Source: Podarcis pityusensis
Taxonomy: Eukaryota
Direction: 5' to 3' (one strand)
Length of the DNA stretch: 64,000 nt
Assembly: GCA_964106645.2 (NCBI GenBank)
Contig: OZ067041.1
Shown here: positions 1 through 64,000 of the stretch, piece by piece
Layout: each line of letters starts with the position of its first letter
Numbering within the stretch: position 1 is the stretch's first letter
Translations under genes and position numbers: made by a program
The notes under the pieces: generated by a model
The model's database searches: none
Seen by the model: only the letters and a program-made list of their open reading frames with translations
What the model was told of the DNA's origin: nothing

Positions 1-709
1 CAAAGGAATTAAAAAGAGCAATATTTTTTTTAAGCAACAACAATCCGAATCAATTGAAAAACTGTATCTAAAACAATTTATGAACAAAGAAGTGTGATTT
101 GTGCATTTAAACAAACAATATTTTACTCCCTAGCACAACTCTTTCTGCCAAAAAATGTGGCTGAAAAATCAAGTATTCACACCGCATTTGTTTTCGCTTC
201 TATCCATGAGGGCAGTGATTTGAAGCAATTACACACAACAGTTTATCTAAATGAAAAACCACAGTATGAGAGGGCAAGATTGTCTGCTGCCTTTAAATAA
301 ACATTAAACATTAAAGACATGATCTAGTCAAAAGCAAACACTTTTAAGGCACACAATCACAATATTGGAAATTTAAGCACGTGTTTAACTTTCGCATTAA
401 AATCAGTAAGACTTAAAACATGCTGAACTTTGGCTTGATTGCGCCCTGAAGGTGCTTGGTACAATCAATACTGAACATTTTTAGTATAGTCTCTATGCTC
501 CTGTGCATGAAATCCAGCTCACAAAGTATTTCTCTTCATTTCTGATGCTCAAATGTGGACAAGCCCTTTGCTGTATAAGGGTCAGAAAACCAACGGCCTT
601 CCAAAACTGTAATTCTAATAAATTTGGATTAGTATAGGGGGAAATATGTTAAAATGAGGAGTAGATGATCAAGAACAGTGTCATTTAAATAAGCAGATGA
701 TCACCAATT

Positions 710-900
710 TCATTTAAACTGTTATACAGTATCAATGGAATTTACCTATGTAAAAATTAAGGTAAATGTTGCTATCAAGTGCTGGAGGTATAAAAGCAAA
801 TCAAAGGAAGCAGGGATCATATATGTTTGATGCTAGTGTAAAAAGATTCAGTGCTTTTTGTTGACTGTTGAACAAATGATTTGACACCTAAACATCTATT
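710..900 (+). mobile_element. Very decayed L1-clade LINE ORF2 C-terminal fragment
   Basis: 780-860 translates as CWRYKSKSKEAGIIYV*C*CKKIQCFL, resembling the L1 ORF2 zinc-knuckle pattern CWRC..GT..H.WW.C.KI..FW with stops at the Trp positions. Boundaries approximate. Confidence 0.45.
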
Positions 901-1448
901 GAATGATGTTTGGGGGTTGCATGAAAAAAGAGGTAAGCTGTGTATTAATATGCTTTCAGCAACTAAAATGTTAATAACTAAATGAATAGTGCAAGGAAAG
1001 AAAACTTCCTTTTATAGGAGAACAGTACCATAAAGTTTGGTTTTGTTGTGGTGATGCATAGAATTATAGCTATGTTTTATTTGGGTATGGATAATTTATG
1101 TGCACTTTATTCATATATCAAAGAGTAGGATCTGTTTTCAAGATATTAGGAATCTAGATCCTCTCATTCCCCTATGCTGAAGTTTGTAAACAAGCCTTAA
1201 TCTTATTATAAATTATTTTTTCCTCTCTGCTTTTGGTGTGTTTGTGATTAAAGTGATTAAAGACATTAATAAGCAGAATCAGAAAATTGCTAGTGGATAG
1301 AAGGCTAAGATAAAAGGTTTAGATCTGATTGGTACAAGTTGTTTTTCATGGGGATTGTGCATGGGCGTATCTATCGTATATGTGCAATTTTATCTTATTA
1401 TTCTTTTCTTTATTATATATGTTGTTCTAAATAAAATAATTTCGTTTG

Positions 1449-2260
1449 CATGACCAGGCGGCGACCATCCCAGCCCCCAGGGACCACCAGTAAGTAATAA
1501 TGACACATGACCACGTGTTATGGATTAAAATTTGGCCACAACTTTATTAAACTTTCAAATGTAGAAGACCTTGGCTTAAGCATTGGGCGTATATCCATCC
1601 CAGCCCCCCCAGCCAGGGGAACTGGGGCACCTCAGGGTAAATGGGATATAGGGGTTCTCTGCAAGACGTATGTGTACGCAGGCAGCCCATCCCATATCCC
1701 CGCATGCAGGGTAGTTCACTGACGACCTTTCAGTGTATGTTCAGTGACACCCATATTACAACCCCTTTAAGAGGGGATCCTGGAATCCCTGCCACGGGGG
1801 GTGGGGTGAGTTACCACTTCATTCCCCCCCCCCCCCATTTTAGGAAAGAAAAGACTACAGGATTCTGCCCAAGGCCTTAAACCACCAAAGCTGTGATGAA
1901 TTGCTACAGGGAAGACAAAACCTGCCAATGCAGGAAAATTTCTTCCCGGCTCTTCAACAGCAACCAGTCAAAGACCATAGCAGTGCCCGCTAAACAGGAA
2001 GAAAAAGCTTAACCTGTAAACATGAAACATTCAACAAAGGGAGGGTTGGGTGGGTGGGTGAAGCTCCTGAGCCAACTGGCTGGCTACTGTCGGCTCCACC
2101 CCCTATTTATAAATGGGGCTGGCCCCACCTCCCAGCAGTGTAACTTGGCTACTGAGGCAAGGCATTAGCCTCCAAAGAATAACACTAAGAGGCAGGCCAG
2201 CCCATACAAACTGGTAAGTTCCCCGGGGTCCGATGCATCACACGTGATCCCGCAAAGTGC
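1449..2260 (-). mobile_element. Retrotransposon terminal-repeat remnant (DIRS-like or LTR)
   Basis: Abrupt GC-rich block. The minus strand has a TATA box (TATAAATA, 2104-2111) and a poly(A) signal in AATAAAGTTGTGGCC (1543-1548), a motif I associate with vertebrate DIRS-type elements. No TSD found; ends approximate. Confidence 0.5.
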
Positions 2261-3329
2261 ACCCACAGTGTAAAGTGTGAGTGCTCATTCTTTTAAAAAA
2301 GTCACTTGAAACTGGAGTTCTACACCCTCCCTCCCTCCCTCCACCTACCTTCACAATCCAATAGTATTTGGATCTGATTTATGTAAAAAGAAGTCTCTGC
2401 TCCCCTCCACCAAAAAAACAACAACCCTCTAACCAAGTTGAATTAGGAGAAGTTATCTGAGATAATTGGTTCCAGCTCTAGTCTACAGCAAGCATATGCT
2501 ACAGATATTAATTCTTTCTTCCCATTTTAGCCATATGTTTTGTTGTTCTGACTAAAGCCATTGAATTAAAATATACCCTGGAGGCTAATTTTTCCCCTTT
2601 GTAGGCAACTGCAGAAATCACCACAATTATGCATGTTCTTCAGTACAATACATTTCTCAGCCTATCTTCTCTAGAGAGATGTAAGGCTGAAGAGGCATGC
2701 AAATACAATTGCTTCTCTGCAATGAGTGCAACATATGTGTGCCTTTTGTCGGAGACACTGTTCACAAGAGGAAAGCTCAAAGATGCAGGCCCTTAACCAA
2801 ACTTAAGTAAACTATAAAACAGGACATTATTTTTGCCTATGGAATACCTAACCTTCTGCAACAAAAATAATGCAGCACAGAAATCTTGATGGCAGTGAAG
2901 CAGCTGTAGTTCCATTGTTATTTTCTATTTCCATTCATGAAAATGAATGGTAAATGTTCAGAATCCTGGAAGGATAACGTTGCTCATAGAGAAGATGTGC
3001 CCCAACCGCAGTAGCTTACACAGCAATCCCATGCTTGTGGTAAGTTTATGGGTGTGATAGAATCAGTGCTAGACTTGCCAGCTATGGAAAGGCCTGAGTT
3101 TCCACAGAAAGGTCTGACTGTAAGGGAGCACTGCCTGAAAGTTAGCTGTGTGCAAAGCTTGGCAAAAAGTCTTTGTCAGCAAGTCAGGGCTTAAATTGGG
3201 ACGGACACCTGCTGAAGTAGATGGCAGAATGAGATAAATACATTTGCTGATGACATGCCCATAGACATGAGCATGATGAGAGTGCCTGAAGAACACAACC
3301 CAGAAAAGAGAATGTGAAATAAGACATTA

Positions 3330-3647
3330 AGGTAAAGGTAAAGGGACCCCTGACCATTAGGTCGCTTTATTGGCCGAGGGAGCCGGCGTACAGCTTCTGG
3401 GTCATGTGGCCAGCATGACCAAGCCACTTCTGGTGAACCAGAGCAGCGCACGGAAATGCTGTTTACCTTCCCGCCAGAGCGGTACCTATTTATCTACTTG
3501 CACTTTGACGTGCTTTCGAACTGCTAGGTTGGCAGGAGCAGGGGCCAAGCAACGGGAGCTCACCCCGTCGCAGGGATTCGAACCGCCGACCTTCTGATCA
3601 GCAAGTCCTAGGCTTTGTGGTTTAACCCACAGCGCCACCCGTGTCCC
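3330..3647 (-). mobile_element. Sauria SINE with ~40-bp internal deletion
   Basis: Head GGGACACGGGTGGCGCTGTGGGTTAAACC and (ACCTTT)n tail on the minus strand. 13-bp TSD AAATAAGACATTA at 3317-3329 and 3651-3663. Lacks the segment seen after CCATTAGGTC in the 8094 copy. Confidence 0.93.
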
Positions 3648-4489
3648 TATAAATAAGACATTACCCATAGGCTATAGATGGCTTAAGATGTTGCATGAGA
3701 CTTAAATACCATCGTAGACACAAGACATGTTGCTGAACATTTGCTCAGAATGATTCGGGCTTATGAGGAATTATGCGGAATTTACTGTAGAGTATGACTT
3801 TGCTACATGACCTTACTCTTGAAGGATACTGCAGGGAGTGGATTACATCTATGAATCCTGGCTTTGTTGAAAATACTATAAGGGAGAAACAGCTAGTAGA
3901 AGGGGATGGGCTCTGAGCATAAACTATTCAGCACAATAAAACTGCTAATGTTGTGATGAAGAAAATCTGACATTAAGGGGACACTAAGGCGCCCAGCAGA
4001 GACCCCTTGTTCAAGGGTGCAATCGTTTAGTCTATCTGTTCCATCAATTGAGCCTTCCACTAGTCCTGACCAGAAAAGGTCTAGATTCTATGTGCATCTG
4101 AGAAGGAGGCAGGCATTCTACTGCCCAGAAGAAGTGAACGCACGAGGAAAGAGCTATTGTTGTTTGATGCCTCTTCTCTTAACCCTTGGCTCAGTTGGGC
4201 TCCTGGCTTGTCTGTGTTGTGCAAGGTGCCTTTCATCTGCATTCTCTAATATGCATGGGGAAACTTTAGCTCAGAGCTTTCCAGTCGGTGTGACATGGCA
4301 CGTTAGTGTGTCTGCTGCAGTGTCCAGGTGTGTCACACAGATGTTCCTTGTGTTCCTCCTGGGACTGAAAAGAGGTTAGTTTAACCTCCAGTTTGCTAGT
4401 AAAACTGAATTACTGTGCCGCGAAATGATGCATGTCCAAAAAAGAGTGTCATCAACATGAAAAGTTTGGAAAGCTCTGTCTCCGTTTTT

Positions 4490-4565
4490 AATTAACTGCA
4501 TTTTTAATTGTTGTAACCCACCCTGGGACCTTAGGATGAAGCACAAGTAATAAATTAAAATAATA
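4490..4565 (+). mobile_element. Old L2-type LINE 3' end fragment
   Basis: TTTTAATTGTTGTAACCCACCCTGGGACC...TAATAAAT resembles the squamate L2 3' terminus. Confidence 0.45.
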
Positions 4566-5610
4566 CTACTTTTCTGCTCCTAAACAAACAAACAAGAACG
4601 AGGTGCAACAGAAAGGAAAGATATGCATTCTCATATAATTCACAACAATCCACAAATCAAGGTTCATATAAGTAATCAAGGACATCATAGTCCCATTCGT
4701 TCACACTACTCCATTGAATGCTAGTGCCTATCAAAAAAATCATGACTCATTTTTCCTTGCAAGAATTAGCCACAGCAACAATCATTCAGCAAAACAGAAA
4801 GTGCAGACAGAATTCCACTGCAACTCCCTACAAAGAATTGTGTGAGCATTGTGTCAATTACTATGTTATCTTCCTCAACAGGTGAACCCCCAAATATAGA
4901 TACCAGAGTTACTGTAGTTCCCTGATTTCAGAAGTTACAGTGAGTCTTGTAGTATGCAAAAGCATCTAGGTAATATAACACTTTTATTCATCCCAAGGTC
5001 CAGAATCCGTCCCTATTAGACTTATTTGTTGCAGGTCCAGCACCCATTATTCACTTTCATCCTGATGTTTTTCTTGTCTGTCCACAGGTAAGCAGGATGC
5101 CATTCAAAATACCCAGTAGGAAAGATGTTCTCCACTCCACTGTCCACAAGCAAATTAGCTGTGACCAAATGGAATTTTACTTCTGTGCTCCTGTGATGTT
5201 TTTATCTTTGGCCTGCTACGGTTTTTGATCCTTTGCAAAGTATGTAACAGATAGTAATGTAACAGATACCATGCAGTGATGAAAAAAAACCTTGTTGCTC
5301 TGCGCATGTGTATTTGGTTTGGTGATGTTATAGAATCATTCACCTATTGTCATGTATTGATTGGAGCCTTCCATGCACACATAAGTTGGGGGTATTTGCA
5401 ATGCACAGTGTTGTGACACAGATGATGTGGAAATATCTCTTGGTGCTACTGCCCCTGGGACAATGTTGTGCTATTCATTCTGCAACTAGCTGAGCAGAGG
5501 GTTGCAAATATTTAACACCAGCATTAATCCTGCCATAGCAGCAACCATGCATGCGTGGACTATAAGATTCTATGTTAAATTTGAGGCATTCCCCATTTTA
5601 CTATCTTTTA

Positions 5611-5852
5611 CAGTGGTACCTTGGGTTAAGTACTTAATTCGTTCCGGAGGTCCATACTTAACCTGAAACTGTTCTTAACCTGAAGCACCACTTTAGCTAA
5701 TGGGGCCTCCCACTGCTGCCACACCACCGGAGCACGATTTCTGTTCTCATCCTGAAGCAAAGTTCTTAACCTGAAGCACTATTTCTGGGTTAGCGGAGTC
5801 TGTAACCTGAAGCGTATGTAACTTGAAGTGTATGTAACCCGAGGTACCACTG
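5611..5852. mobile_element. Tigger/pogo-type MITE, family A (242 bp)
   Basis: TA-flanked, TIRs CAGTGGTACCT(T/C)GGGTTA, internal repeats of TAACCTGAA. Closely similar to 50874-51115 and to the reverse of 54145-54386. Confidence 0.93.
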
Positions 5853-8093
5853 TACTGTTGATTTTTCCCTACAGTGAATAGTGTTACCGCACTCATAAAA
5901 CTGAATTATCTGAAAGCTTCTTGGCATAAGACAAATATTTGGATGTAAGAAAAAGATACTAACAATGAAATAGTTCAGATGTCACCCCTCCTCCCAGATT
6001 ATTCAGGGGAACAGAAATGTCACCAAAGGATTTTCTTTTTATGTGTATGAAGAATGCCTTTCTAAGGCATAAATCTCATATATTGACATCAGCTGCAATT
6101 TTTCAAGTTTCTGTCTAATTTATCTTGTGCTAATTATACATCCCTCTGGTAGAGTAAATAACAACCATTAAATTGTTCTACAATATAATGACATTGCTAT
6201 GTCCTCAGTGCAAATCCGTAATACCTTCAAGCATGTAGATTTGATGGATCTTGCTGAGAAGTTAGTCCGGTGCCCATACATATCTATGGTAACAATGGTA
6301 ACGTTTATCAAGCAAGCAGATTCAAAATTAGAATTGCGTGTCGAGACTCAGAAACTACCCCCTCGTTGATGAATAAGACACAAGGAGACAGATATTAGGT
6401 TAATGTTATTGGGCAGAAGTGATTATCTTCTATTGAGGCAGTGTAACATAAAATAAAATGAGGGAAGGGGGGAGGAAATAGTGTGTTTCTTTCCTCAAGA
6501 CCACTTGCATTTCCAGACAGCTCCTTATAACACATGATCATTGAAACCATTTTAATTGCCAAGTGGTCTAAGCATGGATGCCAAAGGCACACATCTCTTG
6601 CTGTTCAACACAAATGTGTTACATGGAGGTGGAGGCATTCTCTTCATGCTGGACCTAAATCATTTCAGTTTTTACACAGGACTTCATTTGTGTGATACTG
6701 CAAGTAAGTAAATGAAAACTTGCATTCTCTCGGGCCAGGTTAGTATCTCACAAAGGCACAATTTTACACGGGACAGCAAGTGCCCACCATGTAAAAATGA
6801 AGTTTTCTGTTACATCAGAACTATAATCCAGCAACGTCTGGAGGACCAGAGGTTCCCACACCTGGTACAGACCTTGAACCAGAATTTGTTCCTGACCCTC
6901 CCCAGCCACTGTTTGCTCCTGCTGTTAGACAGATTTGTACAACAACCTGAATCCCTTATGTAGCATTAAACTAAAGACAACAGGGCTGCTTGATGCTGAA
7001 TATTCCATGTATGCTGCTTACTCTTGGAACGCAACACTGAGATTGAAGACAGCACAGCAGGACTGACAGAAGATTAAAGGAAGTACAAAGATGTTAAACC
7101 AGCTGAATATTCAGTCTGTTTAAACTATGCTTTTGTATCAGTTTTGCAGAGGCCATATAGGCATTTCTGTTTTTCCTCCCTTCTCTCAAATGAATCAAGA
7201 AACCACTCATATACCCTTTTATTCATAGGCCTCAGTGAGTGAAATGTAGTACAAAGCACAGCCTTAAGTCTTTGCACTCTGTGTTTGCTATTGATCATTA
7301 AGAGAGAGAGAGAGATCTTACATACCCACCGCAGTGTGATTAGTTTGTACTTCTCTGACTTTATTGATCATGTGTCAGTAGAAATTTTTAGCAACAAAGT
7401 ATGTTCTGACAACACACTTTAAATGAAATAGTTGACGGAAAATCTCTTTTAAAACTCAAATGTCAAAATACAATTCAAGCATCCAGAAGACACATGCGCT
7501 AAAGCAAAAAAATGGGAAAAGATAAGCATCTAAATAAGAGGGAAAGGCTGCTAGAAACTAAGAGGAAAGTTTCAAAAGGCAAATTTAATCCCCCCCAAAA
7601 GTAAATTGCTGTTCTTTACATTCTTTTCCTCTCTCTCTCCTCACCCCAGAAGCTAGCTACAGTGAAAACTGTTCACCTTTCCTGTGCTACAAGGTCAGAT
7701 CTGCTCATTACTTTATGCCTGAGCAGTGAGTGTATGTAACTATTGTAAAGAGAAGGTGAGCTGAGAATATGAAAAGGAAAGAGGAATTGGAACAAAATGA
7801 TAGGGCAGGTGTCTTAATGTTAAATCCAATGTAAATTAAACAGCTACAGAGCAGAGCCAAAAATTCCTCAAAAAATAATTTTCTATCCTTGTTTTTCAAG
7901 ATCCTCCGGGACTGCTGGGCAGTAGAAGTTCTATCCTAGAGATTATGTGGTGAAATGGCCTACCAAATCCATGAATTTTGGGTGCATCAGTGATATTGTT
8001 TGATAGTATTCTAATATTGTTGAAGGAATCAATGAGCTCATCTGTTTCTGCTTGTCGCTCTCCTCTCTTAACCACTAGTATTAACTAACAATA

Positions 8094-8440
8094 GGTAAAG
8101 GTAAAGGGACCCCTGACCATTAGGTCCAGTCGTGACCAACTCTGGGGTTGGGGCGCTCATCTCGCTTTATTAGCCGAGGAAGCCCGCATATAGCTTCCGG
8201 GTCATGTGGCCAGCATGACCAAGCCACTTCTGGTGAACCAGAGCAGCGCACGGAAATGCCGTTTACCTTCCCGCCAGAGCGGTACCTATTTATCTACTTG
8301 CACTTTGACGTGCTTTCAAACTGCTAGGTTGGCAGGAGCAGGGACCAAGCAACGGGAGCTCACCCCGTTGCGGGGATTCGAACTGCCAACCTTCTGATCG
8401 GCAAGTCCTAGGCTCTGTGGTTTAACCCACAGTGCCACCC
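8094..8440 (-). mobile_element. Sauria SINE
   Basis: Same subfamily as the 3330 copy, (ACCTTT)n tail, short TSD CAATAGG. Confidence 0.93.
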
Positions 8441-9530
8441 AATAGGGATTAATTAAATACGGTGTGGCCCAACATTTATTGGAAGAGAGTATTCTCTTCC
8501 AACCCAGCCAGAAAATTCCACACACACCCAAATATTGATAAATTGACCCTCTTAATTTTTGCTCCCCAAATAGCATGGACAGGTTTGGACTGCCACATTC
8601 ACTCAGCCCTGTGGGGCAAATGCTTGGGGAAAATAATAGCTATTTTGATATGAACATGGTATCAAGGTATGCACAGAAAGGTGAGGAAAGTATTTGTGCA
8701 GGTGATCTAAACAGTTGGGGGAAGTGGCAACAGAGGGACAGTAAAATATAAAACCAAGTTTCTTAGGGCACATGCAGCCTTAAATATATTATAGCTGTTG
8801 TGGTGCCAGAAGCACCTACAATCTAGTTTAGTGCCAAAGGGCACAATCAAAACCCCTGACCCATCACACTGAGGGGTTTGGGTGGAGGTCTCCCTCTGCC
8901 CAGTCCAGAACAGCTCTGCTGCTCTCTGCTTTTGGACAGCCTATCCTCTGGGTAGCTCATGCAAAATCCTGAAACAAGATGTTTGGGGGCAGGGAGGGGC
9001 TGAGCCATTGTGGGATCTGCTGGATTCCAGGCCAGACCCACTGATGTCACTTAATGGCATTGGGTCCAGTTTGGTTCGTATCACTAAGCAAGTCCTGGTT
9101 TTAGCCTGCCCCAGCCCCAATATGGGTGAATACTGCTCCTTGCTATGGTACAAGTGCAAGAAGAAAGCACAGAATCACACCATCCATTGGTTCTAGTTTA
9201 CACATGGGAGTAATATATGACTGGATGTTTTGGAAGCATCTTCCATGCTTCAGTCTTTGAACCACACCTTTTTCTTTGCCAATGAAGAGTGTGATTGGGT
9301 ATGATATTTGTATCCGGGTAGGATGATAATAACATATATTCTGAAATGCTTCCGTTTCATAGATTGCTTACTAATGGCTTCTTCTTATAAACTGTCTTGG
9401 TCTGGTTACCATCCTTTGTATGTACGTAACTGGCCTAAGGCTGTGATCTTTCATATATGCACCTTCTTGGAAGTAAGCCCCAAGAGAATAACTTTTGATT
9501 GCACACTTATAAGATGGTGCAATAAGATTA

Positions 9531-9680
9531 CAGCCGTGTCATGCAGGGGGCGTTCTGCCCCCAGCCCTGACATCATCGCTGGCGCGCCACGCCTCCCAGT
9601 TGGGCACCCAATCTGGTGACACCGTGGGGGCGTGGTCTAGCCGCTCAAATGCGGCCGCGCCAGCTCTCCCCGCCATTGTG
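9531..9680. mobile_element. GC/CpG-rich MITE-like fragment (possibly hAT)
   Basis: Sharp CpG-rich 150-bp island ending CGCCATTG, similar in style to the hAT MITEs at 20590 and 51359. No TSD found. Confidence 0.4.
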
Positions 9681-10816
9681 CTGCTGATTTTTTCCTAGCC
9701 CATTAACCTAATATACTGTGTCCACGTGTCTTTATTATTCCCAAGCGTGGGACGGGTCCTCAAATTACAAACATCCCTTTGACTACAATGGCACTTGTAT
9801 CTCAGAAAACACGAATAGGGTAAGGATGTAAAACACTTTCGCTTCTAAAGTACTGTTCTTTTTCTTTTCTTGTTCTTCTTTTAACCGGAAAAGGGATAAT
9901 TCAGACATGTTTCTGTAGCCCTGAGTGCAAACACCATTTCAAATGCTTGATTCCCACACTACCATGGGTTATGATTTTTATTTTATTCGTAACAGCTTGG
10001 GGAAAAAACATGCTTTGAAAATGTGGAAATGTAAAGCAGAGGCTTTGAAAAGGCCCAACCAGATATAACAAGAGAGAGAGAGAAATAAATACAATGGAAT
10101 ATAATACGTTACACAGCCATCTCTTTCTAAGCAGCTCAACCTAGTTTAACATACATACATATCTTAATTTATATTTATTGTTCAGAAAGCATGATAATTT
10201 GATTGCACATAGGAAGTTTAAAAGTACAAACCACCATATTCAATTGATCTAGTAAGACAAACTTATTAGAAACCATAAGTTCTGAACAAAAAGAGAACAA
10301 TTCATTCTCTTTCTTTTGTTAACCCATCCATGATAAAAGAATGGAATACTTCTACTTCCACATAGGGATTTTGAATACAGCAATCCTTTGATAAACAACT
10401 TAGCCCTCTGCATTTACCAACTCAGACTCCTTCCAAGATATCTTCCAAGACGCTAACACACTATTCATCCAAAAGCTGTTTTCTTCTATGAAGTGAATTA
10501 ATAGAGATAAAAACTCTGAAATGACTTTAAAAAAGAGAAAACGCTTCAGGAGCTGCAGTGAGCCAATTATGTATTCAGAACATATAAAACATAATTCTCA
10601 CAATTTCCAGTAGTCATATCTACATATTAATAATATTTTTGATCTTAATAAAAACAACATAAATTTAAGAAGGAACTATAATGGGGGGAAGATGGTCTTT
10701 TCACATCACAATGAACACATTGTCTGGGATGTCTTTCCATAAGACATTCTACAATTTAGTTTCATTTGTATCCCCCACTGACCTCAGAAATTTAAATTAC
10801 AATTGCCTACGCTTAC

Positions 10817-10865
10817 CTGACAATCCTAGGCCATATCTATGTAGCAGAATCAAATTACTACCCAC
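10817..10865 (-). other. Possible 49-nt exon or pseudo-exon
   Basis: Minus strand: TTTTTTCTTTTCTTTTAATGTTATCTCCCAG|GTGGGT...TTGTCAG|GTAAGC. One open frame (VGSNLILLHRYGLGLS). No homology recognised. Confidence 0.25.
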
Positions 10866-12933
10866 CTGGGAGATAACATTAAAAGAAAAGAAAAAACTTG
10901 TCCCATGAAAAACCTCCCTGCCACTGGAAAAATAGCAGGTGATTCCGTTTGGTTCTAGCCTAGCTCTTTTCTTGCTATTTTAGTTTTCTGATTTCAGGGC
11001 AGAAGGGGGCAGTGAAAAACAACAACAAACCCTCCCAACTTAATAACTTTACTACTTCAATCTCCAACCACTATCATTCACATTCTTTGCTGGGTGCTTC
11101 TGTTTGTGCACAAGAGCTTTTTGCATGAAGGTGCTGCCCATATTCTCTTCTATGAGTTGGGTAGGACCTCACTGAAACCTGAAGAAAATTATGCACATAG
11201 AAGCAACTAGATTTTTTCAGAGTCTCCTCCTGTCCGTTCAGAGCACTGCTTCATTCCTATGATTATTTGCCTCACAGTTTTTCTGAAATAAGTTGGAAGA
11301 CATTATTTGGTTAGTTCACACACTGGTGGATCTGGGTCCTTCTTAGATGTGCTTCAGAGCGTGCATGACAAATTTGACATGATGTATGGTGCAGCTGCAC
11401 ATATAAATGATAAACCTGACTTCCAATGTCCTTCCTTCTCAAAAGTGGAGGGAGGAGAAAAAATAGGTGAATTGTGCATATATGTACATTCATATACCCA
11501 TGTCACATGGCTGTATTGTATATGAAGGATACATGATTAGGTGAATTCCAGTTTTAATGCTAAGCTACTTCTTAGACCAATAGGAATGCTATATTTATTT
11601 TACCACCTCCCTTCTTTCCTTGTTATATTATGTGTAAAAGCCCACAGAGTGCAATTAAAATGTTTTATTTAAATATGGAGTTTTTGAAAAGGTGCTGCCC
11701 TGAAGCCTAATATATAATAATTTGATGTCTCTATTATGCCACAAAATGCAAAAATGGGGGGAAAGGCAGGGTTGTAATGGAAATAGAATTTTTATTTTTA
11801 GTCATTAGTCTCTGCAGACTTCCACCTCTTCTATACATGAATTCAGGCAATATTGGCTTCATATTTTGTATTAAACTGCAGCATAAGATTTTTGGAATCA
11901 GTAGTGTATAGTATGAGGCTCACAAACCTTTAGCGTTCCTAACCATGTTGAGGACTGGTCCTACCATTAGGCAGACTGAGGCAGCTGCTTCAGGCAGCAA
12001 GGGGGGAGAGCGGAAACAGCTGAGTGTACAACATTGCCTACCCTGCTCTCCCTAAGTTAGCCTGCTGCCCTCAGGAGGATGCACTGCTTGTCGTGTCCAT
12101 GTAAGATTTAACAACCAGTCTGGTTTTCTTTTCTACACGGAATGTGGCCAGGCAGACACAATTTTGGCCATGCAGCAAAATGTCTTGGAATGCCCTTGAA
12201 CATGATTGCTTGAAGAATTCAGACTGAAATCCTGTCTACACTTCATTAGAGTTAAGTCTGCATTGATGCAGTTCCTACGCCATGGAAGGTAAATATGATT
12301 GTTTGAAGCATTCAGGGAGAGTCCAGTGCATGCAGACATGCCCATTCACTTGACAAAAAGTGCACACAGAGCTGCAATACATCCAATTTAGTAGGACCAA
12401 CTGAAAGGGAGAGAGATTTTAATTTCTTAAAACTCTTCCTCAGCTTGGATATTGAATTTTAAAAATGTGGGAGAGAAGCAGAAAGAAAATTACTGCTGAT
12501 AAAAGGGCATGGAATGTAACTTTAGTCCAACATTATAAACCTGACACAATGGATCTTGGTGGAAGCTCTTTTCACCATGCCTGCGCTTTCACCAGAAACA
12601 TTCCCCTTTCTTCTCTCCCCTCCTCCATTTTTTGTTCAAATCTAACCCGAGAAGAAGTTATACAAAACTCAAAAGCTACTTCATTAGATTGTGAATGCCC
12701 TAATAAATTGGATATTTTGCTACAGGCAGTCAAAAATTTGTGAAGCCCATCTCTTCTTTTTAGCGTTTGAGGAAACCAATAATTTGGATAAATTGCCAGT
12801 ATTTTTCATAAGCATTCCAGAGCTATACCAGAATGCTGGGGTTGCTTTAAAACACATTCAGTAAGTGAGCCATGATTGAGGAATGGTTTACTGTTTAGCC
12901 ACTATTCCCGTTCTGTGTGTTGCATGTGGAGTA

Positions 12934-13320
12934 AAAAAAGTAAGGTAAAAGGTAAAGGACCCCTGCACAGTTAAGTCCAGTCAAAGGCGACTATGGGGTT
13001 GCAGTGCTCATCTCACTTTCAGGCCGAGGGAGTGCCGTTTGTCCACAGACAGCTTTCTGGGTCATGTGACCAGCATGACTAAACTCCTTCTGGTGCAACG
13101 GAACATCGTAGCAGAAACCAGAGTGCATGGAAATTCCATCTACCTTCCCACCACAGCAGTACCTATTTATCTACTCACACTGGTATGCTTTTGAATTGCT
13201 AGGTTGGCAGGAGCTGGGACAGAGCAATGGGAGCTCACCCCATCACATGGATTCAAACCGCCAACCTTCTGACTGGCAAGCCCAGGAGGCTCAGTGGTTT
13301 AGACCACAGCACCACCTGCA
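12934..13320 (-). mobile_element. Sauria SINE, second and more diverged subfamily
   Basis: Sauria body with AAGGTAAA tail on the plus strand. 11-bp TSD CATGTGGAGTA at 12923-12933 and 13321-13331. Confidence 0.9.
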
Positions 13321-13542
13321 CATGTGGAGTACTCCAGCTGCAGAGAGGTAAAGAAAAGCTTGTGGACTCAACTGCCCCTGTGCACCCCTACCTGAGAAGT
13401 CTGCAGTCGCATTTGTGTGCCCAGGTCCCAGCATAACAGTCATGTATTGTGATTGTAACAGTGAACAGCCTTTCATTTCACAGCCCTAAAATGTCACTGG
13501 GACTCTTGAAAGCTAGAAACCAAGAGAGAAAACATACTCTGA

Positions 13543-13626
13543 CTCTTAGATGCTTTGCTGGGTCAGAGAGCTCTGTACCCTGGGCGGCAGCTGCTATGCT
13601 CTCTGACCCAGTAAAGTATCTCAGAG
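13543..13626 (+). repeat. 84-nt inverted repeat (hairpin)
   Basis: 29-position stem (26 Watson-Crick, 2 G:U, 1 mismatch) with a 26-nt loop. Perfect core CTGGGTCAGAGAGC / GCTCTCTGACCCAG. Confidence 0.85.
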
Positions 13627-14154
13627 CTGCTGTTACTGCTGCATTTGTAGTGCCACCTTCTTTTGGCAACAGCAGTGGCTGGATGTGAAATAGGATGACT
13701 GTGCTGTGCTGCTTTGGCACCATTAACTACCAGAAATTGGAAGGCTATTGCTTAGCAGCACTGCTAGCGTAAACTCAGAGCAGCAGTTTGGGTTCACCTG
13801 GAGTTAAAAAGACCATCACAACTGCATGATCCCCCTTATCCTACAATGTTGGCTAAAAGAGGACAACAAAAGAGGCACGCACAAGCCTTCCTCATCATGT
13901 ACAATAGGTGTGCAAAGCCAATAAAAGGTGGCATTGCTCTCAGTGCTGGCTGCACTAGTGGCTCCCTATCTAGGCCATGATAGCTCCCCTTCTGTTCTAA
14001 CCTCTGCTGGCAGCCCTGGTTCTCTATCCTCAAGTGCATCTTTGCATTCCTCCACTACAAATTTCAGAATGAAGGCCTTGTGAAGTTTGGGCTGAATGTA
14101 GCTACTCCACTCTGCAAGGCTCACTGAGTTGGTCTGCCCTTGGAGACTAAAGGA

Positions 14155-14240
14155 AATGGATGGATTCCTGAATGCTTTGGGGGATTTTCTGGTTGACATG
14201 GCTGGTGCTCCTATTGAGATCCTTGTCTCACTGTGGACTG
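14155..14240 (+). mobile_element. Short internal L2 LINE ORF2 fragment
   Basis: Translates MDGFLNALGDFLVDMAGAPIEILVSLW, resembling the squamate L2 endonuclease-RT linker. Confidence 0.55.
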
Positions 14241-15996
14241 ATTGCTCCTGAGTGTACTCGCCATTGCAGTGGAGCATTTATGTCACTTTGGTATTCCAGT
14301 GACCTTCATGTGATGAAACAGGAGGGTCAGTAGCTAGAGTTCAGGTGGTGTAAAACTCAGTCCAGCCTCACCAAACATGGGTGAGGCTGCACCACCATGC
14401 CTACCACAGAGTGGTACTGGCAGTGAAGAAAGCTTACGTTCCCTCAAGCAGTCATCTGGCAGAGCTCTGCTGAGTGTAGAGGCTATCTTGACACACTGCA
14501 TCTTGACTGTGGCCTAGAAAAATAGCTGATCTTCTCAGGAAAGGAAAGGAAAGTGTAGCTGGTGGCAGTGGGCAGAAAAGCAGACAGAGATGTAGAAGAT
14601 GCTGCAGGCTGGAAGCAATTCTTGTGAGGGCTGTTGAAGCAGCAGAAGACTCCAAGAGCTGGAATGAATGATCACTATTAGCACATTGAACACAAAGGTA
14701 CTTCTGGGATTGTTAGATAAACTATATTAGGAAATCCCTGCAACAGAAAGGTCCAATATACTGCCAAACCTGTGTGAGTCTACTGCTAAATTGGCAGCCA
14801 CAGAAGCCTAGTTAAAGATATGAATTATTATACTTTGAAACTACATATTATATTCTTTCCCCAAGGTTCCTTTAAATATCCCTGTTATCTATGTGATTAA
14901 ACAGCCCATTGTTTGTTGCCTACACGTCAGTATGATTGGCTGGAACTCACCAGGGCTTAGACAGAAGTTCCTAATACAGATATGCTTTCGGCACTTTCCT
15001 TTTAATTTTGGTTGCACAAGTGCACTGTTGATTTACATTGCAATTACAACTGCAAAGACAACATGATTTAAATGAAGGGACAGGTCTTGGAGTATGCTTT
15101 ATTTCTAAACTGAGTCGCATCCTTTGACCTGCAACCCCTCTAGCTATATTTGCAAATGTGTGCATGTGGGTGGTGCTTACTCAGCGGTAAGAAGATCCCA
15201 TACTCATGCTTTTGTTTTCAGATTTTTCAGCAGTTCCCCTTCTCTAACTGATTCATGAGGGAGGGCATGAAAAAGGAGCCACTGCCTATGTGAAAACAAA
15301 AGAAAAACAATAGCCTGCTTTTGCAATAAGCAAACAATTTTGCAAAATGGAGGAGTGGGGTTCAGCACAGCAGTACCTGACATCACATTCGTGAGGGGAA
15401 ACAGCCCACATGTTCCAGGAATGAGAATGAATACCCCAGAAAAAAAGCATTGCTGCTGCAAAAATAGTAATTCCTTGAACATTTTTATGAAGCCTGCCTC
15501 CCCAAAGTACCATTTCAGGTTGGGTGGAGATTCCTTCCTTTTCCAGCTGTGAATTCTTGAGAGCTTTCATTTCATTCCCATCAAAAATAGCTTTCATGGA
15601 TATAGTTCTTTAGCTTTGCAAGTTTCAGATTTTATATTAGGCTGCACAGTGCTGACAATTCCTTGCACAGAGACAGCCAAAGAGTGGAAATCAAACTCAA
15701 GTTACGTAAAACAAAGCTGGTTCTCCATACTATGACAGGCAGTATTATCATGGTGACTCGTTATAAATCAAAGTCTGCTAATTAGGGAATAAGTAAGTAA
15801 GCGCAATTCATGGAAATTTCATTCTATGTAAACAGCAGGGTGGGTGTGGTCAGACTGCTAGCAGGCAAAGCATCATTCTAGAGGGATTTGTATTCTTGAA
15901 GGTGGCACTACAAAATCTTAGAAAGACACCCTGAATAGTTGAATTTAGCACACCATTTGCAGTTATCCTGATGGTAATAATTCGTCATTGTACTCT

Positions 15997-16361
15997 AAAA
16001 AAAGGTAGAGGACCCCTGACAGTTAAGTCCAGTTGCGGACGACTCTGGGGTTGGGGCGCTCATCTCGCTTTACAGGCTGAGGGAGCCGGCATTTGTCTGC
16101 AGGCAGTTTTTCTGGGTCATCTGCCTAGCATGACTAAGCTGCTTCTGGCGCAATGGAACACCAAAACCAGAGCAGCGCACGGAAATGCCGTTTACCTTCC
16201 CACCAGAGATACCTATTTATCTACTTGCACTTTTTGGCATGCTTTCGAACTGCTAGGTTGGCAGGAGTTTGGACCGAGCAACGGGAGCTCACCCCGTTGC
16301 GGGGATTTGAACCGCAAACCTTCTGATCGGCAAGCCCAAGAGGCTCAGTGGTTTAGACCAC
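15997..16361 (-). mobile_element. Sauria SINE (slightly 5'-truncated)
   Basis: Aligns with the other Sauria copies (GGACCCCTGACAGTTAAGTCCAG ... TTTCGAACTGCTAGGTTGGCAGG). No clear TSD. Confidence 0.9.
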
Positions 16362-19300
16362 TTACTGTTAAATGTGTTTACTATTATGACACAGAGAGAT
16401 ATACATAAACATTTATGCATGTGTCCAGCCTTAAATTGTGTTGCTACTATAGTGGTTTGAGAAGCAGTTGGCCTGCTAGGACAATACTTGTTTTCTACAG
16501 CACAAAAGGTATTCTCCTTGCATCCCAGATGGAGTAGGACTGCCCATCAGCTACATGGAAGTAGTCCCATACACCTAGCTCCAGCATAAACATGGGTAAT
16601 GAAAGGAGAAGCAGAGGGGATTTGAATGGGAGGTGGAGAATTGCTATACAGCTTCCATAAGATGGTGTTGTTGCACAAACAGAAGCTTGTGCTGCAACAG
16701 CTACAGTTGAGGGAGGTTCATACTGTAAGGGAATTTGGCGAAATAGCTGCACTGACTGATAGAAAAGACTTTCTACTCCGCCAGGGTACAAAGAGCAGAG
16801 AAATAATGAGGCAAAATTAAAACCGTAGCATATGGGTTCGAGGCTTTATCTTAGTTTAGCATTCTACCCTGATCTCAGTTTGCCTTGGCTTCACAGTGTT
16901 ATTGTTTGTGGGTAAAACAATACCAACTCAGGGAAGAAGATTATTGCTGTACAACAAGGCTTTTAATCATCAGGATTGCAGTGAATTGGAACTAAGTTGA
17001 TTAAAGAGATATATGACATGAGAAATGTAGTAGGAACGTAATAAAGAGAGAGAGTGTGAGAGCGCATTGCACATCTCCTTCCACTGTCCTCGTTTCTATG
17101 ATTTCTTCTAACTGCTGCAAGGCAATTACAAGGAGTTGTATTTCCCCCCTATAATAACAATTCCTATTACAGTTCTGTTAAGCATTTAGAAAAGTCAAAA
17201 TACTTTCAAACAGCAGAGCACTAAGATTACAAAAAATAATAAAAAATACAATTTGACCTTCAGCAATCTCAGGAGTAGAACTCTATAGAACATAACCTAT
17301 ATGAAGGTTCTTAGAAGAAATCCCTGTTAAATCCGAGCAGCAAGACACACACATCATTTCAAAAAGCAATCTCATTAGGAAAGCATAGGGAGGACAGAAG
17401 TTTGCTCAAAGGATGAAGGAAAAACCTTGTATCTTCAGAGATTTGGGTGAGCAAGGCATTTTACCTGCTATGTGTTCTTGAAGAAGCATTGCTTTCCGCA
17501 ATGAGATGAATCCCTTAAGGGGAGCCAAAGATGCTTATATTTTTCTGGTCACAAGGATGTCAAGTGCTGGGAGTTGAAAGAAACAGGAATTGACACGAAG
17601 AAAAGCTTTATTGGTTGTATAAACAATAATGAGTGCTCTCCAAAACATGGTGTGTGCAGCTCTACTTTATCCATTAGAAAAGAAGAAGAGGAATAGTACT
17701 AGCTGCAGAGAAGCCTACATTGGTGGGAAAGACAGGATACTCTGTGTCTTGGGTCAACCCCTTAGGGTCATCTAGGGCTTCAATGCTGTGCCCCACCTTG
17801 CTCTACCCAATTCTGCACTCTGGTGGTTTTTTTCCTCAGAAGCTAGATAAACTACTTGATACCTAGTTCCTCATCTCTTGCCCAGCTTTTCTTGTTGAAT
17901 ATTCACAGTGATAATTCCAATACAGGTTCTGCTCACTCCCTCTAATACTGAACTCAGTAACACTGCTCAACAGGACAGAAGCCCAAAAGGGATTTGCTGA
18001 GAATTAACATACTTGGATGACTCACCAAGTAAGCAGAGATTCAGAAAACCTGGAAAACCCAAGAGGGGTGGGTGGGGTGGAATTCCCACATAAGGCTTAG
18101 AGCACAATTGCATGTCCCTGTGATGCATGCAAGCTTCCCCCGTTCTCTGTAGCAATCTATTTGGACCGGGACTCACACAACTGACTTTCCAAAGGCCCCT
18201 GACTGTGTATAGGGGCATATGGAAGAATGGGGAAAGACAGTACTAGGGCTCAGAACAAAATATGGGGAATGGTAAGAGAAATGTTGGAGAAGGCATGGAC
18301 AGAGGCAAGGAGGTGGGAGTGGCAGGAATAACAGAAAAAGAAGAGCCATGCAAAACAAGGGGCACAGCAGGAAGTGAGAAAGAGGGAGTCAAACAGAGTG
18401 ATAGTAGATGGTAGCCAAGCAGGTAAGGAGTTGGTCACTAAACTCTTTAAATAAAGGATAACTTTTGGTCCCAAGGGTCACATTCTCCCTTGGCCAATCT
18501 CCAGGGGCTGCATGTGTGTGGCCAAAAGTCCCAGACCCTATTCCCCACTTGATCCATGCAGGTCAGCTGAGAAGAGGGAGTTATTCGCTCCTCTGTCCTC
18601 CCCAAATGATCAATGTGCAACTGGGAAGGGAGCGATCTGCATCTCCATCAGGGCACTGGGCTTCATCCATCCACAGCTGTGTCTGTGTTCTTTTTATGTC
18701 ACTGGTTGGGTTAGGGATGGGGTAGAACAAAATTGCTTGGGGGACTGGATCAGATGCTCAAATTGGGCTTTAGCCATCCCTGCTTTAGTAAATCCAACCT
18801 GCAACATTTTGTTTGTTCTCTGCTTGTTCTGATCTGTGTCTCAAAGGCCAAGCAATACTTTTTTGGCTCCTGGTATATCGCTAACAGCACAATATTTGTC
18901 AGTTAGTTAGTAGTATACTGCTAGGAAACACTGAATGAGTCAGGATCCTGATCAATACACTTCTGATTGGCATCACTAAAGTAGCTGTAAGCTGTACTTT
19001 TTGGAATTTGCAAGAATTAGCTTGCAGACTTAAAAAGGATGTCCCTTGTTTTTATAATCCCTCCAATTTTTTTCATGCATAGGAACTATATTTTCAGAGG
19101 CCAACTACCAAATTTTGCTTACAAGTCTGCAAATAGTGTGATTTGCTTTTTAATATTTGGTTAACAATAATTGTGTGGTTTTCAGAATAAAATGGAATAA
19201 ACTTTACAGAAATGCTAAGATCAAAAATAGCAACATTTTGTCTAGCCAGTTTCTTGCCTCTCAGACAGAACTGCCATGAGATGTTGGATAACTGCTTTTA

Positions 19301-20589
19301 TCTACATGCCAATATTCTAGGTTCTAAATAAAATATCCTAGTCTTGCTAATCAGTCTAGCAAGTCCACCACCTTCCATTATCTGTGTGCTTTGAGGTGCA
19401 CATGTACATATGAAGTTTCCTGCACCTCAGCAGACAGTATCTCTGTCATGCAGATCCTAACCGACCTACATAAATCTGGGCCAAAAATACAGTTTAATTA
19501 CTTACTGACATTTCACCATTGACAAGCCATATGTGATGGAGATTAGCTAACGTAATGTTTTGAAAAGGTTCTAAAGAGTCCACTGGAACGTGTAATTCAT
19601 CTGCTTTAATATGCACATTTTGCTGAACCAGCACAGTTAGTTATCTTCAGAGAAGGATACAATTTAAACAGCAGAATCTACTTTTGATCACCACTTTGAA
19701 AGCTTCATTAGCACATTGCTATTCAGCACTACAGCTGCTTCTCTTTAATGGCTTAAAGTAATCAAACTGTAAGACCATCCTTCAGGAGTCCTCAAAGCAG
19801 CAGAGTATTTATATAGATATATTACTGTGGCTATAAAAGCATATTCAGAATACAGCACTTCTCTTCCAGTGCACACTGTTGCTAAACACAGGAAAGGAAA
19901 ACCAGTTCTCTCTAAGGGCTTTTTATTTTTATTTTTAATCCCCAAAAATCTATTACAAAAATGAAACAGAAACACTCACATCCCAAGTCTTTTAGCCATG
20001 AAACTTTTAGCCAACTTTGTAGTAAGATGGCAGCAATTTATAATAGCATCCCCATAATTTAAATTATCTGCAGTGATCAAAAGTACTATATGCACATTTC
20101 AAATCACAAATTAGTTTTTAAAATATGAAATATAAGTAATATTACATGCATTGTAAGAGCTTATAAATTGCCTGAGTGTTTCTAAATATGCTTTTATCAC
20201 TATTGGGAATTATTTCATTCTTTGGACAAATGGGTATTAAGAACAGAAAAAAGCTATACATGTCTCAAGTACTACAAAGTGCCTACCATAATGCTGCTCA
20301 GAAGCATGGTAGTTTTGACATCAATGAAACTAACATGCTTTGCCCAACTTGTCTCTAAAGATACGAGGAAACGTGTGCTATGAGTCCAGGCTAGTGCAAG
20401 ATTGTCCTGGTGTTAATTTATGTCTGCTTCTTAACTCATAAAATCCGTTTGTGCTCATGTTCACCAAATGGAATTCTATTCAGATTCTCATTTGTAGCAA
20501 GTCCATTTGGGCCTCGCTTCATCTAAGGCATGTTGAGACTACTCATAAGTGCAGTATACTGTCACAAGTCTCCATTTTCGTCACCCAGG

Positions 20590-20840
20590 CACTGGTGGAT
20601 AAAGGTGGGAGTGGGTGTGGGGCGGCTCGCCCCAGGTGCCATCCCGGGGGCGGGGGTGACATTGCAGCCGCCCCCGCCCCCAGGATGCTCGTCGTTTGCC
20701 GCACACCCCCGATGCGCGCCACGCCCCCCAGGATGCATACCACACCCCCTGGGATGTGCGTCACGCCCCCTGGGGTGTGCGCCAGCCACGCCCCCAGATG
20801 TTCGCCGTTCCCGGTGCCGGAGCAGGTAGCTCCGCCACTG
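20590..20840. mobile_element. hAT-type GC-rich MITE
   Basis: 8-bp TSD CACCCAGG (20582-20589 and 20841-20848), imperfect TIR CA(C/G)TGG(T/C)GGA, internal ~21-bp repeats containing CACGCCCCC. Confidence 0.85.
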
Positions 20841-20920
20841 CACCCAGGTCGTACTTCATCTTCTTAAACATGCAGAAATGTGCACATTTAGCACAAGTCC
20901 AGCTAAGGTCAGTGAATGTA

Positions 20921-21172
20921 CAGTGGTACCCTGGTTTACGAACTTAATCCGTTCCGGAAGTCCGTTCTTAAACCAAAGCGTTCTTAAACTAAGGTGTACT
21001 TTCCCATAGCAGCGGGGGACTCAATTTACAAATGGAACACACTCAACAGGAAGTGGAATATGTTCTGCTTCCAAGGCAAAGTTCACAAACCAAAACACCT
21101 ACTTCCGGGTTTGCAGTGTTCTTAATCAAAGTTGTTCATAAACTAAGCTGTTCTTAAACCAAGGTACCGCTG
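20921..21172. mobile_element. Tigger/pogo-type MITE, family B (252 bp)
   Basis: TA-flanked, TIRs CAG(T/C)GGTACC(C/T)TGGTTTA(C/A)GAAC, internal repeats of TTCTTAAAC. Confidence 0.9.
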
Positions 21173-21521
21173 TACTAATTTAAATGAACAGCAAGACAAT
21201 ATAGCACACTTTGACCTCTTTACTGCTGTTCCTTTGAGAAAATGATAAGTAATGGATGGGAGCTATTTAATTAAAAAAACAACTCCTCGTGGTTATGCAT
21301 GATTAAATTCACAGGCCAATAAAGATTAACATATAACACTTGCTTGTTTTTACAATGCTCCATGGGCATATAGAGCTCTGAAAGGACAACAGTTATCCCT
21401 GTGTCGAAGAGTTAATATTGTTAGAGCAGTAGATTTGCTTTGAGTGCGACATTTTTCTGGCAGATTAACACACAATCTGTGTGTGTGGGGGGGTGTCAAT
21501 TCATAAATGCAAGGAGTTCAG

Positions 21522-21578
21522 TATTATTATATTATATTATATTATATTATATTATATTATATTATATTATATTATATT
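21522..21578. repeat. (ATTAT)n microsatellite
   Basis: Directly visible. Confidence 0.95.
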
Positions 21579-22043
21579 CATAAAGCGATTTGACCTATTT
21601 TTGATGTTTTCCTTTGATGAAGTAACTAAAATAGTTGAATTTCAAAAATGCCTTTTTTATATAATTGATGCACAGGCCCACAGCACCAGCTTGAAAGGAA
21701 CTATTCTGAGCCATAGTGAGTAGGCCTGCTGTGGATTGATTAACTGAGTTTTCCAATAGAAGAGCATGCATATTCTAACCATTGGATTCAACTTCTGAGG
21801 AATTGCTTGAAATTCAGAACTGAAAGCCTACTCAAATTTTTCTGACCTATAAGGCCTTTGCTAATTTAGCCACACATGACACATCATAAATATTGTGATC
21901 AATGAGAGAGATCAGCACTCTGTCCACACCTTTTTTTAAATTAAAGGTGCTGGAACTGTGATCAGCTTGAGTATTACATCTTCTGAACTAAAAGTTCTGC
22001 CTTTTAGCAGGCATGTATGAGGAATGGTGAAAGAGAGAGTGCC

Positions 22044-22653
22044 TTTCAGGGCCCGGGTGGTTACACCATGGGGCACTATATTATCTTCAATGATGTCAGT
22101 GAAGTTAACTCTTTATTCAAAGAAACTAAAACCACACAGGCCTAGTGATCACGGCAACTCATCCCAGTCTTGCCCCAGTGAAGCAATTACAATGACAGAA
22201 GGTCCCTACCTTCCCACTACTCTCTAAGGCTCCTCCCCCAATTCCTAAGGCTCTGTTGCCTTGTATCTTGTTGCTCTGCCCTCTCCATTTCTCTGCATGT
22301 TCTAGGAGACATGGGGGTAGGGGAGCTGGTTGCAGCAGGAGAGGGAGACTCCCTTGATTCTTCAGTGGCCAGCCTCATTGCTGCCTCTTTGCCTCCCCTC
22401 CTTTGCAGCCTCCTCTTCTTCCTCTGACCCTGGACTGCTCTCTGTGTCAGACTCTTCCCAATCACTAAACCCTGTTGCCTCTTAGCTTGCAACACTTCCT
22501 CCTCCCAGTCTGTTCCCTCTTCTCCCTATGACAAGACATCATCATCCCACTACCAACCCCCTGGCTCTAAGTCTTCTTCACCTGGGAGGTTCCTTTGGGG
22601 GTTCCCCAGCTGGTGCCTCCCATCGCTCTTCTGCATCTATCCAGTCCATGACA
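22044..22653 (-). mobile_element. Solo LTR (~610 bp, degenerate)
   Basis: Minus strand begins TGTCATGGAC, has a purine-rich U3-like region, AATAAA at 22112-22117, and ends near GGGCCCTGAAA (expected ...GACA). No TSD recovered. Confidence 0.65.
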
Positions 22654-22655
22654 TT

Positions 22656-23420
22656 AATATGGGTCTTTCTTTGCGCTTGATTCAGAAATTGCAGTTAGTT
22701 CAGAATACTGTGGCATGGTAGCTCACAGGAGTGAGAGCTTGTCGGCATATAACCTTTGCTCAGAGACCTGCAGTAGCTGCTGATTTGTTACCAGACCAAG
22801 TGCAAGGTGTTACTATTAGTATATCATAGAATTGTAAAGTTGGAAGGGACCCTGAAGGTCATCTTGTCCAACCCCCTGCAATGCAGGAATCCCAGATAAA
22901 GCATCCATGACAGATGGACAGCCAAGCTCTGATTAAAAACCTCCAAGGAAGGAGAGTCAACCACCTTCTGAAGGAGTCCGTTCCACTGTTGAGCAGTGCT
23001 TACTGCTAGAAAGTTTTTCCTGCTGTTTAAACCTTTCTTGCAACTTCAATCCATTGGTATGTGTCCAATCCTCCAGAGCAGGAAAAAATAAGCTTGCTCC
23101 ATCTTCCATGTGGCAGACCTCATATATCCTCTCAGTCTCCTCTTTTCCAGGCTAAACAAACTCAGGAGTTGTTTCCAGACCCTTGATCACCTTGGCTGCC
23201 CTCCACTGTACACTTTCCAACTTGTTAATATCCTTCTTAAATTGTGGTGTCCAGAACTGGACACAGTGCCCCAGGTGTGGTCCAACGAAGGCAGAATAGA
23301 GTGGAACTTTTACTTCCCTTAATTTGGACACTATGCCTCTGTTGATATAGTATAGAATAACCCTTAAGAGTTTGGGAGCAGTTTACTTAATGAGATCACC
23401 TTACACCATATATGCCAACA
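22656..23420 (+). mobile_element. Old L2 LINE fragment split by a CR1 insertion
   Basis: 22656-22822 (ATGGGTCTT...CAGAAATTGCAGTTAGTTCAGAAT...CAAGGTGTTACTATTAGTATAT) and 23359-23420 (AACCCTTAAGAGTTTGGGAGCAGTTTAC) join into the same L2 C-terminal region as the 55990 copy. Confidence 0.7.
22823..23358 (-). mobile_element. CR1 LINE 3' fragment (older, internal deletions)
   Basis: TCATAGAATTGTAAAGTTGGAAGGGACC tail; homologous to 33606-34182 (CCAGAACTGGACACAG...). Confidence 0.88.
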
Positions 23421-25901
23421 CTAATCCAGACTTTTTGAATGTTGACATGCATTTTAATCTGTTTTACAATTTATTGTTTATTTTAATTATTTTTGTCTGT
23501 TTTAACCCTTTTGGGGGGTTACTGATAATTTTTTTGTTTTATTCTTTTTGTAAACTGCTTTGTTGTTTCATTACAATCAAGAGATATAACATTTTGTTTT
23601 TGTTTTTGTAAAAAATAAGCCTAATGGCAAAGGAATATTGCTACTATATTCCTCCCTGCAACAAACCCAGGAAGTCTTATTATTCTAGAACCATTCAGAC
23701 TTTCAATCAACAGCTAGAAGAGTAGTACTTCCCTTTGTCTGAGGTGCTATGTCAAGAAATGCCAACACTCATAAGCCATCCTGCTACTAGACAGACTTAG
23801 AAAGTTCGTGAAACAGAAGTGAATTTTTGGAAGCCAGCAAAAACCAGAGACTTCAGTTGTCAGTCAGAATTTAAACAAGAAAAAAAAATCAAGGTTACAC
23901 ATTTCCTTCACTCAACTGACACAGAATGTGGTCTCTGACTATCTTTGAATGATCCTACCCCCTAAGGTTAGAAGGAAATTCAGGTTTTTTTAATCCAAAG
24001 CATGTGGCACTGGAAACCAAATCCTCATTGTAACATTGGCTTAATAATTAACTGGATTTCCTATGATACAACAGATGTTAACTTGGAAAAGTGTTCCATG
24101 CACAGCGGCATTGGTTTTTGGTATTTAATCTTGTATATTTTCCCTTCTTTGAATTTTAAATTCTTTGCTACTCCAAGAAAGGTGACTATTGCTTTCATTT
24201 TTAAAATCACTTTTCACAGCTATAGGCAATATTGGCCAATGAAGTAAGACTGACAAAGTCTCTTACAATGGAAGAGAACTGGGCATCCCATTCATTCCTC
24301 TTGCCAAGCGGCAAGAATGATTTTATCATTATTTCTGATAGATGATGGCATAGTTTTAATGATACTGATTCTACAACTTTAGCCCCCCTTCAGCAAATCA
24401 TTGTTGAACTTTACACACTGGGTATAAATTTTAAAATATTAATGTCTACTTTGCACAGCTTTAAATCCATTATTTGTAATTATTTGTATTTGTAATTTGT
24501 ATTGGAATGTTGAATAATGTTCAATTGCCTTTTCATTATACTGTGAATTTGTTGACGTATGTAAAAAGAGTCTTCCCAATATATATCTATACGATCCAAT
24601 ACTATGCACCCTAGTTTTTCAGCAAGACTGACTTTTACAAAATATCAAGTTCTGCTCCAAGGAAAACTGAATGGTTTAAAAAAACAAACACATTTGCCCT
24701 TGGCTTATTAAAGTTCACCATTACAATACTGTACTAGAATATAAGAGATATATAGAATTAAAATGGCTGTTACATATTGGTGCAATAACATGTAAACAAT
24801 ACATGTTAACACTGCTTTAATTTTATACGCTTTTATGTGTTAGGGCCCTTCCAGACATCCTCACATTGTTGACGGTGAAACTGAGTTAACAGGAAGGTGA
24901 GCCTGAGATATGTTAAGCCAGTTTCAGCTTCAACAGTGTCCAAGACAAACACAAAAAGAGAGGGAATTGTGTGTCATAGAGTTTCCCCCCATTCACAATC
25001 ATATCTATCCGCAGAATTATTTTCATAACAAATATTTCAAGGGGCGGGGATGCAGCTGTGTTTTACAACCTGCACCCCACTACCAATGGGGCCATTTCAC
25101 CAACCATTTTTCTGAGCAACAATGGTATTTTTGTTTGTGTAACAGCACCCATTTCTACTGCCTACTGCCTTGGAATTATGTTCAGGGCATTGAGGAGTGT
25201 ACAAAATGGCAGCTGGTCTGCCAACACAGGAGCTCTTTTCTTTTAAGAAGGTGAGTAAAACAGAATAGACCACTTATAAAATATATTTACTGACAGAAGG
25301 ATAACAATAAGCTGGCCAAGCTTCTTGAAACATTGAAGCTCTGTGTCTGTTGTCATCTTTCTCTCCCCCCCCCCGAGGGCCTCAAACTGCTGTTATCTGA
25401 GACACTGAAATATGGAGTGTCTGCAATCTGTCCAAAAAATCGCATCTGACATTTGTACTCCTTCACTGTACTGCAGGGAATGTATAAACCATTCCTTCTC
25501 CTGGCATTTATTTAGGATGAGAGTGGATAGGAGAATGTGTGAAGGGATACCTACAATTATTCTCACAGGGGAAAACAGTGGCACAATGTTACTAAGGCAC
25601 CACAAATACTAGCTTTGCCTACATCGTGTTAAGTAGGGTTAAGTAAACTTTACTGCAGAAAGGCAATCTGAGCTGGGGCAGCTAACATTGCAAATACTGA
25701 CTGAAAACAGATTGAAAGGCGGGAAGTTTGGGGTGGGACAGGTTGGTACCTCCCCCAGGGCATCAGAACCCAAAGCAGCAGCCTGAACTCTTACCTTGAT
25801 GTGGATGAGCTGACCAGATCTGTTGAACCAGTAGCTCTGGAGGGTGAGGTTCTGGAAATCAATCCAGGCTCCATCATCATGTCAGCTGAACTCTGGGTTC
25901 T

Positions 25902-26480
25902 TAAGAATATAAGAACCTAGGAAGAACCTTGCTGAATCAGGCCAAAGGCCCATCTAATCCAATACTTTGTGAACCAGGTGCCTGTAGGAAGCCCAAGCAG
26001 AAGCTGAATGCTACAGCTTTCTCTCCACTTGCAATTCCCAGAGAGTAGCACTCAGAGGCATGCTGCCTCCAACAGTGGAAACAGGACATAGCCATTGTGG
26101 CAAGAAGAAGAAGAAGAAGAAGAAGAAGAAGAAGAAGAAGAAGAGGAGGAGGAGGAGGAGTTTGGATTTGATATCCTGCTTTATCACTACCCTAAGGAGT
26201 CTCAAAGTGGCCAACGTTCTCCTTTCCCTTCCTCCCCCACAACAAACACTCTGTGAGGTGAGTGAGACTGAGAGACTTCAGAGAAGTGTGACTAGCCCAA
26301 GGTCACCCAGCAGCTGCATGTGGAGGAGCGGGGATGCAAACCCGGTTCACCAGATCACGAGACTACCGCTCTTAACCACTACACCACACTGACAGCCTTA
26401 CCTTCCATGAATTTGTCTAGTTTCCCTTTAAAGTCATCCAACTTGGTGGCCATCGATACCTCAGGGGACAGAAAATTTCA
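25902..26480 (-). mobile_element. Old CR1-type 3' end fragment interrupted by a SINE
   Basis: AAGAATATAAGAA...TCAGGCCAAAGGCCCATCTA... continues after the SINE as ACAGCCTTACCTTCCATGAATTTGTCTA. Confidence 0.65.
26102..26391 (-). mobile_element. tRNA-derived CORE-type squamate SINE (Squam3-like) with (CCT)n(CTT)n tail
   Basis: Minus strand CAGTGTGGTGTAGTGGTTAAGAGC (A box), B-box-like GGGTTTGCATCCCC, CORE-like GGGTGACCTTGGGCTAGTCAC, trinucleotide tail at 26102-26160. Confidence 0.85.
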
Positions 26481-27031
26481 CTTCCAGGACTTCACAATTA
26501 CATTTCTGCATGTCTTTGGCACCAACGTGTACCACAATTACTGACTCCTCCCCAGCACCATCTGCCAGACTGTCTAGATAATTTTTGTTTTGGAAATTTG
26601 GCTTTGAAGGATGCGTTTAAACACACAAAGCCTTTTTGATTAATTGTAAGGCAACAATGTTATGCATTAGTTTGCCAAACTTAGAAGATTAAGCTTTACT
26701 TAATGCCCACCATTTTATCCCTCCAATTTTCCCAGCTTTCCAGCAAAAAAATGGCCAACTGGGCATTTTATTACCCACATTAACATGTAATGTTTAGTTT
26801 TATTTCAGATTCTTGTAGTATCCACACATGGGAAAGCTGAAATGATTTGAATTAGGAGCAGATGGATTTGAGGCTTTTCAGGTGAATCTGAGATAAGACA
26901 ACTTATTTGAAAATGGCTCCTAATATGTTTAAAAATACACTCAAGTTGAGACAAGTTTGGGAAGTTAATGCATGTGTTAGTACAAGTATTGGCAAATCAC
27001 AATTCTTGTATACATGCTTAGCATTAACTTA

Positions 27032-27034
<3 letters not shown>

Positions 27035-27100
<66 letters not shown>
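27035..27100. repeat. (TC)n(AC)n compound microsatellite
   Basis: Directly visible. Confidence 0.95.
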
Positions 27101-27102
<2 letters not shown>

Positions 27103-27818
27103 TTGCCCTTGTAAAGAGATTCATGTTTTCTCAATGTAGGGGGAATCACCTAAATCTCAATTTGAAGGCAAAGTGCTCAAGATTCACACTTCTCATATTA
27201 GCACATCACAGTCACATGAAAATGCACTGAGAGTTTCAGTATTGTAATCACTATCATGAATGAATTACAATTCAATGGAGAAGTCAAATGGCAAGGTCAA
27301 AGTCAAAGAAAAAAACACACCATACAAACCAATCTAGATTTCATCCATGTATGGAAATGGATATGGAATAATGCACTGGAAAAAAGTAAATCTGTTAATC
27401 CAACTTTGATTAATTCTAGCAGAGGCCTTAGAGATGTATTAATGAGCAAAAATATTATGAAGATATTAATAAGTGCATTTCATTAAAGATTTCTACCACA
27501 TACAGGAATTAGTATATAACTGCTTTTTATTATTATCATCTTCAAGAATACATAGGGAAGAGTCTGTCCAAGAATGACTACAGCTTTTATCCATTCCTCA
27601 AAGAACTGAAGCCTAGACACAGACCTCACAATATATTTAGTCAGTGGGTATTTACTTTAAAGTAAAATAGACTCCACTTCAGCTTACAGCCATTGAAAGC
27701 TTCCAAACTGCGGCCCTGCATGTAGCGGCCTACAGACATTGTCCATCTGAGATATGCATGGGTTATTTGTTGCATTCTCTGTATCTTTCTTTCACCAAGG
27801 AGGAGTTGCACTGCCCCC

Positions 27819-27852
<34 letters not shown>

Positions 27853-27871
27853 TTATTTATACCCCGCCCAT
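27819..27871 (-). mobile_element. Extreme 5'-truncated L2 3' end with (ATT)n tail
   Basis: (AAT)n then TTTATTTATACCCCGCCCA, matching the terminus of the L2 near 56025-56043. Confidence 0.75.
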
Positions 27872-28368
27872 TTTACAAATAGCAATAAAAAAGTTTACTG
27901 CAATACAGAACAGAAGTAAATACTATGTTAGAGCAGCATTCATGAAACCTGTTGTCAATCTAGAATTCAGTGTTGGGAGTTAGGTCATAAAAAAAGAGCA
28001 GAGAGTGAACTACATTTAAATGCATGTAACTGCACATGGGACTAAAGTCTTGATTAATTCCACTATATGAAAGTGTTCAAATACGTTTTGAATGCATCAA
28101 CTGCAGAATTCATTTCCAAACAGAAATGAAAGGTCTTGTAGATATCAAACAGAAGCTCTCTTCCAGGAGCTGCTCTACATCCATTCAGGAGATGGACATC
28201 AATGAGTTGCTTTTTTCCAAAGATAAATCACACATCTTTCTATTTCAAGCTGCGTTTTCCTCAGACTAATTTCTCTGCAAGCTATCAGTTTAGGCTTCTG
28301 GCAAGAGTGACTGACCCTCATCCCCGTGCAGCTGGAGTGGGGAGGAAGATGAACTGCAAGGTGGGGTA

Positions 28369-28369
<1 letters not shown>

Positions 28370-28406
<37 letters not shown>
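28370..28406. repeat. (AAAG)n microsatellite
   Basis: Directly visible. Confidence 0.95.
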
Positions 28407-28408
<2 letters not shown>

Positions 28409-29963
28409 GGTAAAGGAGGAGAGAAAGAGATGGTCCCATCTGCTTTTGGCTCTTACCCCACATACCACCAGCATGTTCCCAATAAATTACCCCAGAGGGA
28501 ATACAGCACTTGAGAGTCAGGCGGCTGCCCTTCTCTGCATTAAACTATACAAACAGGGGACTATAGAATGTTACAACAGCATTTATCTGAAAGTACATGC
28601 CATTAATGCTCAGTTTTATTACCATTTAAATCAAAGATCTTATCAATAAATGAACAATTAAATGCCAGATGTTTTTCTTGCCTATGAAATGTACAATTAT
28701 TTACCCATGACAGTGGAGGGCATGGGCTAGGTAGTACATCCAATTAACTGACCCGAAGAGAATCTGCATTACTTACGAACTAACTTATTTAGTTTTCAGG
28801 TACTAAGTACATTGCAGTAATTTAAAGGATACTAATAAGACACGGGCTTCTGTATATTTTACTCCCATAAAGAAGAAAATTCTCTGCAAACACTGCTGTA
28901 GAACATTGTTAGCTTCTTCATCTGAGATAACATTAACTCCCATAACAGGGTTCAATGAACTAAATATTAGCCCATCCAATGTACAAGGCCCATTAATGTA
29001 AACCACCAGGACTAACACTCAAGCTGGATGTTGCTGGTGCAATTCAATTATCACCAGCAATCAATTTCCATTTTCACTTTTTTAAGATAAGCAATGGAAT
29101 TGTTAATGATACGACAGGCAGAATGGATTTTACAGCAGAAAAAATAGTCAAGAAAATATAGCACAAGAAATAGCATATATCATACCTAAAGCAAAGTAAC
29201 GTAGAAATAAAACCAAGCACTACTAATTTATTCTCTATTTATCGTTTATTTTGTATTTTTTTACTTGTTTCATGAGATAATCCAGCTAATACGAAGCGTT
29301 TTAAAATCCCTTTTATTGTAATTGTGGAGTTATGCACTTGCTTAGGGCTGCAACCCTAAACTTGCTTGCTATAGAGTAAGCTCCACTGGGATGCTGTGGG
29401 GCTTGCTTCTAGGTCAACATGCATGGGATTGCAATGTAAGTCATTCCTATTGAAATGAATATAATTTAAAAGGGCTTCGTTGTAGGGAGAAAATGAGCAC
29501 TGCTTTTATAGACAGTCACCATGAATTGTTATAAAATACCATACCATACCATACCATACCATTCCATATACAGTGGTGCCCTGCAAGACGAACGCCCCGC
29601 AAGACGAAAAACTCGCGAGACGAAAGGTTTTTTCGTTTTCGAGTTGCTTCGCAAGATGCATTTCCCTATGGGCTTGCTTCGTAAGACGAAAACGTCTTGC
29701 AAGTTTGTTTCCTTTTTCGTAAAACCGTTAAAACCCAGGGTGCATTGCTGGAAGAGGTGCAGTTGCGACTTGACTTCGAGGAGCAACACATTGCACGTGG
29801 TGTGGTGGCCTTTTTGAGCTTTTTAAAGAGTTTGCTGAATTTTTGAAGCTTTTCCAAAACTTCTTTTGCAGCTGTTTGGTAAGTTAAACTTTTAAAACTT
29901 TTTTGGGGGTTTTTGGATTTTGGGTTGGGGTGTTTAGAATTCAAGGATTTGGTGTTGGGGAGA

Positions 29964-30460
29964 GGTTTGCGAGAATCTGGGAGCTTGTGTGGTTTTTTTC
30001 TGCATTTTTATGATTTTCTGTGACCATTGGGCCATGTTTATTTTTTTTTGAAAAAAAAATCTGGGTTTGAATTTCTGTGTGCTGGGTGGCTGGGGGAACA
30101 GCTGGGAAGGGGTTTGCAAGAATCTGGGAGCTTGTGTGGGGTTTTTTTTGAATTTTTATGGTTTTCTGTGACCATTGGGCCATGTTGTTGTTTTTTGAAA
30201 AAATTTCTGGGTTTTGAATTTCTGTGTGCTGGGTGGCTGGGGGAACAGCTGGGGAGGGGTTTGCAAAAATCTGGGAGCTTGTGTGGGTTTTTTTTTTATT
30301 TTTTATGGTTTTCTGTGACCATTGGGCCATGTTGGTTTTTTTTGAAAAAATTTCTGGGTTTTGAATTTCTGTGTGCTGGGTGGATGGGGGAACAGTTGAG
30401 GAGGGGTTTGCAACAGTTGGGGAGGGGTTTGCAACAGTTGGGGAGGGGCTGGGGGAACAG
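29964..30460 (+). repeat. Tandem array: 3 x 147-bp units then 21-bp units, inside the Tigger leader
   Basis: Anchor GGTTTGC recurs at 29964, 30111, 30258 and 30405, followed by GCAACAGTTGGGGAGGGGTTT repeats. Confidence 0.95.
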
Positions 30461-30701
30461 TTGAGGTTTTTGAAGACTTTGGTGATTTTTAAAGCTTTCC
30501 CAAAACTTCTTTTGCAGCCATTTGAGGATTTTGAAGACTTTGGTGATTTGCAGCCATTTCGTAAGTTAAACTTTTAAAACTTTTTTGGGGTTTTTTGGAT
30601 TTTGGGTTGGGTGTTTGGAATTCAAGGACTTGGTTCTGGGTTTGAATTGCTGATTTTTTTTTTCCTTTTTCTGAGTTTACGAAGGTAAGAGCTGTGCTGC
30701 C

Positions 30702-32405
30702 ATGGGACCCAAGAAGACTGCTGCTGCTGCGGAGGCCGGCAAGAGGAAGAAGGAGAAGGTGACGCTGGAAATGAAGAAGGAGATCATCTGGAAGCACGAT
30801 GGTGGAATGCGTGTGACGGACCTTGCCAGGGAGTACGGCAGGAACCCATCGACCATCGGGACCATCCTGAAGATGAGGGAGAAGATCCTTGCGACTGATG
30901 CAGCCAAGGGAGTCACCAGGATCGTGAAGAACCGCCCAGCTGTTCTGGAGGAGGTCGAGAAGTTGCTGCTCATCTGGTTAGAAGAGAAGCAGCGTGCAGG
31001 GGACACAGTGACTGAGGCCGTCATTTGTGAGAAGGCCAAGGCCTTGCACGCAGACCTCATCCGGGAACAGCCAGGAACCTCAGGCGAGCCAGAAGTCTTC
31101 AAGGCAATCAGAGGCTGGTTTGACCGGTTCAAGGCAAGATCTGGAATCCACAGCGTGGTCAGGAATGGAGAGGCTGCCAGTTCTGATGTTCCTGCGGCTG
31201 AAGACTTTGCCTTGGAGTTCCTGGAGGCTGTGAAGACAGAGGGCTACGTTCCACAGCAGGTCTTCAACTGCGACGAGACCGGGCTGTTTTGGAAGAGGAT
31301 GCCCAAAAGGACTTTCCTCACACAGGAGGAGGCCAAGTTGCCTGGCCACAAGCCCATGAAGGACCGTCTGACCCTGCTCTTCTGTGCCAACGCAAGCGGC
31401 GACCTGAAGATCAAGCCCCTGCTGGTGTACCACTCGGAGGACCCACAGGCCTTCAAGAAACACAAGGTCGACAAGGAGCGGCTGAGTGTCATGTGGCGAT
31501 CCAACAGCAAGGCTTGGGTCACACGTGTGCTGTTTGTGGACTGGGTCAATCTTGCTTTTGGCCCTGCTGTCAAACAGTACCTGCTGGACAACGACCTGCC
31601 GCTGAAGGCTTTGCTTCTGATGGACAATGCTCCTGCTCATCCTAAAGGCCTTGAGGTGGACTTGTTGGAGGAGTTCAGCTTCATCAACATCATGTTCCTG
31701 CCGCCTAACACCACGCCACTGCTCCAGCTGATGGATCAGCAGGTCTTCGCCAATTTCAAAAAACTCTACACCAAGGAGCTTTTCAGGCGATGCTTCGAGG
31801 TGACTGATTGCACCACCATCACCCTGCGGGAATTCTGGAAGGACCACTTCGACATCGTCACCTGCTTGAAGATGATCACCACGGCCTGGAACGGGATGAG
31901 CCAGAGAAATTTGAGTGGCGCTTGGCGCAGCCTGTGGCCGGACTGTGTGGCACCAAGTGACTCTGATGCACCAGAGTCAACAGTGGCGCAGGACATTGTT
32001 GCCTTGGGGAGGACCATGGGCCTGGAGGTCACAGAGGAGGACGTCTGCGAGCTGGTGGAGGAGCACGACCACGAGCTGACCACCCAGGAGCTGGTTGAAC
32101 TGCAGTCAGAGGTTGCGCAGGAGCAGGCCTCGCTGGAAGAGGAGGAAGCAACTGAGGAACGGCCGTCCTCCAAAGAACTGAGGGACATATGCCAGAAGTG
32201 GAAGGAGGTGCAGGCTTTTGCAGAGCGGCACCACTCTAACAAGCACGTGGCACATGACCTAGCGAACACTTTTGATACGACGGTCATGTTGCCTCTCAGG
32301 GAGCTGCTGAAAAGGCGGATGAAGCAGCAGACCATGGACAGGTTCCTCAGCAAGAAGCAAAGAGTGGAAGAGGAACCTTCTTCAAATGGTCCCCCAGAGT
32401 CTTAG
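30702..32405 (+). CDS. Tigger/pogo transposase, 567 aa (TIGD1-like; CENP-B-type HTH domains plus DDE_1 domain, DD36D)
   Basis: Strong Kozak GCTGCCATGG. N-terminal HTH (VTDLAREYGRNPSTIGTILK), second HTH ending RGWFDRFK, catalytic FNCDETG, MDNAPAH and MDQ with 36 residues between D2 and D3, C-terminal PIP-box-like QQTMDRFL. Confidence 0.96.
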   Translation: MGPKKTAAAAEAGKRKKEKVTLEMKKEIIWKHDGGMRVTDLAREYGRNPSTIGTILKMREKILATDAAKGVTRIVKNRPAVLEEVEKLLLIWLEEKQRAGDTVTEAVICEKAKALHADLIREQPGTSGEPEVFKAIRGWFDRFKARSGIHSVVRNGEAASSDVPAAEDFALEFLEAVKTEGYVPQQVFNCDETGLFWKRMPKRTFLTQEEAKLPGHKPMKDRLTLLFCANASGDLKIKPLLVYHSEDPQAFKKHKVDKERLSVMWRSNSKAWVTRVLFVDWVNLAFGPAVKQYLLDNDLPLKALLLMDNAPAHPKGLEVDLLEEFSFINIMFLPPNTTPLLQLMDQQVFANFKKLYTKELFRRCFEVTDCTTITLREFWKDHFDIVTCLKMITTAWNGMSQRNLSGAWRSLWPDCVAPSDSDAPESTVAQDIVALGRTMGLEVTEEDVCELVEEHDHELTTQELVELQSEVAQEQASLEEEEATEERPSSKELRDICQKWKEVQAFAERHHSNKHVAHDLANTFDTTVMLPLRELLKRRMKQQTMDRFLSKKQRVEEEPSSNGPPES

Positions 32406-33294
32406 AAAATGTAATGTACCCTTTTTTGATTTTTAAATGTTTTTCCTGTCATGTTTAGAAACTTAATTTATTGTTCCTTCAATTTTTGATATGCTCTTTA
32501 AAGTATGTGTGACTTTAAAGAGCAGTTAATAAACTATTGTTGTATCAAATTTGGCTTTGATTGGACTTTTTTTGACCATAGGAACGCATTAATTGAATTT
32601 CAATGCATTCCTATGGGAAACCGTGCTTCGCAAGACGAAAAATTCGCTAGACGAAAAAACTCGCGGAATGAATTAATTTCGTCTTGCGAGGCACCACTGT
32701 AATAACATGTAAATAAAATGAGCAATTAGCCATAAAATCAGCCTACTATTCCCCCCCTATTTGTTTGTCTTCGTCCTGCACTTCAATGCCCTCTGCAACT
32801 GGGCAGCAGCCTTACTAGGATATAATGGTAAGGAGAGATTGCCAACCACCTGGCAATCACCTGGCATCATTATTACATCACGTTACAACTTCAAAAGAGG
32901 TTGTTGTCAGCATCAATCAGCTGACTGGCACTGAGAACAGGTGTGATTTTGCTTCAGCCCACACCTACAAATGGACATATTTCCTCTGCAGAGTGGCAAA
33001 GCTGCCTGTAAATGGGGGGAAATGTCTGTTTCCAGGTCCAGTTTGAAACCAAACCATGCTAGCAAACAGGCTACTTTGAAGTAGCTTGGTGTCAGCACCA
33101 ATCAGCTGTTGGCCCTGTCAGCAAGCCCCACTTGCCAATGAACAATTGAGAGTATACTTTAAGCTCCCAATTGCTCCTTTGCCACTGAACCTTTAACCAC
33201 AACAGGTGGTTTTGGTGAGGCAACAGCCCTGCATGCCAAATTAGGATTCCTGTGGGAACTACATAACTCTGTGGGGTGGAAGTTTTGCGCCATG

Positions 33295-33480
33295 GTGGTA
33301 TTCAACTAAATAATTGCACAAGTGGAATGACTTCTGCTTGTGCAATGGGATTTCCCCCCTCTCCTTCCCCTGCACATGCCTTAAACCACCCCCAAACCTG
33401 CTCCAGATATTTGGGGAATCCCCCTAGAGCAGATGTAAACAGTGCACAGGGGGAGGACATTTGCCACTATGTTGAATATT
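33295..33480. mobile_element. Degenerate short MITE-like repeat
   Basis: Ends GGTATTCAAC...GTTGAATA are inverted; internal partial symmetry. Confidence 0.4.
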
Positions 33481-33605
33481 ACTCCATTGTTTTAGCAGCA
33501 GCTGAAGATCTATAGGACCTCACCCTGGAACCTTATGATGAAGTGGGGATAACGTATCCTATGAATAAATATTTAGATAAATAGGAACCATCATTCCAGA
33601 GGTCA

Positions 33606-34182
33606 TAGAATCATAGAATCATAGAATCATAGAGTTGGAAGAGACCACAAGCGCCATCGAGTCCAACCCCCTGCCAAGCAGGAAACACCATCAGAGTACT
33701 CCTGACATATGGTTGTCAAGCCTCTGCTTAAAGACCTCCAAAGAAGGAGACTCCACCACACTCCTTGGCAGCAAATTCCACTGTTGAACAGCTCTTACTG
33801 TCAGGAAGTTCTTCCTAATGTTTAGGTGGAATCTTCTTTCTTGTAGTTTGGATCCATTGCTCCGTGTCCGCTTCTCTGGAGCAGCAGAAAACAACATTTC
33901 TCCCTCCTCTATGTGACATCCTTTTATATATTTGAACATGGCTATCATATCACCCCTTAACCTCCTCTTCTCCAGGCTAAACATGCCCAGCTCCCTTAGC
34001 CGTTCCTCATAAGGCATCGTTTCCAGGCCTTTGACCATTTTGGTTGCCCTCCTCTGGACACGTTCCAGTTTGTCAGTGTCCTTCTTGAATTGTGGTGCCC
34101 AGAACTGGACACAGTACTCCAGGTGAGGTCTGACCAGAGCAGAATACAGTGGCACTATTACTTCCCTTGATCTAGATGCTAT
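33606..34182 (-). mobile_element. Young 5'-truncated CR1 LINE
   Basis: (ATTCTATG)n tail. Uninterrupted ORF2 C-terminus ([15 protein letters not shown]...[11 protein letters not shown]...WNLLP). Short TSD AGGTCA at 33600-33605 and 34183-34188. Confidence 0.95.
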
Positions 34183-36280
34183 AGGTCAACCTGGGCTTTT
34201 ACAGGACTATCAAACAAGGCAACTGGGAACTCATACACAGGCATGGGTAAGTATCACTTGAGAAACAGCAATGCTTGCCAATGTAGCAACCAAAACATGA
34301 CATTCCAGAACAAGTAATCTGAAGGCCTCCAATTCCATCACCAAAGCACTCCTGTCATCTCAGGCACACGGACTGTTGAGCAATGAGATAGGCAGCACTC
34401 CAAGAGAATCCCTGTGCTTTCTCTCTCAGCACAAGATGCATATAGTCAGAGTCAGCAGACCTGAGTAGAGGGGGAAAGAACCCCTTAGACCACAGCATCT
34501 AGTCTTAAATCAGAAAACAAAACAATTAACAGGAAGGAGTTACAGAGGTATGTTACTAAAATAAATCAGCAGTCTATTGAATGGGACTATTCTAGTACTT
34601 TGTGATTAATTCCAACAGTTAATATACCAATATTTATCTATGTAGTTAAACCTCCAGAAATATCTAGCTTTTGTTAAAGGAAAAAAAGGAATTACAGTAT
34701 GCATTAATCATTTTATGTAGGGAATAATAAACCTTATTCAAATTGATAAAACATAGTATAAAAAGCTGTTTGAATACCAAGTTTCTCTAAAATATTTATA
34801 ATTAGCAGCTGCAAAAATGGCAGCTGTATGCTAGCTGTAGTTCTGGAGAAGCATATGGATAAGTAGGCTCTCCAAATGTGGAGGAAAAATATGATGCTAA
34901 AAATTATTTGCAAATGCAATATTTAATTGCAATGAACACAATTAAGCAAAGTTAAGCATTCTAAATCCTATTGATTTGAACAGAAGTGCTTATGAACATC
35001 TAGAAATCATTCTCATTAGAATCTTTGAGACTTTAAATCCCCAGAAGTCCGCCGTAATACAAATGCATTCATTTATATCAATCCCTTGTTATCTTTCATT
35101 CTCTGCCCACTGTCAGGCTTTCAGATGTTATGTTCCTTGGCACAGGTGATGTGGCACCTACATTTTTGTTTACGCAGTAAAGTAGCAACCCATCTGATCA
35201 GCAGATGTATGTTCTGGCTGCCAAGTGAGGTTGCTTAAACTGCATTGAGCAGAGCCAGGCGCTCTGGATGCCCAGCCTTCGCAAGTGGAAAGCACTTTTG
35301 GTCTGAGAGGGCAATGAAGTTGACAGGTGTTCCTTTTAGGCATCTGACTGCTCTTGTATTTTCCCCTGAACACTGCAGGTTTAAAATAGGTCACTTATTA
35401 GGTTTTGTGTGTCCACTACTCTCAGCTGTTCCCCAGTCAGCAGAGCAGCCCAATGGGAACTGCAGGGAGAGAGGAATGTTTTCAACCTTCCCTAACCCTC
35501 AAGTGATTCTGATGAATATTACCTCTCCCCATGCTGCTATTAAGCTTGTTCCTAAATGGGAATTGCAGGGGAGGGGGATATTTAGCCAGCTGAGAAGGGC
35601 TACCTAGTAGGGAAAAGACAGCTGGGAGAGACAGTGCGTGAAATACCTCTGATCCTAACCCACTGCCATTTCCAGCGCACCCATTGCTGAAAGTTTATTC
35701 AAGAAAATCCTGCTCTTCATGGAAGAATAAATAAATATTGCTCTTATTGCTGCAGTCTTTTCGAGGCTTTAGGGCTGAGTACTGTCAGTTCAGAACACAG
35801 CATACATGCACAGTCAAACACCAGGTAGGGAACATAATGTCTTAACTGAGCATTTGCTGCCCTGCTACTCACACCAACCTCTGCAGAAGGGGGGGGGGGC
35901 AGCAACACTTTCTCAACTGATTGAGAAGCTTCCAACAGCTCATCTGACATTCCCTGATGAAAGAGAGCTAAGGAAAAATAGCAAACTATTAAGTGACTTT
36001 GAAAGATGACTTGATCCCACAGCTTGTATATTGTAAGCTCAAAGGTATATATTATAATTGACATTGCATTTTTATTGCTTGGTATATCAAGTGTGCTTTG
36101 CATTATATCCATAATGCTGACATAGGCCTTATGAATTCCTGGTATGAAAGCATTATTTATTAACTGCAACTGAATTTTGTTCACAGTCAACACAACAGTA
36201 TTTGTCAATCAATGTTGGTTTTTAAAAGGAAAGCTCAGTCAGTGTGACTTCCCCTGCTGAAAACCTACTGCTAACCTATG

Positions 36281-36336
36281 ACTTTGGGCTTGAACTCATG
36301 GCCTGAGATTAAGAGTCTCATGCATTACCAACTGAG
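36281..36336 (-). pseudogene. tRNA-Lys(CTT)-derived fragment (SINE head or tRNA pseudogene)
   Basis: Minus strand CTCAGTTGGTAATGCATGAGACTCTTAATCTCAGGCCATGAGTTCAAGCCC resembles tRNA-Lys-CTT; acceptor stem missing. Confidence 0.7.
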
Positions 36337-36700
36337 TGGTATACCTGCAGTTACCAACCTCCCCTTTCTGAACTTACCCCACAGTAGCAGCACTGAAGTG
36401 GACTGAGAGCTGAGTGCCTGTGGGGCTTCCAGTCCAGTGGGTAAACCCATGGCCAAGTGGGAGGAAAGAGTGGGACAGCCATCAGTCTTCCTTACCCAGT
36501 TATAATGGACCATAACTGCTGGTCTCCTCCTGTTCCATCACAGCCCTGCTACCACTAGAACCACCACCTGATAAACCCACAAGCAAGTGAGCAAGCATGT
36601 GAGCCTTCATTGCAAAATAGAACCAAGTGAATAGCAATTCTCCACTGCCCAGCATCCCCCAGCCCAATTTCTGAGTTTCGAATACAGAATAATTGGTATA

Positions 36701-36939
36701 CAGTGGCACCTCGGTTTAAGAACAGCCCTGTTTACGAACTATTCAGTTTACAAACTCTGCAAAACTGGAGTGTGTCCCGGTTTGCAAAATTTACCACAGT
36801 CTAAGAATGGAATCCAAACGGTGGGAGGGCACCAGCGGCAGGAGGCCTCATTAGGGAAAGCGCGCCTCGGTTTAAGAACGGTTTCGGTTTAAGAACAGAC
36901 TTCTGGAACAGATTAAGTTCGTAAACCGAGGTACCACTG
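36701..36939. mobile_element. Tigger/pogo-type MITE, family B variant (239 bp)
   Basis: TA-flanked, TIRs CAGTGG(C/T)ACCTCGGTTTA(A/C)GAAC. Confidence 0.9.
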
Positions 36940-36980
36940 TATAGTATATTAAGCACATGGTGTTGTCTGTCTTCAGCTTT

Positions 36981-37345
36981 GTTGGTGCTGACCTTTAAAG
37001 TCCTAAACAGCCTCGGCCCTGTATATTTGAAGGAGTGTCTCCACCCCCATCATTCAGCCCAGACACTGAGGTCCAGCGCAGAGGGCCTTCTGGTGGTTCC
37101 TCACTGTGAGAAGTGAGGTTGCAGAGAACCAGGTAGAGGGCCTTCTCGGTAGTGGCACCCGCACTGTGGAACGCCCTCCCATCATATATCAAGGAAATAA
37201 ACAACTATCTGACATTTAGAAGACATCTGAAGGCAGCCCTGTTTAGGGAAGTTTTTAATGTTTCATGTTTTATCGTGTTTTTAATATTCTGTTGGGAGCT
37301 GCCTAGAGTGGCTGGGGTATAAATAATAAATTATTATTATTAAAT
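36981..37345 (+). mobile_element. L2 LINE 3' fragment with (TTA)n tail
   Basis: Homologous to the reverse complement of 55990-56380; short deletion in the terminal GGCTGGGG...GGGG region. Confidence 0.9.
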
Positions 37346-37596
37346 TATTATAAGGTTCAAAGAGAATGGCAAAATATTGCAGCTGACTCTTAACAAAAAT
37401 GAGAATCCAAAGGACATACATGCAATCTCATCCACTATATAATACTGTTCAGAATCTGGAATAACACCCACAGATACAGTATTTGTCCTATTTTGATTAT
37501 TAATGAACTACTAGATCCAGATTTTGCATATATATGTTTCTAAACTTTGCTTTGAGATAAGGAATAGATATGAGTTAACTACACCCATCAAATGTA

Positions 37597-37898
37597 CTGC
37601 AGATTCTGGCGTATTAGGCGACTGGGCGTATAAGATGACCCCCCAAATTGGCAGCTGCCAATTTGTGGGCTCGTCTTATACGCTTCGGCAGCTTCGCTGG
37701 GCAGCGGCAGTGGGCGGCAGGCTCCGTGCCGGGAGGAAGCTGCCCAGCGATGCTAAGCCGGCTTCACTGGGTGGCTTCCTCCCGGCATGGAGCGGAGCCC
37801 GCCGTCCAATGCAGCCATACCCGGTGTATAAGGCAACCCCCGACTTTTTAACCTCTTTTCTGGGGTTAAAAAGTCGTCTTATATGCCAGAATCTACGG
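37597..37898. mobile_element. Tc1/mariner-superfamily MITE with CCGTA-type TIRs (Tc2/pogo-like), CpG-rich core
   Basis: TA-flanked. Left CTGCAGATTCTGGCGTATTAGGCGACT versus right reverse complement CCGTAGATTCTGGCATATAAGACGACT. Confidence 0.85.
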
Positions 37899-39404
37899 TA
37901 TGTAACATATTAGCTGGAGTTCTTTCTGAAAGCCTATCCCAAATTATGCAGCATCAGCTACAGCAAGCTTCCACCCAGTAACCTGGACCGCAGGTGTGAA
38001 AGTGTTTTAAGGCTAAGATATTCTGCTGTTTAGCTATTTCCATCACTATACTTTGTCAATGTTTGCCTATAATAAAAGAAACACTTAATCGCCATTTTTA
38101 GTATAAAACCCACTTTAGCACCCCTGAATTTTTACTAGAAAGGAGGAATAGAATACAATAACTCGTGCTTATGAATGCATTCTAGAAAGCATATTACAGT
38201 GCTAACACCTACCAGGGAAAATGTAAGGAAAAAGCAGAAAACAGATAACAGGATGCATTATTGTTAGCTAAAAAAGAATGTGGTTTTGCTTTCTACCTGT
38301 TCTCAAAGCTGGAGGAAGCCAAACTGACAAAAGGCAAATCATGTTTTTTATTGAAAAGAGAAATGCCATTACTATTTGGATAGTAATTCCAGCCTGACTG
38401 CTCACACTGCTTTCCGGTCTTAGCAAGACTGAGTTCCATTCTAAGTCAATAACCATTGCTTATTTCTCCCTTAAACAAGCAAATTCTCTCCTGTTCCTGC
38501 ACTGCTTTTCTTTTATGTCTGTCCATAAACATCTCCAACATGGTGTGTGGCTAAAAATAAGCATTAAAAATATCACAGAAGGCGAGCAAATGTTCCTGTT
38601 TCTTCTACAACAGTTAATTTATTTTATTTTGCAGTATTTGTTGAATTATTAATAACAAATATTGTATTAAAACTAACATGTTAATTCACATATACTAGGA
38701 CAGATTAAGAAATAATAGAACATTTTAATGTGTGCTAGAAAGGGATTTTGGGAAATGAAGGAAGGTTGAATATTGGAAGAAAATATTAGGTAGCTCAATC
38801 TTCCTGACTTTTGAAATCTGTTCCAAATGAATGAACTGTGACTGTATAGTCCACAATATTCTTTAAGAGATTTTTAAAGATGTCACCTTTAAACTATGGC
38901 ATTCATCTTAATGTGGAGAACAGAACATGACCCATTCATCATTTACACAACCAATCCTTTTGTAAAGGAGTTCAAACAAAAAACTATTTGCTCAGTAGCT
39001 AGGATGTCAGCAGAGCAACTAGGATGTCAAGAAGAGGATTCCTTGCAGATCCCAGTTGCAACCTTACGAACATCTCTTTGTTTTTGGACTTTGGTGCAAG
39101 ATGCAGTTTTCAGTGGTGTATGACTGGCAAAGCCAGTTGCAATTATCAGGCAAGGGAATTTATGTTTTGTGTATCAGGAAGGGGGCAGACCTGTGGGAAA
39201 CATTTAAATCTGATTACACACTCTTTTGTGTACCTTTATGTTGGGGCTGTAACACCAAATCAAATTACGTTTGCCCACATGCCCAAATTGCCTTTTTCAA
39301 CATTTTTGGGATATAGTGGTAAGCTGGTCCCTCCCATTGGGGGCACATCCATGCACATCCAAACAGCTGTTGGGATGCTCCCCACAAACTGGATGACTCC
39401 CCCC

Positions 39405-39900
39405 TTTTTTATATACCACTTAAGCATAAAAGCTTTTAAGTGGTTAACACAAAATATACATTAAAAATATCAAACAGGCAGTATAAAATAAAATTACATA
39501 TTAAAGTGCACATCAAAGGTACATGTCTCGGTAGGATTTCCTAAACAAAAAGGGTTTTTAGCAAGTGCCAAAAGCAATACAGTGAAGGGAGCTTCCTAAA
39601 TCAATGGGCAGGGAGTTCCAGTGTATAGATGCTGCCACAGTGAAGGGTCGAATACTTGCAAGTCCAGAATGAACATTATGTGGTACCGATTGCAAAAGGG
39701 CATAAAGGAGTAAGGTAAACTGGTCCCAAGCTGTTATGTGCTTTATATATTAGCACAATGAATTTGGCTTGGCAAACTACTACAGATCTCTGAGCAGGGG
39801 TATAATATGTTGACAGGGATATGTGAGCAATTGTGCTGCAACATTATGCAAGGGAGATTGCAGCTGGGTTTCTGAAATGTGCATATCAGGCTAAAGGGTT
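39405..39900 (-). mobile_element. Ancient L2-like 3' fragment
   Basis: GGCAGGGAGTTCCAG...GCTGCCACAGTGAAGG resembles the L2 WNALP region in reverse; TTTATATACCAC terminus. Confidence 0.5.
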
Positions 39901-39980
39901 CTAGGTTTGAGAATATGGTGCACGGAATGAAATAACATGCAACCAACATGCAAGTCCCCTATCAATTTGAACAGGTGGTC

Positions 39981-40615
39981 TGTGATGGCCTGGGATTCGG
40001 ACTCAGATGCTGAACCTGAGGGATCCCAGCCTGCACAGGATTCCCCGCCTCCAGAACCAGCTGAACTGGGCTGGGGCATGAGCCTGAAGGGTCCTCACCT
40101 GTGCTGGATCCTCAGGTACAGGCATCAGCTGAGCCTGCTCTGGCTCCTGAGGTGATGGAGGGCCCATTGCCTGCAGGTGCTCCACTCTCTGAGGAAGCTG
40201 AGGTTGCCTCTGGGTCTGCTAACCCTCCAGCCTCTCCTGAGCTACAGAGGCTCAGGGCAGAGAGGCGGAGGGAACTAAGTTCCTGCAGGAGGAGTGCTCG
40301 CCTCCAGGCCAGGAGAGGCGAGTCTCCAGAGGATCGGGGCCACCCTATGCCTCAGGGCAGATAAAAGCCAGCCAGCTCCAGTCACAAGTTGTGGGAGCAA
40401 CATTGTTGGTTGCTAGTTCCTGCCTGAACCCTGTCCTGCTTTTCAGCCAGAGCTCCTGACCCGCCCTGGCTCCCTGCTTCCATGCCTGTTCCTGACTTCA
40501 CCTGACTCCCTGCCCTGCACCCAGCTTCAGCTACTACGGACTGCCTCCACGTTGCACCTTTGACCACGGACTGGACTTGGACCTCACCTTTTGGGTAACC
40601 CACGGGACCAGCACA
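39981..40615 (+). mobile_element. Solo LTR, 635 bp, 5-bp TSD
   Basis: TGTG...CACA with imperfect inverted ends (TGTGATGGCC / TGTGCTGGTC). TSD TGGTC at 39976-39980 and 40616-40620. TATA-like ATAAAA at 40361. Confidence 0.88.
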
Positions 40616-41184
40616 TGGTCAAAGAAACAGATCAATAAAGTTCATGGATGAAGGATGAAGAACAGACATCTTTACTCTAGGGAATTCTATTAGGTATTTG
40701 TCTTTAAAAATACATGTTCATGCATTGTGAAAAAGCATCAACATTTGACTAAGACAGACATATGATACTTTTTGATATAAATGGTTCCAGTTCACAGAGA
40801 ACATTAGTGGTATTAAATTCATTTGTGCTTTCCCTATCATCTTTAAGCGGAAGAATTATAGTGAAAGAAATATTTTTATGCCTTATCTACATGCTCACAG
40901 GGAGATGACTATGGCAGACCTAATTACATTCACAATGAACTCTCAGAAAAAGTGGTGCAGAGGTGAAATTTTCATTAAAACAATTACTCATATCTTCATA
41001 CACTAATTCATAAACAGATCCTAAACTGCAGAGTGGGGAGTTTTAAAACTGTATCAACTACATTTCTGCAGCAATGAACATTCTCCACGCTTGGCATGAG
41101 AAGGTGTGTACTCAGAGCCTTTTCAGGGAGAAGAGAAACAAATTGAAAGAAGAAGAATGGATTCAGTCTCCAAATTAAACTGAG

Positions 41185-41322
41185 GGTGTAGCATTCATCT
41201 TAGCATGTGACTCTTAATATCAGGGTTGTGGATTCAAGCCCCACGTTGGACAAAAGATTCCTGCATTGCAGGGGTTGCACTAGGGGCCCTTGTGGTCCCT
41301 TCCAACTCTACAATTTTCCATG
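41185..41322 (+). mobile_element. Short SINE: tRNA-Lys-like head plus CR1-type tail
   Basis: GACTCTTAATATCAGGGTTGTGGATTCAAGCCCCACGTTGG followed by GATTCCTGCATTGCAGGGG...CCCTTCCAACTCTACAATT. Confidence 0.75.
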
Positions 41323-42959
41323 AATACATGAGTAAAATTTAAGAGCACACTGGGCTGAATATATGTCATAAGTCTATGTCATTACCTTGTTAGTGTTCAG
41401 CATTAATACTCCATGAGATAACATACACATAAGTTCACAGTCAAAGGTTATATGTATCCTTGTTGAAGACTCTTAAGATAGACGTTTTCTATGTGCATGT
41501 ACTGATGTTTTATTTAGATTATACAGTCTCATAGGGGAACTACTCCTTCAAGGGTTCCAGTGAGCACAGTTGTGTTTTGGACAAACACTGCAGCACTTCA
41601 AGCAGCTTCACTTAGGGTTGCCATATTTCAAACAGTGAAAAGTTGTAGAGCTTTTCTGAAAAATTTGCAAAAAGAAGAAATTTTTGAGCTTGGCGAGAGC
41701 CCATTCCCGTGTTGCCACCCTGTGGACCTCTCATGTGGAAGGCGCCTGAAGATGGTCCTAGTTCAAAACCATATACTTGTGATTTACTTCTTCTTTATTT
41801 GTTATGGGACTGGTACACAATGCCAAGGGATCTATTTACATCATGCAACATACAATCCACTTCCTTGTGTCTGGTCACCTAACACCAACATCAGACATTC
41901 AGCTCTTCGTCTGGGCTGAAACTGCAACCTGCCAGAACTTCACTACTAAGCATGATGCGCTCCCTCCATTCAAACTTACAACAACAATGAGACAGTAGAC
42001 ATAATATTTTGGTGGAGGATCATATTCTAAAGCAGTCTATCAATTTTTATCACATTTGAAGTTAAGCTCTAGTATTTATCTTTCCACTGACATGAATAGC
42101 ACACAACACACTTCAGCTTCTCTCTTCAAATCTAATAATCTTCTTTTTAGGCTGGTTGATGTAAAAATCTGCTTCAGGCTTTTTTAAAAAAATGTCTTAA
42201 ACTATTCCAATAATTTACTGTATATTTTTCTTATAAATGACACTTGCTAAAGGAATATAAGAAATATATTGATTGTGTAAACTTTATTTATAGACATTAA
42301 AAAGTTTTGTTTCAGTTAAAAGGCAGTTACAGAAAATTTACACATTTATGCTATAGCTCGCATCTGCTTTGAAGTAGCCAAACTTCAGGGGAAAAGGAAT
42401 TACTTGGGCACTTTTAAACAATAACCCATTGTGTATGTTCAAAGTGATTACAATTAATAAGGAGCTGCATCACAGCACCAGGCTCCACCCCAACCTATGT
42501 ACATAAGTCTAAAGAGAGACTACCTCCATTCCCTGGCTCTCTCCTGACATTCAGACTAATGCTGGTAGATCAGGAACAGAGCGCATTGTCTGATGGTCTA
42601 CTTAACAATCTGCTTTCATTGTACCTGCTACAATTACTGGCAAGGGACTCAGTTTTATGTTTTGTCAAGAATAGGATTGTGACATAATAACAAGGCACTA
42701 TCTTTTTATTTGGGCTTGGCTGAGTTGTTTGTTTGTTTGGTTAGAAAGCTTATATTGTGTCCCACTATATAGCCCTGAGAGGCCCTCAAAGCAGTTCCTC
42801 TGAGGCAAGGGATGGGGTGGGTGACCACAATGCGCTCAGCCCATTAAGGAGAAAAATGTCCTTAGCATTCTTAATGATGGCACTTCTCCTTCTTATATAG
42901 GGATTCTTCTACCTGAATATGACTTTCAGAGCCAGACTATATGGGACTTAGAAGGAAAA

Positions 42960-43492
42960 GGGATGCAGGTGGCGCTGTGGTCTAAACCACTCGTAAGGTC
43001 AGCAGTTTGAATCCACGCGATGGGGGGAGCTCCCGTTGCTCTGTCTCAGCTGCTGCCAACCTAGCAGTTCGAAAGCATACCAGCACAAGTAAATAGGTGG
43101 CACTGCAGTGTTCTGGCTTCTGTCACGGTGTTCCGTTGCACCAGAAGCAGTTTAGTCATGCTGGCCACATGACCCGGAAAGCTGTCTGTAGACAAACACT
43201 GGCTCCCTCAGCCTGAAAGCGGAGAGGAGTGCCCACCCTTACAGTGGTACCTCGGGTTACAAACACTTTGGGCTACAAACTCTGCTAACCCAGAAGTAGT
43301 ACCTTGGGTTAAGATCTTTACCTCAGGATGAGAACAGAAATCGTGTGCCGGCAGCGCGGCGGCGGCAGGAGGCCCCATTAGCTAAAGTGGTACCTCAGGT
43401 TAAGAACAGTTTCAGGTTAAGAACGGACCTCCGGAACAAATTAAGTTCATAACCAGAGGTAGCACTGTAGTCAAATTTGACTGGACTTAACT
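42960..43492 (+). mobile_element. Sauria SINE interrupted by a MITE, lacking its 3' tail
   Basis: Head GGGATGCAGGTGGCGCTGTGG. Body resumes after the MITE as GTCAAATTTGACTGGACTTAACT. Flanked by GAAGGAAA at 42951-42958 and 43493-43500. Confidence 0.88.
43242..43467. mobile_element. Tigger/pogo-type MITE, family A variant (226 bp), nested in a SINE
   Basis: TA at 43240-43241 and 43468-43469, TIR CAGTG(G/C)TACCTC, shares its right part with 54145-54386. Confidence 0.9.
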
Positions 43493-43822
43493 GAAGGAAA
43501 GAATTGGAGTGACTTAGTCTTCTTTCTCCACCTCTTCTGTAACTTATAATGGTCTGGGTGGAGTCACAGATTTTACCATTATGAGCTCCAGAGATCAGGT
43601 AGCCATATTTCATATACTACAAAATACGTAGAGAGATGAGGAGTGTTAACCACTTGCAATTGTTTCTTCTCCCAGGCCTATGTAATGTTCAAAACATTTC
43701 ATGAAAGAGACAACATGGAAACTGTTGTTGTGAATAGGTCCAACTGCACATTTTGGTTCAAAATCCCAGAACTGCCATCTTTTGTTCGCACATTTTTTTA
43801 CAGATGATCACACTGTCAGCCC

Positions 43823-44061
43823 AGAGCAGAGGCACCCCTTGTACATCGCCTTCATAAACCTGACAAAACCTTATTAGCTGAAAATTACTCTTCACACTAT
43901 TCAACAAGATAGGATGTCCACCTAAGCTTCACAATATGATTGTGTCCTTCCACAAGAACATGCCAGGCACTATCCAAAATGATGGCCCATCCTTAGACAC
44001 TTTCTCTATAATGAGCTGTGTGAAACAGGACTGTGTTCTTGCCCCAACTCTCTTTGGCATA
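43823..44061 (+). mobile_element. Decayed RTE-clade LINE reverse-transcriptase fragment
   Basis: Translates EQRHPLYIAFINLTK...KIGCPPKLHNMIVSFHKNMPGTIQNDG...VKQDCVLAPTLFGI, an RTE RT signature distinct from BovB. Confidence 0.8.
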
Positions 44062-46843
44062 TAGACAGATAGAGAGATATATATAGCGAAAGATTATATC
44101 TACAAAATATCTGCGATGAAGTGGGTTTTTGTTACAATAAAAAGTATTAGCCTTCAAGGAGTCTTTACTGGCATTTCTGTTATAAACAAGGACAGATTTT
44201 TAAAGAAAGCTCCCCCTTTACAAGTTATTAATTCTCTCAGTAACAAAAAACCCATTCAAGAGAATAAAAATATTTTTACGGTCACTTACAGGCTTACACA
44301 TTTTCTTAGGGTTCTTACATATTTATATGGCATAAATCGTATTCTTTTATATACAGCAGTTAAAGGGCATTTATTCACCTTCTGATACCATAGATGGTTG
44401 ATGGTTTTGGTTGAAATGGGTTTGTCTGTAACTCAGCAGAAAATAAATGAAGTAGCTTGGATCTTCTCGGTTGATAAATTTCAGAGCAGAAATGTTCTGG
44501 GGAGACTGCATGCATTTCATTTTGTACTTTAAACTTCCTTAACTTAGTAACAGGGCAAAGCACCTCTTTTAGCCATGAGTGTCTGATATAATTTAAATCT
44601 GGAGCTGATTCATGGATTTCACAATTGCACTGTAGTCTCCATGGACATATTCAGAGTAGCCCATTATGGGGTTGATCATAGGTCTGGTTTTAAGGTTTAT
44701 TTGCTGCTGAATTTAGTTAAAAGGTGAATTAGGTTCGAAATTGGAATTTCCATTAGAATACTGTTCTGAAATAGCTGTCAATCTTCAATTTTAGTTGAAT
44801 CTACAGCACAATAAATTATGTAAAAGATGCATCATTAAACATTCAGTATCCTTATGATATCTTTCAATGCAAGTAAAACACATAAAATTTGACTTATATT
44901 TCGTATCTACTTAAAGTCTATTCATATCTTCCTCCTTTCCTCCCTCCCTTTCTCTCACCCACACATGTGCATGGTATGGCTGAACACTCATTTGTTTGCC
45001 TTGAAAGCCGCTAGGGAACCTGTAGGCATTCTTTATACAGTTGAGTTTATTTTTGCTCCCTACCAGCAACTTTCAGGGCATGCAGCTGGCTGCATTCTTG
45101 CTGTTAAAACATACAATGCAGATGAAACAGGTTTGGAATTATATGCTCTGATGATTTGGTCCCAGATAAAGTCTGACTGCTGCATTTTAGACCAATGGAA
45201 GTTTATAAAATCGTGTAGATAGAACTGCAGTAGTCCAGTCTTGCATAGATAATTTATTCTGATTCGGTCTTCTCTAAGAAAAGTTATTTTATAAATTGGA
45301 GTGGATAAAAGGCACTCCTAGTAAGTGCTGCCACCTAGGCACCCATAAGCATTGGATCGAGGAGATCTCCCAAGCTGCATACCTATGCTTTAGAAATAGT
45401 GCAACCTCTCCCATGACCTTTACACACTTATCCTTTATGGTGGAATAGTTTTTTGTTTTGCAGGGGGGGGGGCGTGTTGCCACATGACATCAGCATCATT
45501 CAGCTAATATTCCAGAATAATGCACTTAAAACCCTGCATTTTCTTATACCATGAAAAAACTGACTTTCGTGAACAATACAGAATGGATCCTAAATATTTT
45601 CAGTTGTGCAGCGTGTGTACAAGCATCATCCTGCTTTTGGTGTGGAGGCGGTGGGAGCTGGGGTGTGTGTGTTTTGCTCTTCACTGGCACTACCACTCTG
45701 TTGGAGCAGCTTTCCTTCATGTCCAGCAAGAAATTTACCGTAACACCAATAGCTGTGTACTTTGTGTACTTTATTTGTGTGCAAATAATTACCATCTGCG
45801 GCTTAGTTTGTAGGTAATGTGAAAAAGTGAAAGGCTTGATAGGCTGAGACAAAGAATACTTTGGAGAAAACATCTGGTGCTCTTTTTCAGTAAATCATGT
45901 CAGCCTGTCCTGCACACATGGAAACAAAAGATGAAGTGGTGCAGAACAGGATCAGTGTGTGCATTTGTTCTTCCTTCTGCTTTGGCTATTTTCATTGAGG
46001 GCTGTGATAAGAGCAGACAGATAGGCTAGGCCACAAAAAGATTTCAAATTCATCGTGTGGAACAGTTGTTTCAACAGGTAAAATGAAAAGGGCGGGGGGA
46101 AGAAACCCTACAGGAGATCTCTTGAGGTTTAGGAATCCCACAAGAAATCACTTGAGGCTGACAAGTAGAAAAGTGGACACGAAGCACAAACGTGAAATCC
46201 ATTTCCTAGACCTTAAAACACACACACAAACACACACACTTGGCAATGTCACCAATGGCATTTATATACACCTACCCATGTCAACAGAACTATGCCAATA
46301 TAGACACAGTAAAAAAAAATATGGTCATATTTGTCATGATGGGTATTTGCTAAGACTTCTAGCAGATATTTCCTGACAGATTATTTATTGAGCATCAGGC
46401 ACACTGACACAGTGTGCCCGAAACTCACAAGCTACAGGAAGACTGTGCCAAGCCCTATGTTCATTCCTGCTTGTCCAACTGGCAGCATGGGGAGTTATTA
46501 CAGTGCCAACATATGAATAAGAAACTCTTCACTGTTTTTGTGTCCTGCACTTCAAGCTAAACAATCAATCATTGCTCTAGCAGCATGGTAAGCTGCCCCT
46601 TAGGTGCAGCCTAATCTAAAGCATGTATTTTTTCCAGGTATGCAACTTTTGAATTTTTATGAGGCAAATGTGAGAATATTATGATGTGAACAATATCTGG
46701 TATGAAAATAGTTAACTGTATGAAGGAAGCGGGGAACCAAAGAGTTGCATGTAGGTTCTGCTGGTAGTTAAACTGCTACTATTGCTAAAATGGTGACTAT
46801 GAGCACATTCACACCATACATTTAAAGCTCTGGCAGGGGAAAT

Positions 46844-47944
46844 GTTGTTGTTGTTTAGTCGTTTAGTCGTGTCCGACTCTTCATGACCCCATGGACCAGA
46901 GCACGCCAGGCACTTCTGTCTTCCACTGTCTCCCGCAGTTTGGTCAGACTCATGTTTGTAGCGTCGAGAACACTGTCCAACCATCTCGTCCTCTGTCGTC
47001 CCCTTCTCCTTGTGCCCTCAATCTTTCCCAACATCAGGGTCTTTTCCAGGGAGTCTTCTCTTCTCATGAGGTGGCCAAAGTATTGGAGCCTCAGCTTCAC
47101 GATCTGTCCTTCCAGTGAGCACTCAGGGCTGATTTCCTTAAGAATGGATGCGTTTGATCTTCTTGCAGTCCATGGGACTCTCAAGAGTCTCCTCCAGCAC
47201 CATAATTCAAAAGCATTAATTCTTCGGCGATCAGCCTTCTTTATGGTCCAGCTCTCACTTCCATACATCACTACTGGGAAAACCATGGCTTTTACTATAC
47301 GGACCTTTGTTGGCAAGGTGATGTCTCTGCTTTTTAAGATGTTGTCTAGGTTTGCCATCACCTTTCTCCCAAGGAGCAGGCGTCTTTTAATTTCGTGACT
47401 GCTGTCACATCTGCAGTGATCATGGAGCCCAAGAAAGTAAAATCTCTCACTGCCTCCATTTCTTCCCTTCTACTTGCCAGGAGGTGATGGGACTAGTGGC
47501 CATGATCTTCGTTTTTTTGATGTTGAGCTTCAGACCATATTTTGCGCTTTCCTCATTCACCCTCATTAAAAGGTTCTTTAATTCTTCCTCACTTTCTGCC
47601 ATCAAGGTTGTGTCATCTGCATATCTGAGGTTGTTGATATTTCTTCCGGCGATCTTAATTCCGGCTTGGGATTCATCCAGCCCACCCTTTCGCATGATGA
47701 ATTCTGCATATAAGTTAAATAAGCAGGGAGACAATATACAGCCTTGCCGTACTCCTTTCCCAATTTTGAACCAATCAGTTGTTCCATATCCAGTTCTAAC
47801 TGTAGCTTCTTGTCCCACATAGAGATTTCTCAGGAGACAGATGAGGTGATCAGGCACTCCCATTTCTTTAAGAACTTGCCATAGTTTGCTGTGGTCGACA
47901 CAGTCAAAGGCTTTTGCATAGTCAATGAAGATGTCTTTCTGGAA
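46844..47944 (-). mobile_element. BovB (RTE) LINE, 5'-truncated, 1.1 kb
   Basis: RT motifs GVRQGCILSP and LRYADDTTL, C-terminal FELWCWRRLLRVPW, (CAA)n tail. 14-bp TSD CTGGCAGGGGAAAT at 46830-46843 and 47945-47958. Frameshifted near 47400-47460. Confidence 0.96.
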
Positions 47945-48567
47945 CTGGCAGGGGAAATAGGGGTCTCCTAACCATGCTCAGCACGCTTGATAAACAATAA
48001 ATTGAATTATCTTTGATTTTCAGACACTAGCCTTTTTTATTAAAAAAACAAGTGCATAACAGTAAAGAGTTTCTGAACTTACTAAATCAGTTCTGATTTA
48101 GCATGAGACTTTTCTTTTTTAAAAAATGCCCTGCTAAGGCAAATTTCAAAGCAAATGCAGTTCAGTGTTCTCATATTGCAAGTTGTAAGGGGTTGCGGTG
48201 GGGAGAGTGAATTATGACAACCTTGCAGTGTTGTTCATAATGAATACTGCAGGTTAGGCTCTGAGTGATTTACACAAAGCCCTGCATTGTTATCACGACC
48301 CTTATTGGAGGTTGGGATCTGTGTACCAATAAGGAAATGAACTTAAATGACATCGGTGTTTATTAGAAAACCTAGAAGAACCATTTATACATGTGTTAAG
48401 TCCTGCAAATTTAACATCATTCATATGACAAGTACAACTTTAACGACTGGGAAATTTGTTTTTTTAGCATTACCGATTTTGGAGTGTGGAGAAATACTCT
48501 CATTTTAAAATAAGAAGGAAGATAGGTAGGAAAGTGGGTAGATATGATATGGGGAAAATAGGCTGTA

Positions 48568-49045
48568 TGTTGAGACCCTTCCAACCCCTGGATCCAGCAG
48601 GTGTTGAAATATAACTTAGGCTGGCTTCTTGATGAGGTGATTGCCTGGGTGATGGAGCATTAAGGGGGGTAGGAATGGGGTCTGTGTGAGATGGCAACTG
48701 GGTGGTGAAATGGCAAGTTGTGGTTAGATAGAAGAACAATACCAGAGCTGAGGGCAGAGAGTTTTCAATGATGTGAGCTACAAGCAAGAGCAGTAAGCCA
48801 GAGAGACAGTAAGCACGATGTTTGATTTCTGTTTGAATGCAAGGCTGTGACTATGGAAGAAGCAAGGTCCTTTGGGGATGTTAAGGTTGTGAACCCCTCC
48901 ATTGTAGGCTCAGGTTGTATATATGTGTAAATAAACCATATGTCATAAAGATACTTCAGTCTCCACTATGCCTTATTAATTCTGGGTAAGCAACCTGGAG
49001 CCCCTGGAATCTCGCACCGCTCAGAGATTGGGGTGGCATGCAACA
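48568..49045 (+). mobile_element. Probable solo LTR
   Basis: TGTTG...CAACA termini and AATAAA at 48930-48935. No TSD; left end uncertain. Confidence 0.5.
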
Positions 49046-49429
49046 ATATGTACATATATGTTCAAGTTTTCACTGAATTTGATCCACTCTCATGCAATGT
49101 GAAGTCTAGTGAAAAAAGTGAAAAATGAAATTCTAAATCTTTTCCTGACTATTACTAAAAATAACCACAGACTGTGAACTCAAAGTTCTTTCAAAAATCA
49201 AGTAAGTTCAGTCTGATCTAGGCAAACTCCATATTTAGGGACTTTTCCCAAATCTCAACTGTTTGTTCTTTCTTGTGTCACAGGATCTATTTTGACTTCT
49301 GTTTCTCATTCACACACCTTCAGTCATTTTCTATGTGGCTTCTATCTTTATATTGTTCTTAACAGCACAATGAAGTGTAGAATCATTTAATATCAACCAT
49401 GCCAAAGAGAGTTGTCCAGTCTAACATAC

Positions 49430-49503
49430 TGTACGTTGTTTGGCTGACGCGGGTGGGGAGACAACATGAACTGTACCGCACACCAATCCTTTTCAGCTAC
49501 GTG
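49430..49503 (-). CDS. Probable internal coding exon (74 nt) of an unidentified host gene: HVAEKDWCAVQFMLSPHPRQPNNV
   Basis: Acceptor TCTTTGTGCTCCTTTTTAAAG|CAC and donor ACA|GTATGT. Only one of three frames is open. Five CpGs retained in 74 nt of non-repetitive, otherwise CpG-poor sequence. Confidence 0.6.
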
Positions 49504-49741
49504 CTTTAAAAAGGAGCACAAAGATTGTGATAAAACAAACATTAGCAATATTGCTGAAACAGAAGGCAACAACATGGCCAGGATGGTGGGTAGAAACCTC
49601 CTTCTCTCCTGAAAATTCAGGAACAGATACAGCCACCCGCCTACCATCCAACTGTGCTGTTATCATATTTGCTGCTTTAGCATTTCAGACGAAATCAACC
49701 TCAGGAGATCCTAAACTCAGCCAGTCTGTGGAATATAGAGG

Positions 49742-49915
49742 CATAGGAAGCTGCCTTATAATGAATCAGGTTATTGGTACAACTAGCTTAGTACTGTCAA
49801 TACTGACTGGTAGTGAATCGCCAGGTTTCTAGGCAGGGGATATTCCCTGCCCTACCTGGAGATGCCAGGGATTGAACTTGAGGACTTCTATGTGAAAAAC
49901 CCCACTGAGCTACAG
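49742..49915 (-). mobile_element. Old tRNA-derived squamate SINE
   Basis: CATAGGAAGCTGCCTTATA... tail and GGAGATGCCAGGGATTGAAC (reverse B box) ... CACTGAGCTAC (reverse A box). Confidence 0.7.
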
Positions 49916-50873
49916 CTGTTCTTGGGACTGCATCAGTCTGTGCTGGTTATGTGACCATTGCACTACTTTCTGATATCTCAAAATCAGTTTTAACTTTTTA
50001 CAGATTACTCCAATGTCCTTTATATATTATTTTAACAATTGGCCATTGTGTCTTCATTTTAAATATGCCTACACTGATGGTAAAAGGATGATCAATAATA
50101 AGAATTATAGACAACTAAGTCTGCATTCTAATACATATTCTTTCTTGCTTGAGAGTAAGTACCGTTGAACTCAGTGGGAATTATGAGTAGACAAGCATAG
50201 GATTGTGCTGCAAAGCAATTTCCCACTCGATAGTGGCAATACATTTCTGTCATTCTAAAACTGCTGACCAGAGTAATTAAATATGATATTTTGCATGTAT
50301 CCTTCACTAAAACATAAGTATGTGTGTGTGCGTGCACCCACCCACCCACATACCCACACACAGTTTAAATTAAAATTGGTGCCAATTACTCATGGAAAAG
50401 CCTGGCATAGCAGCCTACTTAGAAAGTAGTTCTTCATTGTCAAGCTTTGTTTGATTGTTATGAACAGCGCTGTATAATTTAAAAAAGCCTTAATATCTTG
50501 CACATATATCTCCACCATCAAATCAATATTTATACACATAATTCATTTTGGAAAGATTTAGACATATTCATTGACCAAATCATTTTCTGATGCCATGCAG
50601 AGGGAGAGCGAAGTTGCCTCAAACATAATTTGTTTTAACATGCCAATTAATTTAAATGCTGATTAATATGAATTTTTCAATAATGTAGGCAGAACTAATT
50701 GGGTAAGAAAGACTCACATAAATGGCCTACCTCCATAGTTCCAGTATTAATATACACTATTCGACATGCTGCTGGGTGCATGCATGTGAATTGGAACTCA
50801 ATATGGAGAGGATGCAGCAGCATTTCTGTTACCAAGAGCAAGTGCAGAAATTGTTAGCAAAGCCATTTGAATA

Positions 50874-51115
50874 CAGTGGTACCTCAGGTTAAGTACTTAA
50901 TTCGTTCCGGAGGTCCGTTCTTAACCTGAAACTGTTCTTAACTTGAAGTACCACTTTAGCTAATGCGGCCTCCTGCTGCTGCCGTGCCACTGGAGCCCGA
51001 TTTCTGTTCTTATCCTGAAGCAAAGTTCTTAACCTGAAGCACTATTTCTGGGTTAGCGGAGGGTGGAACCTGAAGCATATGTAACCTGAAGCTTATGTAA
51101 TCCGAGGTACCACTG
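50874..51115. mobile_element. Tigger/pogo-type MITE, family A (242 bp)
   Basis: TA-flanked, same length and orientation as 5611-5852. Confidence 0.93.
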
Positions 51116-51358
51116 TAATGCAAGTCCGATTTCAGAGGGAAAACAAAATGATAATATTTAAGAATAAATAAACCAGAGGGGTTCTGTCTTTTAGTTAGAT
51201 CATGCTTTGCTCATAGCAGGGATATTCAACAACTAAACCTTCAGAGGAAAACTCCTTCAAAACTGCACAGCTGATCAGAACTTGAGTTATCTCAGGAAAG
51301 ATGATACCCTTCTGACCGGTTGGCAGTCAATACCTCTCCCACCCCCATCCTCTGCATT

Positions 51359-51702
51359 CAGGGGTGTAGGAAAGGGGGGCAGCGGGGGAGATCTGCCCTG
51401 GGTGTCATCCCTGAAGGGGGGTTGACAAACCCCCTGTTACGTACCTCAGGATCACACGTGCCGGCAGGCTGATGCTGCCTGCGGGTGGGGTGGGGAGTGT
51501 GCTCCCTCCGGACCCCACCCCCACTCCGCGATATCCCTACACCCCCCCCAGGCGCAATTGTCACCACGCTGGATGGCACCCCGGCATGATCGCGAACGCG
51601 CCAGATTGTGCCCCTGGTGTGATCATGGGTGCGATTCCCCCTGCCCCCGTGTGCACGGCATGTGCACCACCCTGGGTGTTGGAGCGGCTAGCTCCGCTGC
51701 TG
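51359..51702. mobile_element. hAT-type GC-rich MITE (344 bp)
   Basis: 8-bp TSD TCTGCATT (51351-51358 and 51703-51710). CAG...CTG termini. Shares GCCCYRGGTGYCATCCC and the TAGCTCCGC end with 20590-20840. Confidence 0.88.
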
Positions 51703-53058
51703 TCTGCATTGGCTGACTGTCAACAGAATTAACCCTTAGGTTACTAACTAGTCCTTAGGTTACTAACCCTAAGTATTCCTCTGTTGCACCTCAAGCAGAA
51801 ACTGAGAGCCTGTTGGTTCCCATTAAGGATTTGGAATGGCATGTGAGAATGTGTTGCCTCTCCCCAGCAAGAATTACCCTGCTTGCCTTAACCATGGCTA
51901 AGGCTTACATCCAATTAGAAACTAGGGTTTGAAAAACAGGTTCAACTCCTGGTTAACAGCAAACACAGATCAATCATGGTTATTTGCTTTACACTTCCAC
52001 TGACCCAGAAAGAGAATGGAAAGATGAAATTCCAACTAAACAGGAAGAACTTTGTGACCGTAGCAGCTGTGTGACAGTGGAACAGACTCCCACGAGAGGT
52101 GGTGGACTCTCCTACCTTGGAGGTTCTGAAGCAGATGGTGAATTGCCTTCTCTCATGTATGATTTAATTGATTTAAAGGCTTCTTGCTTCTTTCATTTTG
52201 GGAATATCTTTTAAAAATTCATTTGTTTTTAAATACATATCTTAGTCTGAAAGAGCTGGTTTCTAATGAAGGTAAGAAAGATGCAACATTTAGATTCAAA
52301 GAGGGTTGACATTTTTTACATCAGCTCAATTTGAAAACATGTCCAAAATGAGTTACATAAAGAAGTCCTTAATCATATTGATAGAGCCTCCACAGCAAGG
52401 AGCATAGTTTATGTCAGGCAACAAGCCTGATAATATCTGGCTTTCAGTTTAAGCAAGATGCGGAGTCTTTATTGAAGTAAATTAAGCTCAAGAGTTGGCA
52501 GACACAACCTATCAAGGGTACTTCATAGGACTGTTGATTTAAACTAATAATAACTGTTATAGAGCTACACCTTAAGAACCGGCTAAGTTATTGTTACAGC
52601 ACATCTCATTTTTTTCAGCTTATTACAGTATTATTTAAATTCAAAGGAAATAGTAAAGAAGACACAATCACTTGCTACTCCAAAAACATATTTAACTGCT
52701 TTCCCCAACTATGCAGAAATTACTTACTTTTTCACACCTATGTATAAGAAAATTAGTGTCTGATCATCAAGCATCATAAGCATCCTCATCAGGCCATCCG
52801 CTGGATGTTTAAATACATACAAGAAAGAATATGCAATATTGCACAATGGAATACAATTGTATGAATCTTTCTATCATCTCAGTAAAGTGATTCAAGGTAC
52901 GACTCTTGGAACTAACATAAATGTTGTTGCCTTCATCATTTGTATGTCAGTGACTTAACAGGGCCACCGTTTAACAAGCATCATTTCCCCACCTGACTCC
53001 TCCATCCTTCCACTCATCAACAGGTGTGAAGTAAGACAACTTTTCACAAAGAACAGTA

Positions 53059-53286
53059 CAGTCATACCTTGGTTCTTAAATGCCTTGGCTCCCGAAGAAA
53101 TCGGCTCCCAAATGATCAAAACCTAGAAGTGAGTGTTCAGGTTTTCGAACGTTCTTTTGGAAGCCAAACGTCCAACGGGACTTATTTGGCTTCCGATTGG
53201 CTCTAGGAGCTTCCTGCAGCCAATCAGAAGCCACGCTTTGGTTTCTGAACATTTTGGAAGTCGAATGGACTTCCAAGGTACGACTG
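53059..53286. mobile_element. Tigger/pogo-type MITE, family C (228 bp)
   Basis: TA-flanked, TIRs CAGTC(A/G)TACCTTGG. Confidence 0.88.
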
Positions 53287-54144
53287 TATTCAGTATATTT
53301 TTTATAAAGAAGTGATAGATTTATATATCTATAGTGTACAGATAGCAATAAAGCAAAGTTCCTTGGATATTTCTACCGATGTACTTCAAGGATCATTTGT
53401 ATGCGCCAAACTGGTAGCTTGCCTTCTGTTACCTATTCCACATTCATTTTCCCTATGGAGATTACCAACCAGGTCACCAGTTAGCGCTAACTGTAACAGT
53501 GCTCTTTCTCTCTCTCTCTTTTTTTAACAGTCTGTACATTTGTCATCCTGGAATTAGAAAAGAGCAGCAAAGTGGATTTTTAAAGAGCAAACTGCCATTT
53601 GAGATTAGTATTGTTTGGTCACTATCAACCAGGATCAGTTTTGAACTGATGACCTAATGTTGAAAAGCTATTTTTCCTATTAATCAAAGAGTTTTCTCTG
53701 GTTCTGTTTCGGAGCTGGCTAGCCTGCAGGATGTACAACAATCTATGAAACTAAAGGTTAAAAACAAAATGGAGATTTGAGCAAATACCATTTATGAGAA
53801 GTATGTATAATCCTGTACACATTGCATTGTAATTGTATAATAATCAAAAATTCCCATAATTATCCACCTATTACTGCTCCCCATAGTTGTACTACTACCC
53901 AGTCTCTGCCATACATTCCACTAATAAAAGAAAATAAGGTATTACTCTCCAATATTTTTATGCAATGACAATAAAACATTATAATCAATAATAATTGACA
54001 ATCTTTTTCTTGTACTGCACTGCAAATGGAGTAGAGTATTATTTTTATTGTTTTAGCATTTTTTCCTTAAATAATATGATAGGGAAGATTACATTTTTGG
54101 AATCCTTCCCTTCCCTATCAATTATAAGTTAATTATAAGCTATA

Positions 54145-54386
54145 CAGTGGTACCTCGGGTTGCATACATTTCAGGTTACATACACTTCAGGTTACAGACT
54201 CCGCTAACCCCGAAATATTACCTCGGGTTAAGAACTTTGCTTCAGGATGAGAACAGAAATTGTGTGACGGCGGCGCGGCGGCAGTGGGAGGCCCCATTAG
54301 CTAAAGTGGTGCTTCAGGTTAAGAACAGTTTCAGGTTAAGAACAGACCTCCGGAACGAATTAAGTACTTAACCTGAGGTACCACTG
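54145..54386. mobile_element. Tigger/pogo-type MITE, family A (242 bp), inverted relative to 5611 and 50874
   Basis: TA-flanked; reverse complement of the family A copies. Confidence 0.93.
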
Positions 54387-54425
54387 TATATGACTTAAAG
54401 CGATACAACTTATTTTGCTTCACTA

Positions 54426-54753
54426 AGGTACCCCTGCCCGTACGGGCCAGTCTTGACAGACTCTAGGGTTGTGAGCTCATATCACTCTATAGGCCGGGAG
54501 CCAGCGCTGTCCGCAGACACTTCCGGGTCATGTGGCCAGCGTGACAAGCTGCATCTGGCGAGCCAGCGCAGCACACGGAACACCGTTTAACTTCCCGCTG
54601 GTAAGTGGTCCCTATTTATCTACTTGCACCCGGTGGTGCTTTCGAACTGCTAGGTTGGCAGGCGCTGGGACCGATCGACGGGAGCGCACCCCGCCGCGGG
54701 GATTCGAACCGCCAACCATGCGATCGGCAGGTCCTAGGTGCCACCCGCGTCCC
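54426..54753 (-). mobile_element. Sauria SINE, third subfamily, CpG-rich (young)
   Basis: 15-bp TSD TATTTTGCTTCACTA at 54411-54425 and 54754-54768. Head GGGACGCGGGTGGC with a short deletion just after it. Confidence 0.92.
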
Positions 54754-55617
54754 TATTTTGCTTCACTACAAGAACATATTTGGCTGTTATCCATTTTCAT
54801 GCATAGTTGTTGTTAGAGATGGACAAAACAAACATAATCTTGTACTTGTGCCTCACACACAAGTAGATCAGTGAGTCTATTCCTACAGTCTGCATATGCG
54901 GGCAGCCATCTTTCCCCCCACGAAATGTCCCTGGTGGTCATTAGTCATTTAACATCCAGTTTAATATAATTTTTGGAATGTAGATTCTTATTTCTATAAA
55001 TAGAAATTAGCAAGTGGCATAAGGCTCTCTTTACGTATTGCCATCAGCTATACTTCTCAGTGAGACTCAATAAAGTAAGCAGTGACTCCTTTCATAATTC
55101 CAGATAAAGTTTCTATCCCCTCCCCAAGCAAGTAGCATATAATTGGAGGGGGGTGTAATTGTGGGAGTGGGGGTGGCCCAGCCTTAATTTACACTGCTTT
55201 TGGGTTGTTGTTTTTTTAGAAAAATCCAATTTAGCAAGCACATTAAAGCAAACAATAATCTTTCTTTCCCTCTTGTTTACACAGAATGAACAATTTCATT
55301 TTTTCTGCTCATGTTAGCAAGGCCAAGGTATTATTATGATCCTCTAGTAGCTGTATAATATCTCGTGTCTGAGCTAAAAGCATACACAGGATGTTTAGAA
55401 TTCAACAAACATGTTATTTTTCTGTCTCCACTGAATAATCCATAAATCTATGTAAAAAGAAAACAAAGATCCAGGAAAACAAACCTTCATGGTACACTGC
55501 CATGGCTGTCACCAATTACTGCCATCATCCTTAGTATTTCAGGCCATCTTCACATGTCACAAATCTGTAACAATTCTGAGAGCTTGAGCATATGAGGATT
55601 CTGTGAAGGATGTTGTA

Positions 55618-55695
55618 CAGGGTGAGTCTTTTAAAAGAGACCTTGTGGAACATGTGTACTCTGTATCCACGGGGCCTCTTTTAGGACTCACCCTG
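55618..55695. mobile_element. 78-bp Tc1/mariner-type mini-MITE
   Basis: TA-flanked. ~30-bp TIRs CAGGGTGAGTC(T/C)T..AAAAGAG(A/G)CC..GTGGA with a very short spacer. Confidence 0.85.
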
Positions 55696-55987
55696 TATAA
55701 TTCTACGCATATGAAATCTTAAATGTAAACTATTTATTTCTTCTTGAATAGTAGATTATGCCGGAGAGGATAAATAGGTTTGGTATTCTATCTTTTATTT
55801 CATTTTAGAGAAATCACTGATATAGTGTATATGTAATTACCATTTTGCATAGCGGTTACATTCCTGATCTCTGTGTGCGTCAGTGGAGCACACCGAAGCC
55901 CACCCCATCCCACTCCCAGTTCTGGCCACTTCTGGGTTGTGGCAATCTGTATGTGCACAGTCACACACATACTGAATGCACATACAA

Positions 55988-55989
<2 letters not shown>

Positions 55990-56025
<36 letters not shown>

Positions 56026-56558
56026 TTATTTATACCCCGCCCACTGGCTGGGTTTCCCCAGCCACTCTGGGTGGCTTTCAACCGAATATTAAAAACAATA
56101 CAGCATCAGACATTAAAAACTTCCCTAAACAGGGCCGCCTTCAGTTGTCTTTTAAAAGTAAAATAGTTGTTTATTGCCTTGACATCTGCTGGGAGGGCAT
56201 TCCACAGGGCAGGCGCCACTATCGAGAAGGCCCTCTGTCTGGTTCCCTGTAACGTGGCTTCTCGCAGTGAGGGAACCGCCAGAAGGCCCTCGGCGCTGGA
56301 CCTCAGTGGATGATGATGGGGGTGGAGACGCTCCTTCAGGTATACAGGACTGAGGCCGTTTAGGGCCTTAAAGGTCAGCACAAACACTTTGAATTGTACT
56401 CGGAAACGTACTGGGAGCCAATGCAGATCTCTCGGGACCGGTGTTATATGGTCTCGGAGGCCGCTCCCAGTCACCAGTCTAGCTGCTGCATTCTGGATTA
56501 ACTGCAGTTTCCAAGTCACCTTCAAAGGTAGCTCCATGTAGAGCGCATTGCAGTAGTC
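55990..56558 (-). mobile_element. L2 LINE 3' fragment with (ATG)n tail
   Basis: ORF2 C-terminus DYCNALY...LQLIQNAAARLVTG...DHITPV...LHWLPV...WNALP; (CAT)n at 55990-56024. Confidence 0.94.
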
Positions 56559-59500
56559 CAATTGTTGTTTCCTGTATATGCATGTGTAATGCAGTCATGA
56601 TAACTGAAGCACGAGCTGAAAGATTTTAACCAAATTCAGTGTATACTGTGCAGGGCTTTTGCAGTACCAGTGTTGGGCTAGAAATTATTATTTGTTTATT
56701 ATTTTGGAATTTTGTCACATATCTATTCAACAAACTGCCTGACTGAGGTGAAATTTCAAACACAAGAGCTTAACTTCCGTACTGTGTTGTGACATAAAAA
56801 TACGTATATGAATATTATGTACTTGAAAACGCTCAATATGACCCCTGTTACAGTGAGAGGCCTTGCAGTGTCCGGTCTCTGCAGCACTGTGTTCTGTGCA
56901 CAGCCAGGCTTCCTGGTCCAAGTTGAATGTTCTATTGACAGCATAGCACTGAATTACATGTATTGGTTGACTGATATAGTCAAAAGCCTGATAACTGTAA
57001 ATGCAAAACATTGCAAAACTTGCACTACAATCTTTGTATTGCTATGCAGGAGCTTACTTTAAAAAGAAAAAAATCACTGTTTCCATGTCTTAAAACAGGT
57101 GTTTTTTTTGGTATTCATTTTCCTCCAGAACCAATTTAGAAATTCCATGCTTAAAAGAGGTAAGCAGTGAGCAGTATCAGGGAAGGAAGAAGGGAGGAAG
57201 GTGCTGACAAAAAGGAAACTGATAGACATTTTTATAGTTCGGATTTCCATTTTCACTCATATAAAAAAGGCAGAATATTAAGGAAATCCATCGATTTCTA
57301 TCAGTCCTCAGTCTTATTTTCATGAATTCATATCTCTCATTTTAAAATTAATCCAGTTCTTGATATGAATTAAATGCACCAAATAGAGAAAAACTATACA
57401 AAAGGAATGAAAAATGTCACTGCTGGTTCCAATCTCTTCTCTGTATTCAAACAATTACCATGTATTATCAACCTCCCAACAGAAGAGCAAACTAATATGT
57501 GATATTGTTTTGCTATCCTATACCCAGGAGAAGTAAAAGTGAATACTGTGAGAAACACATAAAATATATTATTTTAAATATAATACATTTTAGATATCTT
57601 CTCTCTTTAATAAGAAAGCCTGTGGGGGAAATTTCCCAATGTATTGGGGTATTAGAATTAAAGAAAGGGGATTAAATACATAAAGTTTGCAGAGAGTAAA
57701 TCAATTAAATGATTTTTGTTTATTATGATTTTAAATGCTACTAAATGAAGGAATGTACAGGATATGCTTTATATCCTGCCTTTATTAGCACTGTAGGTAT
57801 AATTTAAAAGTTTACAGTATTTTACTGGGAAGCCTTCAGCACTTTAAGAAAATGAAGTTTCTAAAATATGTGCAGTCCTCTACTACCTGCTTCAGATGGT
57901 CATTGTCCAGTTTGTGTAGAGTAACAAGAACAACAATGAGGACTGGAAGTGGATCTAACATGTTCATCCATAAAGCACTCCCTCACACATACTTACTTAA
58001 CACAGAAACAGAGCACCTGCAGAGATATTCTAGTGAAAAAGTTCCATGTCTTCAGTGATGGTTTGTTACTCTAACTTTGCATTATAACTTTCTTTTTCTT
58101 TTTCAAAATCACTGTATTAATATTCATCAGTTCAGAGAAACCACTATTATCATCTTACTATGGTTTTTTGCGTTAAGCATATTATGTGTATGTGTGTGTT
58201 GTGACAAAGTGTCATTGAAAAACCTAAGTAATTCATTTAATCATGTTTTCACATTGGATAATTTTATCTCTACTCCTAAATTTTACAAGTGTTTGTGTAA
58301 TCCCTATATTTGCATATTTATTGACATTTGCAAGATAGGAAAGATGTATGAACTGAGCAACCATGCTTACAAGTAAAATATCAGCTTTGGATATGAGCAG
58401 CCCAGATACCTTGTTTATTAGAACACCATCTCATATTACTCCCTTAGGAGTATTCTGTACTCTGTGTACACCAATTATCCGAAGTTTCAAGGGAAAGCAG
58501 GGTAAATAATAAATGATACTGTAAGGACATTGCTGTTGAGTTTACCATACTCTAGGGGAACGTAATATAAAAATTAAATCTCCTAATTCTGCCACTATAA
58601 TAGGAAACATTAACATCAAATGTCACTTAACTGCATTTATGAAGGTTAGTTAATAAGCATCGTGGGTACCTTAAGACTGAATTTATTTAATTTTTGTGGA
58701 ATCTTATTCAACCAGAGGATTATTAGCACAAGATATATTTTTCTTTCTACATAGGATGCTTCTAAAATATCCTCATCCAAATTCCTCCTGCCGTTTGGAG
58801 TTCTGAAGCACCTGCTCTTGTTTGAGAACTGGAACCGATTAATTAGAAATCCTCCATTCACCCCCCCCCCCCCACCTTCACAATTTTGTAGATTCAGACT
58901 GTACATACATAGCTTGCCTCAGCTTTGAGTTATGCTCTGGAAACAAACAAACAAAATTACATGTAATGCTTCCATGATACCTAAAATAGACACTTCTTCC
59001 AACTACAATGATATCTTACACCCATTTCAAGCCCATATAGATCTGGTCTCTGAAACAATGAATCAGCTTCGCTCCACAAAGAGGGATGAAAAGATTTCTC
59101 CTTATCCATTCCTTTTCTGATCCTCTTGTTTACTCTGTGCTGCATTCTATTCTTCCTGAATGGCAATTAAACCAGGAGAGTTTGTAAAATTAATTCTGCA
59201 CAGAGTTCTTCAGCTTTCCCACCTCTCCCAGAGACTTATGTGCACATTGATGAAGAACTGACAAAATGCCTGGAGTATGGAAGATGCAATCTTGATGTAA
59301 TCATAAACATAACTGCATCAAAATTAGTTTTGTTCGGCATTTACTGATAGGCAGATTGGTTAAACACTACCCAAAATGGCAACTTTGTGTTCCAGAACAC
59401 CAGGCTGGTCGTTGGGTGGTGTTTTGTCACTGCACACATATGCTATTAGTAAAGCACTGAACAAAAGGAATCCATTTAATTGTGCATACAGTTCTATCAA

Positions 59501-59781
59501 GATCACTTTTTTTGCACGTTTTATCAATACAAACATTGTTAACATAAAGGATAATATGCAAAATTTGCACAATCAGTTTCCTTGGTTAATCAAAGGGGAA
59601 GGACATCTATATATGTTGAAAGTATGTTAGCAGCTTGAATGTACTTATTAAAAATTATTAGCTTATATTGACTTCATACTGTCAATACTACTAGGGGTGA
59701 ATAAGACACTCACATTATGAAAGATAGAGTTTATTTAGCGGAAAATCAATTTAGAGGATGGCTGGCTGTATGCTTTAATTC

Positions 59782-59855
59782 AGATTCCTGCGTGGCAGGG
59801 GGTTGGACTAGATGCTCCGTGGGTTCCCTACCAACTCTACAATTCTATGATTCTA
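59782..59855 (+). mobile_element. CR1-type 3' end fragment
   Basis: GATTCCTGC...GGGGGTTGGACTAGATG...CCAACTCTACAATTCTATGATTCTA. Confidence 0.8.
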
Positions 59856-61824
59856 TTACTGGACTTTTCAGTTTTGCCTAAGTATCATATCACATATTTG
59901 TTTGATACATTGTCAGGGAGACTTTTATTACCACTTCTATTGCACCATGTTTCCCAGGTCCCTGAGATGAGATTAAGCACGGCAGATAAAGATGGTACAA
60001 ATCTATTTTTGTAGCTATTAAAAGCCCATTGGAATATCTAGAGCACAGAATGTCTTGATCAAAAGGAAGCTTTGGAAGCATTCATTGTGCTGCTGCTCAT
60101 GGGGGTGGAAGGGGAAAATTTAGCTGTTCCCCATCTTGCTAATCCAGGAATCTAGACACAAATAGGAAGATTTAAAGGCTAGGCAGCAGAATATAAAGGG
60201 CAATGCTAAATGGCTAGATTATGAAAGGTGCAAGGGACAAAAAAGTAAGTTTTGATTTCTTATTTTAAGGTAAAAGATACAGATATGAATGTTATACTAG
60301 GTTTCCTGTATGCCCATTTAGAAGCTAGACTTTGGTAGAAGAGTATAGAGTTCTATAACAAGCTCCAAAGAGACGTTCATCTCACTCTCACTGTCACCAC
60401 TCTGATTATGAAGCAAAGTGTAGGGTAAACCCATGACCAAAACTGGACAGATTTAAACTAGACTGGGATTGAAAATATTTGCATTTCAAATAGCAAATTT
60501 AAATGGCAGTGCTTTAGAATTTTGATGGCTGCAGGACTGCACTTACCTTAACACTACAAGGTGACTGAGGCTACTGCATGTATTCCAGGTAACAAATTTC
60601 AGGTCAGTCACAAACACACAACTCTGATTCATCTTGTCATTTATCTGTCAGACTTTGAAACTGTGGGTGAATGTTGTGTTTAATAGCCTCTGTGTAGTTC
60701 TGCAGTACTTGTGATGTTTAACATGCTAACATTTATTAGCTGCCAACAACCTTTAATTATAATAGCCACTGAAATATCTCTCAATTAAGTCACATCATTT
60801 AATAGCAGTTCAGAAAATGCTCCTGCCATAGAAAAAGGGGAAATTTAATTCTTGATCTACAGCTTTTCTGTTTCCTTTACAAAAGTGTGTAAACTTCTGT
60901 GACATTTAATGCAGCACATTTAGGCAACATAATATGTAATAAATGGAAAGTGATCTTTTAAAGCTCTTACAAGTTAAATACAACTGTATCTAGCTGGAGT
61001 CATATTGTTACAAGTCATCACACTTTATCTTTCCCATTTACAGTTATGACTACTGTTTCTTTAGTGAGAAAGCAATATTCCTCTGCCCTAATAGTGTAAT
61101 TTATTATCAGCCAAGAAGATTTCAAGGCAATCTGAATTTTATTACGCTTTCAATATATTTACATTAAAGATGCCTTGATAGTATATTGCTGCAGACAAGT
61201 AGCAACGTATTATCATCAGGGGGAGGGGGTATAATTTCCCTTCAGCAAAGATATGTTAGTGTTCCATACATAATACTGAATTTAGCTATATACCTAAGAA
61301 CATTATGTCAAAACCATTCTATCTAAAGGTGTCTTAGAAGAAAGTGAAGGTGCACAAAATTCAACATTTCAGCTAGATAAATTGAAAATAAATGTAAATG
61401 CTGAAGGATCATTGCTGACCCATTAATATAAAAGGACATTTATAGCAATCCCTTCTTCTCCTTTTAATCTGGCTGTCATAGAGATGCATGAAAATGAATT
61501 TAATACAACTAGGACTTCCTTGATCATTTTACTCAGGCTGCGTGCCCTGTAATTATATGAAACATTTCTCTCCTAAAGACTACCAGATGTGCACTTGATT
61601 TATTGTTGCACTCCTTCATAGAAATATAAGATGGCCATGCTGAATCACGCACCAGATCCTTCCAGCCAAGTAGCCTATTTTCTGACAGTAATCCTCCTCT
61701 AGAAACCTCAGAAGAATGGAATGTGGAAACCATTTCCCACAGCTTCTGACATTCAGAAGCATGCCAGCTCTAAATATGAAGAATTCCGTTTGCTGTAGAG
61801 GTTATTGTTGCAGGTTGAGGCTGC

Positions 61825-62010
61825 TACAACAGTTAGAGAATCAGTGGGATACGGGTTCATATCTCTACCCAGCGAGAACCTGAATGGGTGACCTTGAGGC
61901 AGTTACTATCTGGTAGTCTAACAAACCTAACAAGGATAAGATGGGTGGGAGATCACTCATGTATGCCACCCAGAATTCCTTGGATAAAGGGCGGAATTAA
62001 AAAATAATAA
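61825..62010 (+). mobile_element. Old CORE/MIR-like SINE
   Basis: GGGTTCATATCTC (B-box-like), GGGTGACCTTG core, AT-rich tail. Confidence 0.55.
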
Positions 62011-62396
62011 TTGATAGTTTAAAAAATGTTAATAGAAAAACAAATGTTTAAAGTTTATCTAAAGCAACTTTTATATCTTCTCCCAGCTGCTTGGGAAAGG
62101 ACTGCAAGAATGTTTAAATAACTCAGGCACACAGGCAAGGTCCCATTCCATCAGTTTTTCTCATGGAATCGGCACTTCCAATTCTATGGGAAAAGAACGA
62201 TGTAATTAGTCCCTGCAGGAGCTGTTTGTGAATATATAGAATCCATGCAGCTGGAGAACATCTAAAGGGTACCTAAAGTGTACATACATTTAGAAATCCA
62301 ACAACAGTAGTAGGCTTGTTGAACAAGTAGCATTTCAGTATTCACAAATGCTAACCAGCACAAATTGGTAGAAGCCACTGAATGTTTCTCTTCCAG

Positions 62397-62451
62397 ACTC
62401 GACAAGAAAGAGTTCAAAGGCGTCAGATAAACCTGTACTTGGACGTTGCAG
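62397..62451 (+). other. Possible 55-nt exon
   Basis: TGTTTCTCTTCCAG|ACT...GCAG|GTGACT with three CpGs. Two frames open (TRQERVQRRQINLYLDVA or STRKSSKASDKPVLGRC). Not recognised. Confidence 0.3.
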
Positions 62452-62597
62452 GTGACTGCTGGCAAAGGATTTATGACTATGTCTAAAAGACCAAAGGTTA
62501 AATGACCAGTTCTTTGATCTTTCTGAAAATGTGTGTATTTGTATTTTGGGGGAAGAGAGGAGTGATCAGACTTGTATCTACCACCCAAATCAGCATA

Positions 62598-62762
62598 CCG
62601 TATTTTTTCGCCTATAAGAGACCCCATGTATAAGACACCCCCTATTTTGGGGGAGTCAGATTTAAGAAAATGGGGGAGATGGCCCAGTGTATAAGATGCC
62701 CCCTAATTTTTGACATTATTTTTTTAGGAAAAAAGCCTAGTCTTATACAGGGAAAAATACGG
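62598..62762. mobile_element. CCGTA-type Tc1/mariner-superfamily MITE (165 bp)
   Basis: TA-flanked, TIRs CCGTATTTTT...TATAAGA, internal TATAAGA repeats. Confidence 0.88.
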
Positions 62763-62935
62763 TATATAATGAATATCTACTTGAAGATATAGTTCAATGC
62801 GTACAATCTGGGATTCAGAACAACAAAAACCACCATCACTGGATGTTCTTCATCTCCATGTTGAACAGCACAGGAGCAAGGAGCAAGACCCATGGTTGTA
62901 TGCTTCTCCTTCAACATCTGCCCATACACCACAGG

Positions 62936-63033
62936 TGTCTGTAGCAAGGGGCCTTTGCACATCTCGTTGCATGCACAAAGACGTCCTGTATACAGCTTCC
63001 TATATCTGTGCAAAGGCTCCTTTGCTTCAGACA
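62936..63033. repeat. 98-nt inverted repeat
   Basis: Arms TGTCTGTAGCAAGGGGCCTTTGCACA and reverse complement TGTCTGAAGCAAAGGAGCCTTTGCACA; 45-nt loop. Confidence 0.8.
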
Positions 63034-64000
63034 ACCATGCCATGAAAAACATATGCCATACCAGGCACGCCCAGGGTCATGAGTGGGGCTGCTCGGCTAT
63101 TCAAGACAGGAGTGAATAACAACAGAACTGGGCCAAATAGACTGAATAAGCAGAGAATCAAATTCTAACTCCTGCATGCCCTCGACAAAACACATTCTCC
63201 CCAGGCTTAAGTTGTGATGATAAAAACCCGGCATGGATCTATATTTCTTAAGTTACATAAATGATTTAAACATAATCATTAAAATTTGACACGATATAAC
63301 ATCACAATAAACTTTTCACATACATCTCGACCAGGAATAAATCACAACTATTAATTGCTTTGAAAAGAAAGAAAGATTGAATATATTGGGAGAACTCATT
63401 TTTCACATTCTTTTTTTAAAAAAACAACAACACACAGATCACTTCACCACCATATCAGTAGTTTATCTCATTGGATGTTACTGTTGTACAAACACCTGAG
63501 CAAACAAGATTTAGGACACCGAAGGAAAAGTAAAACTGGTGAAACTGCAGCAGCATAGTCAGCACAGGGTTTGAAGCAGTGCCAGAACAATTTGCCACAG
63601 CCCTTCCTCTCATTTTGCGCAGAACAATCCAAAATAACAGAGAGCAGAAAGGTTCAGAGAAAGGAGTTTATGCATATTTATTTTATTTTATTTTACTTGC
63701 CTACTCCCTCCTTTTGTGTCTCCATTGTTCCAGTCTTTATCAGATAGCAAACTTGCAGTACTTCGCCATTTCCTGCCATAAGCTCCTTATTTAATTGCTC
63801 AGTACCAACATAAATAAACAGTTAGCAATCTTCTCAAATAATAAAATAATTATAGAAATAAGATTGTAATTGCTATTTTAATTTAAATCTTGAAAGAGAG
63901 AGATGAAGAAGGAGAGGTTTAAATAGTACCAGAACATTTTTAAAGATGAAAATATTCCTATGATATACGTATGTCAGAACAAACAGCAGATCTTCATAGG

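What the first reader, a model, noticed from the sequence alone, without database searches (positions are those of the whole stretch)
29571..32699. Complete, coding-intact DD36D Tigger transposon: a candidate recently active family
Seen: both TIRs, the TA duplication, strong Kozak context, an uninterrupted 567-aa ORF with all three catalytic aspartates, a PIP-box-like C-terminus and a poly(A) signal. Known: most amniote Tiggers are fossils or TIR-less domesticated TIGD genes. Inference: this is a young mobile copy, not a domesticated gene. Four residues depart from the motifs I recall for the family: KAIRGW (usually KASRGW), RNGE (RHGE), EDPQAF (ENPRAF) and QLMDQ (QPMDQ). Two are explicable as CpG transitions (CGG>CAG, CCG>CTG), consistent with early neutral decay. 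A consensus repair could give a working transposase.
Basis: partly seen in the sequence, partly recalled or inferred. Interest (0 to 1): 0.7.

Follow-up and report, generated by a model that had tools for sequence, protein, structure and literature searches.

The report
Young lizard Tigger swarm, worn copy
This complete 3.1-kb jumping gene is one of about 270 gene-carrying copies of a Tigger DNA transposon in a lizard genome; it is likely disabled by its own mutations, but at least 50 copies keep intact ends and genes, and the family likely last spread about a million years ago.

Summary
In detail: 22-bp TIRs, TA duplication, an open 567-aa frame and a DD36D triad. It is a mobile-type Tigger copy, not a domesticated gene. 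The genome holds 268 matches to the coding region and over 3,000 exact element ends, mostly MITEs. Of 102 coding copies examined, 50 have both TIRs, an open frame and all three aspartates; a published survey found at most 8 intact copies in any vertebrate and listed no Podarcis, Lacerta or Zootoca. Private changes are neutral, while inherited changes in the DNA-binding and catalytic core are purged, as expected of a transposon. This copy is the most worn of its clade: 14 amino-acid changes, 7 at strongly conserved sites, so it is likely dead and its open frame is what neutral decay allows. Waves date to roughly 3-6, 2-4 and 1-1.5 million years. No two copies are identical, so present activity is not shown. 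Hints remain: sense RNA in a relative, a possible empty allele, near-identical Lacerta copies. Repair is unnecessary: two natural copies match their clade's majority protein. The scan noted this family before in this genome (e1-9552319). New member of a known kind.

The parts
29569..29570 (.). left TA target-site duplication
   Evidence: sequence
29571..29592 (+). left TIR, 22 bp; one CpG change against sister copies
29593..29692 (+). left sub-terminal repeats of the inner TIR motif (likely extra transposase sites; inferred)
   Evidence: families D8, D14, D15
29879..29886 (+). probable 5'-UTR splice donor (G|GTAAGT), at a nearly fixed 308-310 nt from the left end in most copies; a second copy at 30561
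   Evidence: splicing from this donor not shown directly
29950..30466 (+). 147-bp tandem repeat (about 3 units) plus 21-bp repeats; 0-7 units among copies, explains most length variation; lies in the probable intron
   Evidence: r = 0.90 between unit count and 5' length
30683..30684 (+). splice acceptor AG after a pyrimidine tract, 17 nt before the ATG
   Evidence: 72 RNA reads of a related organism join a foreign exon at 30685; one search places them on another, deleted copy
30702..32405 (+). transposase ORF, 567 aa, 14 amino-acid changes against its clade
30741..30893 (+). CENP-B_N helix-turn-helix (aa 14-64)
30948..31154 (+). HTH_Tnp_Tc5 (aa 83-151); carries S136I at a site with S in 116 of 120 homologues
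31272..31274 (+). first catalytic aspartate D191
31359..31925 (+). DDE_1 domain (aa 220-408) with D308 (31623-31625) and D345 (31734-31736); carries P343L and I349F, residues seen in 0 of 120 homologues
32169..32348 (+). C-terminal helices (aa 490-549), where inherited family changes are 16 non-synonymous to 1 synonymous; ends in the PIP-like box QQTMDRFL (32325-32348)
32528..32533 (+). AATAAA poly(A) signal (use not tested)
32623..32677 (+). right sub-terminal repeats
32678..32699 (-). right TIR, 22 bp
32700..32701 (.). right TA target-site duplication

Best explanation
This is a full-length copy of a high-copy Tigger (pogo) DNA transposon of lacertid lizards that likely inserted at this TA by cut-and-paste about 2-4 million years ago and has likely decayed neutrally since, so that its own transposase is likely dead although its frame is open. 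Mechanism: a transposase from any working copy would bind the TIRs with its two helix-turn-helix domains, cut with the D191-D308-D345 RNase-H-like site and join the ends into a TA, duplicating it (anatomy and fold shown; chemistry inferred from Mos1 and Sleeping Beauty). The same enzyme mobilised thousands of MITEs with the same ends (shown by shared ends). The family spread in waves (about 3-6, 2-4 and 1-1.5 million years; inferred from one borrowed rate), with sequence exchange between copies, and selection acted only through transposition: inherited changes in the core are purged and private ones are neutral (shown). The family is likely quiet or nearly so in this genome now.
For: Copy number: 268 matches to a 30-mer in the ORF, 3,261 exact right ends, 6,054 exact left ends; 40 of 40 scored ORF hits (self plus 39 at 98%) lie on many contigs with unrelated TA flanks. 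Census of 66: 58 with both TIRs, 33 also with a frame of 560 aa or more. Selection: private changes 283 N: 114 S, omega about 0.91, p = 0.43, 12 stops against 14.0 expected; inherited core changes 10 N: 16 S against private 196: 74, p = 0.0006; inherited replacements hit conserved positions 2 of 30 times against 103 of 283, p = 0.0005. This copy: 18 nucleotide and 14 amino-acid changes against its clade, 7 at positions conserved in 106-117 of 120 homologues. Youngest 27 copies: mean 5.07 and variance 5.07 changes, as for one past burst; closest unlinked pair differs at 3 sites, none identical among 102. Fold matches Mos1 transpososome first, E 6.5e-06. A contig of organism E runs 34 nt past the right boundary without matching the TIR, consistent with an empty site (indirect).
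Against: No activity assay was possible, so the death of this protein is inferred from conservation only; all three aspartates are present. The whole-ORF contrast between private and inherited changes is not significant (p = 0.24); the signal appears when core and C-terminus are split. Ages rest on one rate (1.98e-9 per site per year, PMC8760935) and on samples biased to well-preserved copies. Hints of continuing activity exist: sense-biased RNA across the ORF in a related organism, a contig break exactly at the right TA in organism C, and Lacerta agilis copies 98.9-99.8% identical to each other (5 of 6).
Confidence: 0.85

Rival explanations
1. The family is still transposing at a low rate in wall lizards today, driven by near-majority copies such as L112 and L126, and this copy, even if its own protein is dead, can still be moved in trans.
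For: At least 50 copies with both TIRs, open frame and triad; two natural copies with no amino-acid difference from their clade majority; sense-biased reads over the ORF in two RNA runs of organism A, carrying the majority residues; a contig of organism C starts exactly at the right TA, as expected if filled and empty alleles coexist; 5 of 6 Lacerta agilis proteins 98.9-99.8% identical.
Against: No identical pair among 102 copies and no excess of near-zero copies (1 copy with one change or fewer, 1.0 expected); sampled short MITEs differ 0.6-5.2% from their majority; the RNA is from another organism and may include read-through; the contig break has other possible causes.
Confidence: 0.25
2. 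This copy is itself a working autonomous element.
For: Both TIRs, TA duplication, open frame, all three aspartates, strong start context.
Against: S136I, P343L and I349F put residues seen in 0 of 120 homologues at sites conserved in 115-117 of 120; it has the most amino-acid changes of its clade of 12; its nearest relative among 102 copies differs at 26 sites, so it left no detected daughters.
Confidence: 0.07
3. A domesticated TIGD1-like host gene that kept its TIRs.
For: Databases name the lacertid homologues 'tigger transposable element-derived protein 1-like'; the frame is open.
Against: Hundreds of dispersed copies; this copy's changes are 14 replacements of 18; probable empty site in organism E; Gao 2020 treats TIGD1-like sequences as multi-copy and not as stationary genes.
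Confidence: 0.02

Closest known systems
Tigger family of the pogo superfamily (Gao et al. 2020, PMC7386202; Diaby et al. 2022, PMC9219625)
   Same: CENP-B_N plus HTH_Tnp_Tc5 plus DDE_1, DD29-36D spacing, short CAGT-starting TIRs, TA duplication, single ORF, length within 1.0-4.5 kb.
   Different: Diaby reports at most 8 intact copies in a vertebrate and 1-2 in squamates where counted; here at least 50 were seen directly. Podarcis, Lacerta and Zootoca have 0 occurrences in that paper's text or supplement as searched. A variable 147-bp repeat sits in the 5' part.
Lacertid 'TIGD1-like' database proteins (Lacerta agilis XP_033001754.1 cluster of 45; Podarcis lilfordi CAI5784316.1; P. raffonei; P. 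muralis)
   Same: Same family: CAI5784316.1 is 99.5% identical to copy L112 and 95.1% to this copy; Lacerta proteins 89-94%.
   Different: Annotated as host genes by pipeline; no description as a transposon family was found in the papers searched.
Passer (DD35D pogo family; PMC9976928)
   Same: pogo superfamily, short TIRs, TA targets, many intact copies in some genomes; native proteins shown active in human cells.
   Different: Different family: BrkDBD, DD35D, 400-500 aa; the active Gasterosteus Passer has 99.97% transposase identity among copies, tighter than the youngest clade here.
Mos1 mariner and Sleeping Beauty transposases (solved structures)
   Same: Predicted fold matches Mos1 transpososome (E 6.5e-06) and the Sleeping Beauty catalytic domain (E 7.8e-04).
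   Different: 12-14% identity; Tc1/mariner superfamily; lack the long acidic, helical C-terminus with a PIP-like box.

Membership tests
Tigger (pogo superfamily) | [quoted passage not shown] | tested here: met
   definition from PMC7386202 passages
Tigger (pogo superfamily) | DDE_1 domain with DD29-36D triad | tested here: met
   D191, D308, D345; 36 between. DD36D alone is shared with Mover, which lacks detectable DNA-binding motifs and is not in animals
Tigger (pogo superfamily) | Short TIRs (8-33 bp) and TA target duplication | tested here: met
   22-bp TIRs and TA here and in most copies; range from PMC9219625
Tigger (pogo superfamily) | Placement inside the Tigger clade on a tree with Passer, pogoR, Lemi, Mover and Fot references | not tested
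   No such tree built. Indirect: named best hits are mostly TIGD1-like at 53-96% and the motifs match the Tigger alignment rows in the Diaby supplement
Tigger (pogo superfamily) | C-terminal PIP box Qxx[ILM]xxF[FY] | tested here: inconclusive
   QQTMDRFL matches all but the last position; the older subfamily and Lacerta have F there; consensus from PMC5371812; binding not tested
Domesticated TIGD/CENP-B-type gene | Single stationary copy without TIRs | tested here: not met
   268 ORF matches, TIRs present
Domesticated TIGD/CENP-B-type gene | Purifying selection on the locus | tested here: not met
   14 of this copy's 18 changes are replacements; private omega about 0.91
Domesticated TIGD/CENP-B-type gene | Orthologous locus shared across lizards | tested here: inconclusive
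   Contigs only: organism E consistent with an empty site, D and F uninformative
Currently active transposon | Identical or near-identical unlinked copies | tested here: not met
   Closest unlinked pair 3 differences in 1,701 nt; none identical among 102
Currently active transposon | Insertion polymorphism | tested here: inconclusive
   One contig break at the right TA in organism C; no direct empty-site join seen
Currently active transposon | Transposase transcript | tested here: inconclusive
   Sense-biased reads across the ORF in organism A, mostly 90-95% alike, source copies unknown
Currently active transposon | Excision and integration in an assay | not testable with these tools
   bench work

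The most novel reading that the evidence does not exclude
Lacertid lizards carry a still-mobile Tigger lineage, with on the order of a hundred intact copies per genome, active within about the last million years in both Podarcis and Lacerta, whose PCNA-box-bearing C-terminus is evolving adaptively (16 replacements to 1 silent change) in conflict with the host. It would supply natural, unrepaired, working amniote Tigger transposases and a living model for the family that seeded TIGD and JRK genes.
Probability: 0.25. Interest if true: 0.68.

Novelty: new member of a known kind. Interest (0 to 1): 0.42.

Why it matters
Tiggers are known mostly as fossils and as the source of several vertebrate genes; the one broad survey read here found low activity and at most 8 intact copies in a vertebrate. 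A lizard family with at least 50 intact copies, dated waves and natural copies equal to the clade majority makes Tigger biochemistry (TIR binding, PIP-box role, target choice) directly testable without reconstruction, and offers thousands of young insertions as markers for wall-lizard population history. The copy in this window is only one worn member and is not the one to test.

Tried and rejected
Tree-based counting of internal against terminal changes gave omega 0.53 against 0.82, but the contrast was not significant (p = 0.24) and is distorted by homoplasy; replaced by site-based counts. The run search listed no holder on record as RNA; raw RNA runs of the same species label were laid instead. 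The join from the donor at 29879 to the acceptor at 30685 was not among the 15 joints shown (29 more hidden), so the element's own intron is not shown. An empty-site join was not among the 15 joints shown of 326; the left flank is a skipped microsatellite. PDB sequence search gave only CENP-B DNA-binding chains. Pfam scan of 34 longer open stretches of the window found no host gene domain, only one RT fragment; short exons would be missed. Look-up of earlier notes by sequence found nothing. Paper searches found no description of this family and no Tigger activity assay; the library lacks most subscription journals, Repbase and Dfam were not available, and a 2024 survey of 130 DNA transposons in human cells (recalled, not seen) may include Tiggers. 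PMC10058329 describes a different lacertid mariner fragment. Horizontal transfer between Lacerta and Podarcis against vertical persistence could not be decided: only proteins were available. No complex prediction was run.
Full report
Observation. The element is as described. Inverted repeats of 22 bp lie at 29571-29592 and 32678-32699, each bordered by TA; the TIR pattern has 2 matches in the window against 0.00 by chance. One ORF, 30702-32405, gives 567 aa with CENP-B_N, HTH_Tnp_Tc5 and DDE_1. The aspartates are D191, D308 and D345, with 36 residues between the last two. An AlphaFold model (mean pLDDT 76.4) matches the Mos1 transpososome first (E 6.5e-06) and also the Sleeping Beauty catalytic domain. 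The best protein hits are from Lacerta, Podarcis and Zootoca, so the host is taken to be a lacertid lizard.

Family size. A search of the own genome with the ORF gave 623 candidates; the 40 scored were this copy and 39 full-length matches at 98%. A 30-mer from the ORF matches 268 places with up to one mismatch. Exact ends number 3,261 (right, 32-mer) and 6,054 (left, 24-mer); reversed-pattern controls gave 0. Of 20 right ends fetched from contig 1 (one stretch too short to judge, one without a recognised left TIR), one was a full element and 17 were non-autonomous elements of about 240, 330-356 and 855-1,003 bp. I then took every exact ORF match listed from the start of C1 to C4:88.5 Mb, 66 copies: 58 have both TIRs, 37 a frame of 560 aa or more, 33 both. 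Over all 102 copies with a near-complete ORF alignment (8 census copies with split alignments left out), 69 have an open frame with all three aspartates and 50 of these show both TIRs within the DNA fetched (48 if a tandem triplicate counts once). Scaling the census to 268 gives about 130, an upper-leaning estimate because exact matches favour well-kept copies. Diaby et al. 2022 (PMC9219625; passages, section 3.2 and supplement rows seen) give 8 as the highest intact count in vertebrates and 1-2 in squamates where counted; Podarcis, Lacerta and Zootoca have no occurrence there. Their definition of intact (over 300 aa with TIRs) is looser than mine, but their assemblies may have been more fragmented.

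Age. The copies form a ladder of subfamilies. Mean distance from the clade majority is 0.67% non-CpG and 1.14% at all sites for 12 older 566-aa copies, 0.47% and 0.76% for the 12 copies of this copy's clade, and 0.18% and 0.30% for the 27 youngest. With 1.98e-9 per site per year (PMC8760935, one passage) these are about 3.4-5.8, 2.4-3.9 and 0.9-1.5 million years; this is one borrowed rate and inherited variants inflate the figures a little. A search from a youngest-clade copy found no identical sister; the closest unlinked pair differs at 3 sites. In the youngest group variance equals mean (5.07), as for one past burst without a tail of new copies.

Selection. Counting each non-CpG variant once in 99 copies (L067, L068 and L100 dropped as likely duplicates or close pairs): private changes are 283 replacement, 114 silent and 12 stop against 288.6, 106.4 and 14.0 expected, i.e. 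neutral. Variants shared by 5 or more copies are 30: 18 (omega about 0.54, p = 0.04 against neutrality; p = 0.24 against private changes). In the DNA-binding and catalytic core they are 10: 16 against 196: 74 (p = 0.0006), and they avoid conserved positions (2 of 30 against 103 of 283, p = 0.0005). This is the pattern of a transposon: function is filtered when a copy spreads and lost after it lands. The C-terminus shows the opposite: 20: 2 in aa 411-567 and 16: 1 in aa 490-549 (p = 0.023 and 0.012 against private changes; windows chosen after seeing the data), and 8 of the 9 young-versus-old differences in aa 490-549 are derived in the young lineage when Lacerta is the outgroup. That is a lead for adaptive change near the PIP-like box, not a result. 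386 of 1,128 pairs of informative sites fail the four-gamete test, rising weakly with distance (p = 0.027), which points to sequence exchange between copies.

This copy. It differs from its clade majority at 18 nucleotides and 14 residues, the most of the 12. Seven changes hit positions conserved in 106-117 of 120 homologues (S136I, H155N, N247D, R249Q, P343L, I349F, P512S); P343L lies two residues before the third aspartate. Its nearest relative differs at 26 sites. Its open frame needs no selection, as over half of the census copies are also open. I infer that its protein is dead, while its ends could still be moved in trans.

5' anatomy. Between left TIR and ATG copies vary from 489 to 1,758 bp, mostly through 0-7 units of a 147-bp repeat (r = 0.90, 60 copies). 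A GTAAGT donor sits 308-310 nt from the left end in most copies and an acceptor 17 nt before the ATG, so the repeat probably lies in a 5'-UTR intron. RNA of a related organism covers the repeat thinly (depth 0-5) and the ORF more. The acceptor is used in at least one copy: 72 reads join a foreign exon at 30685, and that exon maps in this genome about 900 bp upstream of an internally deleted copy on C16. The element's own splice was not shown.

Evidence for and against present activity. For: in two RNA runs of organism A the middle of the ORF has depth 6-40 on one orientation against 0-8.5 on the other (sense if the library is of the usual stranded type), with majority residues; a contig of organism C (no difference from the window over 695 bp) begins exactly at the right TA, where filled and empty alleles would branch; five of six Lacerta agilis proteins are 98.9-99.8% identical to each other and 93-94% to copies here. 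Against: no identical copies; RNA is from another organism and its source copies are unknown; a contig break can have other causes. A contig of organism E, whose flank differs by 26 of 764 bases, runs 34 nt past the right boundary without matching the TIR, consistent with insertion after that split (indirect).

Comparison and verdict. All sequence features that define Tigger in Gao et al. 2020 (PMC7386202, passages) are met; the reference tree was not built. Domestication fails on copy number, TIRs and selection. No paper on this family was found in seven searches; Repbase, Dfam and subscription journals were not seen. Also read as passages: PMC9976928, PMC5371812, PMC10214862, PMC10058329. 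The copy is ordinary; the family is a new member of a known kind whose number of intact copies and youth make it a good source for testing Tigger activity. Interest 0.42.

Noticed in passing
L140:572-2192 (G000:C16 about 1,052,572-1,054,192): A GC-rich host-like exon with a GT donor lies about 900 bp upstream of an internally deleted Tigger copy (87% identical, no left TIR found). RNA of organism A fits splicing of that exon into the Tigger acceptor. The copy keeps a 119-aa frame joining the N-terminus to the C-terminal helices with a full PIP box: a possible exapted or repressor mini-protein.
   Followed up: partly
window 32169-32348 (family-wide, aa 490-549): Inherited changes 16 replacement to 1 silent, including loss of the last aromatic residue of the PIP box in the younger subfamily; possible adaptive evolution, window chosen after the fact.
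   Followed up: partly
window 33606-34182: A high-copy insertion with (ATCATAGA)n at one end, resembling a truncated CR1-type LINE (family name recalled, not tested); contigs of organisms E and F join across it, so it is a younger insertion.
   Followed up: partly
window 46855-47977, minus strand: Fragment of a LINE reverse transcriptase (Pfam RVT_1, E 5.1e-26); RTE/Bov-B-like by recalled motifs.
   Followed up: no
L066-L068 (G000:C2 7.58-7.63 Mb): Three copies 19-25 kb apart, 3-5 differences, same internal structure: likely a tandem segmental triplication rather than new jumps; flanks not compared.
   Followed up: no
L033, L036, L042, L049: An 855-935 bp MITE class shares only the outer 120 bp with the element; the two examined carry internal arrays of inverted repeats, as in note e1-9553879.
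   Followed up: partly
G000:C20: 7 of the 40 best ORF matches lie on contig C20, more than its rank suggests; possibly a non-recombining sex chromosome. Not tested.
   Followed up: no
window 29531-29568: The element inserted at a TA at the end of a short (ATACC)n microsatellite.
   Followed up: no

Follow-up and report, generated by a model that had tools for sequence, protein, structure and literature searches.

Coding sequence inside an LTR is known from several settings. The U3-overlapping genes of retroviruses, MMTV sag and HIV nef, are separate genes on spliced RNAs. A precedent of another kind comes from plants: in CRM group A and in Bingo, Pol reads on into the 3′ LTR, which codes for a putative targeting motif (PMC3059260, PMC3605345). 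Elements of the Tf1/sushi group are self-priming. Hairpin priming is mentioned in PMC3601003, group I chromodomains are defined in PMC3605345 and PMC3350952, and the chromodomain of MAGGY has been shown to read methyl-lysine (PMC3350952). Tethers of another kind bind the acidic patch of the nucleosome. The HMGN motif RRSARLSA does so through R23 and R26, in a complex on which AlphaFold 3 fails (PMC12487698), Dsup and yeast Dot5 (RRSARIAT) use HMGN-like motifs outside HMGN (PMC13347269), and PFV Gag and probably MLV p12 are acidic-patch tethers that serve integration (PMC9040877, PMC12336834).

The window analyzed here (64,000 nucleotides of Podarcis pityusensis DNA, from contig OZ067041.1 of GenBank assembly GCA_964106645.2) contains a solo LTR that begins with TGTG and ends in CACA (Table 1). 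A preliminary description had assigned a reading frame to U3 in an LTR retrotransposon of a lizard, and it was right to do so. The frame ends at the TATA box, about 30 bases before the inferred start of R, and therefore occupies U3, with the LTR promoter downstream of it; GGGAGCAA, at 40393, falls in that inferred R start. From the TGTG at 39981 and the ATG at 39985 the frame reads MAWDSDSDAEPEGSQPAQDSPPPEPAELG up to a single frameshift near 40065–40070, correctly noted earlier as lying near 40070; the second frame starts at 40065, is open to 40364 and ends ...RRSARLQARRGESPEDRGHPMPQGR, with its TAA (40362–40364) inside ATAAAA. RRSARL is not the end of the peptide, as had been stated, since 20 further codons follow it before the stop. 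Compared with most of its sisters, the copy in the window also lacks 9 bases, a loss that keeps the frame. The composition of the tail is divided: the first 86 residues are acidic and proline-rich (18 D/E, 0 K/R), and the last 43 are basic (14 K/R). Pfam found no family in the LTR-encoded tail alone for two proteins, and ESM Atlas gave no usable match.

Table 1. Coordinates of the solo LTR and of the reading frame within it (positions in the window).
Feature	Position	Strand	Remarks
Solo LTR, Ty3/gypsy chromovirus, subfamily W	39981..40615	+	TG..CA, 635 bp
Left target-site duplication TGGTC	39976..39980	.	identical to 40616-40620
Right target-site duplication TGGTC	40616..40620	.	identical to left copy
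5′ terminal inverted repeat (att end), ATG at 39985 inside	39981..39988	+	7/8 bases match reverse complement of 3′ end
First, acidic block of putative LTR-encoded integrase tail (MAWDSDSDAE...)	39985..40065	+	continues the pol frame in full-length copies
Tail after frameshift: Pro/acidic spacer, basic core, end	40065..40364	+	sister copies open throughout
Basic core SPELQRLRAERRREL..RRSARL.AR, 27 codons	40233..40313	+	omega 0.23-0.42 net pairwise vs young subfamilies; ~0.3 by ML
RRSARL, HMGN-like motif	40287..40304	+	identical to start of HMGN RRSARLSA
TATA-like ATAAAA overlapping stop codon	40361..40366	+	~30 bases upstream of self-priming site
Inferred start of R	40391..40400	+	complementary to sequence behind 5′ LTR of full-length elements (self-priming)

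Searching the genome with the window LTR gave 2408 candidates, 40 of which were scored; the 39 other than the window are 92–94% identical to it. Subfamily W copies are ~94% alike pairwise, and by this measure the subfamily is therefore old and mostly solo. Neither a primer site nor a PPT adjoins any of the 30 best W copies, and 26 of these 30 solos are flanked by a 5-bp target duplication with at most one mismatch (20 exact, 6 with one mismatch). An uninterrupted 127–129-codon frame from the same ATG is present in 20 of the 30 (that is, in 20 of the 29 other than the window copy, which is not open). This sharing is more than chance, and the reading frame originally described is real. The window copy itself is inert: it is a solo LTR, its frame is broken and its promoter lies downstream of the frame, so that it makes no product. 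DNA related to the window LTR is present in sequencing runs under six organism labels, with no RNA run among the matches listed, and an Rfam scan around the LTR returned two matches, both at chance level. Elsewhere in the window, a 576-codon open frame at 30675–32405 on the minus strand, which we take to resemble a Tigger/pogo transposase, lies next to a 147-bp tandem array (29956–30413). There are also LINE reverse-transcriptase fragments at 33691–34185, 46855–47977 and 56106–56594, presumably CR1-, RTE- and L2-like.

Intact relatives were found by pattern. Purines followed by the LTR start matched 383 times in the genome (some double-counted; control 0), and a primer-site pattern matched 262 times, giving about 260 such elements by that count. 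Twenty full-length elements fetched from these matches represent three young subfamilies, only ~75% alike to the window LTR. They are 5.6–5.9 kb long, their LTR pairs differ by 0–3 mismatches, and all 19 that could be parsed have an exact 5-bp duplication. In two natural full-length copies Pfam identified gag, protease, RT, RNase H, integrase, SH3_Tf2-1 and Chromo; the order in Pol is PR, RT, RH, IN, SH3_Tf2-1, Chromo, with Chromo at 1084–1131 of 1270 amino acids, and the three aromatic residues (Y-W-Y cage) of a group I chromodomain are visible in the sequence of P0003. The nearest protein matches are chromodomain gypsy proteins of fish, frogs and fungi. The preliminary description had proposed checking whether pol enters the U3 frame in full-length elements, and it does in 16 of the 20: a single open frame begins ahead of RT, takes in the chromodomain, crosses the PPT (GRGDGV-MAWDS) and ends with the stop at the TATA box, with 116 codons inside the LTR in these young elements, the other four having a stop or frameshift. 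Across subfamilies, pol runs 116–129 codons into the 3′ U3. For subfamily W, one of 25 pattern matches (3′ LTR L104) is preceded by pol, whose chromodomain stays in frame over the 82 codons before the LTR, and the window subfamily is tied to chromodomain elements through L104 and L170. A UniRef Pol labelled Podarcis muralis (P0004) already includes the tail.

From this continuity we conclude that the U3 frame is almost certainly the C-terminal tail of Pol, that is, of the integrase after its chromodomain. It is no accessory gene, because it is in frame with pol and no stop lies between them. The earlier suggestion that it might be fused to an upstream ORF thus held, and the suggestion that it is expressed as an accessory protein of its own did not. 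The likeness to MMTV sag and HIV nef is confined to the coding sequence lying inside U3; the lizard frame, unlike theirs, is continuous with pol. We consider it very unlikely that a separate sag- or nef-like peptide is made from the LTR ATG via a spliced or read-through RNA. That ATG is kept in all seven subfamilies and has G at −3 and +4, which we take to be a good context under the Kozak rule, and ab initio gene models (P0081–P0085) start there. However, the retention count is biased in that the copy searches required the ATG. The ATG also falls within the terminal inverted repeat, and among 60 relatives with a recognizable junction only 8 have Met after the junction Val, compared with Thr in 31. 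The promoter and the inferred R start also lie downstream of the frame, and RNA reads of the family are mostly first-mate-plus, probably antisense, and run into varied flanks.

Those reads come from four runs labelled as another organism, of which 6–12% of the raw run was sampled. On the LTR they are mostly 90–95% identical; none lies on the flanks adjoining the window LTR and no starts or ends cluster in these samples, and the reads show neither expression of the window copy nor translation. At 39713–39749 and 39981 of the window, reads with recurring loose ends come from other loci, ones with related repeats or with LTR copies in host transcripts. Public gene models P0081–P0086 and P0018 take the ATG of the LTR as their start and are joined by splicing to gag or to a host ANF-receptor (PF01094) gene; gene models of this kind are probably prediction artefacts.

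By its domains and LTR features the lizard element is placed with the Tf1/sushi-type chromoviruses, with which it shares the SH3_Tf2-1 plus Chromo order, the Y-W-Y cage, TG..CA ends, a 5-bp target-site duplication and a PPT. It also shares a primer site complementary to the LTR, as in self-priming: in 18 of 19 parsed elements the 10-mer TTGCTCCCGC that follows the 5′ LTR can pair with the LTR from positions 390–392 onward, ~30 bases after the TATA box. It differs from them in having 116–129 pol codons in U3, whereas most fish relatives enter the LTR only briefly and have an RGRP motif before the PPT. Like CRM group A and Bingo, it has a Pol frame that enters the 3′ LTR with a putative targeting motif. 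In CRM group A, however, the CR motif replaces the chromodomain; the lizard element keeps a canonical chromodomain upstream of the PPT, its LTR adds a second, unrelated motif, and its host is a vertebrate. To judge from these features, it is an element with a CRM-like layout and not a member of CRM group A. A pattern search of the genome for further families in which this PPT is followed by another LTR start gave no matches, and a Pfam Chromo search of the genome mostly recovered the same young subfamilies. Those subfamilies (L061–L080) differ in gag-pol layout, one having a single 1623-codon frame and the others gag and pol in different frames; one young element, L063, interrupts a long frame which presumably resembles a copia-type pol.

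The same genome holds a second, distant chromovirus clade (L166, L167, L169 and L171, on C9, C14, C19 and C1 of G000) with a degenerate chromodomain. Its pol reads ~110 codons into its own 432-bp LTR; five of the seven copies fetched read through, one of them for ~80 codons. Related subfamilies of this clade have in common an Arg/Lys cluster with L.CW.K, not RRSARL, and in L166, L167, L171 and L173 what follows the 5′ LTR is close to a complement of the first bases of the LTR, and not obviously of an R start.

Is the tail maintained as protein? Natural copies only were compared: of 133 LTR starts gathered, the 108 with open 116–129-codon frames were kept, leaving 66 in seven groups after removal of identical rows, a sample in which the open-frame filter and the search patterns (with their required ATG) favor intact starts. 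Two checks had been proposed at the outset, indels in multiples of three and dN/dS below 1 between subfamilies. On the first, the only net indel inside the frame across the seven subfamilies is 30 bases, whereas behind the stop non-triplet indels abound in the copies from which that stretch could be extracted. The second came out in part, with omega ~0.3 in two blocks and a weak 0.8 for the whole tail. Between subfamilies W and A, net pN/pS in the pol frame was 0.51 (bootstrap CI 0.33–0.76), or 0.19 for codons 1–27, 0.80 for the spacer and 0.23 (0.01–0.93) for the basic core; it was 1.26 in frame +2, 1.28 in frame +3 and 0.56 in the mirror frame −2, which has the same third positions. Whole-tail values for W versus E (0.75) and W versus F (0.68) both overlap 1, and within dead W copies the basic core gave 0.93. 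A maximum-likelihood codon model with transition bias and one copy per subfamily yielded omega 0.8 for the whole tail (p 0.17), 1.0 for the spacer and 1.3 for other frames, compared with ~0.3 for codons 5–27 (p 0.015) and ~0.3 for the basic core (p 0.022), the acidic-start and basic-core blocks having been chosen after the alignment was inspected; with 13 copies the p values were 0.4 for the whole tail, 0.043 for codons 5–27 and 0.056 for the basic core. The whole-tail omega is far above that of the pol domains (0.02–0.16), and at synonymous sites the LTR has diverged less than pol (0.14 compared with ~0.4). The values point to modest purifying selection on the acidic start and the basic core; across the whole tail selection is weak and does not show in the codon model.

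A skeptic might propose that pol simply lost its stop before the PPT, that the resulting frame is tolerated, and that the conserved blocks are DNA constraints such as the att end and promoter-proximal elements. We regard such passive read-through as unlikely, even though whole-tail omega does not differ from 1 in the ML analysis, the conserved blocks adjoin the att end and sit 50–130 bases upstream of the TATA box, and many fish relatives read just 10–25 codons into the LTR. Within the 27 codons of the basic core, 16 are invariant and six show residue changes; the remaining five vary silently only, which speaks against a merely tolerated frame. Across the seven copies compared, however, the RRSAR codons (five in all) show no change, silent sites included, and a DNA-level role, such as a promoter-proximal element, could explain this stretch for that reason. 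Also against mere tolerance, the third-position bias is confined to the pol frame and the mirror frame, 116–129 codons persist over ~30% divergence with neither stops nor frameshifts in a region bordered by many non-triplet indels behind the stop, and long acidic-then-basic tails recur in the second clade and in other squamates.

The tail contains RRSARL, which is present in all seven subfamilies, is intact in 48 of 66 distinct copies, and fits the HMGN-like core RRSxRL with both anchor arginines. This likeness was recognized post hoc and in an Arg-rich stretch; shuffling gives a chance of 0.0001 (whole tail) to 0.0025 (local 30 amino acids) for exact RRSARL, and a local chance of 0.04–0.15 for RRSxR. 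The first six residues of the HMGN motif are identical, both anchor arginines are shared, and both motifs stand in a disordered acidic/basic protein context. In contrast to HMGN, the lizard tail shows no other HMGN feature or homology and is part of a retroelement Pol. The role proposed for it, a short basic motif that would tether the pre-integration complex to the acidic patch, is that of the PFV Gag chromatin-binding sequence (CBS) and probably of MLV p12; these are Gag-derived, whereas the lizard motif is on the integrase and encoded in U3.

The distribution of the motif was surveyed in 205 distinct post-chromodomain tails from 328 proteins, many of them spliced gene models and with multi-chromodomain proteins dropped. 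RRSAR followed by L or I occurs in only one of them, P0227, a distant element with RRSARIAAR; RRSxR occurs in 6 of 205 relatives versus 2.9 expected (P 0.053), and AT-hook-like RGRP in 55 of 205 versus 3.5 expected, most of them from fish families that are themselves related. The junction and the acidic tail recur in models from Rhineura, Salvator, Naja and Anolis, the Rhineura tail ending KRGRPVSLRPKR, and RRSARL is absent from all four (these models may be spliced or cut short), as it is from the second chromovirus clade of the same genome. Within this survey RRSARL is clade-specific, and a basic module after the chromodomain looks general and exchangeable. Fish chromovirus integrases (gene models P0255–P0348) have PRPRGRPRR, which we take to be AT-hook-like, directly after the chromodomain, and often finish in a short LTR-encoded motif of the REPSPEY/F type. 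Four defective W copies (L181, L182, L184 and L186, at 2.4–6.1 Mb of C4 in G000) lack ~45 bases including the motif. They were considered as a sign that the motif is dispensable and set aside, their common flanks pointing to one duplicated insertion; a motif-less young copy was likewise set aside, its deletion being in the 3′ LTR only.

Our preferred reading, to which we give a probability of about 0.45, is that the LTR-encoded C-terminal tail of the integrase would act as a tether through the nucleosome acidic patch. Pol with its tail would be translated from genomic RNA, and within the pre-integration complex the tail would either remain attached to the integrase or be released from it as a p12-like fragment. 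A methyl-lysine mark would be recognized by the group I chromodomain, and the arginine anchor of the basic core, held on a long, disordered and near-neutral spacer, would dock on the nucleosome face. The chromatin tether or NLS imagined in the preliminary description could thus be carried by this tail, and not by a separate accessory factor. More tentatively, the element may have an HMGN-mimicking vertebrate integrase in which U3-encoded RRSARL grips the acidic patch and the chromodomain reads a histone mark, with squamate and fish chromoviruses swapping the second tether (AT-hook, HMGN motif or L.CWK cluster) as a targeting module written in the LTR.

The tail could also be a true part of the integrase whose basic core is a generic NLS or nucleic-acid-binding patch, the HMGN likeness being coincidental. 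Relatives do end in basic stretches with other motifs (AT-hook-like RGRP, RRSSxR in 5 of 205, and the L.CWK-type cluster of the second clade), selection spans the whole 27-codon helix-like block beyond the motif, and plant chromovirus integrases have RK-rich, NLS-like stretches (PMC3605345). We nevertheless find coincidence somewhat unlikely, given that the local shuffle chance of exact RRSARL is 0.001–0.0025 and that RRSARIAAR is found in a distant element.

Acidic-patch tethers are already known from herpesviruses and from Gag products of foamy and gamma retroviruses, and there is precedent, too, for a Pol whose targeting motif is encoded in the 3′ LTR; what is added here is the variant of an HMGN-like motif in an integrase tail. 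Among the matches listed in a search of the open-access literature, we found no description of an acidic-patch or HMGN-like motif in an LTR retrotransposon integrase, and the word "retrotransposon" does not occur in the review PMC9040877. Thousands of solo LTR matches have spread the frame through the genome, where automated gene models have already made it an exon of host genes. If the motif fails, this is an ordinary chromovirus with a pol that overlaps its own LTR. If it works, it would reveal a route by which chromoviruses of vertebrates get to chromatin, mitotic or interphase, and would provide a compact example of a host chromatin motif copied by a mobile element.
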